The notes under the pieces were generated by a model. It did no database searches, was not told the origin of the DNA, and worked only from the letters and a program-made list of their open reading frames with translations. A program made the position numbers and the translations under genes. Shown one piece after another: positions 1 through 64,000 of a stretch of 64,000 nt of DNA. Origin of the DNA: Malacoraja senta (lineage: Eukaryota); NCBI GenBank assembly GCA_038087875.1, contig CM075992.1:3970001-4034000 (forward strand). The letters are read 5' to 3'. Within the stretch, counting starts at the first letter, position 1. Each line of letters opens with the position of its first letter.

Positions 1-435
1 GATAACTAATGTGAAGTAATTGCAATAACATAATTTGCGATGAAAATGTTGACGAATGCAAATTTAAAAAAAAAATGTATATTTAAAAAATGTTTTTAAA
101 AGCTAAATTCGGACAGCCCCTGCATGAATGCTATTTGCATTGTGAAATTTCTCTCTGGAGAGAAAGGATGGGTGACATCTTGGGTCGCGATCCTTCACCC
201 GAGAGTCCCAACCTGAAGGGTCCTGAACTAAAAAAAATCACCCAGCTTTTTTTTTCCAGAGATGCTGCCTAAACCGCTGAGTTACTCTAGCACTTTGTGT
301 CTATCTTCGGTATAAACCAGCATCTGCAGTTCCTTTCTACACATTTTGCCCGCCTGCATATTGATCTGCCTGAGGAAAGACGGTTCATGAATGATTGTGA
401 ATACCGACTGCTTCTACCAACAAAGATAGCATATT

Positions 436-602
436 GGAGAAACTCAGCGGGTGCAGCAGCATCTATGGAGCGAAGGAAATAGGCAACGTTTCGGCCCGAA
501 ACGTTGCCTATTTCCTTCGCTCCATAGATGCTGCTGCACCCGCTGAGTTTCTCCAGCATTTTTGTCTACCTTTGATTTTCCCGCATCTGCAGTTACTTCT
601 TA
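436..602. mobile_element. Fold-back Penelope pLTR-derived non-autonomous element in the last PIN1 intron
   Basis: ~60-bp near-perfect inverted repeat centred on tttcggcccgaaa; flanked by the 17-bp direct repeat aacaaagatagcatatt (419-435 and 603-619). Confidence 0.8.
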
Positions 603-807
603 AACAAAGATAGCATATTCACAATTAGTGAATTATTCTCTCTTGTCCTCTGAGAAGAACATTGATTCTTCCAATATTGCCTACGACTTAGCTGTAGCTT
701 CTGTGGTTTTCTGATCTTATGGAATCTTTTTAAAAAAAAAGTTTTTTTCCACCATCTTGGTAGAGATCAATAAACATTGATTATTACATTTTGCTTTGTG
801 TTTCTAG

Positions 808-917
808 GTCAAATGCAGAGGCCGTTTGAGGAAGCCACATATTCGCTGAAGATTGGAGAAATGAGCAATCCCGTGTTTACGGATTCTGGTATTCATATCA
901 TCCTCCGTACTGCTTAA
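808..917 (+). CDS. PIN1: Terminal coding exon of peptidyl-prolyl cis-trans isomerase NIMA-interacting 1 (C-terminal end of the parvulin PPIase domain); upstream exons lie outside the window
   Basis: Pyrimidine tract and acceptor (ttgctttgtgtttctAG, AG at 806-807), phase-1 start, reads (G)[39 protein letters not shown] (TAA 915-917). Closely matches the human PIN1 C-terminus [36 protein letters not shown]. Missed by the ORF track because it is under 60 aa. Confidence 0.96.
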
Positions 918-1890
918 GGTGCCTCCCTTTGGTTTGTCTTTACAGAGTGAATCACCCAGCCACTGCTGAAGACATTTTATGGAAACGTTCACTCACGTTG
1001 CTTCCGGCATCCCTAGTATTTTAACGATTTTGACATTTTGTCCAGTGTGCTTGCAGGCACTTGTGGCGGCAGCAGTCAGGGGAAGGAACTGACCTTAATT
1101 ATATAAACGGAGTCTTTAAAATAACGCTGTCTCTATGCAGCGGTCCACATGTTGATCCAATGTCTGGGGGTGAGTGCAGGTTTGTGCCAGTCTGCGCCGT
1201 ATTGCCGTTACTCTGTTGTATACGCTTCTGCTATATAATGTGTTGAAGACCGTTTGAATTTTATTGGAGTAACGCAGGCTTAAGTTAGACAAAATTAATG
1301 TTTATTTTCCCGGCACTGAGAAATTGTGGGTGAATTTAGCATCCCTTTGTTTATTGCTTTAGTCATTTACAAGTTACACTAATGCACAAGTTCATTTGGT
1401 GTATGTGTTTATTCTCTTATATTGGAGGTAGCGCCTGTTAAGGCTTTTGTTTGTAGTTAAAGCAGGGCCCTTTACCACTTCCACGGAAATGCATAAGCAT
1501 TGATATGCGGGGAGTACTTTAACTCATCATCCTTTAGCTTCTGTGCTCTTGGTATGCAGTATTGCTGCTGATCTTTGACCATTGCATGGTCAGTGGTTGT
1601 ATAGGTAAACTTTTTTATCTCCCCCCCCCCCCCAGCCCCCCTCTGACCATTCCACAAGGTACTGATAGAAATGCAGTTCCGAAAAGTAATTGTCGATATC
1701 TGGACTACGTAAAGAGAATAACTTTTCTCTTTTCTGTTGCAAAGATCCTTTTAGGCTGGTTAGTTTGGGTGTGCATGCATGTCTTCTTAAAGTGCACCAA
1801 AGCTACGACATGAAATTGGGGTTATGGGAAATGTAAGATTACATTTGTCTAGCTAAGTCAAAATAAAGAAATTCCTCAAAGTATCAGAGC
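918..1890 (+). other. PIN1: PIN1 3' UTR (3' end approximate)
   Basis: Roughly 1 kb free of recognisable interspersed repeats, between the stop codon and an AATAAA followed by a GU-rich tract. Confidence 0.7.
1862..1867 (+). terminator. Polyadenylation signal for PIN1
   Basis: AATAAA at 1862-1867 with a downstream GU-rich element (tggtgtcttattctgtgtagttggttgt, ~1892-1920); repeats start shortly after. Confidence 0.7.
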
Positions 1891-1999
1891 CTGGTGTCTT
1901 ATTCTGTGTAGTTGGTTGTCCTTAATCTGCATTGAATCATGTTTTATCTGGGCAACTGGAATAGTTAAAGAATCTCTAATATTCCAGGGTAATTGCAGA

Positions 2000-2305
2000 G
2001 TTTAGTATAGAGATACAATATGGAAACGCCCTTCAGCACAACGCCCTAAGGCCGAGCCGAACATTAATCACCCGTTTACGCTAGTTCCATGTTATCCCAC
2101 TTTCACATCCACTCCCTACACATGGGCAATTTACAGAGGCAAAATGACCTGTAAAGCCACGCGTCTTTAGGATGAGGGAGGAAATCGGAGCACCTGGATG
2201 AAATCAACACACTCACGGAGAATGTGCAAACTCCACACAGACAGCAGCTGAGGTCAGGTTTGAACCCGAGTCTCTGAGGCTGTGAGGCAGCATTGTGCTG
2301 CCCTT
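2000..2305 (-). mobile_element. Diverged V-SINE/HE1-like tRNA-derived SINE
   Basis: Degenerate tRNA-like head, central domain and tail matching the younger copies in the window. Confidence 0.75.
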
Positions 2306-3293
2306 GCCCACTAATAACAGCAAAGGAACCACACTTCTGGATTTCTGCTCTCTGACACGTGATGTTTTAGTGTGCAGACTCCATGAAATGGCTGCGATAT
2401 TATCTCCAGAGAATCAGATGGTTGACCTTTATTTCAAGGTAGGTGACGTTGCCAGTTGGCTGTTGGTATAGAAAATAGGTGCAGGAGTAGGCCGTTCAGC
2501 CCTTCGAGCCAGCACCGCCATTCAATATGATCATGGTTGATCATCCAAAATCAGTACCCCGTTCCTGCTTTCTCCCCATATCCCTTGATTCTGCTAGCCC
2601 TAAGAGCTGTATCTAAATGGCAACAATTACTGTGCTAAATTCCAAGGTGTCTTGACAGCATAATGAGTTTGGATTTTTTTAGCCTGTTGCTCTGAAACGG
2701 GTATGTCAAGTAAACTGATATAATCTCATCCATGTGACAAAGTAAGGTGATACTCAGAGCCATAGATAGTGTCATTCAGTGTGGGAACAGGCCCTTCGGC
2801 CCAACATTGCCCACACTGAACAACATGTCCCATAACTTCATATTATTCTTAATTATTTCATGACTTTCATATTTTATTTCATAATTTAAATTCGGATCTT
2901 ATTTCGGGTTTTAATTCGTTCCTTTACAAAGGTGTTGAAAATATGATAATGTCCAAATTATTTCCTTGCCTTCCAAAGAGATGAATCTTGGATGTTTTTC
3001 AGTGGTATAGGTTTGATAATGTACAATGCCCATGTGGGGTTCTTTCATGCAACTTTCAAATGATGTCTTCCTTGGTAGGAATTGTCCCATTACTCACAGC
3101 ATCCCTGGTCGCGAATGTCCATCTCGTGAGCACCCATCGGACTATCCTTGATCGGACTTTGCTGTACACTGTAAATGGCTCGATTGTAATCATGCATTGT
3201 CTTTCTGCTGACTGGATAGCATGCAACAAAAGGTTTTTCCACTGTACCCCGGTACACGTAACAATAAACTAAACTCAACATTCATACGAGCAA

Positions 3294-3562
3294 TGTTTAA
3301 GAAGGAACTGCAGATGCTGGAAAACTCTACGGTAGACAAAAATGTTGGAGAAACTCAGCGGGTGAGGCAGCATTTATGGAGCGAAGGAATAGGTGACGTT
3401 TCGGGTCGAGACCCTTCTTCAGACTGATGTGAGGGTGGAGGGGGGGGGGGCGGGAAGAAGAAAGGAAGAGGCGGAGACAGTGGGCTGTGGGAAGGGGAGG
3501 GGAAGGAGGGAGAAAGCAAGGACTACCTGAAATTGGAGGTCAATGTTCATACCGCTGGGGCA
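3294..3562 (-). mobile_element. Penelope-like element 3' end (pLTR) with minimal hammerhead motif
   Basis: Minus strand reads ctgaagaagggtctcgacccgaaacgtcacc (~3392-3422); matches the 3' part of the GIY-YIG-bearing copy at 16387-17058. Confidence 0.8.
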
Positions 3563-5259
3563 AGCTCACATAATGCTATTAAATTCAAAAGTCAGTCGTA
3601 CATACACATATTTGTTCCTACAAACGGAACAAGATTCGTGGCTCCACTTTTAGTCATTCTCATCAGTCTTCTGCGCTTTCAGTGCCATTCATTATGATGC
3701 AGAGGTACAGTTACCGTATCCAGGGGGTTTTGTGTATTTTCTGACATGGGTAAAATCGATTTGTGGGTATCTAAAAATGGAACCTTGTTTTATCACTTGG
3801 AGATGGCGTGTAGTTTGTAATATCTCTCTCCATTGAGTCAAGAGTTCTGGAGACCTTTCTGTCCTGATGAGGTTGTTGGTTTCTATGAAAGAATACGCTG
3901 TTGCATGAATGGTCCTACTTACAATAGCAGGTGTTGTTAGTCGGTGCATGTTATAATGGGATTGAGAGGTTTTGATAATGCACCTTCCCCTGTGTTTCAG
4001 GTTTATAACTTACTCTGATCCTGATTGCAAATTGTTCAAATCTAATTAGTTTGCAATCCTGCCATTTGCGCATCCCTTTTTGTACATCCTTTATAAATTA
4101 ATCTTAAATCCTCTACATAGGTCTACCAAATCAGGTATGGTAGAAACAGGGAACTGCAACAACAAAAAAAACACCAAGTGCTGGAGCAACTCAGCGGATC
4201 AGGCAGCATCTCTGGAGAATATGGATGGGTTAATCTGAAGGTCATAAGGAGTAAATTAGGCCATTCGGCCCATCAAGTCTACTCCTTTCAATCATGGCTG
4301 ATCTATCTCTCCCTCCTAACCCCATTCTTCTGCCTTCTCCCCATAACCTCTGACACCCGTACTAATCAAGAATCTACCTCTGCCTTAAAAATATCCACTG
4401 ACTTGACTTCCACCGCCTTCTGTGGCAAAGAATTCCACAGATTCATCACCCTCTGACTAAAGAAATTTCTCCTCATCTCCTTTCTAAAAGATTGTCCTTT
4501 AATTCTGAAGGAGGGTCCCGACCCAAAACGTCACCTATCCATGTTCTCCAGAGGTGCTGCCTTACCCGCTGAGTAACTCCAGCACTTTGTGCCTTTTTTT
4601 GTAAGCCTGGTATGGTAATGTATCAATTATAGTTCTCTGAAATATTCCAATATAATCTTTATTTTAACAAATGATTAAAAAAAAATATATATATCTAGTT
4701 CACTGTCCTTCCAGAGAGGAAATCTGTCACCCTAGTCCAGTTTGTCCTCTGTGACTATGTGGTGATCTCTCTTATTGATTTTCTTCCATTGTTAGCGTAA
4801 ATTATCATTGACACTATGCAGCAACATTCACAAACTGTTAACTTTCATGTTCAGGTGCCTTCCCTCCAGTAAAAGTTCTGAATCTTTAACAACAAAGCCA
4901 ATAAATTCTCTTAACAACAGGCCAGGCTGCCTAATGGCAGTTTTGTAGAACTTAATGTGCAATGCAGAATTACATCAGGGCGGTGAATCTGTGGAATTCA
5001 TTGTCCACAGACTGCTGTGGTGGCCAAGCCATTGGATATTTTAAAGCGGATATTGATAGGTTCTGGATTAGTAAGGGCGTCAGTGGTTATGGAGAGAATG
5101 GGGTTGAGAGCAAAAGATCGATCAGCCACAATTAAATGGCGGAGTATACGCAATGGGCTGAATGGTCTAAATCTGCTTCTATATGTTAAGGTCTTATGAT
5201 CCATCAGGGACTGGGCATATACTCAGTCGTTTAGTTTGTTGTCACGTGTACTGAGGTAT

Positions 5260-5575
5260 ACGTTCTTACCCAGAGTAGGTGAATCGAGGTCCAGAGGACA
5301 TAGGTTTAAGGTGAAGGGAAAAATATTTAATAGGAAGCTGAAGGGTAACTTTTTCACACAAGGGGTGGTGTGTGTATGGAACAAGCTGCCAGAGGAGGTA
5401 GTTGAAGCTGGGACTATCCCAATATTTAAGAAAGAGTTAGACAGGTACATGGATAGGACAGGTTTGGAGGGATATGGACCAAACGTGGCCAGGTGGGACT
5501 AGTGTAGCTGGGACATGTTGGCCGGTGTGGGCAAGTTGGGCCGAATGTCCTGTTTCCACATTTTATCACTCTGAC
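5260..5575 (+). mobile_element. CR1-clade (HER1-like) LINE 3' fragment
   Basis: ORF2 C-terminus LPRVGESRSRGHRFKVKG...FFTQGVVCVWNKLPEEVVEAG...GYGPNVARWD plus 3' UTR related to the SINE tail. Confidence 0.85.
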
Positions 5576-6369
5576 TACAATGTAAAGCTTTTGTTGCGTG
5601 CTAACCAGTCAGCAGAAAGACTAAACATGAGCCATTTACAGTGTATAGATACAAGATAAGGGAATAACATTTAAAATATTTAAAAGTATAAAAAATTGTC
5701 ATCAGAGAGATTGCCCAAGTGATATAAATTATGTCATTGGCTTTGAGGCATTCAGTGGGAGTTGCCATCTATTGATGGTCAAGTGTGTCTTGGACTTGTG
5801 TGTTGATGCGTGACAGTCCGAGATGAGGTGGAAATCATTGTAAATAGGTGTGAGAGAGAGTTGCGTGGGTTGATAGGCCTGTTTCTTTATGGCATTTGTA
5901 AATCTACTTTCAACAGTATTAAATTATTTTCAACCTTTTTATTTTCTCACTAGAAACTTGTGACAACGGTGTTCACAAAGTAAGTAGGGGTCTTATCAGT
6001 ATGTTAGCTTCACCTAGTCATGTTCATATGTTCTAGGAGCAGAATTAGGCCATTTGGCCCATTTGATCATGGCTGATTTATTTCCCTCCTAACCCCTATC
6101 TTTCCCTCCTAACCCCATTCTCCTGCCTTCTCCCCATAACCCCTGATATCCTTACTAATCAAGACTGTGTCAATCTGCACCGTAAAAATATCCATTGACT
6201 TGGCCTCCACAGCCGTCTGTGGCAATCAATTCCACAGATTCACCACCACTCAGTCACTGGGTCCTTGTTGCTTGTCTCCAGAATGGGAGCCCAAGGATTA
6301 GGTTGGCATGACGTGGGGCCCATGCATCTATTACCATCTCAGCATGGGAATGGGAAGAGCATGGTTGTA

Positions 6370-6449
6370 GTCGGGATGGCTGAGTGGTCTGAGGCACCTC
6401 ATTGAGATCGCAGTGTCAGTAGGCATGGGTTCGAATCCCACACCTGACA
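6370..6449 (+). pseudogene. Decayed tRNA-Leu (class II, CAG-family-like) pseudogene
   Basis: gtcgggatggctgagtggtctgaggc...gggttcgaatcccacacctgaca resembles vertebrate tRNA-Leu(CAG) GTCAGGATGGCCGAGCGGTCTAAGGC...GGGTTCGAATCCCACTCCTGACA. A and B boxes are retained; the anticodon stem (cctca/cgcag) no longer pairs. Confidence 0.8.
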
Positions 6450-7162
6450 ATGTGGTTTATTTGATTAGTAAAAGCATCAAATATTATGGGGAGAAGACAG
6501 AAGAATGGGGTTGAGGCAAAGGCGTGATCGAGTGGCGGACCAGACTTGATGGGTCGAATGGCCTGATTATTCTTCTATGTCATGGTCATAACAGGTTTGT
6601 AAACACAATGCTAAATAGATAACACATTAGATAAATAAATAATCCAATATCGTTCAATATTGTATTCCTCAAGATCCCACCACCAGAGGTCCCTTTCCCT
6701 TTCAACATTTCAACCTGTGACTCCCAACTCCCAATCCCACCGACCATCTCTCACAAGGCACATTTCCATGAAATACAGCTGTTGGGACACTTATCCTTTC
6801 ACGTCTTCTGTTCCCTCGGTCTCTGAACTGTGAGGAACTTTCCAGGTAAGGCAGTGATTCACTTAAAAGACATTTGGACAGGTACATGGATGGGACAGGT
6901 TTGGAAGGATATGGGGCAAATGCAGGCAGGTGGGGCATGTTGGTCAGCGTGGGCAAGTTGGGCCAAAGGGCCTGTTTCCAGACTATGACTATCCCCTTCA
7001 CTGCCACTGCGACTAATTTGTTTTTTTTCCCTCTCATTTCCAGAGAGATATCCCCCAACCTGAAAATTTTGCTGTTTCTCTTTCCATGGTCATTTCCATG
7101 ACCAGCTTGTTTGTTTTACAGCATTTTCTCTCTCGTGTTTCGCATTGCCTGCTTTTCACGTA

Positions 7163-7177
7163 CCAGCAGAGGGCAGC
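7163..7177 (+). promoter_or_regulatory. CTCF-binding motif
   Basis: CCAGCAGAGGGCAGC fits the core consensus CCASYAGRKGGCRS and lies in unique sequence. Confidence 0.55.
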
Positions 7178-7357
7178 ATCAGTAAACTAACCTCCGCAGT
7201 TGCCGAAGAGACACAAAGTGCTGGAGTAACTCAGCGGATCAGGCAGCATCTCCGGAGAAAAAGAATAGGTGACGATTCGGGTCTGGACCCTTTTTTTGAT
7301 ATAAACCAGCACCTGCAGTTCCATCCTACACATTTCGTCTGCTGTTGCTGATGAGGC

Positions 7358-7872
7358 CGGCACGGTGGCGCAGCGGTAGAGTGGCTGCCTTTTTGCGCCA
7401 GAGACCCAGGTTCGATCCTGACTACGGGTGCTGTCTGTACGGAGTTTGTACCTTCTCCCTGTGACCGCGTTGTTTTTCTCCAGGTGATCTAATTTCCTCC
7501 CACACTCCAAAGACGTACAGGCTTGTTGGCTAATTGACGGCATAAATGTCAATTGTCAATAGACAATAGGTGCAGGAGTGGGCCATTCGGCCCTTCGAGC
7601 CAGCACCGCCATTCAATGTGATCATGGCTGATCATCCCCAATCAGTACCCCGTTCCTGCCTTCTCCCCATATCCCCTGACTCCACTATCTTTAAGAGCCC
7701 TATATAGCTCTCTCTTGAAAGCATCCATAGAACTGGCCTCCACCGCCCTCTGAGGCAGAGAATTCCACAGGCTCTAGTGTGTGTGGGGTAGTGTTAATGT
7801 GCAGGGATCACTGGTCGGTGCGGGCTGAAGGGCCTGTTTCCGCCTGGATCTCTAAACTAAAACTAAGCTAAA
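7358..7872 (+). mobile_element. V-SINE/HE1-like SINE interrupted by an antisense CR1 3' tail (~7555-7771)
   Basis: ggcacggtggcgcagcggtagag (A box) ... ggttcgatcc (B box), central domain, (aaact)n tail. Confidence 0.85.
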
Positions 7873-8398
7873 AATGTCTCCAAGATGAGAGGAGAAGCCT
7901 TTCAAATATCATAAAACAGAATCTAAATCATGCCGGTGGATGATACAAATCATAAATTGTGTGCTATATTACTTGAAGCTACTACATCTATCAGATTTAT
8001 TCAGTCAGACATCTTTTAAACAAGGATATCAGTAAGAATGTCATTGTTCTGTTTCTGTCCACACGACAAAACGCTTTTGAATAGAACATGGCAGCAGTCA
8101 ATAAAAATAATAAAAGGTAAAAAGAAATGAGGATTTAAATAAAGTGCTGTTGATTTTACTGTGCCGATGCTGATTCATCAAAGGACATGAATGTTCAGCA
8201 TATTTAAGAATTGAACATAATGTAGAGCATAGAACAGTAGAGAAGGTGGGCATAAAATGCTGGAGTAACCTCGCGGGTCAGGCAGAATCTCTGGAGAAAG
8301 AAGATGGGTGGCGTTTCAGTTCGGGGCCCTTCTTTAGGCTGAGCCGAAATGTCACCCATCCTTTTTACTCCAGAGATGCTGCCTGACCTGCTGAGTTA

Positions 8399-8927
8399 CA
8401 TAGATACATAGAAATAGGTGCAGGAGTAGGCCATTCGGCCCTTTGAGCCTGCACCGCCATTTCAATATGATCATGGCTGATCATCCAACTCAGTATCCCG
8501 TACCTGCCTTTCTCTCCATACCCCCTGATCCCTTTAGCCACAAGGGCCACATCTAACTCCTCTTAAATATAGCCAATGAACTGGCCTCAACTACCCTCTG
8601 TGGCAGAGAGTTCCAGAGATTCACCACTCTCTGTGTGAATAAGTTTTTCTCATCTTGGTCTTAAAGGATTTCCCCCTTATCCTTAAGCTGTGACCCTTGT
8701 CCTGGACTTCCCCAACATCGGGAACAATCTTCCTGCATCTAGCCTGTCCAACCCATAAGAATTTTGTACGTTTCTATAAGATCCCCTCTCAATCTCCTAA
8801 ATTCTAGCGAGTATAAGCCAAGTCTATCCAGTCCTTTCTTCATATGAAAGTCCTGACATCCCAGGAATCAGTCTGGTGAACCTTCTCTGCACTCCCTCTA
8901 TGGCTATAATGTCCTTCCTCAGATTTG
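8399..8927 (-). mobile_element. CR1 LINE 3' fragment nested in a Penelope-derived element
   Basis: Reverse-strand ORF2 end and 3' UTR with (tatgtatc)n tail; the host element resumes at ~8930. Confidence 0.85.
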
Positions 8928-9304
8928 GGTGACTCCAGCACTTTGTGTATTTTCGCTATATACCTGCATCTGCAGTTGCTTTCTGCGCTGAGAACAGCAC
9001 AGCATAGCACTTTTCATGCACAATGTCTGCTGAACATGATGCCAAACTCATGATCTCTGCCTCAGAGGGCGGTGGAGGCGGGTTCTCTGGATGCTTTCAA
9101 AGAGCTAGATAAGGCTCTTAGAAATAGCAGAGTCAGGGGATATGTGGAGAGGGTAGGAACAGGGTATTGGTTGGGGATGATCAGCCATGATCGCATTTAA
9201 TGGCGGTGCTGGCTCGTAGGGCCGAATGGCCTACTCCTGCACATATTGTCTATTGTCTATTGTCAGATCACTCCATTCCCTGCATATTACCCTACATGTT
9301 CCCG

Positions 9305-10170
9305 ATAGAGGTGTTGCATTTTGAGACGTCCAACAAGGGCATAACCTACACAGTGAATGGTGGGCCTCTGGGGAGTGTTGTAGAGCAGAGGGATCTAGGA
9401 GTACAGGTGCATGGTTCCATGAAGGTCGAGTCGCAGGTAGATAAGGTGGTCAAAAAGGCTTTTGGCACATTGGCCTTCGTCAGTCAGTATTGAGTATAGA
9501 CGTTGGGAGGTCATGTTGCAGTTGTATAAGACATAGAAACATAGAAAACAGGTGCAGGAGGAGGCCATTCGGCCCTTCGAGCCAGCACCGCCATTCATTG
9601 TGATCATGGCTGATCGTCCCCAATCAATAACTCGTGCCTGCCTTCTCCCCATATCCCTTGGTTCCACTAGCCCCTAGAGTTCTATCTAACTCTGGACACC
9701 ATGTTATAGGAAAGATATTGTCAAGCTTGAAAGGGTTCAGAGCAGATTAATGAGGATGTTGCCAGGAATGGAGGGTGTGAGCTACAGGGAGAGGTTCAGT
9801 AGGCTGGGTCTCTATTCCTTGGAGCGCAGGAGGATGAGGGGTGATCTTATAGAGGTGTATAAAATCATGAGAGGAATAGATCGGGTAGATGCACAGAGTC
9901 TCTTGCCCAGAGCAGGGGAATCGAGGACCAGAGGACATAGGTTCAAGGTGAAGGGGAAAAGATTTAATAGGAATCTGAGGGGTAATATTTTCACACAAAG
10001 GGTGTTGGGTGTATGGAACCAGCTGAGGCTGGGACTCTCCCAACGTTTAAGAAAGTTTTCAACAGGTTTGGAGAGATATGGACCAAACGCAGGCAGGTGG
10101 GACTAGTGCAGCTGGGACATGTTGGCCGATGCGGGCCTGTTTCCACACTACCACTCGATGACTCTATATA
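9305..10170 (+). mobile_element. CR1 (HER1-like) LINE fragment interrupted by an antisense CR1 tail (~9531-9692)
   Basis: EQRDLGVQVHGSMKVESQVDKVVKKAFG and MRMLPGMEGVSYRERFSRLGLYSLERRRMRGDLIEVYKIMRG are typical CR1 ORF2 motifs. Confidence 0.85.
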
Positions 10171-10997
10171 ACAATCTGTTAAGTGCCTCTATTTTTATCT
10201 GCTGCCACCACCACTGATGTGTTCCAGGCTCCCAACATTCTGTGTAAAAATAAAACTACTTCCTGTACACCTTTCTTTAAACTTTGCCCCTCTCACCGTA
10301 AAGCTATGCCCTCTTTGACATTCCCACCCTGATGAGAAAGGCTCAGACTGTCTACCCTATCTACGCCTCTTCCAATTGTACATCCTTCCATGTCTCTCGT
10401 TTCCCTTTCCACTGACTCAGTCTGAAGAAGGGTCTCGACCTGAAACGTCACCTATTCCTTCTCTCCGGCGATGCTGCCTGTCCCGCTGAGTTACCCCATC
10501 TGCTGGAGGTAAGAATTTCATTGTTCGGCTTTGGGGACATACAGTAAAAGACGCTCTCGATTCTCTTGAAATTCCCACATCTGCAGTCTCTTGTCCCCCC
10601 CCCACCATTATTGCACAATGATCAATGGTCAAAAAAGTGAATCACCCACGACATGGGCACTCAAAAGGGCAGGTTAAGATTGGCGCAGGGTTATGAAAGA
10701 GGTTCGGATCAGATGTCTCGTATTATCTGATCCTTTCAAAATGTCCGTCAAGGCAGCGAGAGATTGTTTTTGCTTTATTAATCAAGTGGATGTGTGCGTC
10801 TGTTTGTAGAGAGGTCGAGACTATTCAAGCAGAGCCGGCCACTGATTGAATCTGTGATGCTAGACTGTGTTTCAAGGACTCATGGGCACATAAATAATCG
10901 CGCAGGTTTCCTTTCATTTCCACCAAATAGGCAAAGCAAACTCTATTTGACGGCCTTTCATCCAAGTCGCAGGTTAAACAAAGTTTCATTTCCTTTA

Positions 10998-11456
10998 AGT
11001 AGTAGTAGAGGCCCCCTTCGGTCATGACTGACCATGGGCGATACCTCCTAGTTTGCAGGTGATGTGTGGTCGGATGTAAGCCTGGGCGATCGATGTCATA
11101 TGGAGGACAGGCTGTTGCCCATGCAGCACGTCTCCCCTCTCCACGTCGCTGATCGATCCAAAGGAACAGCAGGGCCGTTACAGTTGGCACCAGCGCCGTC
11201 GCAGGAGCTGCCAGAACGGGGTTGTAGACAACGACGAACTGCCTTAGTGGCTCCGACTCCAGATTTTCTTGAGGTTTACTCCTGGAGCCTTTTCCATGAC
11301 TGGATATGGCCACAGGCAGTGGAGGTTCTAAATCAGAGTTTTCCCTCTCCTAGATGGACTGCCTTCCCAGCGTGACGAGCCCCATCTGCCCGAGACTCGT
11401 GGGGCCGGGAGCGTCTACCTTCCCGTGCAGGCTATAGCACCTGCCCACTGCCCACA
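10998..11456 (-). mobile_element. Non-autonomous RTE-like retroposon, copy 1
   Basis: Highly similar to 63196-63590 in the opposite orientation; (CTA)n 3' tail; carries ggcagtccatctaggagagggaaaactctga, which I recall from RTE 5' UTRs; no coding capacity. Confidence 0.6.
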
Positions 11457-12387
11457 TATGTAAACGCTGGAAAATGTGTTTAAACGGCTCACAAAGAGAG
11501 CGTCTTTGATCCCTGCTTTATGCTTTTATTACTGTTGTGTAACGCAATGCAGTGAAAAACTTTAGTATATGTGCCATCCGGTCAATCAAATCATTCCAGA
11601 CACTGATACACTCAAGGTATACAACACTAGGAACTGCAGATGCTGGTTCACAAGTAGAAGTGCTGGAGTAACTCAGCGGGTCAGGCAGCACCTGTGGAGA
11701 ATGTGGTTAGGCAACTTTTCAGGTCAGTAGAAGGGCCTGAAGAAGGTTCCCGACACAAAACATTGCCTGTCCATGTCCTCCGGAGCTGCTAGCAGCCTGA
11801 CCCACTGAGTTTCTCCAGCACTTTGGTTTTTGTTAATGATGCAGCGGTCGAGTTGCTGCCTCACCCGACGGGCCGAATGGCCTAATTCTACTTGTGAATC
11901 CTGGACTGGCACCCGAGTCATTAAAGTTGCTACTTAGAAGGCAGATACTGTTGCTGCGGGTTGCTATCAGATGCAAGGAAAAGCAAAAGCAAAAGCTTCT
12001 CAGAATCCAACGTGCAGATTAGTGTAGGTTAGTTTAGAGATACAGCACGGAAACAGACTCTTGGCCCACCAGTCCAAACCAAAGTGAGAGATATAGAGAT
12101 AGCATATTCAGCACATAGCTAACAATGGCCTGTTTCTTTATCATCATCATTTTTTTGCTTATTTTTCATTCGTTTGTCCTGTATCACCGTAAATATCTCT
12201 CGTTTCCCTTGACTAGCCTGAAGAAGGGTCTCGACCCAAAACGTCACCTATCCCTTCTCTCCAGAGATGCTGCCTGTCCCGCTGAGTTACTCCAGCGTTT
12301 AGTGTCTATCCCATGTTGACCGTTCTGTCCTGAGCCTCCTCCACTGATAATTCGCTCAGGCAGCACCTTACCGCTGCACCACTGTTC

Positions 12388-12720
12388 TAGATTCAGATTC
12401 AAGATTCAATCTTTAATTGTCATTGTGCAGTGTACCACTACAGAGACAACGAAATGCAGATAGCATCTCACCCAGAAGAGCGAACTTAGGAATAATGAAC
12501 AGTAAAATATATAGATGTACAAACAGTAGCAGTAGTGCAATTTTACTGGGGAAGGAGTGTCCAGGGGGAGGGGTGACTGGCAATCACCAAGGTGCAGAGT
12601 TCAGTAGTGTAACAGCCGCAGGAAGAAGCTGTTCTTGGACCTGCTGGTCCGGCAACGGAGAGACCTGTAGCGCCTCCCGGATGGGAGGAGGGTAAACAGT
12701 CTGTGTCTGGGGTGAGAGCA
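12388..12720 (-). mobile_element. Rex1/Babar-type LINE 3' fragment
   Basis: HRLFTLLPSGRRYRSLRCRTSRSKNSFF motif, 3' UTR and (gaatct)n-like tail. Confidence 0.75.
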
Positions 12721-13475
12721 GTAGTGGCAAGAAACAGATTTGTTGAAAAGTGGCCCCTCTTCCACATGGACTGTGTTTTTCAAATTACATTTTTTCTTCC
12801 ACACAACCAAAAACTAACGGGGACTGATTTGTTTGTGACTGGCAGTGCTAAACGGATGAACACAAGGAGAAGGACTGACTGAATGTTATAGCCCTCCATC
12901 ACAGTGAAGGATGTTGATTCCACTGTGGTGGATGTTCATGTTGCTTCTATTGTGTATTGTGCCCCGTTTGACTGTGTGGCTGCATGGTAAGTCTAATTCC
13001 ACTTTTAATTGGGGCATGTGGCAATAAATGTGAACGTACTTGAACTTGAAGAAAAGTGAATTGCTGACAACTTGAAGTCTTTGGTTTTAATTATTTTTGT
13101 ATTTAAAATATGACTGTTTTTTTAAGTACAAGAAACAGCCAGTCATACTTGAGAGTGTGTGCAAACTGTGACATTTGAGAAAAGATGCATGAAAAAATTA
13201 GCACAAAACATCCCAAGCGCAGCAGCCTAGACAAATTGTTTCCGGTTGGCCGTGCTGGAAATGGTCCAGAATTGCATCAGTACCATGCTTTCTGCCTCAT
13301 TCACTCCATTGGACTCAATGGAGCTGAATTTCCAGAGGGAGTGTTCAATGCCCTGACGCATTCACACACATACAGTGGGTTTAAATTTACAGGCGATTAC
13401 ATTTCCTACGTTAGTTTTAGAGATACAACGGGAAACGAGTTTAGAAGGATGAGAGGGGATCTCATTGAAACATAG

Positions 13476-14020
13476 TTTTGGTCCCCTAATTTGAGGAAGG
13501 ACATCTTGCTATTGAGGGAGTGCAGCGTAGGTTTACAAGGTTAATTCCCGGGATGGCGGGACTGTCATATGCTGAGAGAATGGAGCAGCTGGGCTTGTAC
13601 ACTCTGGAGTTTAGAAGGATGAAAGGATATCTCATTGAAACATATAGAATTGTTAAGGGCTTGGACACACTAGAGGCAGGAAACATGTTCCCGATGTTGG
13701 GGGAGTCCAGAACCAGGGGCCACACACAGTTTAAGGAATAAGGGGTTTGCCATTTAGAACGGAGACGAGGAAACACTTTTTCTCACAGAGAGTGGTGAGT
13801 CTGTGGAATTCTCTGCCTCGGAGGGTGGTGGAGGCAGGTTCTCTGGATGCTTTCAAGAGAGAGCTAGATAGATCTCTTAAAAATAGCGGAGTCAGGGGAT
13901 ATGGGGAGAAGGCAGGAACGGGTACTGATTGGGGATGATCAGCCATGATCACATCGAATGGCGGTGCTGGCTCGAAGGGCCGAACGGCTACTCCTGCAAC
14001 CTATTGTCTATTGTCTATTG
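13476..14020 (+). mobile_element. CR1 LINE 3' fragment
   Basis: VQRRFTRLIPGMAGLSYAERMEQLGLYTLEFRR...; (ctattgt)n tail. Confidence 0.85.
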
Positions 14021-14642
14021 AAACAGGCCCAGGAAACCGAGCCGCGCCAACCAGCGATCCCCGCACATTAACACACACACACACTAGGGACAACTATTTT
14101 TTACTACTTATACAAACCCAAGCCAATTAACCTACAAGCTTGTACTCTTTGGAGTGTACGTGGGAGGAAACCTAAGATCTCTGAGAAACCACGCGGTCAC
14201 AAGGAGAACGTGCAAACTCCGTACGGAGTCGCGATCGAACCCGGGTCTGCGGCGCTGTCAGGCAGCAACTCTACTGCTCAGCTCCGTGAAGACGAGGCTT
14301 AGAATAGAACCCCATTTTCCTGCTTTCTCCCCGTGATCCCGGACACCCGCACTAATCAAAAGTCACCGTCTTAAAGTATCCATTGACTTGGTTTCCACAG
14401 CCGTCTGTGGCAATGATTTCACAGATTCACCACCCTCTGACTAGAGAAAACTCTAATGCGGAGGGGTAGAGTATAGGCTGCTTTATCACTCCCAGTTCAG
14501 AGTTGACATCCCTAGAGGAGGGGATTAAATGAGCACAATCATTCTTCAAGATGAACCAGGAACACTATATATTGAAGAGAGTTTTCGGGCAGCGACTCTG
14601 TAAGTTGTGACTAGTCTACCTGTTTATGCCCACAGTATAGTT

Positions 14643-15125
14643 CATAGAAACATAGAAACATAGAAATAGGTGCAGGAGTAGGCCATTCGGCCCTTCGAGC
14701 CTGCACCGCCATTCAATATGATCATGGCTGATCATCCAACTCAGTTCCTGTACCTGCCTTCTCTCCATACCCCCTGATCCCTTTAGCCACAAGGGCCACA
14801 TCTAACTCCTCTTAAACTATAGCCAATGAACTGGCCTCGACTACCTTCTGTGGCAGAGAATTCCAGAGATTCACCACTCTCTGTGTGAAAATGTTTTTCT
14901 CATCGGTCCTAAAGGATTTCCCCTTTATCCTTAAACAGTGACCCCTTGTCCTGGCCTTCCCCAACATCGGAACAAGCCGAGTCTATCCAGTCTTTCTTCG
15001 TATGAAAGTCCTGGCCGTCCCAGGAATCAGTCTGGTGAACCTTCTCTGTACTCCCCTATGGCAAGAAGTCTTTCCTCAGATTTGGAGACCAAAACTGTAC
15101 GCAACTCCCAGGTGTGTCTCACCAA
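14643..15125 (-). mobile_element. CR1 LINE 3' fragment (internally deleted)
   Basis: Reverse CR1 ORF2 end and 3' UTR with (tatgtttc)n tail. Confidence 0.8.
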
Positions 15126-15185
15126 GAGGTCAAGAGAGTGGTTGTCTGTATGGGCACAGACCTCATTTGTCGGTAGATTAATAGG

Positions 15186-16029
15186 ACAAAGACAAAGGAC
15201 ATTTATTTGTCATGTACACCAATTGGTGTAGTGAAATTTGTCTTGCCATGCAACACACAGATAAAGTTAAAGACACAACATTAAAGAATTTAACAATAAA
15301 CATAAAAAAACATCCCCCCACAATGGTTCCCATTATGAGGGAAGGCACAGAGTCCAGTCCCCATCCCCTTGTCCACCCATAGTCAGGCTTATTGAGGCCT
15401 CCACAGTCGCCGCTACCGGGCACGATGTTCAGGCCCTTCTTCGCCGGGTGATGGTGCTCCGGCGTCGGGAGAATCCTCTCAGCGGCTTGGGACACCTGGA
15501 GCGGCGCTTCCCAACTGGAGACCGCGGCTTCCGAAGCCGACAGGCCGCGCTCGATCGAGCGTCACCACTGCGATCTCGTCGCGAGATCCAGGCTCCCGGT
15601 GAAAAGTTCAGCGCCGCCGCCCGCAGCTGGACGCTCCACAGTCCCGCAGCTCCGCTATGTTCACGGCGGTCCCAGCTCACCGGAGTTCCAGCCCGGCGAC
15701 CCGGGCAATGCATCGCCCGCTCCACGCAGCGCTCCAGCGCTGTGCCGGCCGCCGAAGCCAAGGTTCTGGGCGGTCCCCGACAGGAAACGCCGCTCCAGGC
15801 CCGCTGGTAGGCCGCGAGGACGGGTCGACGGTGCAGCCCGGAGAAAAGCTGCCTCTCCGACCGGGTAGGGACCCTAGAAAATAGTTTCCCCCCTTCCCCT
15901 CCCCCTCCCCCACATAATAAAGGCTAGAACTCCGAAAACAAAAAACTCAACTAACTAAAAATAAAAAAAGAGAGAACAAACGGACAGCTGCAGGGAGGGG
16001 CAGCCATACCCGTACAGGACGGCGCCCCG
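15186..16029 (-). mobile_element. CpG-rich non-autonomous retroposon with LINE-like 3' tail
   Basis: 5' head ggggcgccgtcc..tatggctgcc..cctgcagctgtc shared with 53048-53895; CpG-dense core; 3' end with aataaa and (ctttgt)n tail. Confidence 0.65.
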
Positions 16030-16386
16030 AGGTGGTGTTGATTGCAGATTCCATCGTGAAAACATGTCATTTTTAGTTTAATTCAGTTTAGTTTCGAGAT
16101 ACAGCACGGAAACAGGCTCTTCAGCCCACCGAGTCTGCACCGACCAGCGATCCCCGCACACTAACACACACACACCGGCAAATTACAATTTTAAGGAAGC
16201 CAATTAACCTACAAACCTGTACGTCTTTGGAATGTGGGAGGAAACCGGAGCGCCCGTTAATGTTTAAAACATTAAAACATCAATGTTTAATGTTTTATGT
16301 GTCATTCCTAACTGTCACTGTATGTCAGGCGGAGCACCGAGGAAATTCCTTGTATGTGAATACTTGGCCAATATACTTATTCATTC

Positions 16387-17058
16387 GTAACTCCCTGTCA
16401 TTCTTCCCTTCCCTCCCGTACCACCCCCTCCCCTGGTACTTTCCCTTGCAACCGCAAGAGATGCAACACTTGTCCCTTTCACCTCCCCCTCTACTCCATT
16501 CAAGGACCCAAGCAGTCGTTCCAGGTGCGACAGAGGTTCACCTGCATCTCCTCCAACCTCATCTATTGCATCCGCTGCTCTAGATGCCAGCTGATCTACA
16601 TCGGTGAGACCAAGCGGAGGCTTGGCGATCGTTTCGCCGAACACCTCCGGTCGGTCCGCATAACCAACCTGACCTCCCGGTGGCTCAGCACTTCAACTCC
16701 CCCTCCCATTCCGTATCTGACCTCTCTGTCCTGGGTCTCCTCCATGGCCACAGTGAGCAACACCGTAAATTGGAGGAAATGCACCTCATATTCCGCTTGG
16801 GCAGTCTACATCCTGGGGGCTGAATATTGAATTCTCCCAATTCTGCTAGCCCTTGCTGTCCCCTCCCCTTCATCAGCCCTCTGGTTGTCTCCTCCCCTCC
16901 CCCAGCCCTCGGGCTCCTCCTCCGCCTTTTTCTTTTTCCTTTCTTCTCCCCACCCCCTATCAGTCTGAAGAAGGGTTTCGGCCCGAAACGTTGCCTATTT
17001 CCTTCGCTCCATAGATGCTGCTGCACCCGCTGAGTTTCTCCAGCATTTTTGTGTACCT
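16387..17058 (+). mobile_element. 5'-truncated Penelope-like element (Neptune-type): GIY-YIG endonuclease remnant plus pLTR hammerhead
   Basis: FPCNRKRCNTCPF Cys linker, then NLIYCIRCSRCQLIYIGETKRRLGDRFAEH (GIY-YIG), frameshifted; hammerhead motif 16965-16992; 13-bp TSD tacttattcattc (16374-16386 and 17059-17071). Confidence 0.9.
16965..16992 (+). ncRNA. Minimal type I hammerhead ribozyme motif (Penelope pLTR)
   Basis: CUGAAGA-A-[GGGU UUCG GCCC]-GAAA-CG-UU: core boxes, stem II with UUCG loop, palindromic stem III (AACGUU); stem I is weak. Confidence 0.6.
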
Positions 17059-17583
17059 TACTTATTCATTCATTCACCCGGAGAAAACCCACGGGAGAAC
17101 GTACAAAACTCGCACAGACAGCACCACCCGTGGTCAGGGATCGAACCTGGGTCTCTGGCGCTGTGAGGCAGCATCTCTACCGCTGCGCACCTACCGACGA
17201 AGTAGACATCTCCAGCTGTCAGCTCCGTTCTTCAGCTCCCCGTGAGTTGTGACAGTTGTGGAATGTCACCGTTTCTCATTTAGGGAAGGCTCAGGGGTGA
17301 CGTTACTGGGGCTGTCAGCTGACAGAGATTGTCACAATAGGGAGGCGTAGGAAGGCTCTGTGATAACACAGACTAGCTCCATCACTGTGCCTTCTGCAGT
17401 GTGCTCTGCTAAATGGCAGGCGGGCAGCATTTGTCTTCAAAGCACAGAGATAGATGGTCTGTCACCATTATCGTAGTAAGTGCCATTTCTCCCCGTCATG
17501 AATTCTCCGCTCATTAGGAAGAGTTGTTTTTTTTAACTTCCAAAATAAACGTCATCCGGATTTAAAATGATATACAAAGCAAG

Positions 17584-17900
17584 AACACGGTGGTGCAGCG
17601 GTAGAGGTTGCTGCCTTACAGTGCCAGAGACCCAGGTTCGATCCTGACTATGGATGCTTGTCTATACGTTCTCCCCATGACCTGCGTGGGTTTTCTCTGG
17701 GGTCTCCGGTTTCCTCCCACACTCTAAAGACATACAGCTTTGTAGATTAATTGGCTTGGTATAAGTGTAAATTTTCCCTCATGTGTGTCGGGTAGTGTTA
17801 ATGTGCGGGGTTCGCTGGTCAGTAAGGACACGTGTGGCCAAAGGCCTGTTCTGTGCTGTATCTCTAAACAAAACTAAACTAACCTAACCTGAACTAAAAC
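17584..17900 (+). mobile_element. V-SINE/HE1-like SINE
   Basis: tRNA-like head with A/B boxes, central domain, (aaact)n tail. Confidence 0.85.
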
Positions 17901-17937
17901 TTTTGGCTTATATATATTAATTATTGCTATATGCGGT

Positions 17938-18392
17938 ACACTCACACTCACACTCTCACACCACACACACACACACTCCACACACACTCACACACACTCA
18001 CACACACACTCTCACTCACACTCACACACACACACACTCACACACACACACTCACACACACACTCTCACTCACACACACCACACTCTCACTCACACACAC
18101 ACCACACTCACACACACTCACACACACACTCTCACTCACACACACACACACTCTCACTCACACACACACACACACACACACTCACACACTCACACACACT
18201 CACACACACACTCTCACTCACACTCACACACACTCACAACACACACACACTCACACACACACACTCACTCACACACACACACTCACACACACACACACAC
18301 TCTCACTCACACTCACACACACACTCACACACACACACTCACTCACACACACACACTCACACACACACACACACACACACAAAAACACACAT
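17938..18392. repeat. Degenerate (CA)n/(CACT)n microsatellite
   Basis: ~450 bp of interrupted CA repeats; source of the His/Thr ORFs. Confidence 0.95.
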
Positions 18393-20308
18393 CTAACTAA
18401 TTTCACAGGAGCTTCATCTTTTTAAAGTAAATGTATTATTCTACTCATAAGCAAGTTTCCATTCACTACCAGTTTAAATGAAAAAGTAGACATTACAGGC
18501 AGTAATTTAATCTCAACTATGTGAAAGAAATTAGATTTTTTTAAACAAATTCCCCAGGTGTTGCAATTACAGTAATTAGACCCAAATTGTGAAGTTGTCT
18601 TCATCTTATTGATATGAATACACACTCAGTTTTTGTGGTAATTACTTTCCCTGGTTATCTCTTTGCAACATGACGCCTTGTTTCCCTGGCTGCAATCACA
18701 CTTTGTCTTTTCAAGAGGTGCGGTGATAATCCAGGACTGAAGCGTATTCATTATCAGGAAATAATGCAGATCTAAATCACAATGAGACCATGGGTTGCTG
18801 ACCTTAAGACTGCTGGGATGATAGAGGTTTAACACAGCCTGCAATTAATAAAGTACAGTATGAAGCTCCACTATACAGAGATCCTTTGCATGCACTGAAT
18901 GATTTGAATGAAATAGCCCAGCAAAATTTACCTGTAAGTAAGTAAGTAAGTTTATTGGCCAAGTATTCACATACAAGGAATTGCCTTGGTGCTCCGCCCA
19001 CATAACAACATGACATACAGTGACAGTTACGAATGACTCGGAAAACACTAAACATTAATAATAATAATAAGACATTAATGATAAAACACCATTGATCAAG
19101 CATGTGAACCAACAAAATACCAGATCAAAGGGAGGCTACAGATTTTTGGCTTGTTGAGTAGAGCAACTACTCGTATCTGCTGGAATGAGTGATCACAGCT
19201 CATGGCATTTTGCTGGGCAACCTTGGAAAATAGGATTGTAATTCGGACTTTACTGAAACCAAATTAGATTGTTCCATGTGTAGGAAGGAACTGCAGATGC
19301 TGGTTTAAACCAAAGATAGACACAAAAGGGTCATGTGATAGGAGCAGAATTAGGCCATTCGGCCCATCAAGTCTACTCCGCCATACAATCATGGCTGATC
19401 TATCTCTCCTTCCTACCCCAATTCCCTGCCTTCTCCCATAACCTCTGACACCCGTACTAATCAGAAATCCGTTCTAAGAAGGAACTGCAGATGCAGGAAA
19501 ATCAAAGGTAGACAAAAATGCTGGAGAACTCAGCGGGTGCAGCATACTATGGAGCGAAGGAAAATAGGGAACGTTTTGGGCCGAAACGTTGCCTATTTCC
19601 TTCGCTCCATAGATGCTGCTGCACCCGCTGAGTTTCTCCAGCACTTTTGTCTATTCAGAAATCTATCTATGCCTTAAAAATATCCAATGACTTGGCCTCC
19701 ACAGCCTAAAGAAATTCAGCCTTCTCATCTCTTTCCTAAAAGAAAGTCTTTAATTCTGAGGCTGTGGCCTCTAGTCCTAGACTCTCCCACTAGAGGAAAC
19801 ACCCTCTCCACAACCACTCGATCCAAACCTTTCATTTTTTGGTAAGTTTCAACGAGGCCCCCTCTCATTATTCTAAACTCCAGCGAGTACAGGCCAGTGC
19901 CATCAAACGCTGATCATAGGTTAACCTACTCATTCCTGGGATCATTCTCGTAAACCTGCAGTAAAAAGCTGGAGTAACTCAGCGGACAGGCAACATCTGT
20001 GGAGAGAAGGATGAGAGAAATCTCTTTAATCTCTTCATCGCCCAGTTTAACAGCTATGTTGATCCCTGACTGCTATGTCGATCAAAGTAACTAAAAATAA
20101 AATATGTTTTTCCCCACTGGAAAGAGATTTGTGAAACACTTGCCTTGAGCCTGTAATTTATCTTTGACTTCATCTCTCAGAAGACCACTGCCCAAGCACT
20201 GCTTCTGGCAGAAGGGCTTTCATTCATCATTGTAAAAACAACCGCCCACTCTGCCTGAGGTCATTTGTTGCGGCCTTGAATATTCCAGGTCTTTTCTAGC
20301 CTTGCACT

Positions 20309-20660
20309 GGGCTAGATGCAGGAAGATTGTTCCCGATGTTGGGGAAGTGCAGGACAAGGGGTCACAGCTTAAGGATAAGGGGGGAATCCTTTAAGACCGA
20401 GATGAGGAAAAACTTTTTCACACAGAGAGTGGTGAATCTCTGGAACTCTCTGCCACAGAGGGTAGTTGAGGCCAGTTCATTGGCTATATTTAAGAGGGAG
20501 TTAGATGTGGGCCCTTGTGGCTAAAGGGATCAGGGGGTATGGAGGGAAGGGAGGTACGGGATACTGAGTTGGGTGATCAGCCATGATCATATTGAATGGC
20601 GGTGCAGGCTCGAAGGGCCGAATGGCCTACTCCTGCACCTATTTTTCCATGTATCTATGT
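20309..20660 (+). mobile_element. CR1 LINE 3' fragment
   Basis: FPMLGKCRTRGHSLRIRG...FFTQRVVNLWNSLPQ and CR1 3' UTR. Confidence 0.85.
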
Positions 20661-20711
20661 ACTCGCCGGAGTTTAGAAGAATTGAGGGGGGGACCTCATT
20701 GAAACTTATCG

Positions 20712-20911
20712 NNNNNNNNNNNNNNNNNNNNNNNNNNNNNNNNNNNNNNNNNNNNNNNNNNNNNNNNNNNNNNNNNNNNNNNNNNNNNNNNNNNNNNNNN
20801 NNNNNNNNNNNNNNNNNNNNNNNNNNNNNNNNNNNNNNNNNNNNNNNNNNNNNNNNNNNNNNNNNNNNNNNNNNNNNNNNNNNNNNNNNNNNNNNNNNNN
20901 NNNNNNNNNNN
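20712..20911. other. Assembly gap (200 N)
   Basis: Run of 200 N. Confidence 1.
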
Positions 20912-22380
20912 GGCAACATCTGTGGGGGCAGAAGGATGGTCGAGGCTTCAGGTCGAGACTTCAGGTCGAGACCTCGCATCCTCCAAGTTTGAGTTTTGGC
21001 TTCAGATTACTGCGTTTGTGGTCGCCTGTGCTTCCATTCAATAAACAGTGTCTTTAGACTTTAGAGATACAGCATGGAAACAGTGCCCTTCAACCCCAAC
21101 TTGCTCACACTGATTAAGATGCTCCATCTACACGTCCCACTTGGGCCCATACCCTTCTAAACATTTCCTATCCAAGTCTAGTCAAGTCAAGAGAGTTTAT
21201 TGTCATGTGTCCCAGACTGGACAATGAAATTCTTGCTTTGCTGCAGCACAACAGAATATTGTAGTCATAAATACAGATCAGATCAGTGTGACCATATACC
21301 ATTGAACCTATTCATGTACCTATCCAAATATCTTTTAAATGTTGTTACAGTATCTGCCTCAACTACCTCCTCTAGCAGCTCGTTCCATACACCCACCACC
21401 CTTTGTGTGAAAAGGTTGTCCCCCAGGTTCCTATTGAATCTTCCCACCCTCACCTATGTCCTCTGGTTCTTGATTGTCTTACTTTGGGGAAAAGATTGCA
21501 TCTACCCGATCTATTCCCCTCTTGATCTTCCCTCTATAAGATTAATTCTCATCCTCCTGCGCTCCAAGGAATAGAGTCCTAGCCTGCTCAACCTCTCCCT
21601 GTTGCTCAGGGCCTCGAGTCCTGGCAACATCCCCGTAAACATCCTCGTCTATAGTGTGATCGGATTTGATTGGAGTGACAATAGGCAATAGACAATAGAC
21701 AATAGACAATAGGTGCAGGAGTAGGCCATTCAGCCCTTCGAGCCAGCACCACCATTCAATGCGATCATGGCTGATCATCCCCAATCAGTACCCCGTTCCT
21801 GCCTTCTCCCCATATCCCCTGACTCCGCTATCTTTAAGAGCCCTATCCAGCTCTCTTTTGAAAGCATCCAGAGAACCGGCCTCCACCACCCTCTGAGGCA
21901 GGGAATTCCACAGACTCACCACTCTCTGTGAGAGAAAATGTTTCCTCGTCTCCGTTCTAAATGGCTTACTCCTTATTCTTAAACTGTGGATGCAATAAAA
22001 AGCTTTTCACTGTACCTCAACACACATTACAATGATAAGCTGGAACCTAAATCCTTTGTGTCAAATTCTCTTGGTTCTTCTTGGTTCTTGGTCCAAAATA
22101 TTCCAAATGGAATTTAAACTGGAGGTGGCGGAGGGTGGAATTAAGCATCCTTGCTGGGGATAACATCCTGGAGTCCCGGAGCAAGTGCCTGGAGCCCTCT
22201 TGAATAAGTAATGGCCATTAGCATGTAAAGTTGACTTGCCAATTTTTGTTGATTAAAGCTGAGTGAAAAGTATGCCATGATATAACTTTCACGCTGAATA
22301 TCAAGGCTATATTTATGCATATTTGAGGATTGTATCAAAAAACAGCACTTTCTGTACTTTTGTATAAACCAGCATCTGCT

Positions 22381-22690
22381 GTTTAGTTTTGTTTAGTTTA
22401 GCTTTGAGATATGGCGCAGAAAACAGGCCCTTCGGCCCACCGGGGTCCGCGCCGGCCAGCGATACCCGCACACCAACACTATCCTGCACACACCCACGGA
22501 CAATTTACAATTTTACCAAGCCAATTAACCTACAAACCCGTACGTCTGTGGAGTGTGGGAGGAAACCGGAGCACCTGGAGGAAACCCGCGCAGGTCACGG
22601 GGAGAAGGTACAAGCTCCCGTGGGCAGGATCGAACCCAGGTCTCTGGCGCTGTGAGGCAGCAACTCTACCGCTGTGCCACCGTGCCACCC
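22381..22690 (-). mobile_element. V-SINE/HE1-like SINE
   Basis: Near-full SINE in reverse orientation, tail reads (gttta)n on the + strand. Confidence 0.85.
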
Positions 22691-24124
22691 CACTGTTCAC
22701 TTACATCAGTATAAATTGTGTCTTTAATGCACAAAGTGACAGGAAACTGCAATGGTGATTTAATGGCTTCTTTAGAATTTTTTTCGTTAAAAATGATACC
22801 TACATAGTAACGCAAGAAATAAAAGCAGGAGCAGTCCATTAAAGCTCTTCAACCCTGCTTGCTGTGCTAATGATCATGGCTGGTCTTCTGCCTCGTATCC
22901 TTTCCCAACACTGGTCCAATAACCCTTGATTCCCTTCATACTTCATGCTGCCTTGACCTGCTGAGTTACTCCAGCACTTTGTATATTTTTTTGCAGGCAG
23001 AAAGGTCCTGACCTTAAATACCATGCTCTCCAGAATTGCCACCTGACCCACTGAGTTACTCCAGCATTCTGTCATTTTAACCAGCATTTGCAGTCCTTGT
23101 TTCGACATTAGTGTATGTGATATTTAATGGTCAGTAATGACAGTGGGCTGAAGTTTATAAGTGATAGGAGAAGAATTAGGCCATTCGGCCCATCAAGTCT
23201 ATGCCATTTAATCATAGGTGATCTATCTCTCCCTCCTAACCCCATTTTCCTGCCTTCTCCCCATAACCTCTGACACCCGCACTAATCAAGAATCTGTCTA
23301 TCTCTGCCTTAAAAATATCTATTGACGGCCTCCACAGCCTTCTGTGGCAATGAATTCTACAGATTCACCACCCTCTGACTAAAGAAATTCCTCCTCATCT
23401 CCTTTCTAAAGGAACGTCCTTTAATTCACCATCAAAATGATACTTAAGTGTTGCGATGATACCTGCCTCAACTACCTCCTCCTGCAGCTTGTTCCGTACA
23501 CCCGCCACCCTTTGTGTTGTGAATGAGGGATTGATGGTCAGTTTTATTCTGAGGCTGTGGCCTCTGGTCCTAGACTCTCCCACTTGTGGAAACATCTACT
23601 CCACATCCACTCCAGCCAGGCCTTTGTCCGTCCTGTTTGACTTTACACTGACCATTTCAAGAGTGTTCCCCTTGGTTCCCAAATGGGGATGTTCAATAGG
23701 AACCCAAAGTAGGATTAGGAAGGTTTGCTGATCTCCCATGGACTGTAAACACCAGATGGGCAGAATGGCCTGTTATTGTGCTGTAGTTCCTTCACGTTCA
23801 GTCTCGAACCAATGACTTCTTAGAGGGCAGGAGGATGATGGGTGATCTTAAGGGGGAGCATAAAATCATGAGAGGAATAGATCGGGTAGATTCCCCTAGA
23901 CTTGCCCAGAGTAGGGGAATCGAGGACCAGAGGACATAGGTTCAGGAGCCTGAGGGGTGACTGGGGAGTTATTTAGGGTTATGGGGAGAAGGCAGAAGAA
24001 TGGGGTTGAATGGAGGAGACTTGATGGGCCAAATGGCCTAATTCTGCTCCTATGATTTTGAGGCAGGGACTATCGCAACATTTAAGAAACAATGAGACAG
24101 GTACATGGATAGTAGACGGTAGAC

Positions 24125-24261
24125 TTCTTCTACTTTCGTGTGGCGTGCACAGCCTAAAGTTGTTGGACAACTTGTTCTATTTGATCTTCCGTTTGTGCAC
24201 GTCGAGTTGATTGCATTAGTCGAAACAGGGCGGACCACGTGAAGGTTGCAATCTTCCACCC
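24125..24261 (-). mobile_element. 137-bp retroposon with HDV-like ribozyme head, 3' stem-loop and (AAG)n tail
   Basis: Minus strand begins GGGTGGAAGATTGCAACCTTCACGTGGTCCGCCCTG and ends TGTGCACGCCACACGAAAGTAGAAGAA; flanked by agacggtagac / agaaggtagac (10 of 11 identical). Confidence 0.75.
24209..24261 (-). ncRNA. Minimal HDV/CPEB3-like self-cleaving ribozyme fold
   Basis: P1 GGGUGG/CCGCCCU, J1/2 AA, P2 GAUUGCA/UGCAAUC, P3 ACC/GGU, L3 UUCACGU, G for P1.1, minimal P4 U-UUCG-A, J4/2 CUAA with the putative catalytic C at position 24219. Confidence 0.8.
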
Positions 24262-25500
24262 AGAAGGTAGACAAAAGTGCTGGAGAAACTCAGCTGGTGC
24301 AGCAGCATCTATAGAGCGAAGGAACTAGGCAACGTTTCGGGCCGAAACCCTTGGTTTCGGCCCGAAACGTTGCCCATTTCCTTCGTCTCAGGCGGAAACC
24401 CGTCTGAAGAAGGGTTTCGGCCCGAAACGTTGCCTATTTCGTTCGCTCCATAGATGCTGCTACACCCGCTGAGTTTCTCCAGCACTTTTGTGTACCTTAT
24501 CAGCAATTATGTGGGGATGTGTCAGAAGTCAAGACCAAAGATCCTATAGCAAGATAGACCATTCTTTCTAAATGCAATGGGCTGACGTGTAGTTTCTCCA
24601 GCATTTTTGTCTACCTTCGATTTCCCAGCATCTGCAGTTCCTTCTTAAACACAGGTACATGGATAGGACAGGTTTAGAGGGATGTGGGCCAAACGCGGGC
24701 AGGTGGGACTAGTGTAGCTGGGACCTGCTGGGCCAAAGCTGTTTCCACACTGTGTATCACTCTGACTCTGTGACTCAGGGAGAGGAGAAAGCAATCTCCA
24801 TCAGAAATATTCATTAAAAAACACAATTGCCATTTTAATAATGATTACAAGGAATTCAAGTGCGAGAGTTACCTGCCGGGTAATAGCTGGGGAAGTCATG
24901 AAATTGAAGGGTGTTAATAATGACTGAAATGGAATTCACAAATTATTTAACACTTCATGAATCTTGAAGTGGCAGGAGTCACAGAGGTTAATAGCTGTGA
25001 TGTGGCTTATAATTAAGCTATTTATCTTATTCGTGGCAATTAGAATAGGAAGTCAGAGGTTCGGACCTTGCTGTGGCTACTATGAAGAGTGTTGATTTGC
25101 ATACAGCACATCTTGGTGTGGCAGCTGAATTTAATCTCCATTTACCTCTGACTCACTTGAGGGGATGTCTCGGTAATGAAGGGCGGAGAGGGGGGCAGGT
25201 AATTATGTGCGAGTAACAAGGTTAGGGCCGATGTCCCTCGCGTGCGTGCGTGCGTGCGTGTGTGCGTGCGTGTGTGTGTTGCCCCCTCCACTGCAAGTTC
25301 AGAGAAAATTCAGTCCACATTCTCCATGACACAGACTACAGCAGTGGCACAGCTGGTAGAGCTGCTGCCGCAGAGAGCTAGAGACTCCGGGCTCCACCCC
25401 GACCTCAGGTGCTGCCTATGTGGCGTTTACCCGTTTGCCCTGAGACCCCGTGGCTTTTCTCCGGGTGCTCTGGTTTCATACGACAAGAAACAGTACAGAA

Positions 25501-26126
25501 GGATTTGAGTATAGGAGCAGGGAGGTTCTACTGCAGTTGTACAGGGTCTTGGTGAGGCCACACCTGGAGTATTGCGTACAGTTTTTTGTCACCAAATCTG
25601 AGGAAAGACATTCTTGCCATAGAGGGAGTACAGAGAAGGTTCACCAGACTGATTCCTGGGATGGCAGGACTTTCATATGAAGAAAGACTGGATAGACTCG
25701 GCTTGTACTCGCTGGCATTTAGAAGATTGAGGGGGGGATCTTATAGAAACGTACAAAATTCTTAAGGGGTTGGACAGGCTAGATGCAGGAAGATTATTCC
25801 CGATGTTGGGGGAAGTCCAGAACAAGGGGTCACAGTTTAAGGATAAGGGAGAAATCTTTTAGGACCGAGATGAGAATTTTTTTTTTCACACAGAGAGTGG
25901 TGAATCTGTGGAATTCTCTGCCACAGAAAGTAGTTGATGCCAGTTCATTGGCTATATTTAAGAGGGAGTTAGATGTGGCCCTTGTGGCTAAAGGGGTCGG
26001 GGATATGGAGAGAAGGCAGGTACAGGATACTGAGTTGGATGATCAGCCATGATCATATTGAATGGCGGTGCAGGCTCGAAGGGCTGAATGGCCTACTCCT
26101 GCACCTATTTTCTATGTTTCTATGTT
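25501..26126 (+). mobile_element. CR1 LINE 3' fragment
   Basis: GFEYRSREVLLQLYRVLVRPHLEYCVQF through to the 3' tail. Confidence 0.88.
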
Positions 26127-27044
26127 TCAGAGAAAATTCAGTCCACATTCTCCATGATAAGACTACAGCAGCTGGTAGAGCTGCTGCCTCACAGCGCTAC
26201 AGACTCCGGGCTCCACCCCGACCTCAAGGTGCTGTCTGGGTGGCGTTTGCCCGTTTGCCCTGTGACCCCGTGGATCTTCTCCGGGTGCTCTGGGTTCATA
26301 GGACAAGAAACAGTACAGAAGATAGACACACAATGCCAGAGTAACTCAGCGGGACAGGCAGCATCTCAGGAGAGAAGGAATGGGTGGCGTTTCGGGTCGA
26401 GACCCTTCTTCAGACAGGTCATCTCTCCAGAGATGCTGCCTGTCCTAACTGAGTTACTCCAGTATTTTGTGTCTATCTTCAGTTTAAACCAGCATCTGCA
26501 GTTCCTTCCTGCACGTGGCACAGCACAGCACAGGAACAGGCCCTTCGGCCCACAATGTTTGTGCCGAACATGATGCCAAGTTAAACTGAGCTCATCTGCC
26601 TGCACATGATCCATATCCCTCTATTCCCTGCACTTCCATGTACCTATCTAATCCCTCTTAAACACCTCTATCGTATCTGTCTCCATCATGTCAAAGACGT
26701 GTGGGTTTGTGGGTTAATGGGCCACATTGTACATTAACCTATCAACCCCAGGACCATTCTTGTGTTGGATGGAATGGGGGGATTCAAGCTGCAAGGAACG
26801 CTCCACAACCTCCTTCCAATCTCTTCCTTACCTCATTCTTCAGTGTTCAGTGTTAGACGTCATTAACATGCACACACATGCACATGCTGACATATACTTA
26901 CACACACAAACACGCATAACATGTGTAGGCATACAGATATGCACACACGCACACACACACATGTAACACACTTAATACACATGAGTGCACATGCACACTC
27001 ACATGCTCAAGAACACACATTTGCACACTCTCAAACACCCAAAC

Positions 27045-27182
<138 letters not shown>

Positions 27183-27552
27183 CCAATTACTCTTCTGCAC
27201 ATATTCAAAAATACACAACACACAATTAGACGACACACAACTAAAATATCACGTAGAATATTGTAGTCAGTCTGAAGAAAGGTCTCGACCAGAAATGTCA
27301 CCCGTTCCTTTTCTCCAGAGATGCTGCCTGACCCGTTGAGTTACTCCAGCATTCTGTGTCTACCTTTGATTTAAACCAGCATCTGCAGTTCCTTCCTACA
27401 CATGTAGAATTGTGGAACTGTAGATGCTGGTTTACAAAAAAAGACACAATGTGCAATGTGCTGGAGTGACTCAGTGGGTCAGGCAGCATCCCTGGAGGAC
27501 ATGAAGCTGCTTGTCGGGTCGGGAGCTATCTTCACGCTGAGTCTGAGTCTGA

Positions 27553-28122
27553 ATAGACAATAGACAATAGGTGCAGGAGTAGGCCATTCGGCCCTTCGAT
27601 CCAGCACCGACATTCAATGTGATCATGGCTGATCATCCCCAATCAGTACCCCGTTCCTGCCTTCTCCCCATATCCCCTGACTCCGCTATCTTTAAGAGCC
27701 CTATCTAGCTATCTCTTGAAAGTATCCAGAGGACCTGCCTCCACCGCCCTCTGAGGCAGAGAATTCCACAGACTCACAACTCTCTGTGAGAAAAAGTGTT
27801 TCCTCGTCTCCGTTTTAAATGGCTTACCCCTTATTCTTAAACTGCGGCCCCTGGTTCCGGACTCCCCCAACATCGGGAACATGTTTCCTGCCTCTAGCGT
27901 GTCCAAACCCTTAATAATCTTATATGTTTCAATAAGATTCCCTCTCATCCTTCTAAACTCCAGAGTGTACAAGCCCAGCCGCTCCATTCTCTCAGTATAT
28001 GACAGTCCCGCCATCCCGGGAATTAACCTGGTGAACCTAGGCTGCACTCCCTCAATAGCAAGAATGTCCTTCCTCAAATTAGGGGACCAAAACTGCACAC
28101 AATACTCCAGGTGTGGTCTCAC
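27553..28122 (-). mobile_element. CR1 LINE 3' fragment
   Basis: VRPHLEYCVQFWSPNLRKDILAIEGVQ...LWNSLPQRAVEAG. Confidence 0.9.
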
Positions 28123-28617
28123 TTGGGCCAAAAGGCCCTCGACTCGATGCGTCGCCTATCCCTGTTCTCCAGCGAAGCTGCCTGTCCCGCTGAGTTTCTC
28201 CAGCACTCTGTGTCTTTTGTTTTAACCCGATGCACCATGTTACTCATCACCAGCGCGGGGCCCGGCGATTTATCAAAGGCTCTCTCTTTCTCTTTCGCTG
28301 AAAGGTTGATGCACTTTGCTGGCCTGAGCAGGAGATGAAGGGGGTTGCTTAGGTATGGGGGGGGGGGGGGGGGGTGAAGGATGCCTTTGGTGCTTCCTGA
28401 TCACATTAGTGAGACTTCACTAAATTCTCTGCTGAAGCAAGCCGTCTATTAACAATCTCACGAGCTGCCCGCCGGCCGCCCGCCCATTTGAGTGAGTTAC
28501 AGCTGCTTTGTGGGGTGCATTACCAGACCTTAATGGCTCGGCAGGTGATGAAGAAGCATTGACATGTCGGCCTAAATCTTTTGGCTGCGGGCCATTTCTT
28601 CATCATTTGGGCGCGGG

Positions 28618-28687
28618 CCTGATCTCAGCTGGCAAATTAGGCCGAACCTTTTACAAGGTTCGGCCTAATTTGCCAGCTGAGATCAGG
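28618..28687. repeat. Perfect 33-bp inverted repeat with 4-nt loop
   Basis: cctgatctcagctggcaaattaggccgaacctt-ttac-aaggttcggcctaatttgccagctgagatcagg. Confidence 0.95.
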
Positions 28688-29036
28688 GGGAGGGAGGGGG
28701 GAGAGAGGGGGAAGAGAGGGGTATAGGTCTCATTACGATTTGAACGGCAAGCATTTTGATGCATTACCCACGGACTCAATGTATCCACAGAACAATAGTT
28801 GCCTTTTATACCATGGCCATAAATTCACATCAGCGTGAGGTTTAGTACGTCTCTGCGGTAACTCTCTCACCTTAGCAAGCACAAAGTACAAGTCGCATGT
28901 TGCTGACAGCTAAACCACATTCATCTCTCTCCACTGTTTATCCTGACGTTTTTTTTTTTATCACTGTTGTGAAAAAGACTTGGATCGGTGCAGGGGGGGA
29001 CGAATAAAATCAGTAATAAGATTGCAGGAGTGCGGA

Positions 29037-29367
29037 GTTTAGTTTAATTTAGTTTTAGAGATACTGGGCGGAAACAGGCCCTTCGGCCCCCCCCGCGCCC
29101 ACGCCGACCAGCGATCCACGCACATTAACATATGCCCTAGGGGCAATTTACACTTATACCACGTGTACCAACCCAAGCCAATTAACCTACAAACCTGCAC
29201 GCCTTTGGAGTGTGGGAGGAAACCGAAGATCTCGGAGAAAACCCACGCAGGTCACGGGGGGGGGGAGTACAAACTCCACACAGGCAGCACCCGTAGTCGG
29301 GATCGAACCCGGGTCTCTGGCACTGAAAGGCAGCAGCCACTCTACCGCTGCGCCACCGTACCGCCCT
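29037..29367 (-). mobile_element. V-SINE/HE1-like SINE
   Basis: Complete SINE in reverse orientation. Confidence 0.85.
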
Positions 29368-29537
29368 AAAGTTTTATAGCTCTGTAGTGAGAGATTCAGA
29401 AAGTGCTGGGTGCCTGGACCATGTTGCCAGGGGTGGTGGTGGAGGCAGATACAATGGTGCCATGTAAGAGTGTTTTGGATCGGGACATGGATATGCAGGG
29501 AATGTTGGGATGTGGATCATATGCAGGCAGAGGAGAT

Positions 29538-30082
29538 TAGAAACATAGAAACATAGAAAATAGGTGCAGGAGTAGGCCATTCGGCCCTTCGAGCCTGCAC
29601 CGCCATTCAGTATGATCATGGCTGATCATCCAACTCAGTATCCTGTACCTGCCTTCTCTCCATACCCCCTGATCCCTTTAGCCACAAGGGCCACATCTAA
29701 CTCCCTCTTAAATATAGGCAATGAACTGGCCTCAACTACCTTCTGTGGCAGAGAGTTCCAGAGATTCACCACTCTCTGTGTGAAAAATGTTTTTCTCATC
29801 TCGGTCCTAAAGGATTTCCCCCTTATCCTTAAACTGTGACCCCTTGTCCTGGACTTCCCCAACATCGGGAACAATCTTCCTGCATCTAGCCTGTCCAACC
29901 CCTTAAGAATTTTGTAAGTTTCTATAAGATCCCCCCTCAATCTTCTAAATTCTAGCGAGTACAAGCCGAGTCTATCCAGTCTTTCTTCATATGAAAGTCC
30001 TGACATCCCAGGAATCAGTCTGGTGAACCTTCTCTGTACTCCCTCTATGGCAAGAATGTCTTTCCTCAGATTTGGAGACCAA
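29538..30082 (-). mobile_element. Young CR1 LINE 3' fragment (open frame)
   Basis: WSPNLRKDILAIEGVQRRFTRLIPGMSGLSYEERLDRLG...GYGEKAGTGY without interruption. Confidence 0.9.
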
Positions 30083-30871
30083 AGTGAGTTTAACTTGACA
30101 TCATGTTCAGCCCTGAAGTCGTGGGCTGAAGGGCCTGTTGCCATCCTGTTCCATGTTGTATGTTCTAATTCTACTTTGGGATGTGGGAGGAAACTGGAGC
30201 TACCCGGAGAAAAAACATGTGGTACTTTGGGAATGTGGGAGGAAACTGGAGCACGTGGGAAAAAAACCATGCGGTCACAGTGAGAACATGCAAACTCTAC
30301 ACAGACAGCACAATAGACACTAAATGCTGGAGTAACTCAGCGGGACAGGCAGCATCTTTGGAGAGAAGGAATGGGTGATGTATCAGGTTGAGACCCTTCT
30401 TCAGACAATCAAAGGATAATTGCTTTAATATGAAGAAGCAGGTTGCTAATGCTTGCTTAAGGAACACTCCCTTGAGTAAGATTGAAGTAAAGCTTACAAA
30501 ACTGCTCGGAAAGCCTTGTATTTTCAACCTTCTATGGCCAATGATAATTTGGGCTCCTCAGTCAAAGGAACTAATGTTATCCTCAATGCTCGTCATGGCT
30601 TGGAATTAATTCGCACTAATTAGGCAACTGCTTCTCTAAAACATCCTAACAGCAGCTCTGGTGTGATGAGTAGGAAATGTCAGGCTCACTCTTGAGATGG
30701 CATGGGCTTACTCTGAAACGAGGAGCTTTGAAATCCGAGTCTCTCAGCCCCTTATATACACACTCTCGCCATGCAGAGGATGCACAGATGCAGCCAACAC
30801 ATGAATGGACAGGGTGCCTGGTATAATTGACACAAAATGCTGGAGTAACTCCGCGGGACATGCAGCACCGG

Positions 30872-31233
30872 GTCATAGAGTGATACAGCGTGGAAACAGG
30901 CCCTTTGGCACAACTTGCCAACACCCACGAACACGTCCCAGCTACACTAGTCCAACCTGCCAGCATTTGGTCCATATCCCTCCAAACCTGTCCTATCCAT
31001 GTACCTGTCTAACTGTTTCTTCAATGTTGGGATAAACCCAGTCTCAACGACCTCCTCTGGCAGCTTGTTCCATACACCCACCACCCTTTGTGTGAAAATG
31101 TTACCCCTCAGATTTCTATTAAATCTTTTCCCCTTCACCTTAAACCTCTGTCCTCTGGTCCTCGATTCCCCTACTCTGGGCAAGAGACTCTGTGCATCTA
31201 CCCGATCTATTCCTCTCATGATTTTATACACCT
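30872..31233 (-). mobile_element. CR1 (HER1-like) LINE 3' fragment
   Basis: YKIMRGIDRVDAQSLLPRVGESRTRG...GYGPNAGRLD. Confidence 0.85.
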
Positions 31234-31632
31234 CTGGAGAGAAGGAATCTCTGGAGAGAAGGAATGGGTGACATTTTGGGTCGAGACCCTTCTGCAGACT
31301 AAGAGTAAGGGGAGAGGGGAACTAGAGATATGGAAAGGCAAGATGTGAAAACACAGATCAAAGGGGACGATGCTCAAGGAAATGTTGAATGGTACAGTAT
31401 TAGCTCAGGGGAAGGTTAACGAGGCATAGAATTAATAGAGTGATACAGCGTGGAAACAGGGCCTTCGGCCCTACTTGCCCACACTAGCCAACATGTCCCA
31501 GCTACACTCGTCCCACCTGCCCGCATTTGGCCCATATCCCTCTAAACTTGTCCTCTCCATGTACCTGTCTAACTGTTTCATAAACGTTGGGATAGTCCCT
31601 GCCTCAACTACTTCCTCTGGCAGCTCGTTCTA

Positions 31633-32148
31633 GCCATAGAGGGAGTGCAGAGAAGGTTCACCAGACTGATTCCTGGGATGTCAGGACTTTCATATGAAGA
31701 AAGACTGGATAGACTTGGCTTATACTCGCTAGAATTTAGGAGATTGAGAGGGGATCTTATAGAAACGTACAAAATTCTTATGGGGTTGGACAGGCTAGAT
31801 GCAGGAAGATTGTTCCCGATGTTGGGGAAGTCCAGGACAAGGGGTCACAGCTTAAGGATAAGGGGGAAATCCTTTAAGACCGAGATGAGGAAAAACGTTT
31901 TCACACAGAGAGTGGTGAATCTCTGGAACTCTCTGCCACAGAGGGTAGTTGAGGCCAGTTCATTGGCTATATTTAAGAGGGAGTTAGATGTGGCCCTTGT
32001 GGCTAAGGGGATCAGGGGGTATGGAGAGAAGGCAGGTACGGGATACTGAGTTGGATGATCAGCCATGATCATATTGAATGGCGGTGCAGGCTCGAAGGGC
32101 CGAATGGCCTACTCCTGCACCTATTTTCTATGTATCTATGTATCTATG
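31633..32148 (+). mobile_element. Young CR1 LINE 3' fragment
   Basis: Near-identical to 29538-30082 in the opposite orientation. Confidence 0.9.
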
Positions 32149-32723
32149 TTCCATACACCCACCACCCTGTGTGCTTGAAAAAAATATATTAATGTAATAT
32201 TGAATCAGGAGGACATAGAAACTAGTTGGAGGATTAGGGTGGGGGAGGGATGGAGAGATAGGGAAAACAAGGTTTATTGAAGTTAGAGAAGTCAGTATTC
32301 ATACCGCTGGGTTGTAAAATGATAGTTTTGTGAACATTACTGAATACAACGCTAATGAATTCATGTACAGCCGCTGAGAATATCGGAGGTGGTTTTTTTT
32401 CACAGTTTCTGTTTGGTATATTTATTTTTATTCTGAATAAAGTTTATTTTGGGAAAAAATGACAACTCAAGCTCCTTGAAATATTCACCAGGGCTCCTCA
32501 TTGACGATAATGCAGCTGGTTCACTGGATGTTTTCAAGAGAGAGTTAGATCTAGCTGTTAGGGCTAACGGAATCAAGGGATATGGGGAGAAAGCAGGAAC
32601 GGGGTAGTGATTGTGGATAGACAAAAACGCTGGAGAAACTCAGCGGGTGAGGCAGCATCTATGGAGCGAAGGAAATAGGCAACGTTTCGGGTCGGGTCAA
32701 AACCATTCTTCAGACTTGATTGT

Positions 32724-33545
32724 GGAGCGCAGAAGGTTAAGAGGGGACTTGATAGAGGTCTTTAAAATTATGAGCGGGTTAGACAGAGTGGACGTGGATA
32801 AGCTTTTCCCATTGAGAGTAGGGAAGATTCAAACAAGGGGACATGACTTGAGAATTAAGGGACAGAAGTTTAGGGGTAACATTAGGGGGAACTTCTTTAC
32901 TCAGAGAGTGGTAGCTGTGTGGAATGAGCTTCCAGTGGAAGTGGTGGAGGCAGGTTCGATGTTATCCTTTAAAAATAGATTGGATGGGTATATGGACGGG
33001 AAAGGAATGGAGGGTTATGGTCTGAGTGCAGGTAGATGGGACTAGGGGTAAGTATTTATTTTTAATAAAAAATAAATTAAAAAAAAAATAATAATAATAA
33101 TTTAAATGTTCGGCACGGACTTGAAGGGCCGAGATGGCCTGTTTCCGTGCTGTTATGGTTATATGGTTATATGGTTATATGGTTATGATCGAGGACAAGC
33201 TAGATGCAAAAAAAATGTTCCCAATGTTGGGCGAGTCCAGAACCAGGGGCCACCGTCTTAGAATAAAGGGGAGGTCATTTAAGACTGAGGTGAGAAAAAA
33301 CGTTTTCACCCAGAGAGTTGTGAATTTATGGAATTCCCTGCCACGGCAGTGGAGGCCAAGTCACTGGATGGATTTAAGAGAGAGTTAGATAGAGCTCTAG
33401 GGGGCTAGTGGAGTCAAGGGATATGGGGAGAAGGCAGGCACGGGTTATTGATAGGGGATGATCAGCCATGATCACAATGAATGGCGGTGCTGGCTCGAAG
33501 GGCCGAATGGCCTCCTCCTGCACCTATTTTCTATGATTCTATGTG
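32724..33545 (+). mobile_element. Two adjacent CR1 3' fragments of different subfamilies
   Basis: RRRLRGDLIEVFKIMSGLDRVD...GRWD with (tatggtta)n tail, followed by FPMLGESRTRGHRLRIKG... Confidence 0.8.
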
Positions 33546-34611
33546 TCTGTATTTCTAGGTATCCATATCTGATTAAAACAGCAGGATTTAATCCTTTGAT
33601 CATTGGAGTAACACTCCAACACTCCAAGGATTAATTAAACATCTGAATGTATGTTAAAGTGCCTATTGCTGGAGTAAAAATAGCAAGACAGATTGTACCG
33701 AGCAGTGCATTTTCCCCGACCTGTTGCCTGAACCCTTCCATCCCAGATGGACTGAAAATACAAGGAAGCAGATGGCCGTGCTGGTTAGCCTGACTAATTA
33801 TTTCCAAGGCCCTCTATCTCTACATACACTCCCTGCCCATCTCTGGCCCTCATCTCAACCCCCCCCTCCTCCTCCTCTCCCAACATCTACTCAGCACCTC
33901 AGCAGCGGTGAGGTTAATCCGGAGTGTATTGGATGCCGCTGGCTATGATAATGAAGTGTTTACATAATCCAATGACTGCAAATTCAAATCCAACCATGCT
34001 GCTTTTTGAGAATTTATATTTAGCTTTATTTAATATTAAAAAACACAATCTGGAAATATAACAATTGATACTGTGATTATGAAACCGCCAGATTGTTGTT
34101 AAAAGCCCGACTGGTTGACTGAGGGAAGAATAAATCCTGTCTTCACACATATTAATCTGTGTGCGTGACCACAGACTAGTTTAGGAAGGAACTGCAGATG
34201 CTGGTTTAAACAGAAGGTAGACACAAAATGCAACTCAGCGGGACAGGCAGCATCACTGGAGAGAAGGATTGGGTGATGTTTTGGGTCGAGACCATTCCTC
34301 AGACTGGTTTTGAATAGAATTGAATGACTTGTTGCCGCATGTGACACGTCACAGTGGGATTCTTTGCTTGCGTATCCAAGGTATGCAAATGGTGGCCACA
34401 TAAAGGGCGCTGAGAAAGTAAGAAAGTTCCACCGGGCCAGGTCTGTACTCCTCCCCCTCCCCCCCCCACCTCACACCAGTCCGCCCACACCGGACAATCC
34501 ATCGTCCGCCTACCTTTTGTTGCATGCTATCCAGTCAGCGGAAAGACAATGCATGGTTACAATTGAGCCATCTACAGTGTACAGATACATGATAATGGGA
34601 ATAATGTTTAG

Positions 34612-35092
34612 TCAGATTCAGATTCATTGTCATTGTGCAGTGTACAGTACAGAGACAACGAAATGCAGTTAGCATCTCCCTAGAAGAGTGACATAAATAT
34701 GAGCAATAAATACATCTAATAATCCTGGTGGGTGGAGTGTCCGGGGGGGTGGGGGGGGGTGATTGGCAGTCACCGAGGTACAGTGTTGAGTAGTGTAACA
34801 GCCGCAGGGAAGAAGCTGTTCCTGGACCTGCTGGTCCGGCAACGGAGAGACCTGTAGCGCCTCCCGGATGGTAGGAGGGTAAACAGTCTGTGGTTGGGGT
34901 GAGAGCAGTCCTTGGCGATGCTGAGCGCCCTTCGCAGACATCGCTTGCTCTGGACAGACACAATGGAGGGGAGTGAGGAACCGGTGATGCGTTGGGCAAT
35001 TTTCACCACCCTCTGCAGTGCGTTCCGGTCGGAGACAGAGCAGTTGCCATACCATACTGTGATGCAGTTGGTAAGGATGCTCTCGATAGTGC
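34612..35092 (-). mobile_element. Rex1/Babar-type LINE 3' fragment
   Basis: CTIESILTNCITVWYGNCSVSDRNALQRVVKIAQRITG...PSGRRYRSLRCRTSRSRNSFFPAAV. Confidence 0.85.
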
Positions 35093-36486
35093 AAGGTAAA
35101 GGGAGTAAAGTCTGATCTAAGATAGTCCAAGGAATGTGGAAATAAAACAATTGATACCGTGGCTATGAAACAACCAGATTGTCATAAAAAACCCAATTGG
35201 TTCACTGAGGGAAGGGTATCGTCTGTCTTCACATATATTAATCTGTATGTGACTCCAGACTCAACACAGCTTGCTGCCTCTTCATTTCCCTTTGACATGG
35301 TCTGGTAAGTCACACAGTTGTATCAACGACCCCACAAGAAGCTATTAAGGGGAATAACTATCCCATGAATTACTTTTCTAAAACCTCTGGAACAGTGAGT
35401 CATGTTTGCCACAATGTACCGAAGCCAATTAACCTACAAACCTGCACGACTTTGGAGTGCGGGAGGAAACCGGAGCGCCGGTGGAAAACCCACGCAGGTC
35501 ATGGGGAGATATGGGGAGAAGGCAGGAACGGGGTGCTGATTGGGGATGATCAGCCATGATCACATTGAATGGCGGTGCTGGCTCGAAGGACCGAATGGCC
35601 TACTCCTGCACCTATTGTCTATTGTCTATTGTCTATTGTCCATTGAGAACATACAAACTCCGTACAGACAGCACCCGTAGTCAGGATGGAACCCGGGTGT
35701 GAGGCAGCAACTCCACCGCTGGTCGGCGCGGACTCAGTGGGCCTGTTTCCGCGCTGTATCTCAAAACTAAACTAAGCTAAACCTACATCCCACAAGAGGA
35801 CAATATGTCCCTGACAATCCAGCCAAAGGCAGATATGTACAGCCTGGTTGCAAGGAATCCTACAAACCTGACATTTAATCTCCGTGGGTGAAATATGTCC
35901 AGCCTTAACGCAGTGGAAGGTTTGCAGTGTGCTCTGATCAATAATATTAGTGGATGAGCTGGAAGTCAGTACGTTGTGGAACTGTCACAGGCAGGATGAG
36001 TTTAAGGGTTGTATTCAATCAAAGCGCAAGTGGCCAAGATGACTAGATGTTAACAAACATGTGTTCCTGACCCTGAGAAAGATGCTGCATCTTCATAGTG
36101 GGCAAATTCATCAACTGGGTACAACGTTGCCATTACCATCTCCCAGCTACTTGGAGAAAGATTGGAGGATTAATCATGCAATCAAAGATAGAATCATTCT
36201 TCACATTTAATGTAAAAAACCAGACACTTCATTCCTAAAAACAGGATAAAAAATAGTTAATTTCTTCGCTATGATTCATCTCTTGGAAACATATTTGCTC
36301 AACAACATAATTGTAACCCCCATTAATGAATAACTCATCTCAAGATCTCTTGCAGGAGTGTTGTGGAGCAAAATCTTGTGCCGAGACTCCTAGGGAGGTT
36401 TCTTCATCAGTCTGAAGAAGGGTCTCGACCCGAAATGTCAAAGACTCGAGGGCTCCCTGTACTGGTCAAATAGATCTGGTGAATGG

Positions 36487-36983
36487 GGTGGCTCAATGGT
36501 GCAACGGTAGAGTTGCTGCCTTACAGCGCTTACAGCGCCAGAGACCCGGGTTCGATCCCGACTACGGGTGCTGTCTGTAGGGAGTTTGTACGTTCTCCCC
36601 GTGACATGCGTGGCTTTTCTCCGAGATCTTCGGTTTCCTCCCACACTCCAAAGATGTACAGGTTTGGAGGTTAATTGGCTTGGTAAATGTAAAAAATGTC
36701 CCTAGTGTGTGTAGGATAGTGTTAATGTGCGGTGATCGCTGGTTGGCGTGGACCCGGTGGGCCGAAGGCCCTGTTTCCGCTCTGTTTCTAAACTAAACTA
36801 AACTAAATCTTCGGTTTCCTCCCACACACCAAAGACGTGCAGGTTTGTAGGTTAATTGGTTTTGTATAATTGTAAATTGTCTCTAGTGGGTGTAGGATGG
36901 TGTTAGTGTGCGGGGATCGCTGGTCGGCGCGGACCCGGTGGGCCGAAGGGCCTGTTTCTGCGCTGGATCTCTAAACTAAACTA
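36487..36983 (+). mobile_element. V-SINE followed by a second copy of its 3' half
   Basis: Full SINE to ~36808, then the tcttcggtttcctcccacac...tail segment again. Confidence 0.8.
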
Positions 36984-38598
36984 GAATGTAGATAGGCACA
37001 AAAAGCTGGAGTAACTCAGCGGGACAGGCAGCATCTCTGGAGAGAAGGAATGGGTGATGTTTCGGGTCGAGACACTTCTTCAGACTTACACTGAACATTT
37101 TTTTTTCTGGAATGTTCTCTTTGCTCCTGCTTCCTGTGCTTCAGCCAAAGGTCTTGGCCCAGGAGCAGGCATTTTGTAAAGATCACTGCCTAGGTGTCAA
37201 TGCGAGATACCAACACTGTGTGAAGCACATTGCCACCAGCGCCTCCATCTCCCCTACCATCTCCATCAGACGTGTCACACCCCGCCTGCTGCTGCCTTCT
37301 GCCGCACTGCAGCACTGTAGCCTGGCCAAGGCCTGGAGTGGAGGGAGGGCAAGGACAGCAGGTACCAGCCTGACGAAGTCTGAAGAACGGTCTCGACCCG
37401 AAACGTTGCCTATTTCCTTCGCTCCACAGATGCTGCCTCACCCGCTGAGTTTCTCCAGCATATTTTGTCTACCTTCCATTGTTCCAGCATCTGCAGTTCT
37501 TTCTCAGGTCATTATTTGCGAGCTTTTACTTTATTTTACTCGACTTTACTTTTGGAGAAGATAGACGCAAAATGCCGGTGTACTCAGGGGGGCAGGAAGG
37601 GATGGGTGATGTTTCAGGTCAAGACCCTTCTTCAGACTGACCCGACCCAACCCGAAACGTCACCCATTCCTTCTCTCCAGAGATGCTGCCTGTCCCGTTG
37701 AGTTACTCCATCATTTTGAACCAGCATCTGCAGTTCCTTCCTACACTTTACTTTTCGAGATGCAGCGCGGAAACAGGGCCACCGACCTTGCAGATGAAGT
37801 TCACCCAAACGCTTGTTCTACCCTACACACACACTAGGGACAATTAACAATTTTCACCAAAGCCAATTAACCTATAAACCTGTACGTCTTTGGAGTGTGG
37901 AAGGTAACCGGAGCACCTGGCGAAGACCCACGCAGGTCACGGGGAGAATGTACAAACTCCATACAGACAGCACCCATAGTCAGGATCTAACCCGGGTCTC
38001 TGGCGCTGTGAGGCAGCAACTCTACTGCTGTGCCACCATGCTGCCCTTGTGTTGTGCAGTGTTAAAGAGCCCAATGGCTTTTTGAGAAAAAGCTGTTCCT
38101 GAACCTGGAGGTTACCGTTTTTTATACTACATCATAACAGCGACTACCCTTCGAAAGCATCTTAATTCACTGCAAGGCAGGTCGTGATGTCTCCAAGAGG
38201 CTCTAGAGAGATGAAAGCTGTCACCTTACCACAACGTCAATACACTCAGATGGAGAAACATCTCCTCTGAGCCGCACTGAAGAAGGATCCTGACCCAAAA
38301 CATCACCGATTCCTTTTCTCTAAAGATGCTGTCTGACCTGCTGGGTTACTCCAGCATTTCGTGAGCCATGCCATAGCTTCCTGCCAAGTTGACTTCTGAC
38401 CTGAGGAAACTTCCCCGTCTCTCCTTCAATGCACTGTTGGGAGAATGGAAGATTTTAAGCATCAAAGTCTTTTCTCATTTGGTTTTCCAGGCCCTCAAGG
38501 CATCTTCACCTTACACGCAACCCTTTAACCTCTCAAACCCCTGCACATATTCCCTCTCCAGGGATAGTAGCTCTTTCTTCTTTCTTCCGACAAAACAG

Positions 38599-39174
38599 TC
38601 AAGTCAAGTCACATTTATTTATATAGCACATTTAAAGAACAACTCTCGTTGGCCAAAGTGCTTGACATTTGTTATAAGAATAGCATAAACAAACAAACTA
38701 CATACATATATACATGTAGCCCTCACTCAGAGGACGTCAGGAAAGGCTTGGGAGTATAGATAAGTCTTTAGTCTTGACTTAAAGGAGTCGATGGAGGGGG
38801 CAGTTCTGATGGGAAGGGGGGTGCTGTTCCACAGTCTAGGGGCTGCAACCGCAAAGGCGCGGTCGCCCCTGAGCTTATGCCTAGACCGTGGGATATTCAG
38901 CAACCCAAGTCGGCTGATCTGAGGGGCCTGGAGGTGGAGTGGTGGGTGAGAAGACTTTTTATGTAGGTGGGGGCAAGCCCATTGAGGGCTTTGTAGACAT
39001 GGAGGAGGATCTTGAAATGTATACGGAACCGCACAGGGAGACAGTGGAGAGAGGCCAGGATCGGGGTGATGTGGTCCCTTTTTCGGGTGCCCGTCAGGAG
39101 TCTCGCTGCGGCGTTTTGGACCAGTTGCAGGCGGGACAGGGAAGATTGGCTGATGCCAGTGTAGAGGGAGTTGT
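38599..39174 (-). mobile_element. L2-clade LINE 3' fragment
   Basis: Reverse frame LQLVQNAAARLLTGTRKRDHITPILASLH...RLWNS...DSFKSRLKTYLY; (gactt)n tail; possible TSD aaacag on both sides. Confidence 0.85.
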
Positions 39175-39184
39175 AAACAGGCTT

Positions 39185-39662
39185 GTTTAGTTTTAGTTTA
39201 GAGATAGTGCACGGAAACAGGCCCTTCGGCCCACCGAGTCCGCGCCGACCAGCGATCCCCGCACACTAACACTATCCCACACACAATGTTTTACACTTAT
39301 AGCAGAGCCAATTAACCTACAAACCTCCACGCACGTCTTCGGAGTGTGGGAGGAAACCGAAGATCTCGGGGGGGGGGAAACCCACGCAGGTCACGGGGGG
39401 AGAACGTACAAACTCCGTACAGGCAGCACCCGTAGCCGGGATCGAACCCGGGTCTCCGGTGCTGTAAGCGCTGTAAGGCGGCAATCCACCGCTGCGCCAC
39501 CGTGTCGTTGAGCGATTGCAAATGCGTGATCGCCAACCCACGCGGTCACGGGGAGAACATACAAACTCCGCACAGACAGCACCCGTGGCCGGGATCGAAC
39601 CCGGGTCTCCGGCGTTGTAAGCGCTGTAAGGCGGCAACTCTACCGCTGCGCCACTGCACCAC
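39185..39662 (-). mobile_element. V-SINE with duplicated tRNA-like head
   Basis: Two consecutive head segments and one body/tail. Confidence 0.8.
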
Positions 39663-40032
39663 CCCTTTGCTTAATGGTTTGTCTATCTCGGCCCAAGAGG
39701 ACCACTGCCAAATCAAACCGTGTTTAACTGTTTCCCCGCGCAGTGCAAACAATAAAGATGATTTGCCTCTTCCCAGCTGTGAGGAGCTCGAAAGGAATGG
39801 CATTTGATATTTGATCAACATCTCCAGAGCATTCGAGCGGACTCTGAGCAAAAGGCCAACAATTGCCAAATGTCACCACTGACCTTCCAAGATGATCATT
39901 ATAAATCTGGCACTAAAGATGGCATTTAAAATTGTAATTATTTATTCCCCCTGTGATTCTTGCTCCTTCTTAAGTTGCACATAGGAGGAATGGTAAGTGC
40001 CGCAGAAATTCAGAAATTCTTGACGAATGTTG

Positions 40033-41082
40033 GAATAAACACCCTAATACAGAAAAATTAATATCTTATATATATAATATCTTATTAGACAGTGACATTC
40101 CATCGACGGACTTACACAGACAAACATGGGAAAAAGAATTAAATCAAATAATAACGAAAGATACTTGGGAAGAAAGTTTACAACACATACATCAATGTTC
40201 ATTAAATGCCAGACATTCTTTAATACAATTTAAAGTAATACATAGGTTACATTATTCAAAAACAAAATTACATAAAATCTTTCAACATATCTCACCTATA
40301 TGTGATAAATGTCAACATTTAGAAGCTACCTTATCTCATATGTTTGCAAACTGTATAAAAATTAAAAAATTCTGGGTAAATATTTTTAGTATAATATCTA
40401 AAGTGACCAGCACACAATTGGACCCGGATCCAAAATGAATAATACTCGGAACATCAGAATTAAATCAAACATTTACAACAACACAAAGAAACTTTATTGA
40501 TTATAGTATAATAACAGGAAAAAAATTAATTCTAAAATTTTGGAAAGGCCCTACGGCCCCCACAATCAAAATGTGGATTATAGAAATGACGGAGACCTTA
40601 AACGTGGAAAGAATCAGATTTTCCCTGTTGGACAAACAGGAAGTATTCGTTGGAACATGGTCTCCCTTTATTGATTATTTAAAGGGTCAGAATGGTTCAG
40701 CACGGGAACCTGACTAATGCTCGGGCTAAAGAATGGATGAAATGCTATACTCTGAAATGTACGAATATATCTCGAATGAAGTCTTTTATTTTAATAAATG
40801 TTTCCATTCTTCTTTAACTATCTTTCTCTTTTGTTTTTTTATTTTTTATTTTTTCTTTAATTTTTTAAAATTTTTTTTTCTCTTTTTCTTCTCTCTCTTT
40901 TCTTTCTTTACTTCATCTATCTTTTTAGTTCTATCTAGTTTAAAAAAAAAAAAGGCAAAAGGTATTGGAACCAATGTAATAATAATTGATAATATTATCA
41001 ATTTAAAAATGTAAGACTGTAATGATGTTAATAGGTTATGTCCTTATCTCCAATAAAAAATATATTCAAAAAAAAAAAAAAA
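40033..41082 (+). mobile_element. 5'-truncated L1-clade LINE (ORF2 C-terminus, 3' UTR, poly(A))
   Basis: IQFKVIHRLHYS...SPICDKCQHLEATLSHMFANC (CCHC)...FW; one in-frame TGA (40436-40438), terminal TAA 40715-40717; AATAAA and A-tail; TSD gaatgttg (40025-40032 and 41083-41090). Confidence 0.9.
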
Positions 41083-41959
41083 GAATGTTGATCTCTCCTC
41101 TAATCGGACGAGTCACCCAGAGGTAGACACAAAATACTGGAGTAACTCAGCGGGACAGGCAGCATCTCTGGAGAGAAGGAATGGATGACGTTTCGGGTCG
41201 AGACCCTTCTTCAGACTGTGCGTCAGGGGTAATGTTATTGTTACCTCACAGAGGTGACGTTATTGTTTGCAGAATCACCCTGAAAGTGCGGAGGTAAGTT
41301 CTTCAATAGACCCGAAAGGTCACCCGTACTTTTTCTCCCTAGTTGCTGCCTGACCTGCTGAGTTACTCCAGCACTTCAGAGATGCAGCGCGGAAACAGTC
41401 CCTTCGGCCCACCGAGTCCGTGCCGACCAGTTATCACACTAGCACTATCCGACACACACTGGGGACAATTTACAATTTTACCCAAGCCAGTTAACCTTCG
41501 AACCTGTACGTCTTTGGAGTGTGGGAGGACCCGGAGAAAACCCACGCGGGTCACAGGGAGAACGTACAAACTCCGCACAGACAGCACCCGCAGCCAGCAG
41601 CTGGTACACCTGTTGCCTCACAGCACCACAGACCCGGGTTCGATCCTGAGCTTGGGTGCTGTCCATGTGGAGTTTGTACGTTCCACCTGTGACCATGTGG
41701 GTTTATTCTTGGTGCTCCACATTCCAAAAGCATATAAGTTTGTAGGTTAATTGGAGTCATGGAACTATACTAGGTGGAAACAGGCCCTTCGGCCCAACTT
41801 GGCCCTTCGGCCCAATTATCACAGGAGGTGGGGTGGGTTGGGTCTATTACACAGTAATGGACAATTCTCAAAGACTATGCTGGGAGAATTCAACAGCAGC
41901 AACATGCCATTGTATAGCACCTTAAATAATATTTATATTCCAATTTAGTTTATTTTGTA

Positions 41960-42520
41960 GGTACAGTGAAAAGCTTTTTGTTGCGTGCTATCCAGTCAGC
42001 AGAAAGACAACGCATGATTACAATCAATCCATTTACAGTATAGATACATGATAAGGGAATAACATTTAGTGCAAGGTAAAGCCAGCAAAGTCCAATCAAG
42101 GATAGCCCGAGCGTCACCAATGAGGTAGAATATAGTTCAGCACTGCTCTCTGGTTGTGGTAGGATGATTCAGTTGCCTGATAACAGCTGGGAAGAAACTG
42201 TCCCTGAATCTGGAGGTGTGATTTTTCACACTTCTGTACCTTTTGCCCGATGGGAGAGGGGAGAAGAGGGAGTGGCCGGGGTGCGACTGGTCCTTGATTA
42301 TGCTGCTGGCCTTGCCGAGGCAGCGTGAGGTGTAGATGGAGTCGATAGAAGGGAGGTTGGTTGGTGTGATGGGTCTGGGCTGCGTCCACAATTCAGCTGC
42401 AATTTCTTGCGGTCTTGGATGGAGCTGTTCCCAAACCAAGCTGTGATGGCATCCTGATAAAATGCTTTCTACGGCGCATCTGTAGAAGTTGGTGAGAGTT
42501 GAGGGGACATGCCAAACTTA
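41960..42520 (-). mobile_element. Rex1/Babar-type LINE 3' fragment
   Basis: RCLGKASSIIKDQSHPGHSLFSPLPSGKRYRSVKNHTSRFRDSFFPAVIR. Confidence 0.8.
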
Positions 42521-44881
42521 TAATGGGGGGGGTGTGACATCTAATGGTGCCTGTTTGTCCATTGTTCTCCTTTGATCCTCTTCAGGTCTAGTCCCATGCA
42601 CAATGCCTTGGTATTGATCAAACATCAATGCGCTGTAAATAACGCTGCTCAGGTTCCTGAGTCAACGTAAATCTCCCTGTGTGGTGAATGGGATGCGACC
42701 TCTTGTAACTATAAAAAGAAAATCAATGCTTGAAATTCTGCCAAGTGGATGAATAAGCTAGTTAGGCTGATTGTTCAATGGTCATTGCATTGTTAGGCAG
42801 AGGTAGAATCCTTAACACACATGACATCTGGATATAGGTCACACTAGGGGCTGAGGGAGGGGGGTGACTTGTGCAAGCATTGGGAGTCTCAGCCATCAAT
42901 GTGGTCGCAAGTTCTCCAGAGATGTTGCCTGACCCGCTGAGTTACTCCATCACCTTGTGTCCTTCGTGGGTTAACCAACAACTGCAGGTCCTTGTTTCAA
43001 CACCGCATCCCAATTCACGATTCTGCCTCACCGTGTCAGAGACCCGGCTTCGATCCTGACTACGGGCGCAGTCTGTGGAGTTTGTACGTTCTCCCCCCGT
43101 GACGGAAACAAGCTCCCACGGCTCACCGGGTCCGCACCGACCAGCGATCGCCCCGTACACCAGAACTATCCCACACACTGGGGACAATTTACAATTTTTA
43201 CTGCAGTCAATTAACCTACGGCAACGTCACCTATTTCCTTCGCTCCATAGATGCTGCCGCACCCGCTGAGTTGCCATCTCCATCATTAAGGACCCCTATC
43301 ACCCATCACACCACATATCTTCTCCATTCTGCCATCTGGGAAGAGGTACAGGAGTATCAGCTGCAGAACCAGCAGGATGCTACACAGCTTCTTCCCACAG
43401 GCAATAAAACTGGTTAACAGACTATGTCCCCTTCCCATATATCATACACCAACACATTTAACCTCGCCCATACTTTGACAGCTAGGCACCCGTCAAAGCA
43501 AAGCCACTGTCCGGTCTGAATGTCTGTTTTTATTTCAATTATTAGGCCTATTTTAAATATGGTAATTTTAATTTTTAAAGCTATATGTATTTATTCTGTT
43601 TTTATTAACTGCACTGACGGGAACTGATTGAGAAACAATTTTTCGTTTCATCTGTGTATGTAAGTACTCAGTTAAAATGACATTCAAGTAAATACTGAAT
43701 ACTGAATACTGAGTTTCTCCAGCATTTTTGTCTACCTTCGATTTTCCAGCATCTGCAGTTCCTTCTTGAACATTTAACCTACTAACACAGTACGTGGTTG
43801 GAGTGTGGGGGGAAACCGGAGCACCCGAAGGAAACACACGCGCTCACTGGGAGAACGTGCAAACTCCGCACAGACAGCACCCGCGGTCAGGATCGAACCC
43901 TGGGCCTCTGGTGCTGTGAGGCAGGAGCTCTACCACTGCGCCACCACACATTGCTGGTCATTTGACCCGACTGCTGCCCACGCCAGGGGCACAGACGCAC
44001 AATGAATCAGCGTTGGTACCACGCTCTTACTCACGCGGTTGGTCGGTGGTGTATATTTTGCGATCGACTTTCACAGCAACTCTGCAAAGAACAAACGCAT
44101 TGTGATCGCTTTCCTGCAGCCCATGTCATCATCGTCGTTGAAAACATTAGCGACGCAGTGGTGCTGGTTTCCGACGGGAACGGTGACGGACGCACCACAC
44201 ATCTCTGTCCTCCAGTTCCTGCGGACTTCCGCCGCTGAAAGTATAGGGTTTTGGTGTGTGTGTGTGTGTGTGTGCTTTATCATCGTTCCTTACAATGCCG
44301 TGTACGACAGTGATCGCAACTTCCACTGAAGTGTGGATGGCCGTTGGCTCGCTAGAAGCTCATCCGCCCTTCGACAGGTCTTGTTTTTGGTCCTGCTGGG
44401 GGTCCACAGCCCCCTCCTCACCTGGCAAACCAGGTGGGTGAAGACGGTTTAGTCGCCGACTATCCGACCATGGAGCGGGATGCACGGGATTACATGGTAC
44501 CCGTGGCAGTGGGGGGGGGGGGGGGGGGACTCCCCCCGACCTGACCTGACCTGCAGCCCATGGCAGATTGAAATCAGTGGGAAGGTGACAACCGACGATA
44601 GACACAAAATGCTGGAGTAACTCAGCGGGACAGGCAGCATCTCTGGAGAAGGTGCTGGAGAATCTCTGGAGAAAAGGAACAGGTGACATTTCGGGCCAGA
44701 ACCCTTCCTTGCCCTACCACTGCACTACACACATTAGAGACAAGTGTGAAGAAGGATCTCCACTCGAAACGTCACCCATTCCTTGTCTCCAGAGATGCTG
44801 CCTGACCTGCTGAGTTACTCCAGCATTTTGTGTCTGTCTCCAGTCGAAGTAAATAGTTTCATGTTTTTGCACAGCGGTTGA

Positions 44882-45193
44882 GGCCCTGTCCCACTTTCCC
44901 GAGTTACTCAGGAACTCGCCCGAGTTTTCCCCTTGATTCGAACTCGGGCAATGTCGGTAGCGAGTCCGTAGGAGTCCATAGATGTTTCGTAGCGGCTCGT
45001 AATGCCAGCCGTAGGAACTCGGGGGGGCATCAGGTAAGTCGGGACGTTTTTTCGACGTGTTGAAAAATGTCCACGAGTTTAAAAAAAATAGCCCCGGGTA
45101 CCTACGAACGGCTATTACCGTAATTCTCCCAATTCGAATCAAGGGGAAAACTCGGGAGAGTTCGTGAGTAACTCGGGAAAGTGGGACAGGGCC
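44882..45193. mobile_element. PIF/Harbinger-type MITE
   Basis: ~60-bp TIRs starting GGCCCTGTCCCACT; 3-bp TSD TGA (44879-44881 and 45194-45196). Confidence 0.85.
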
Positions 45194-45855
45194 TGAACTA
45201 TTTCCTGAAGGTAGGCACAAAATGCTGGAGTAGCCTCGCGGGACAGGCAGCGTCTCTGGATAGAAGGAATGGGTGACGTTTCGGGACGAGAACCTCCTTC
45301 ACACTATTTCCTGTTGCTTTACCCTGCTTCATTTTCATCCCAACTTTCCTTATTGACCGAGTGCTTTTCTCCTTAAAGCCGCCTCATTTGAGCATTGCTA
45401 TGAAAATCGCCCTAAACGCTCTGCTGTTTTGGTTGCTGTGGCAACGTGCCGCTATTAAGAATTCACTTGCCTCTCTTGAGTGTTAATAAATAGCTTTCAG
45501 TGGCTGGTCGGCCCCCCTTTCACATGGCATCCCCTTGGGCAACATACACAATGATTTAATACAGGGGGCAGACTTGTGTGGAGATGGATTATTCACACCA
45601 AAACACATTAGTCGGTATCTTGCCCTGACTGTAAATGCTCCAGCATTTTGTGTCCATCTTCGATGTAAGCCAGTTCCTTCCTACACATTGCTTCAACTGG
45701 AATTGGGAAAAAAAATGTCTCAGAGGACCTGAGGTCGTACAGACAAGCACCCGTAGTCAGGATCGAACCCGGGACTCTGGTGCTATGAGGCAGCAACTCT
45801 TACTGCTGAGCCACCGTGCCACCCTCACCTCGTTCCAAAGAGCTTCAAAATTATG

Positions 45856-45996
45856 GTAGACAAAGAAGTCTGAAGAAGGGTTTCGGCCCGAGACGTTGCC
45901 TATTTCCTTCGCTCCATAGATGCTGCTGCACCCGCTGAGTTTCTCCAGCATTTTTGTCTACCTTCGATTTTCCAGCATCTGCAGTTCCTTCTTAAA
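45856..45996 (+). mobile_element. Penelope pLTR-derived mini-element
   Basis: 15-bp TSD agcttcaaaattatg (45841-45855 and 45997-46011); hammerhead-like motif with GAAA changed to GAGA. Confidence 0.75.
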
Positions 45997-46295
45997 AGCT
46001 TCAAAATTATGCCAGGCCAAATCATGTTCATAAGATCATATGTGATAGGAGCAGAATTAGGCCATTCGGCCCATCAAGTCTACTCCGCCATTCAATCATG
46101 GCTGATCTATCTCTCCGCCCTAACCCCATTCTCCTGCCTTCTCCCCATAACCTCTGACACCCGTACTAATCAAGAATTAGTGTGTTTAGTAATGTTATTC
46201 AGTCATTCAAATTGGACCATGTGCTGGACTTAGAGCACACAGCATAAACATGTGGATTGCTAACAAGCCAACGTGCTGGCTTACTATGACGATGT

Positions 46296-46790
46296 GTGAG
46301 AAGGCTACGCTCCTTCAACATCTGCAGTGAGATGCTGCAGATGTTCTACCAATCGGTGGTGGCCAGTGCCATCTTCTCCGCTGCCGTGTGCCGGGGCAGC
46401 AGGCCGAAGGCTGCGGACGGCAATAGGATTAACAAGCTCACCAGGAAGGCTGGCTCCGACCTGGGGCCGGAGTTGGGTTCACGGGAGGTTGGTCTTGGAG
46501 GGGAGGATGCTCCTCAAACTGCGGAGCATCCTGGACAATACAGCTCGCCCCCTCCATGACACACTGGTCAACCTGAGGAGCACCTTCAGCAACAGACTGG
46601 TTCCACCAAGATGCAGTACAGAACGCCACAGGAGATCCTTCTTCCCTGTGGCCGTCAAACTGTACAACTCCTCCCCCTTCTGTCGTGGGGTAGACTGAGA
46701 CTGACTCCCCTCCCCCCCCCATCCCCTATCTTTGCTCATTCCACAAGCCTTTCCACTCGTCACTTTAATTTCATGTCTCATGTATGTTGT
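46296..46790 (+). mobile_element. Rex1/Babar-type LINE 3' fragment
   Basis: RRLRSFNICSEMLQMFYQSVVASAIF...HRRSFFPVAVKLYN; a second copy lies at ~49212-49575. Confidence 0.8.
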
Positions 46791-48007
46791 GTATGTAAAT
46801 AAATATTAACTCTCTTTATTTCTCCTTTAGACTCACCCTGTGGTTCATTAGCTTCCAAACATTTGGCTTCTGTAAGTGGTAAAATTGTTCCTAGCGTGTG
46901 TAGGTTGGTGTAGGGGGGGTGATCGCTGGTTGGTGAGGACTCTAGGCCGAAGGGCCTGTTTCCGCGTTGTATCTCTACATCTAACGTTTAAAAGTTTCGG
47001 ACTGGAGGGAGTTACACTGATGAAGAAGGGGCAAGAACTGAGTCGGTTAAAGTTAGAAAGTATCTTAAAAAGATATCTTTTAACTTGGAGGCAGTATGAA
47101 TCAGCATCCCAGGATGAAGTGTGGACTGGACTGTGAGTTAGGATGCGGGCAGATCCAAGCTTCAGATGAGTCAGAGCAAAGGAGGATTTGACCTGTTAAT
47201 GAGTCTTCTTTCATTTTGTACGCTGCACTGATGGGACTTGAACCAGAGGTTACTCATGCTGCATTTCAAATGAAAGCATTGTGTGCGAAGTCAAATTTGA
47301 CCTTGCCCCACGAATTGATTTTAATTGTTCCCAGAATCACCGGCATGGTATCACAGCGGTAGAGTTGCTGCCTTACAGCAGTTTCAGCGCCGGAGACCCG
47401 GGTTCGATTCGAACTACGGGTGCTGTCTCTACGGAGTTTGTACGTTCTCCCCGTGACCTGCGTGGGTTTTATCGGAGATCTTCAGTTTCCACTCACACTC
47501 CAAAGTCGTGCTGGTTTGTAGGTTAATTTGCTGGGTATAAGTATAACATCGTCCCCAGTGTGTGTTTAGTGTGCGGCTATCGCTGGTCGGCGTGGACTCA
47601 GTGGGCTGAAGGGCCTGTTTCCGCTCTGTATCTCTCAAGTAAACTCCTAAATGTCCTATGCTCTAATGGGTAATTCTCTGCCACAGATGGCAGTGGAGGC
47701 CAATTCACTGGATGTTTTCAAGACAGTCAGATTTAGCTCTAAGGGCTAACGGAATCAGGGGATAGGGGGAAAAAGCAGGAACGGGGTACTGATTTTAGCT
47801 GATCAGCCATAATCATATTAAATGACGGTGCTGGTTTAAAGGGCCGAATGGCTGAGTCCTGCACCTATTTTTCTATGTTTTCTATGTTCTATGTGCTATG
47901 CTCTATGTGCTATGCTAATAACCTTCAAGTACTAATAGCAAGTATCGTTTACACCTGCCACTCTCAACTGCACCTGCCCAATTAACAAGCATTTCGTAGG
48001 GAGTTAA

Positions 48008-48325
48008 AGCCCTGTCCCACTGTACGAGTTCATTCAAGAGTTCTCCCGAGTTTGCCCTGATTCGAACTCGAAGAATTACGGTAATGGCCACTCGTCGGTA
48101 CTCGGGGCTCTCGTGGACATTTTTCAACATGTTGAAAAATCTTCACGAGTCTTCCCGAGCTTACCGCGTTTCCCGAGTACCTGCCGTTGGCGTTACGAGC
48201 CGCTAAGAGACGTCCCCGAGCTCCGACGTACCCGCTACGTACATTCTACGTGCTTACCACGAGTTTGATTTTTTTTTTAAACTCGGGAGAGCTCTTGGAA
48301 CGAACTCGTACAGTGGGACAGGGCC
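48008..48325. mobile_element. PIF/Harbinger-type MITE related to 44882-45193
   Basis: TIRs agccctgtcccactgtacgagttc / gaactcgtacagtgggacagggcc; left flank TAA; shared internal motifs. Confidence 0.8.
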
Positions 48326-48715
48326 ATATTAGGTTGCCCTATCAGCCGCATGTCTCTCTCTGTCTGAACAAAGTTGAGACTGACCTTTTTAGGAAGGCAG
48401 CTGCTGTGAATACATGAGTAGCCCGGAGACAGAGCAGGCCGCAGGGATGAGCTGATAATTGATGCAGATAAACACTGTTGGCTCTTCGGATGCTAATAAC
48501 TCACACTGCTTGCTCTTTGCCACCGGCACTGGGAAAAGTGCTGAACTCATTCACACTGGACAGCTGTATAATTATCCCCAAAATGAACCCTGCTGAACAA
48601 CGATTTGTCTTTCGCTTGACATTCGATACACATTGACATCTGCATCAGAGCCTGGTCTAATGGGATTCCGCTCTGACGCTAAAATCCTTCCATGCACGCC
48701 CAAGGAGGTGATGCC

Positions 48716-49119
48716 CAAAGATCCTATAGCGGAGCAAGATAGACCACTCCTGCGAAATGCAATGGGCTGACGTGTAGTACGCAACGGAGCGGAACGTGGG
48801 CCTTTTTTTCATCCATTTCAGTAACCCGACCCAACCCGACCCGACCCGACTCGCAGTGTAATCAACGTTGCGGGGGAACAGTTTGTGTTAATAAATTATA
48901 ATTCTGAAAATGAGCAGAAGATTTTTACCAAAGAACATTTATTTTTACGAGGATGTTTCCGTAACCGGCTTCCGTCTCCGCACTAGTTATCTTTGCTCCG
49001 CTGTGGGATCTTTGGTGCGGAGACGGAAGCCGGTTACGGAAATGGGGCCTTAAATTTACCCATGACCGTACTACGTCTTTTTCGTCGAGTGGACCATCTT
49101 GCTTACTATAGGATCTTTG
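48716..49119. mobile_element. hAT-type MITE
   Basis: 14-bp TIR CAAAGATCCTATAG / CTATAGGATCTTTG; perfect 8-bp TSD GTGATGCC (48708-48715 and 49120-49127); internal (ACCCG)n repeats. Confidence 0.88.
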
Positions 49120-51020
49120 GTGATGCCCAAGGAACCCAATGTCAAGAACATTGAGTAGGAAGGAACTGCCATTGGGAATAGTGTTTAAATATAGAAACAC
49201 GGAATCATCATCATCAGGAAGGCCGGCTCCGTCCTGGGGGAGGAGTTGGTTGGATTCACGGGAGGTTGGTCTTGGAGGGGAGGATGCTCCTCAAACTGCG
49301 GAGCATCCTGGACAATACAGCTCACCCCCTCCATGACGCACTGGTCAACCTGAGGAGCACCTTCAGCAACCGACTGGTTCCACCAAGATGCAGCACAGAA
49401 CGCCACAGGAGATCCTTCTTCCCTGTGGCTATCAAACTGGACAACTACTCCCCCTTCTGTCATGGGGTAGACCGACTCCCCACCCCTCCCAAATCTTTGT
49501 ACATCCGCCAATCCTTTCCACTCGTCACTTTAATTTCATGTTTCATGTATCTTGCGTTTTATGACTGTTGGTAGATCAAGTTCAATCGTATCATTATTGT
49601 ATTGTATGGAACTGCAGATGCTGGTTTACACCGAAGATACTTAAACCTAATGCTTGAGTATCTCAGCTGGTCAGGCAACATCTCTGGAGAGAATTAATAG
49701 GTGACGTTTCCGGGTCTGAAGAAGAGTTTTCATCGGAAGCGTCACCTATCCTTTTTCTCCGAGTGCTCCCACACTCCAAAGTTTCCTCCCACACTCCGAA
49801 GTCGTGCAGGTTTGTAAGTTATTTGTAGGTTATTTGTCTTCAATAAAATTGTAAATTGTTCATTTTTCCTAAGTTCCTAAGTGATAGGAGCAGAATTAGG
49901 CCATTTGGCCCATCGAGCGTACTCCGCCATTCAATCATGGCTGCTCTATCTCTCTCTCCTAACCCCATTCTCCTGCCTTCTCCCCATAACCTCTGACACC
50001 CGTACTAATCAAGAATCTATCTATCTCTGCCTGAAAAAATATCCATTGACTTGGCCTCCACAGCCTTCTGTGGCAAAGAGTTCCACAGATTCGTCAGGTA
50101 GACAAAAATGCTGGAGAAACTCAACGGGTGAGGCAGCATCTATGGAGCGAAGGAAATAGGCAACATTTCGGGTCGAAACCCTTCTTCAGAATCGCCAGCC
50201 ACAGATTCTTCTTCAGAATCGCCACCCACAGATTCGCCAGCCTCTTTAGTCAGAGGGTGGTGAATGTGTGGAAGTCTTTACCACAGAAGGCTGCGGAGGC
50301 CAAGTCAGTGGATGTTTTTAAGGCAGAGATAGATAGATTTTTGTTTCGTACAGGTGTCAGGGGTTATGTGGAGAAGGCAGGAGAATGGGGTTAGGAGGGA
50401 GAGATAGATCAGCCATGATTGAATGGCGGAGTAGACTTGATGGGCCGAATGGCCTAATTCTACTCCACTCTACTCTATTCCTCTGACAACAGAAAGTAAA
50501 GAATTGTTCCCTTGTGTGTAGGATAATGTTAGTTTACCGGATGATGGTTGGTTGGTGCGGACTCGGTGGGCCGAAGGGCCTGTTTCCGTGCTGCATCTCT
50601 AGAGTCTAAAGTCTAAAAAGTGTCCTGGGCACCAGGGAGAGCTACAATTTGTGTTCTTGAGATTATCAACATTAACCTGCACCTTGGCAGCAACTCATCT
50701 CTAGTTAACGTTGGTGCCAAAAGAGGCTGATTTCACAAGGTGTTCAGTCATAAATGGTTTGCTCAATCATCAATGCCAGATGTTGTAAATACCAGACAAC
50801 AATGGCATGCAATAGACACAAGGTCTGTAAATAGTGGTTAATTGGATGGAATTGAAAGGTACAGTTGGCGGCACGGTGGTGCAGCGGTAGAGCTGCTGCC
50901 TCACAGCGCCAGAGACCCCGGGATCGATCCTGACCACGGGTGCTGTCTGTACCGAGTTTGCACCATCTCCCCGTGACCTGTGTGGGTTTTCTCCAAGATC
51001 AGGTATAGTCTTTCCGCTGG

Positions 51021-51246
51021 TAGACAAAATATCTGGAGAAACTCAGCGGGTGAGGCAGCATCTATGGAGCGAAGGAAATAGGCAACGTTTCGGGCCCGAA
51101 ACGTTGCCTATTTCCTTCGCTCCATAGATGCTGCCGCACCCGCTGAGTTTCTCCAGCAATTTTGTCACTTCAGTATCTTTCCCTTCCCTCTACTTATTGT
51201 GCTTGAATCTACCCAATTCTCCAGCATCTGCAGTTCCTTCTTGAAC
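51021..51246. mobile_element. Penelope-derived fold-back element
   Basis: Long inverted repeat; 16-bp TSD atagtctttccgctgg (51005-51020 and 51247-51262). Confidence 0.8.
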
Positions 51247-51817
51247 ATAGTCTTTCCGCTGGCTGGTTAGCACGCAACGAAAGCTTTTCACTGTACCTTG
51301 GTACACGTGACGATAAACTGAAACTGAAACTGAAAACTAAACTAAAAAGAAGGAGTTTACGGATGCTGGTTTCAAACCGAAGATAGACACAGAGTGCTGG
51401 AGTAACTCAACGGGCCAGGCAGCATCTCTGGAGAAAAGGAACGACGTTTTGGGTCACGACCCTTCTTCAGAGGGAGAGTTGAGAGAGCTGAGATAACTGG
51501 TCCACAAAACGGGCCACAACCCAGTGCACGGCAGAGAAACAGGTCCTTATCACAAGCCACAAACTCTTGGCACGCCTCTAATGCCTTTGCAAGTTCTATT
51601 GATTATACTATTAACCGGTGTTTGTTGGATTATGTTTACTGCAGCCCGCTCTCAGTATTCATTGTGATTGTCGGATGGAAATGGACATAAGCCGACATTT
51701 TCACAGCTTGGGCGTGCTGCTACTCATGAATACAATCCTTTCCTTAAATGCAAAAAATCCTGCCCTAAACGTCATTCCCTTGTCATGCATCCAAGGGACA
51801 GTTTCTTCCCAGCAGTT

Positions 51818-52157
51818 AGAAACGTAGAAACATAGAAAATAGGTGCAGGAGTAGGCCATTCGGCCCTTCGAGCCTGCACCGCCATTCAATATGATCATGG
51901 CTGATCATCCAACTCAGTATCCCGTACCTGCCTTCTCTCCATACCCCCTGATCCCTTTAGCCACAAGGGCCACATCTAACTCCCTCTTAAATATAGCCAA
52001 TGAACTGGCCTCAACTACCCTCTGTGGCAGAGAGTTCCAGAGATTCACCACTCTCTGTGTGAAAAAGTTTTTCCTCATCTCGGTCTTAAAGGATTTCCCC
52101 CTTATCCTTAAGCTGTGACCCCTTGTCCTGGACTTCCCCAACATCGGGAACAATCTT
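51818..52157 (-). mobile_element. Young CR1 LINE 3' fragment
   Basis: FPMLGKSRTRGHSLRIRGKSFKTEMRKNFFTQRVV... Confidence 0.88.
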
Positions 52158-53047
52158 CAGGCAACTCTGGAGAGAAGGAATAGGTGACGTTTTGAATAAG
52201 GAGCCTTCTTCAGACTTCCTCAACCAAGAAGACCTGGTTTCAGTTTCAGTTATAACAAATGCAATGATTATTACAAATAAGGCCCGACCTTTATTAGTAA
52301 AACAACCACGTTTTTATTTTGTGCACTTAAATCTCTGGAATCGTTCTTCAATTCATAACCTTATTCAGTTGAGCCATCGATGATAGGGTTTAACATTGTG
52401 TTAACACCCTTTATCTTAGTAAGGAGAACATTTACAGGGTAAACCAATTTTGACATGCGTCGACGATTAAGTAGATATCCTTGACTTGGATTTCAGTACA
52501 AATGCATGAGTATCTAATTGAGGTGCCAACATTCATTAGTGGGTTGACTAGAACTGTTTCACATGGGATCCAGATAAAGAGATATTACTTCAACTGTTTC
52601 GGGGTGATTACAGACAGCACATCTTTATACCTAGTGGAATGGTGTGATTCTCTCCCTCAGAAGACTGAGTGGACAGATTTGGTTCAGTATATTATTGTCT
52701 CATGTACCGAGGTAGAATGAAAAGCTTTGTTTTGCATGCTGTCCAATACTGTGTAGAAAAGAACTGCAGATGCTGGTTTAAATCGAAGGTAGACACAAAA
52801 TGCTGGAGTAACACTACAAAATCTCTGGAACTCTCTGCCACAGAGGGTAGTTGAGGCCAGTTCATTGGCTATATTTAAGAGGGAATTAGATGTGGCCCTT
52901 GTGGCTAAAGGGATCAGGGGGTATGGAGAGAAGGCAGGTACGGGATACTGAGTTGGATGATCAGCCATGATCGTATTGAATGGCGGTGCAGGCTCGAAGG
53001 GCCGAATGGCCTACTCCTGCACCTATTTTCTATGTATCTATGTATCT

Positions 53048-53895
53048 AAAATGGCGGATGTGCATGAGTGGGCGCCATTTGTATGGCAGCCTGCCTGCAG
53101 TCTGTCTTTTCACCCTTTTTAGTGTCAAAAACTTTTATTTTGGAGGTCTAATCTTTTTATGTGGGGGGTGGAACTGTATTAATCCCAGTCCTACCTGGTC
53201 GGAGATGTGGTTTTCCTCTGAATCGCATCTTCGTCCTCTCCGTGCGGCCTACCATCGAATCTGGAGCGGCGTTTCCTGCCGGGACTACAGCTCCGGCAGC
53301 GGCACAGCGCTGGGATAGCAACACGGAGCGGGCGATGCCTTACCGGGTCGCCGTGCGCTAAGCTCCGGAGTGCGGTGGCCGCCGACTCCAACATCCGAGG
53401 AGCTGCGACTGCGGGCGTACAGCCGCGGGCGGGCGGAGCTGGATTTAAAACACCAGCTCGGAGCCTGGGATCCGAGATGGCCAGAGTCGGAGCTCCAACC
53501 GGCGCGGCCCGAGGACAACGGGCGCCGTGGTCTCCGGGGAGGGAGCGGCCGCTCCAGACATTCCCAAGCTGCTGAGGAGTGTTCCATCTTCCCGGCAACA
53601 GGGCCTGAAAACATCGGACTGGCTGCGGAGGCCACAAATAGGCCCCGACCTCGGGCGGACTATGAGGGGGAGGAGAACTGGACTTTTTGGTGCCTTCCCT
53701 CACAGTGGAAAGTGTGGATTCTGCAGTGGGGGGACGATTCATGTTGAATCCTATGGTGTACTGTGTCTTTTTATTTTTTGTATTTTATATGGATGTATGG
53801 AAATCTAATTTTTTTCTCTGTAAAGCACTTTGGCTTCAACGTGATTTGATTTAAAAAGTGCTATATAGATAAAAATTACTTACTTACTTACTTAC
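53048..53895 (+). mobile_element. CpG-rich non-autonomous retroposon with L2-like tail
   Basis: Head shared with 15186-16029; 3' end gtaaagcactttgg...gtgctatatagataaaaa(ttac)n resembles the L2 tail at ~38600-38670. Confidence 0.65.
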
Positions 53896-54415
53896 TAACT
53901 CAGCGGGACAGGCAGCATCTCTGGAGAGAAGGAATGGGTGACGTTTCGGGTCGAGACCCTTCTTCAGAATGATCAATACGCTCCAATACTCTTAGGTAGA
54001 TAAAAAATGCTGGAGAAACTCAGCGGGTGAGGCAGCATCTATAGAGAGAAGGAATTGGCGACGTTTCGGGTCGAGACTGAAGAAGGGTCTCAACCTGAAA
54101 CGTTGCCTATTCCTTCTCTCCATAGATGCTGCCTCACCCGCTGAGTTTCTCCAGAATTTTTCGTCTACCTTCGATTTTTCCAGCACCTGCAGTTCTTTCT
54201 TAAACTCTCCGATACTGTTGTGTGCTGCCTCAGCCTAATCTACTATACACTTTTGTACTTAAGTATAATTGTGTCTAATGTATAGTAAGACTATTGCTGA
54301 ATTTTATGCAAAAAAATGAATTTCACTGTCCCTAGTTACCTGTGACAATAAAGTACCCTTGGGTAGATTCTATCAAGGAAAACTCAAGCACAATACGTAG
54401 AGGGGAAAGATACTG

Positions 54416-54810
54416 AAGGTACACAAAAATGCTGGAGAAACTCAGCGGGTGCAGCAGCATCTATGGAGCAAAGGAAATAGGCAAAGTTTTGGGCCGAAAA
54501 CCTTCTTCAGACTGATGTAGGGTGGGGGGGGGGGGGGGCGGCGGGGAGAAGAAAGGAGAAAGGAAGAGGAGGAGCCCGAGGGCTGAGGGAGAGCTGAGAA
54601 GGGGAGGAGACAGCAAGGGCTACCGGAAATTGGAGGTCAATGTTTATGCCGCTAGGGTGCAGACTGCCCAAGCGGAATATGAGGTGCTGCTCCTCCAATT
54701 TCCGGTGGTGCTCACTCTGGCCATGGAGGAGGCCCTGGACAGAGAGGTCGGATTCGGAATGGAAGGGGGAGTTGAAGTGCTGAGCCACAGGAAGATCAGG
54801 TTGGTTATAC
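54416..54810 (-). mobile_element. Penelope-like element 3' fragment
   Basis: QPDLPVAQHFNSP...RKLEEQHLIFRLGSLHPSGINID plus pLTR. Confidence 0.85.
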
Positions 54811-56656
54811 TGAATATAGATACTGAATATAGTTCTGTTCAATATAGCATTGTAGAGACAAAGTCCAATGTCCACAAGGAAGAAAGGGTTATGCCTATCC
54901 ATCTATCTCCCAATCAACCTGTATCCACCTATCACTTGTGCAGGAAGGAACTGCAGATGCTGCTTTACAACGAAGTAAGACACAAAATGCTGGAGTAACT
55001 CAGCGGGGCAGGCAGCATCTCTGGAGAGTAGGAATGGGTGACGTTTCGGGTGGAGACCCTTCGTCAGACTTCTGAGGAAAGGTCTCGACCTGAAACGTCA
55101 CCCATTCCTTCTCTGCAGAGATGCTGCCTGTCCCGCTGAGTTACCCCAGCATGCTGTATTTCCCCACCGATCACTTGTCTGTCTTTGTCATGCCCTCACC
55201 TCTCTTCAAGCTTTCTCCCCCTGACTTCAATAGTATGAAGATGGGTCCCAATCCAATACATTGACCGTCTATGGTCTACAGAGATGTTGCCTGTCCCGCT
55301 GAGTTACCCCAGCATGCTGTATTTCCCCACCGATCACTTGTCTGTCTTTGTCATGCCCTCACCTCTCTTCCAGCTTTCTCTCCCTGACTATTAGTATGAA
55401 GAAGGGTCCCAATCCAATACATTGACCATCTATGGTCTGCAGAGATGTTGCCTGACCCGCTGAGTTACTCCAGCACTTTGTGTTTTTAGCACAAGCTAAC
55501 ATCGTGAGGTACTTCTGAATGAAGTCGCAGGTCGGTATCATTGCTCAGGTGAACCACTCCCTGGACATTACTTGCATTTGTAGAAATAAGGAACTGCAGG
55601 TGCCTGTTTACCAAAAAAAAAGACACAAAGTAGTGGAGTAACTTAGCGGGTCAGACAGCGTGTAAAAACAAACAACTGCAGATGCTGCTTTATACCAAAG
55701 ATAGACACAAAGTGTTGGAGTAACTCAACTGGTCAGATAGCATCTCTGGAGAAAAATGATGGGTGACGTTTCGGTTCGGGACCCTTCATCAGACAGCATC
55801 TCTGGAGATGACCCTATTCCTACCTTCAGTTCCCTCCCCTATAAGTCTGAAGAAGGTCCCGTCCCGAAACGTCACCTATTCTTTTTCTCCAGAGATGCTG
55901 CCTGACCTGCTGAGTTACTCCAGCACTTTGAGTCTATCTCTGGAGAACATTAGACCTGGCTTTAATCTTCAAAGACACAGCACGGAAACAGGCCCTTCGG
56001 CCCACTGAGTCCGTGCGACCAGCGACCACCCAGCACATTAACACCAGGGACAATTTACAATTATACCGAAGCCAATTAACCTACAAACCTGTACGTCTTC
56101 GACACGTGGGAGGAAACCGGAGCACCTGGGGAAAACCCACGCAGGTCACGGGGAGAGCATACCAACTCCGTACAGACAGCACCCGTAGTCTGGATGGAAC
56201 CCAGGTCTCTGGCGCTGTAAGGCAGCAACTCTACCGCTGCACCACTGTGCTATTCCTTAGGTTTCATCCATTACCTGTGTCTTCCCATGTCTTGCCACTA
56301 CTCTTTTCTTTCAATAGAATTATAGTCCGCATCTGCTAGTTATTCATCTCAAGGCAGAGACACATGACGCTTTGCACAGAGCTGAGAGCAATAACATATC
56401 ACCTGGATGTGGGAAATTGTGGGTCTGGCATAAAAAAAATGACACAGCAGAGCGAAAATTAATCACGTCACTTAAGTAGCATTAGTTCCCAGCCCTGACT
56501 CAGGGTAATCAATATTTATAATTGAAACGGAAACCAGTGCATAATATGTCAAGACAAATAGATTCAATTCCAAAGCAGAAATTGGATCGGAGGCATTTGC
56601 CTATTCACTCTTCTACACCCACATAGGGAGATCAAAGAGATTTATGATATCCCTTG

Positions 56657-57233
56657 TAGACAAAAATGCTGGAGAAACTCAGCGGGTGAGGCAGCATCTA
56701 TGGAGCGAAGGAAATAGGCAACGTTTCGGGCCGAAACCCTTCTTCAGACTGATGTGAGGGTGGAGGGGGGGGGGGGGGGGAAGAAGAAAGGAAGAGGTGG
56801 CGCCAGTGGGCTGAGGGAGAGCTGAGAAGGGGAGGAGAAAGTAGGGACCACCTGAGATTAGAGAAGTCAATGTTCATACCGCTGGGGTGCAAACTGCCCA
56901 AGCGAAATATGTGCTGCTCCTCCAATTTACGGTGGGACTCACTCTGGCCATGGAGGAGGCCCAGGACAGAAAGATTGGATTGGGAATGGGAGGGGGAGTT
57001 GAAGTGCTGAGCCACCGGGAGATCAGGTTGGTTATTGCGAACCGAGCGGAGGTGTTGGGCGAAACGATCGCCAAGCCTACGCTTGGTCTCACCGATGTAG
57101 AGCAGCTGACACCTGGAGCAGCGGATGCAATAGATGAGGTTGGAGGAGGTGCAGGTGAACCTCTGCCGCACCTGGAAAGACTGCTTGGGTCCTTGAATGG
57201 AGTCAAGGGGGGGGAGGTAAAGCGACAAGTTAT
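56657..57233 (-). mobile_element. Penelope-like element fragment with GIY-YIG domain and pLTR hammerhead
   Basis: FTCTSSNLIYCIRCSRCQLLYIGETKRRLGDRFAQHLRS...FRLGSLHPSGMNID in an open frame. Confidence 0.9.
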
Positions 57234-57697
57234 CCCTTGTTCGTTTCCCTCCCTATGTTCAGGTTTGGGCGTTTTTATTGTAGAAACAAGGAACCGCAGA
57301 TGCTGGTTTACCACGAAAAGATGCAAAGTGCTGGTGTATCTCAGCGGGTCAGGCAGCATCTCTGGAGAAGATGGGTACCAAATCGTCACTGATGCACGAT
57401 CTCCAGCGATGCTGCCTGACCCGCTGAGTTACTCCAGCATTCTGCATCTTTCATGAGTGTGTTTATTGATCATTCGACATATGTCGGTATTAGTTGATTG
57501 GAAGATTCCGGCATGGGCCACAGGCCGTTCGGCCCACCCTGTCCACTTTCTATGCTATCCCACTTTCTCACCCACTCCCTGCACACTAGGGGCAATTTTA
57601 CAAGAGGGGGGGGGCCTACAAACCGCCACGTCTTTGGGATGTGGGAGGAAACTGGATTAAACCCAGGCCGTCACAGGGAGGACGTACAAACTCCGTA

Positions 57698-58012
57698 CAG
57701 TGGCGCAGCGGTAGAGTTGCTGCCTCACAGCGAATGCAGCGCCGGAGACCCGGGTTCAATCCCGACTACGGGTGCTGTCTGTACGGAGTTTGCACGTTCC
57801 CCCCGTGACCTGCGTGGGTTTTCTCCGAGATCTTCGGTTTCCTCCCGCACTCCAAAGACGTGCAGGTTTGTAGGTCAATTAGCTTGGAATAAGTGTAAGT
57901 TGTCCCTCGTGTGTGTGTTGGATAGTGTTAGTGTGCGGGGATTGCTGGGCGGTGGGGACTCGGTGGGCAGAAGGGCCTGTTTCTGTGCCGTATCTCCAAT
58001 CTAAACTAAACT
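57698..58012 (+). mobile_element. V-SINE inserted in an antisense V-SINE
   Basis: The host antisense SINE breaks at aaactccgtacag and resumes at acccgtagtcagg. Confidence 0.8.
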
Positions 58013-60469
58013 GAACCCGTAGTCAGGATCGCACCCGGGTCTCTGGCGCTGTAAGGCAGCAACTCTACCGCTGCGCCACCCTGCCACCCTCTCGCAGTTC
58101 CCAAGGACTTTTCCTTGTGTTTGCCGCTACTGGCCAAACCCACCTCTTTAATCTCATGTCCATTCTCACTCACCACCATTAACCTTATGACAGGCACAGA
58201 AAACACATTGCCTTGGAGATCAATACGTAACCACAATCAAGTGTGCTTTGAATTAATTTGTATAAACTTATTGATCAGGGTTATTTATTTATTTATTAAC
58301 TTCCCTTCAGCTATTGCTTCGAGCTGTGCGTAGAAATGGATGAGGTTTCCAAGGATTTATCAGCTTGCTTTCCATTTTGAAAAAGATCAATAGTGGTCGC
58401 TCTGATTATTAAACAGACATTTAATGTACCTCACTATTGTTCCTGCACTGACATGGTCTGTTCTACAGAAGCTACTGTAAGATATGTTGATACATCTTTT
58501 TTTTATAGTATCTTTCACCTCTCTTCCAGGTCTCTTTCAAAGAGTCACAGTCGTACAGCATGGAAATGGGGCCCTTCGGCCCATGCCAACCAAGATGTCC
58601 CACCTATACTAGTCCCATCTGCCTGCATTTTGCCCATATCCCTCTAAACCTATCCTATCCATGTTCTGTCCAATTCTGCTGTAGTACATGCCTCAACCAT
58701 CTCCTCTGGCAGCTTGTTCCAGATACCACCACCAGCCTCTGTGTGAATATTGCTTCTCAGGTTCCTATTAAATCATTCCCCTCTCATCTTAATCCGATGT
58801 CCTCTGGCTCTTGAATCCCATACTCTGGGTAAAAGATTGGCTATTTACCCGATATTTACCCTCATGATCTAATACACCTCTATAAGATCACCCCCTCATC
58901 CTCCAGCGTTGCCGAGAATAAAGTCCTAGCCTGCTCAACCTCTCCTGAGAGCTCAGGCCCTCAGGTCCTTGCAACATCCCTTGTAAATCCTCCACGCACT
59001 CTTTACAGCTTAACCACACCTTTCCATCGAACAGTCCCTTCAGCCCACCAAGTCCGCGCCAACCAGCGATCACCCCTTACGCCAGTTCTATCCTACCCAC
59101 ACTAGGGACAATTTACAGAAGCCAATTAACCCGCAAACCTGCACGTCTTTGGAGTGTGGGAGGAAACCGGAGCACCCGGAGGAAGCCCACGCGGTCACAG
59201 GGGAAAACGTGCAAACTCCGTACAGACAGCACCCGTAGTCAGGATCGAACTCGGGTCTCCGGTGCTGTGAGGCAGCGACTTAAGCTTCTGGGCTCCAATT
59301 GCTCATCCCCACTGCCGCCGGCCTGCCTAAAAATACGAGGTGGTAAAATTTGGCAGGGGTGCGTTGCCTGCTAAGTTACCTTTTTGATGATATTTCACGC
59401 GCCGGCCTCACAAATCCATGTCACTGCTATGAAGTCCCATGAGGTTGCAGCACTCTCTGAGCTGGAGGTGGTGATAAATTCAGCTGTTTTACATTTCAAT
59501 CTCTTTTTCCCCAATGCTCATAAATTTCACGGCAGAGAGGAGATGGGACGCTGTCTGAGACGCCAATGCCCTTGGGAAGCGGAGGGAGGCAAGATATTTA
59601 ATTTTTTTTCCAATCACAAAATCTAGATCCCAAGCTCTTGAAGAAGAGTTGTAAATATTCAGCTGTTGTGTCGGACGTCACACACGCAAGATTAAAAGAC
59701 ATTTCTCTTGCCTGTTTCTCAAGGCCCCCCCGCTGATGCTTTCCTATCCGGCTACACGCGGCTTTGAAGTTGTGCGCAGGGTTCCAGCCAACGGCTTAAA
59801 TTAAGTTTACAAATATGAAAGTTCATCCCATTAGAGTCATAGACTGATACAGCGTGGAAACAGGCCCAACTTGCCCACACCAGCCAACATGTCCCAGCTA
59901 CACTAGTCCCTCCTGCCTGCTCTTGGTCCATATCCCTCCAAACCTGTCCTATCCATGTACCTGTCTAAATGTTTCTTAAACGTTGCCTCAACTACTTCCT
60001 CCAGCAGCTCGTTCCATACACCCACCACCCTTTGCGTGTAAAAGTTACCCCTCAGGTTCCCTATTAAATCTTCCCCCCCTCACCTTAAACCTATGCCCTC
60101 TGGTTCTCGACTTAAACCTATGCCCTCTGGTTCTTAAGATGCCTTAAGATGCCTTAAGATGCCTTAAGATTCTGAGAGGCAGATGAAGAGATGATTGGTC
60201 ACAAGATGAGGAGATTAAACATATAATACTGGGATGACATGAGATTTCTCTCTGTAAAAGATTGTGGCATCTGTGAAACATTGTAACATTGCCGGTGCCA
60301 GAACATGGCGACATTTGCATACCGCCTAGCTGAGGTATGGTCTTATTTAGTTGTCTGTAAAACAAAGCATTTCACTGTACCTCGGTACATGGGACACTAA
60401 AGTAGCATTGAATCACTGACTTGAATCTTTGATTTATTTACCGTAGAGATTATGAGTTATATCAGGACT

Positions 60470-60882
60470 GCGATCGTTCCGCTGAACACCTCCGCTCAGT
60501 CCGCCTTAACCTACCTGATCTCCCGGTTGCTCAGCACTTCAACCCCCTCCCCTTCCCAATCTGACCTTTCTGTCCTGGGCCTCCTCTAATGTCCCGTGCA
60601 AATTGGAGGAACAGCACCTCATATTTCGCTTGGGTAGTTTACACCCCAGCGGTATGAACATTGACTTCTCTAACTTCAGGTAGTCCCTGCTTTCTCTCTC
60701 CATCCCCTCCCCCTTCCCAGTTCTCCCACTAGTCTTAATGTCTCCGACTACATTCTATCTTTGTCCCGCCCCCTCCCCTGACATCAGTTTGAAGAAGGGT
60801 CTCGACCCGAAACGTCACCCATTCCTTCTCTCCAGAGATGCTGCCTGTCCCGCTGAGTTACTCCAGCATTTTCTGTCTACCT
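60470..60882 (+). mobile_element. Penelope-like element 3' fragment
   Basis: EHLRSVR..PDLPVAQHFN remnant and pLTR; hammerhead core starts ttgaaga instead of ctgaaga. Confidence 0.8.
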
Positions 60883-61036
60883 GTGATTGATTGATATCGA
60901 TACACTATTGGTATTAGTATTAATATTGGTTCTAATTTGCTACTTTCAGATGCAGTGAGATACAGTGAAGAACTCTGCTTTGCTTGTTATGCAGGCCGAT
61001 CACACATGTGTATATCCGGCTAGGTAAAAGAGCATG

Positions 61037-61686
61037 GTTAGTGTTGCTGCCTCACAGTGCCAAAGACCCGGGTTCCATCCTGACCTCGGATGCTGTCTGT
61101 CTGGAGTTTGCACGTTCTCCCTGTGGGTTTCCTCCCACACTCCAAAGACGTGCGGGTTTGTGGGTTAATTGGCATCTGGGCGGCACGCTGGCGCAGCGGT
61201 AGAGTTGCTGCCTTACAGCGAATGCAGCGCCAGAGGCCCGGGTTCCATCCTGACCCCGGATGCTGTCTGTACGGAGTTTGCATGCTGGCGCAGCGGTAGA
61301 GTTGCTGCCTTACAGCGAATGCAGCGCCGGAGGCCCGGGTTCCATCCCGACTACGGGCGCTGTCTGTACGGAGTTTGTACGTTCTCCCCGTGACCTGCGC
61401 GGGTTTTCTCCGAGATCTTCGGTTTCCTCCCACACCCCAAAGACGCGCAGGTTTGTAGGTTAATTGGTAAATGTAAAAATTGTCCCTAATGTGTTGTTTG
61501 TAGGTCCGTGCACCAGTCTCCCCACGTTAAACAAAGTCACGCACAGGCCTCCTCCATGAGAGGACAGTCACACTCGTGTCGAGTGACCGCCGATGATGAT
61601 GAGGTTAGTGTGGGTCGGCACGGACCCGGTGGGCTGAAGGGCCTGTTTCCACACTGTATCTCCAAACTGAACTAAAGCAAACTAAA
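61037..61686 (+). mobile_element. Cluster of V-SINE heads and a body, with a short (GAT)n-tailed retroposon 3' end inserted at ~61506-61602
   Basis: Three tRNA-like heads; the insert ends cactcgtgtcgagtgaccgcc(gat)n. Confidence 0.7.
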
Positions 61687-62721
61687 TCGCCCCTAGTCTG
61701 TAGGGAGATGTGAGGAAGGGGTTAATAGGTATAAGTTGATTTAGACAAGAACCCTTTGTATAGTAGGGAGTATAGTAGGGAGGATAGGGGGAGTGAAGAA
61801 CGAGTACAGATGGTGACTTTTTCAAGGATGAGAACAGAGAAGATAAAGAGACCGTCCAGGATAGAACTAGGGTAAGGGTTATGAGCAACTCTCTGTGCGC
61901 ATGCCTAATGAACTTACATGAATATGTACACACACCCACTATGACAAGATGTCTCATTTAAATGCACATGCGATGCATGATATGGGAGGTGTCTTTGACG
62001 TCGGGTGGACGTTCCAGGACGTTCTCGTGGGAATGTGGGCTTTATGTTATGATTGGAAGAAGCACAATGGGGAGGGATGAGGGTGTGACAATGATACCCA
62101 TGAAATGTATAAAGATAGAAGACATCCCGATCCTCGGTGTGCCTCTAGGGGACATTAGAGGAGAGGCACCTATTCTGCAGAATATGATTTAAATAAGAAG
62201 CTTCTTTGCCGACTTTGTCTCTAAAAGCGTTTGTGATTTTGAATCTCACAGAGGGGAATGAGGAAGTGGGAAGATAGAGTGAATGGGTGGTCGACGGTCA
62301 GTGTGGGCCGAAGGGCCTGTTTCCACGCTGTATCTTTAGATCAAAAAGTGAAAAGAAGGAGGATGCCGAATATAGTTACAGCCACAACATCACTCGTTAA
62401 ATTCTGCATAATCCTATGCTCACCATAGTTTGCAGAAATGCAGCAATATTTACACATCCAAATCACCCCAGCTGCTTCCCTGAAAGATATTCAGACAAAA
62501 TAAGTTGGCAGGCAACCTTCCAGCTCACTGAGATGATGGATGTCCACCTTTCAAGCTTTGTTGAATAAACCAATTCTGAAAAGAAACGGAGTCTATCCAA
62601 GTGTGCCTCAATTGAGATTGTCAAAGCAAGTTAACGCTGAGTTGAAGCACATGTGATGAAAAGCTCAGTCTTTGTGCCTAGGGTTCTAGAAGGTAGGGTG
62701 TCAAGAGGTTTAAAAGTGAAC

Positions 62722-63027
62722 GGGACAGTGGCGCAGCGGTAGAGTTGCTGCCGTACAGCATTTACAGAGCTAGAGACCCAGGTTCGATCCCGACTACGGG
62801 CGCTGTCTGTACAGAGTTTGTACGTTCTCCCCGTGACCTGCATTGGTTCACTCCGAGATCTTTAGTTTCCTCCCACACTCCAAAGACGTACAGGTTTGTG
62901 AAATTAGCTTGATATGAATGCAAAAATGGTCCCTAGTGTTTTGGTGTGCGGGGATCGCAGGTTGGCGCGGACTCGGTGGGTCGGAGGGCCTGTTTCCGCA
63001 CTGTATCTCTAAAATAAACTAAAACTA
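62722..63027 (+). mobile_element. V-SINE/HE1-like SINE
   Basis: A/B boxes, central domain, (aaact)n tail. Confidence 0.85.
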
Positions 63028-63195
63028 GGTGTTAGAGTTTAGAGATGGGGGCGTGGAAACAGGCCCTTCGGCCCATTGAGTCTGTGCACACCATCGATCG
63101 CCCATAGATGTTACCTGACTCCTTGAGTTCCGGCAGCTCTTTCTGTTTTGCTCAGGATGTTAGCACCCTTGATTTAGCCATGATGGTAGTTAGGA

Positions 63196-63590
63196 TGCAC
63201 TGGGGCAGATGGGGCTCGTCAGCCTGGGAAGGCAGCCCATCTAGGAGAGGGAAAACTCTGATTTAAAACCCCCACTGCCTTGTGGCCATATCCAGTCATG
63301 GAAAAGGCTCCAGGAGTAAACCTGGAGAACATCTGGAGTCGGAGCCACTAAGGCAGTTCGTCGTTGTCTACAACCTCGCTCCGGCAGCTCGTGCGACAGC
63401 GCTGGTGCCAAACTGTAACGGCCCTGCTGTTCCTTTGGATCGATCAGTGACGTGGAGAGGGGGGGACGTGCTGCATGGGCAACAGCCTGTCCTCCATATG
63501 ACATCGATCGCCCAGGTTTGCATCCGACCACACATCACCTGCAAACTAGGATGTATCACCCATGGTCAGTCATGACCGAATGGGGCCTAC
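63196..63590 (+). mobile_element. Non-autonomous RTE-like retroposon, copy 2 (shorter at 5' end)
   Basis: 9-bp TSD tagttagga (63187-63195 and 63591-63599); homologous to 10998-11456. Confidence 0.7.
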
Positions 63591-64000
63591 TAGTTAGGAC
63601 AGATATGATCGTGGCATTTCAGGGGCTTTTGGACAGGCACGTGGATATACAGGGAATGGAGGGATATAGGCTATGCACAGGTTTATAAGAGATAGTCTTG
63701 GCATCATTTTCGGTACAGACATTGTGGCTGAAGGGCCTGTTCTTGTGCTGTGTATAAGTTCACCCTGAGCCTACAAGGTGCAGGAAGGATGCAACGACTG
63801 CAACTAAATTCATGCAGTTACACCGTGGGATGCAGTTGGGACCTTATTCATTGAGCGGAAGATCTTGTGAACTAGATAGATCGCAGTGGATGAAAAGAGG
63901 ACATTTCTCCGGCGAGGAAATAGTTCAGAATAAAAGATCAGGCTGAGACAAGGAAAGATTTCCTATCGGAGCGGGCCGAGGGTCTTTAGAATTCTCCACG

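What the first reader, a model, noticed from the sequence alone, without database searches (positions are those of the whole stretch)
24125..24261. 137-bp mini-retroposon headed by a minimal HDV/CPEB3-like self-cleaving ribozyme
Seen: the minus strand reads GGGUGG-AA-GAUUGCA-ACC-UUCACGU-GGU-CCGCCCU-G-UUUCGA-CUAA-UGCAAUC. This maps in order onto the HDV-family nested double pseudoknot: P1, 7-bp P2, 3-bp P3, L3, one-pair P1.1, P4 reduced to a UUCG-capped stub, and J4/2 with the catalytic C. It is followed by a stem CGUGCACA/UGUGCACG enclosing AAGUUGU-CCA-ACAACUU, an (AAG)-like tail, and an imperfect 11-bp flanking duplication. Known: the mammalian CPEB3 ribozyme has the same L3 (UUCACGU), and HDV-like ribozymes define the 5' ends of R2, some RTE and L1Tc/ingi non-LTR elements. 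Inference: this is a non-autonomous SINE-like element that lacks a Pol III head and uses self-cleavage to excise itself from read-through transcripts, perhaps mobilised by an Ingi/Vingi-type LINE. The element starts essentially at the predicted cleavage site. This copy has three 5' Gs rather than the four needed for the G1-U wobble, so it may be impaired.
Basis: partly seen in the sequence, partly recalled or inferred. Interest (0 to 1): 0.92.

Follow-up and report, generated by a model that had tools for sequence, protein, structure and literature searches.

The report
Ribozyme-headed mini-retroposon derived from an RTE LINE
This is one copy of a very abundant 139-base mobile element that has no promoter of its own but starts exactly at the cutting site of a tiny HDV-like self-cleaving RNA fold, and it turns out to be a gutted version of a longer RTE-type jumping gene that carries the same fold, a known kind of arrangement seen here in an unusually clean and compact form.

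Summary
Window 24124-24261 (minus strand) is one copy of a retroposon with sharp ends, 9-16 bp target-site duplications and an (AAG)n tail. The genome holds at least 8,217 bodies and 4,410 heads.

Its first 54 nt map in order onto the HDV-like double pseudoknot: P1, P2, P3, L3, P1.1, a 6-nt P4 substitute and J4/2 C-N-A-A. The only Rfam families that align to it are two HDV models. Both align end to end, with G+1 on the element's first base, but far below threshold (12.6-18.8 bits).

841 of 994 copies with an exact core do. The window copy lacks G1.

The partner is not Ingi/Vingi. It is an RTE-like LINE (endonuclease plus reverse transcriptase, 3' UTR of about 20 nt, (AAG)n tail) whose own 5' end is the same ribozyme, with the first AUG inside it. 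The short element consists of the LINE 5' ~85 nt joined to the LINE 3' ~33-40 nt. That makes it a bipartite, SIDE-like non-autonomous LINE.

Self-cleavage, read-through transcription and mobilisation in trans are inferred, not shown, because no raw RNA reads were available. RTE ribozymes, R2 SIDEs and bipartite RTE-N elements are already published, so this is a new member of a known kind.

The parts
24262..24272 (-). 5' copy of the target-site duplication, GTCTACCTTCT. The T at 24262 sits where G1 of the consensus element would be.
   Evidence: locus L001 row. It matches 24124-24114 with 1 mismatch.
24209..24261 (-). Minimal HDV-like ribozyme fold, consensus positions 2-54. G1 is missing in this copy.
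   Evidence: Read directly. Rfam RF02682 aligns globally to 24209-24262 at 12.6 bits. A consensus copy scores 16.0 bits with RF02682 and 14.1 bits with RF00094, with G+1 on the first base.
24256..24261 (-). P1 5' strand GGGUGG (positions 2-7). It pairs with 24228-24233.
   Evidence: P1 is also recovered by the nested MFE fold and by both Rfam alignments.
24247..24253 (-). P2 5' strand GAUUGCA (positions 10-16). It is preceded by J1/2 AA at 24254-24255.
   Evidence: It is the perfect Watson-Crick complement of 24209-24215. This pseudoknot helix is not modelled by the Rfam models.
24234..24246 (-). P3 ACC/GGU enclosing L3 UUCACGU (positions 17-29). C22 at 24241 is the candidate P1.1 partner of G37.
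   Evidence: L3 is in the same register as in mouse Cpeb3.
24226..24233 (-). P1 3' strand CCGCCCU (positions 30-36) followed by G37 (P1.1).
   Evidence: Position 32 is G here and A in the LINE, and both pair with U5.
24216..24225 (-). UUUCGA, a 6-nt substitute for P4 (positions 38-43), then J4/2 CUAA. The candidate catalytic C44 is at 24219.
   Evidence: CUAA aligns to the model's GCUAA in both HDV models. Position 45 varies U/G among subfamilies.
24209..24215 (-). P2 3' strand UGCAAUC (positions 48-54). AUG at 24216-24214 is the first AUG of the processed RNA.
   Evidence: In the LINE this AUG is in frame with the endonuclease ORF.
24179..24208 (-). Stretch homologous to the LINE 5' region just after the ribozyme (positions 55-84). 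It includes CGUGCACA at 24194-24201.
   Evidence: Alignment of the SINE consensus to LINE 5' ends.
24157..24173 (-). Inner hairpin AAGUUGU-CCA-ACAACUU (positions 90-106).
24133..24165 (-). Stretch homologous to the last ~33 nt of the LINE: the last codons, the stop codon TAG and the whole 3' UTR (positions 98-130). It includes UGUGCACG at 24144-24151.
   Evidence: Alignment with 8 LINE 3' ends. The subfamily B and SIDE-C tails are identical to the LINE tail.
24124..24132 (-). Microsatellite tail TAG-AAG-AAG. In the consensus it is (AAG)n of variable length.
24114..24124 (-). 3' copy of the target-site duplication, GTCTACCGTCT. Its first G overlaps the tail.

Best explanation
The element is a bipartite, internally deleted derivative of an RTE-like LINE. 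It keeps only the LINE's 5' ~85 nt and its 3' ~33-40 nt plus an (AAG)n tail.

The 5' module is a 54-nt HDV-like ribozyme without P4. The proposed cycle runs as follows:
1. A copy lying in any transcribed region is co-transcribed with host RNA. It has no promoter of its own.
2. The ribozyme folds and cuts immediately 5' of G1, which sets the RNA's exact 5' end.
3. The LINE-derived 3' module and its AAG repeats are recognised in trans by the RTE endonuclease/reverse transcriptase. The enzyme nicks a T-Y|A-G type target and primes on the AAG repeats.
4. The cDNA runs to G1, so each new copy again carries a complete ribozyme.

Shown here: the fold, the copy number, the ends, the duplications, the target signature and the homology to both LINE termini.

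Inferred: catalysis, read-through transcription and mobilisation in trans.
For: 1. Fold. All elements are in the canonical order and register:
- P1 of 7 bp with G1.U36
- J1/2
- P2 of 7 Watson-Crick pairs
- P3 of 3 bp
- L3 of 7 nt
- C22-G37 (P1.1)
- J4/2 C-N-A-A abutting P2

2. Rfam. Of 4,227 Rfam families, HDV models gave the only or the best-scoring matches to the head: RF02682 alone on the window copy and the LINE or SIDE-C heads, RF02682 and RF00094 as the top two of four on a consensus copy. The other two were a 14-nt and a truncated match. The HDV alignments are global and place G+1 on the first base of the retroposon.

3. Chance control. My descriptor gave 1 hit (0 with P2 of 7 bp or more) in 147 Mb of shuffled sequence.

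4. 5' ends.
- 841 copies carry an exact GGGG plus 33 nt, against 36 with a non-G first base.
- 841 of 994 exact 32-mer cores carry GGGGU.
- In 15 of 30 sampled copies the extra G or GG lies between the duplication and GGGUGG, so it belongs to the element. Nine are ambiguous. L001, L009 and L025 lack G1, L010 has T, and two gave no duplication.
- In contigs of four other coded organisms the homology also stops at G1 or one base before it.

5. LINE partner.
- Eight LINE 3' ends end ...LDLQL*, followed by GCTGTGCACGCCATACGC(AAG)n.
- LINE 5' ends read GGGGTGGGAGATTGCAACCTTCACGTGGTCCACCCTGTTTCGACTAATGCAATC. They run straight into an ORF whose product matches Exo_endo_phos and Exo_endo_phos_2.
- The RT core matches RVT_1 at 47.5 bits.

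6. A second, independent deletion derivative (SIDE-C, loci L097 and L098) again keeps the whole ribozyme and the last ~33 nt.

7. Differences between lineages inside the ribozyme fall only at tolerant places: position 8 in J1/2, position 32 (U.G versus U-A in P1) and position 45 (the N of C-N-A-A).

8. Target signature in 38 copies:
- The maximal duplication starts with A in 26 and G in 10.
- Position -2 is T in 31.
- Position -1 is T or C in 35.
- Position -12 is T in 25.
This matches in kind the published RTE insertion signature of A at P1 and a T excess about one helical turn upstream (PMC6007223, abstract and passages).

9. Published precedent.
- Ribozyme cleavage at the 5' junction in RTE, R4 and L1Tc (PMC3774820, passages).
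- P4 is dispensable (same source).
- Bipartite RTE derivatives, and the idea that a 5' ribozyme explains why they keep the exact LINE 5' end (PMC5786205, passages).
Against: - No catalysis and no RNA 5' end was observed. All 22 listed runs are kept as contigs.
- Rfam scores of 12.6-18.8 bits are far below the gathering scores of 44 and 50, and the E-values run from 0.26 to 2.8.
- The whole-window scan at gathering thresholds found nothing.
- Covariation is almost absent. Only one paired position varies, on one side, because the family is young and nearly uniform.
- The pseudoknot-free MFE of the 54 nt is no better than shuffles (z -0.04).
- A sharp 5' end could also come from a fixed transcription start.
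- No intact, recently active partner LINE was shown. Sampled LINE copies are 88-93% alike and mostly carry stops.
- None of 74 exact LINE 3' ends has the tail of the young subfamily, CCACACGAAAG. Of the 74, 65 read CCATACGCAAG and 9 read CCACACGCAAG.
- The RTE clade is inferred from architecture and insertion signature, not from a tree.
Confidence: 0.8

Rival explanations
1. The 5' end is set by transcription initiation at G1 from an internal promoter in the first ~80 nt, as is argued for Pr77 of L1Tc/NARTc. The HDV-like fold would then be inactive or incidental.
For: A fixed start site would also give uniform 5' ends. A few copies carry extra 5' Gs: L016 has one more and L014 about eight more. 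Capped templates can produce such additions (recalled from the L1 literature). In L1Tc the same 77 nt are reported to act as both promoter and ribozyme (PMC3383444, abstract in the listing).
Against: A complete double-pseudoknot fold whose G+1 is exactly the first base is very unlikely by chance. No Pol III-type head was found. Extra Gs next to a GGGG run can also arise by slippage or untemplated addition. A promoter and a ribozyme are not mutually exclusive.
Confidence: 0.07
2. The fold is kept mainly as a structured handle rather than for cleavage. It would serve as a protein-binding or cap-independent translation element for the LINE, and the short element inherits it passively because internal deletions spare both ends.
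For: The first AUG of the LINE RNA lies inside the ribozyme (A47-G49) and is in frame with the endonuclease ORF. HDV-like ribozymes of R2 and L1Tc are reported to promote translation, and the R2 protein binds the 5' pseudoknot (PMC6765202, passages).
Against: The short element encodes no protein of its own. Yet two independent deletion lineages kept all 54 nt, and the catalytic C, the AA and G1.U are intact in every consensus. Passive inheritance does not explain why copies end at G1.
Confidence: 0.1
3. It is a DNA-level repeat (a MITE or a segmental duplicate), not a retroposon.
For: Three copies lie 2,266 bp apart on contig C2. These are a local tandem triplication.
Against: There are no terminal inverted repeats. 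The element has a variable (AAG)n tail, duplications of variable length (9-16 bp) and 5'-truncated copies with their own duplications (L068, L070). It is homologous to both ends of a LINE.
Confidence: 0.01

Closest known systems
HDV-like ribozymes at the 5' end of RTE-clade LINEs (Ruminski et al. 2011, J Biol Chem; the paper is not held, and I know it through PMC6765202, PMC5786205 and PMC3774820 and from recall)
   Same: A double-pseudoknot ribozyme forms the first nucleotides of a promoter-less RTE element. Cleavage is at the element's 5' junction, and the ORF starts at or right after the ribozyme.
   Different: Here the ribozyme has no P4 (6 nt in its place) and is only 54 nt long. The start codon lies inside J4/2-P2. 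The host genome appears to be a fish-like vertebrate; I did not determine the organism.
R2 SIDEs, short internally deleted elements (Eickbush and Eickbush 2012, PMC3414825: abstract in the listing; described in PMC3774820 and PMC6765202)
   Same: Non-autonomous elements that consist only of the LINE's 5' ribozyme and its 3' end and are mobilised in trans.
   Different: SIDEs insert site-specifically in 28S rDNA and are few. This family is dispersed genome-wide with at least 8,217 bodies and uses an RTE rather than an R2 partner.
Bipartite non-autonomous RTE derivatives such as RTE-N2_Lch (5' 214 bp plus 3' 70 bp of RTE-4_Lch) and Bov-A (Kojima 2018, PMC5786205, passages)
   Same: The same architecture: the 5' end plus the 3' end of an RTE. 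Kojima proposed that a 5' ribozyme may explain why such elements keep the exact LINE 5' end.
   Different: Here the ribozyme is mapped base by base. The 5' ends are counted against its cleavage site, and two independent deletion lineages are seen. I cannot tell whether this family is already in Repbase.
NARTc/L1Tc and RIME/ingi of trypanosomatids (PMC3383444, PMC4035085: abstracts)
   Same: A non-autonomous partner shares the LINE's first 77 nt, which carry an HDV-like ribozyme.
   Different: A different LINE clade (ingi/L1Tc), poly(A) tails, and a larger ribozyme that is also reported to be a promoter.
Mammalian CPEB3 intronic ribozyme (Rfam RF00622)
   Same: L3 is UUCACGU at positions 20-26, and P1/P3/P1' are in the same register (for mouse). 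P1.1 appears to be a single C-G pair followed by U (this detail is recalled).
   Different: The CPEB3 model gave no match at E up to 10. P1 and P2 have different sequences and there is no P4. CPEB3 is a single-copy intronic element, not a repeat.
P4-less HDV-like ribozymes: silkmoth R2, abalone, drz-Mtgn and theta ribozymes (PMC3774820, PMC10879173, passages)
   Same: P4 is replaced by a few nucleotides, and such ribozymes are active in vitro.
   Different: Theta and minimal drz sequences are reported to be almost confined to gut phages. The silkmoth R2 ribozymes have very long J1/2 loops, whereas here J1/2 is 2 nt.

Membership tests
HDV-like (delta-like) self-cleaving ribozymes | Nested double pseudoknot with strands in the order P1-P2-P3-L3-P3'-P1'-(P4)-J4/2-P2'. 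| tested here: met
   Read from the sequence. My descriptor finds the consensus copy. Both HDV Rfam models align globally.
HDV-like (delta-like) self-cleaving ribozymes | P1 of 6-7 bp that starts with G+1, paired as a G.U wobble, at the cleavage site. | tested here: met
   The consensus pairs GGGGUGG with CCGCCCU, giving G1.U36. The window copy itself lacks G1.
HDV-like (delta-like) self-cleaving ribozymes | Catalytic C in J4/2, followed by conserved A residues and abutting P2. | tested here: met
   C44-U/G-A-A is kept in the LINE and in subfamilies A, B and C. Only the second letter varies.
HDV-like (delta-like) self-cleaving ribozymes | P2 of at least 5 bp, P3 of 3 bp, and a P1.1 pair between L3 and the base after P1. 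| tested here: met
   P2 has 7 Watson-Crick pairs, P3 is ACC/GGU, and C22-G37 can pair.
HDV-like (delta-like) self-cleaving ribozymes | Score at or above Rfam's gathering threshold for an HDV-type model. | tested here: not met
   Scores of 12.6-18.8 bits against 44 (RF02682), and 14.1 against 50 (RF00094). The models omit P2 and expect a P4.
HDV-like (delta-like) self-cleaving ribozymes | Compensatory changes that support the helices. | tested here: inconclusive
   Only U5.G32 versus U5-A32 was seen, a change on one side. The copies are too alike for more.
HDV-like (delta-like) self-cleaving ribozymes | Mg2+-dependent self-scission that leaves a 5'-OH on G1. | not testable with these tools
   No raw RNA reads were available. 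This needs a bench assay.
CPEB3 ribozyme family (RF00622) | A match to the family model, and a location in the CPEB3 intron of mammals. | tested here: not met
   No RF00622 match at E up to 10. The element is a dispersed repeat. Only L3 and the register are shared.
RTE-clade LINE (the partner element) | A single ORF with an N-terminal AP-type endonuclease and a reverse transcriptase, and no separate ORF1. | tested here: inconclusive
   The endonuclease follows directly after the 5' ribozyme (these scores are below Pfam cut-offs on fragments). RVT_1 scores 47.5 bits. No intact full-length copy was read.
RTE-clade LINE (the partner element) | A very short 3' UTR ending in a microsatellite-like repeat, and an RTE-type target signature. 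| tested here: met
   About 18 nt lie between the stop codon and (AAG)n. The duplications start with A or G and there is a T excess at -12, compared with PMC6007223. That a short 3' UTR is an RTE hallmark is recalled.
RTE-clade LINE (the partner element) | Placement of the reverse transcriptase within the RTE clade on a tree. | not tested
   No named reference set was on hand. The nearest database proteins carry only generic names.
Bipartite non-autonomous LINE / SIDE | Consists of the 5' end and the 3' end of one autonomous LINE, with no ORF, and shows the LINE's insertion marks. | tested here: met
   Positions 1 to about 84 match LINE 5' ends, and positions 98-130 match LINE 3' ends. Duplications and tails were seen.
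Canonical SINE | A 5' head derived from tRNA, 7SL or 5S RNA with an internal Pol III promoter. | tested here: not met
   ARAGORN found no tRNA. Rfam found no small-RNA match over the element.

The most novel reading that the evidence does not exclude
The most novel reading is that this ribozyme belongs to the retrotransposon lineage from which the mammalian CPEB3 intronic ribozyme was exapted. The two share L3 UUCACGU and the same base-by-base register of P1, P3, L3 and P1'. Ancient RTE elements also existed in early mammals (recalled). If this reading is right, the long-open origin of the CPEB3 ribozyme, and indirectly of the HDV ribozyme, could be tested by tracing RTE 5' ends across vertebrates. 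Against it, the CPEB3 covariance model does not recognise the element, and a shared 7-nt loop could be convergence on a constrained active site.
Probability: 0.1. Interest if true: 0.7.

Novelty: new member of a known kind. Interest (0 to 1): 0.42.

Why it matters
The finding gives a clean natural example of how a mobile element can do without a promoter. Any copy that lands in transcribed DNA can trim itself to a defined 5' end and be copied again.

It also puts numbers behind Kojima's 2018 suggestion that a 5' ribozyme is why bipartite RTE derivatives keep the exact LINE 5' end. Two independent deletion lineages kept all 54 nt, and 85% of intact heads start at G1.

The ribozyme is among the smallest natural HDV-type folds in a eukaryote. 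It holds the LINE's first AUG, so it is a handy substrate for studying cleavage and cap-independent translation together.

None of this changes the known picture of HDV-like ribozymes in non-LTR elements.

Tried and rejected
- **RNA 5'-end test.** All 22 runs found are kept as contigs, none as raw reads. The contigs laid show presence and boundaries in four coded organisms. They cannot show RNA starts, and repeat boundaries break contigs in DNA as well.
- **Tail pattern with non-SINE bases upstream.** It gave 0 hits at 0 mismatches and 11 hits at 3 mismatches. I later saw that the design excludes true LINE 3' ends, because the LINE shares the 13 upstream bases with the SINE. These calls therefore say nothing about LINEs. 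They paid off only by chance, through a deleted LINE copy (L064).
- **Three copies 2,266 bp apart on C2.** This is a local tandem triplication, not a longer element.
- **LINE copy on C5 (L082).** It is truncated about 600 nt from its 3' end and sits beside a Gypsy-like element. It gave only a C-terminal protein query.
- **Search for a LINE with the young subfamily's tail.** 0 of 74 exact LINE 3' ends have it.
- **Thermodynamic folding.** The head is no better than shuffles (z -0.04), because pseudoknots are not modelled. The 3' module is only modestly better (z -1.68).
- **Earlier notes of this scan.** Nothing was on record.
- **Literature.**
  - Ruminski 2011 is not held, so its RTE examples could not be compared directly.
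  - A 19-nt string of the head is in no held paper.
  - A search joining HDV-like ribozyme with shark, skate or cartilaginous-fish terms listed nothing relevant among its top 15 of 6,535. That does not prove absence.
  - Repbase and Dfam could not be searched.
- **Not used.** Structure prediction and complex prediction were not needed.
Full report
**What is at the coordinates**

The window lies in a 1.94-Gb eukaryotic assembly.

A genome search with the region plus flanks gave 1,404 first-look candidates. Most of the 40 scored matches cover only query 30-167, which is window 24261-24124, at 98-99% identity. The ends are therefore sharp.

In 30 fetched copies the element is flanked by direct duplications and ends in (AAG)n of variable length. 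Twenty-six of the 30 have a further G in front of GGGTGG. The consensus is therefore 139 nt and starts with GGGG.

**Copy number and controls**

| Pattern | Mismatches allowed | Matches | Reversed control |
|---|---|---|---|
| 53-nt head | up to 3 | 4,410 | 0 |
| CpG-free 35-nt body stretch | up to 3 | 8,217 | 0 |

The head count also includes LINE and other subfamily heads, which differ at only 2-3 places. The excess of bodies over heads reflects faster CpG decay of the head, the longer pattern, and 5'-truncated copies. I could not separate these causes.

**The fold**

Numbering is from the consensus G1.

| Element | Positions | Sequence or pairing |
|---|---|---|
| P1 | 1-7 with 30-36 | G1.U36, three G-C, U5.G32, two G-C |
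| J1/2 | 8-9 | AA |
| P2 | 10-16 with 48-54 | GAUUGCA/UGCAAUC, seven Watson-Crick pairs |
| P3 | 17-19 with 27-29 | ACC/GGU |
| L3 | 20-26 | UUCACGU |
| P1.1 | 22 with 37 | C22-G37 |
| P4 substitute | 38-43 | UUUCGA |
| J4/2 | 44-47 | C44-U-A-A |

This is the HDV-family order of strands.

- Rfam at gathering thresholds finds nothing in the window.
- Given only the head, the sole match on the window copy is RF02682, an HDV-like ribozyme model. It scores 12.6 bits and aligns globally to 24209-24262.
- On a consensus copy the two best of four matches are RF02682 (16.0 bits, E 0.26) and RF00094 HDV_ribozyme (14.1 bits, E 2.8). The other two are a 14-nt and a truncated match. Both HDV models put G+1 on the element's first base.
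- LINE and SIDE-C heads score 17.5 and 18.8 bits.
- All of these scores are far below the thresholds of 44 and 50. The models expect a P4 and do not encode P2.
- As an independent control I wrote a permissive descriptor: G.U-started 7-bp P1, 3-bp P3, a C-G P1.1 pair, C-N-A-A, and P2 of at least 6 bp. It finds the consensus and nothing else in the window. It gave 1 hit, and none with P2 of 7 bp or more, in 147 Mb of block-shuffled sequence.
- Pseudoknot-free folding of the 54 nt is uninformative (z -0.04).

**The 5' end**

| Count | Number |
|---|---|
| Exact GGGG plus 33 nt | 841 |
| Non-G first base plus the same core | 36 (20 A, 14 T, 2 C) |
| Exact 32-mer of positions 6-37 | 994 |

So 841 of 994 intact cores (85%) carry GGGGU.

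Duplication mapping on the 30 best copies gave the following:

- In 15 copies, one G (14 copies) or GG (1 copy) lies between the duplication and GGGUGG, so it belongs to the element.
- Nine are ambiguous because the target also ends in G.
- L009, L025 and the window copy start at G2.
- L010 has T.
- L005 and L014 gave no duplication. L014 has about eight extra Gs.

In contigs of runs from four other coded organisms, the best-supported loose ends lie at G1 or one base before it.

**The window copy**

The T at 24262 is part of the 11-bp duplication.

**The partner LINE**

A pattern search meant to find tails without a SINE body hit, by luck, a LINE 3' end (L064).

*3' end.* Its 356-nt end has 491 first-look candidates, and 40 were scored at 88-100% identity, the 100% row being the query's own locus. 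Eight aligned 3' ends give an ORF ending ...DAVLAWMSTLDLQL*, then only GCTGTGCACGCCATACGC and (AAG)n. The short element's last ~33-40 nt are this sequence. In subfamily B and in SIDE-C they are identical to it. In the window's subfamily A they differ at about three places.

*Related proteins.* The C-terminal protein fragment finds proteins of 80% (a JGI sample), 74% (annotated in a deep-sea eel) and 45% identity (coelacanth).

*5' end.* Searching the genome with the eel protein led to copies that reach the 5' end. Fourteen 5' ends were then fetched, and the L085 copy was added to make 15. They read GGGGTGG-GA-GATTGCA-ACC-TTCACGT-GGT-CCACCCT-G-TTTCGA-CTAA-TGCAATC. This runs straight into an open frame, MQSTRRAQTN...LRIYQLNVEGMSRAKNEYISRSAKDLNADVLLLQETH.

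*Domains.*
- The frame matches Exo_endo_phos and Exo_endo_phos_2. The scores are below the Pfam cut-offs because the pieces are fragments.
- The RT core of another copy matches RVT_1 at 47.5 bits, above the cut-off.
- The first AUG of the processed RNA is A47-G49, inside the ribozyme, and it is in frame with the ORF.

*State of the 5' ends.* Of the 15 LINE or SIDE-C 5' ends, 7 start at G1 or G2. The others are truncated by a few to about ten bases.

**Derivatives**

- Subfamilies A and B share a middle piece that I could not align to the LINE beyond about position 84.
- SIDE-C (L097, L098, and about ten 87-nt matches) joins LINE 5' ~104 nt directly to CTACAACTTTAGG...(AAG)n.
- There are therefore at least two independent internal deletions, and both kept the whole ribozyme.
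- Consensus differences inside the ribozyme are position 8 (A/G, J1/2), position 32 (G/A, both pairing with U5) and position 45 (U/G, the N of C-N-A-A).
- In the four foreign runs, the only variants at 10% or more within the head are positions 32 and 45. Outside the head they are positions 58, 73 and 99.
- This pattern fits the fold, but it is thin evidence.

**Insertion marks**

My script found duplications in 38 of 57 distinct loci. Three of the 60 loci were duplicates, and 19 were dropped because the tail pattern or the duplication criteria failed.

- Lengths are 9-16 bp, with a mode of 11-12.
- The maximal duplication starts with A in 26 and G in 10.
- Position -2 is T in 31.
- Position -1 is T or C in 35.
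- Position -12 is T in 25.

A start overlapping the tail repeat, together with a T excess about one helical turn upstream, is what Nishiyama and Ohshima describe for RTE-related retroposons (PMC6007223, abstract and passages).

**What is known**

- HDV-like ribozymes in RTE and baggins elements, R2 SIDEs and L1Tc/NARTc are reviewed in PMC6765202 (passages).
- Eickbush et al. state that cleavage at the 5' junction is shared by the R4, L1Tc and RTE ribozymes. They also state that P4 is dispensable: it is absent in silkmoth R2 and reduced to 5 nt in an abalone ribozyme (PMC3774820, passages and section 16).
- Kojima describes bipartite non-autonomous LINEs, including RTE-N2_Lch, and suggests that the 5' ribozyme explains their intact 5' ends (PMC5786205, passages).
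- Minimal P4-less HDV-like ribozymes are active in vitro and are reported mostly from phages (PMC10879173, passages).
- The CPEB3-type L3 is borne out by a mouse primer (PMC10919898).
- The family's own sequence was not found in any held paper. Repbase and Dfam could not be checked.

**Open points**

- Catalysis and RNA ends are untested.
- No intact, young LINE was shown.
- None of 74 exact LINE 3' ends carries subfamily A's tail, so the enzyme source for the very young A copies is unknown.
- The RTE clade is inferred from architecture and insertion signature, not from a tree.

**Verdict**

The thing is a new, well-defined member of a known kind.

Noticed in passing
window 24273-24500 (hairpin at 24316-24386); loci L002, L003, L004, L006: The element sits in an older, abundant repeat. 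That repeat holds a near-perfect hairpin giving sub-threshold matches to miRNA models (mir-722, 35.9 bits against 81). Five of the 30 best copies (L001-L004, L006) are independent insertions at the same site of diverged copies of this repeat, with duplications like GTCTACCTTCG. This looks like a hot spot.
   Followed up: partly
L031 (genome C2:75440000-75449500): Three copies of the element lie 2,266 bp apart. A 2.27-kb segment is triplicated in tandem at 99.5-99.8% identity, carrying the element with it.
   Followed up: yes
L065 (short element) and L084 (LINE 5' end): In these copies the ribozyme region is inverted relative to the rest of the element. This is reminiscent of the 5' inversions made by twin priming in other LINEs.
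   Followed up: no
L014, L016, L072: There are runs of extra G at the 5' end: about eight in L014 and one in L016. L072 has a G-rich insertion inside the element. These could be untemplated addition or slippage on the GGGG start.
   Followed up: no
window 24194-24201 and 24144-24151; LINE 5' ends L086-L099 and 3' ends L074-L081: CGUGCACA just after the ribozyme and UGUGCACG in the 3' UTR are exact complements in the LINE itself, built around the palindrome GUGCAC. The two ends of the full-length LINE RNA could therefore pair. In the short element they form the outer stem. All derivatives keep both.
   Followed up: no
window 24216-24154: From the AUG inside the ribozyme, subfamily A has a 20-codon open frame (MQSTRRAQTEDQIEQVVQQL*). 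It ends at the LINE's own stop codon, in the LINE's frame. SIDE-C is not in frame, so this may be chance.
   Followed up: partly
P0001, P0002; L085: The LINE's C-terminal region is 74% identical to a protein annotated in a deep-sea eel and 80% identical to one from a JGI sample, which hints at horizontal spread of this RTE. Both the eel protein model and the L085 copy lack the RT core between the endonuclease and the C-terminal region.
   Followed up: no
L082 1824-2603 (+): A Gypsy-like reverse transcriptase/RNase H frame lies next to the truncated LINE fragment on contig C5.
   Followed up: no
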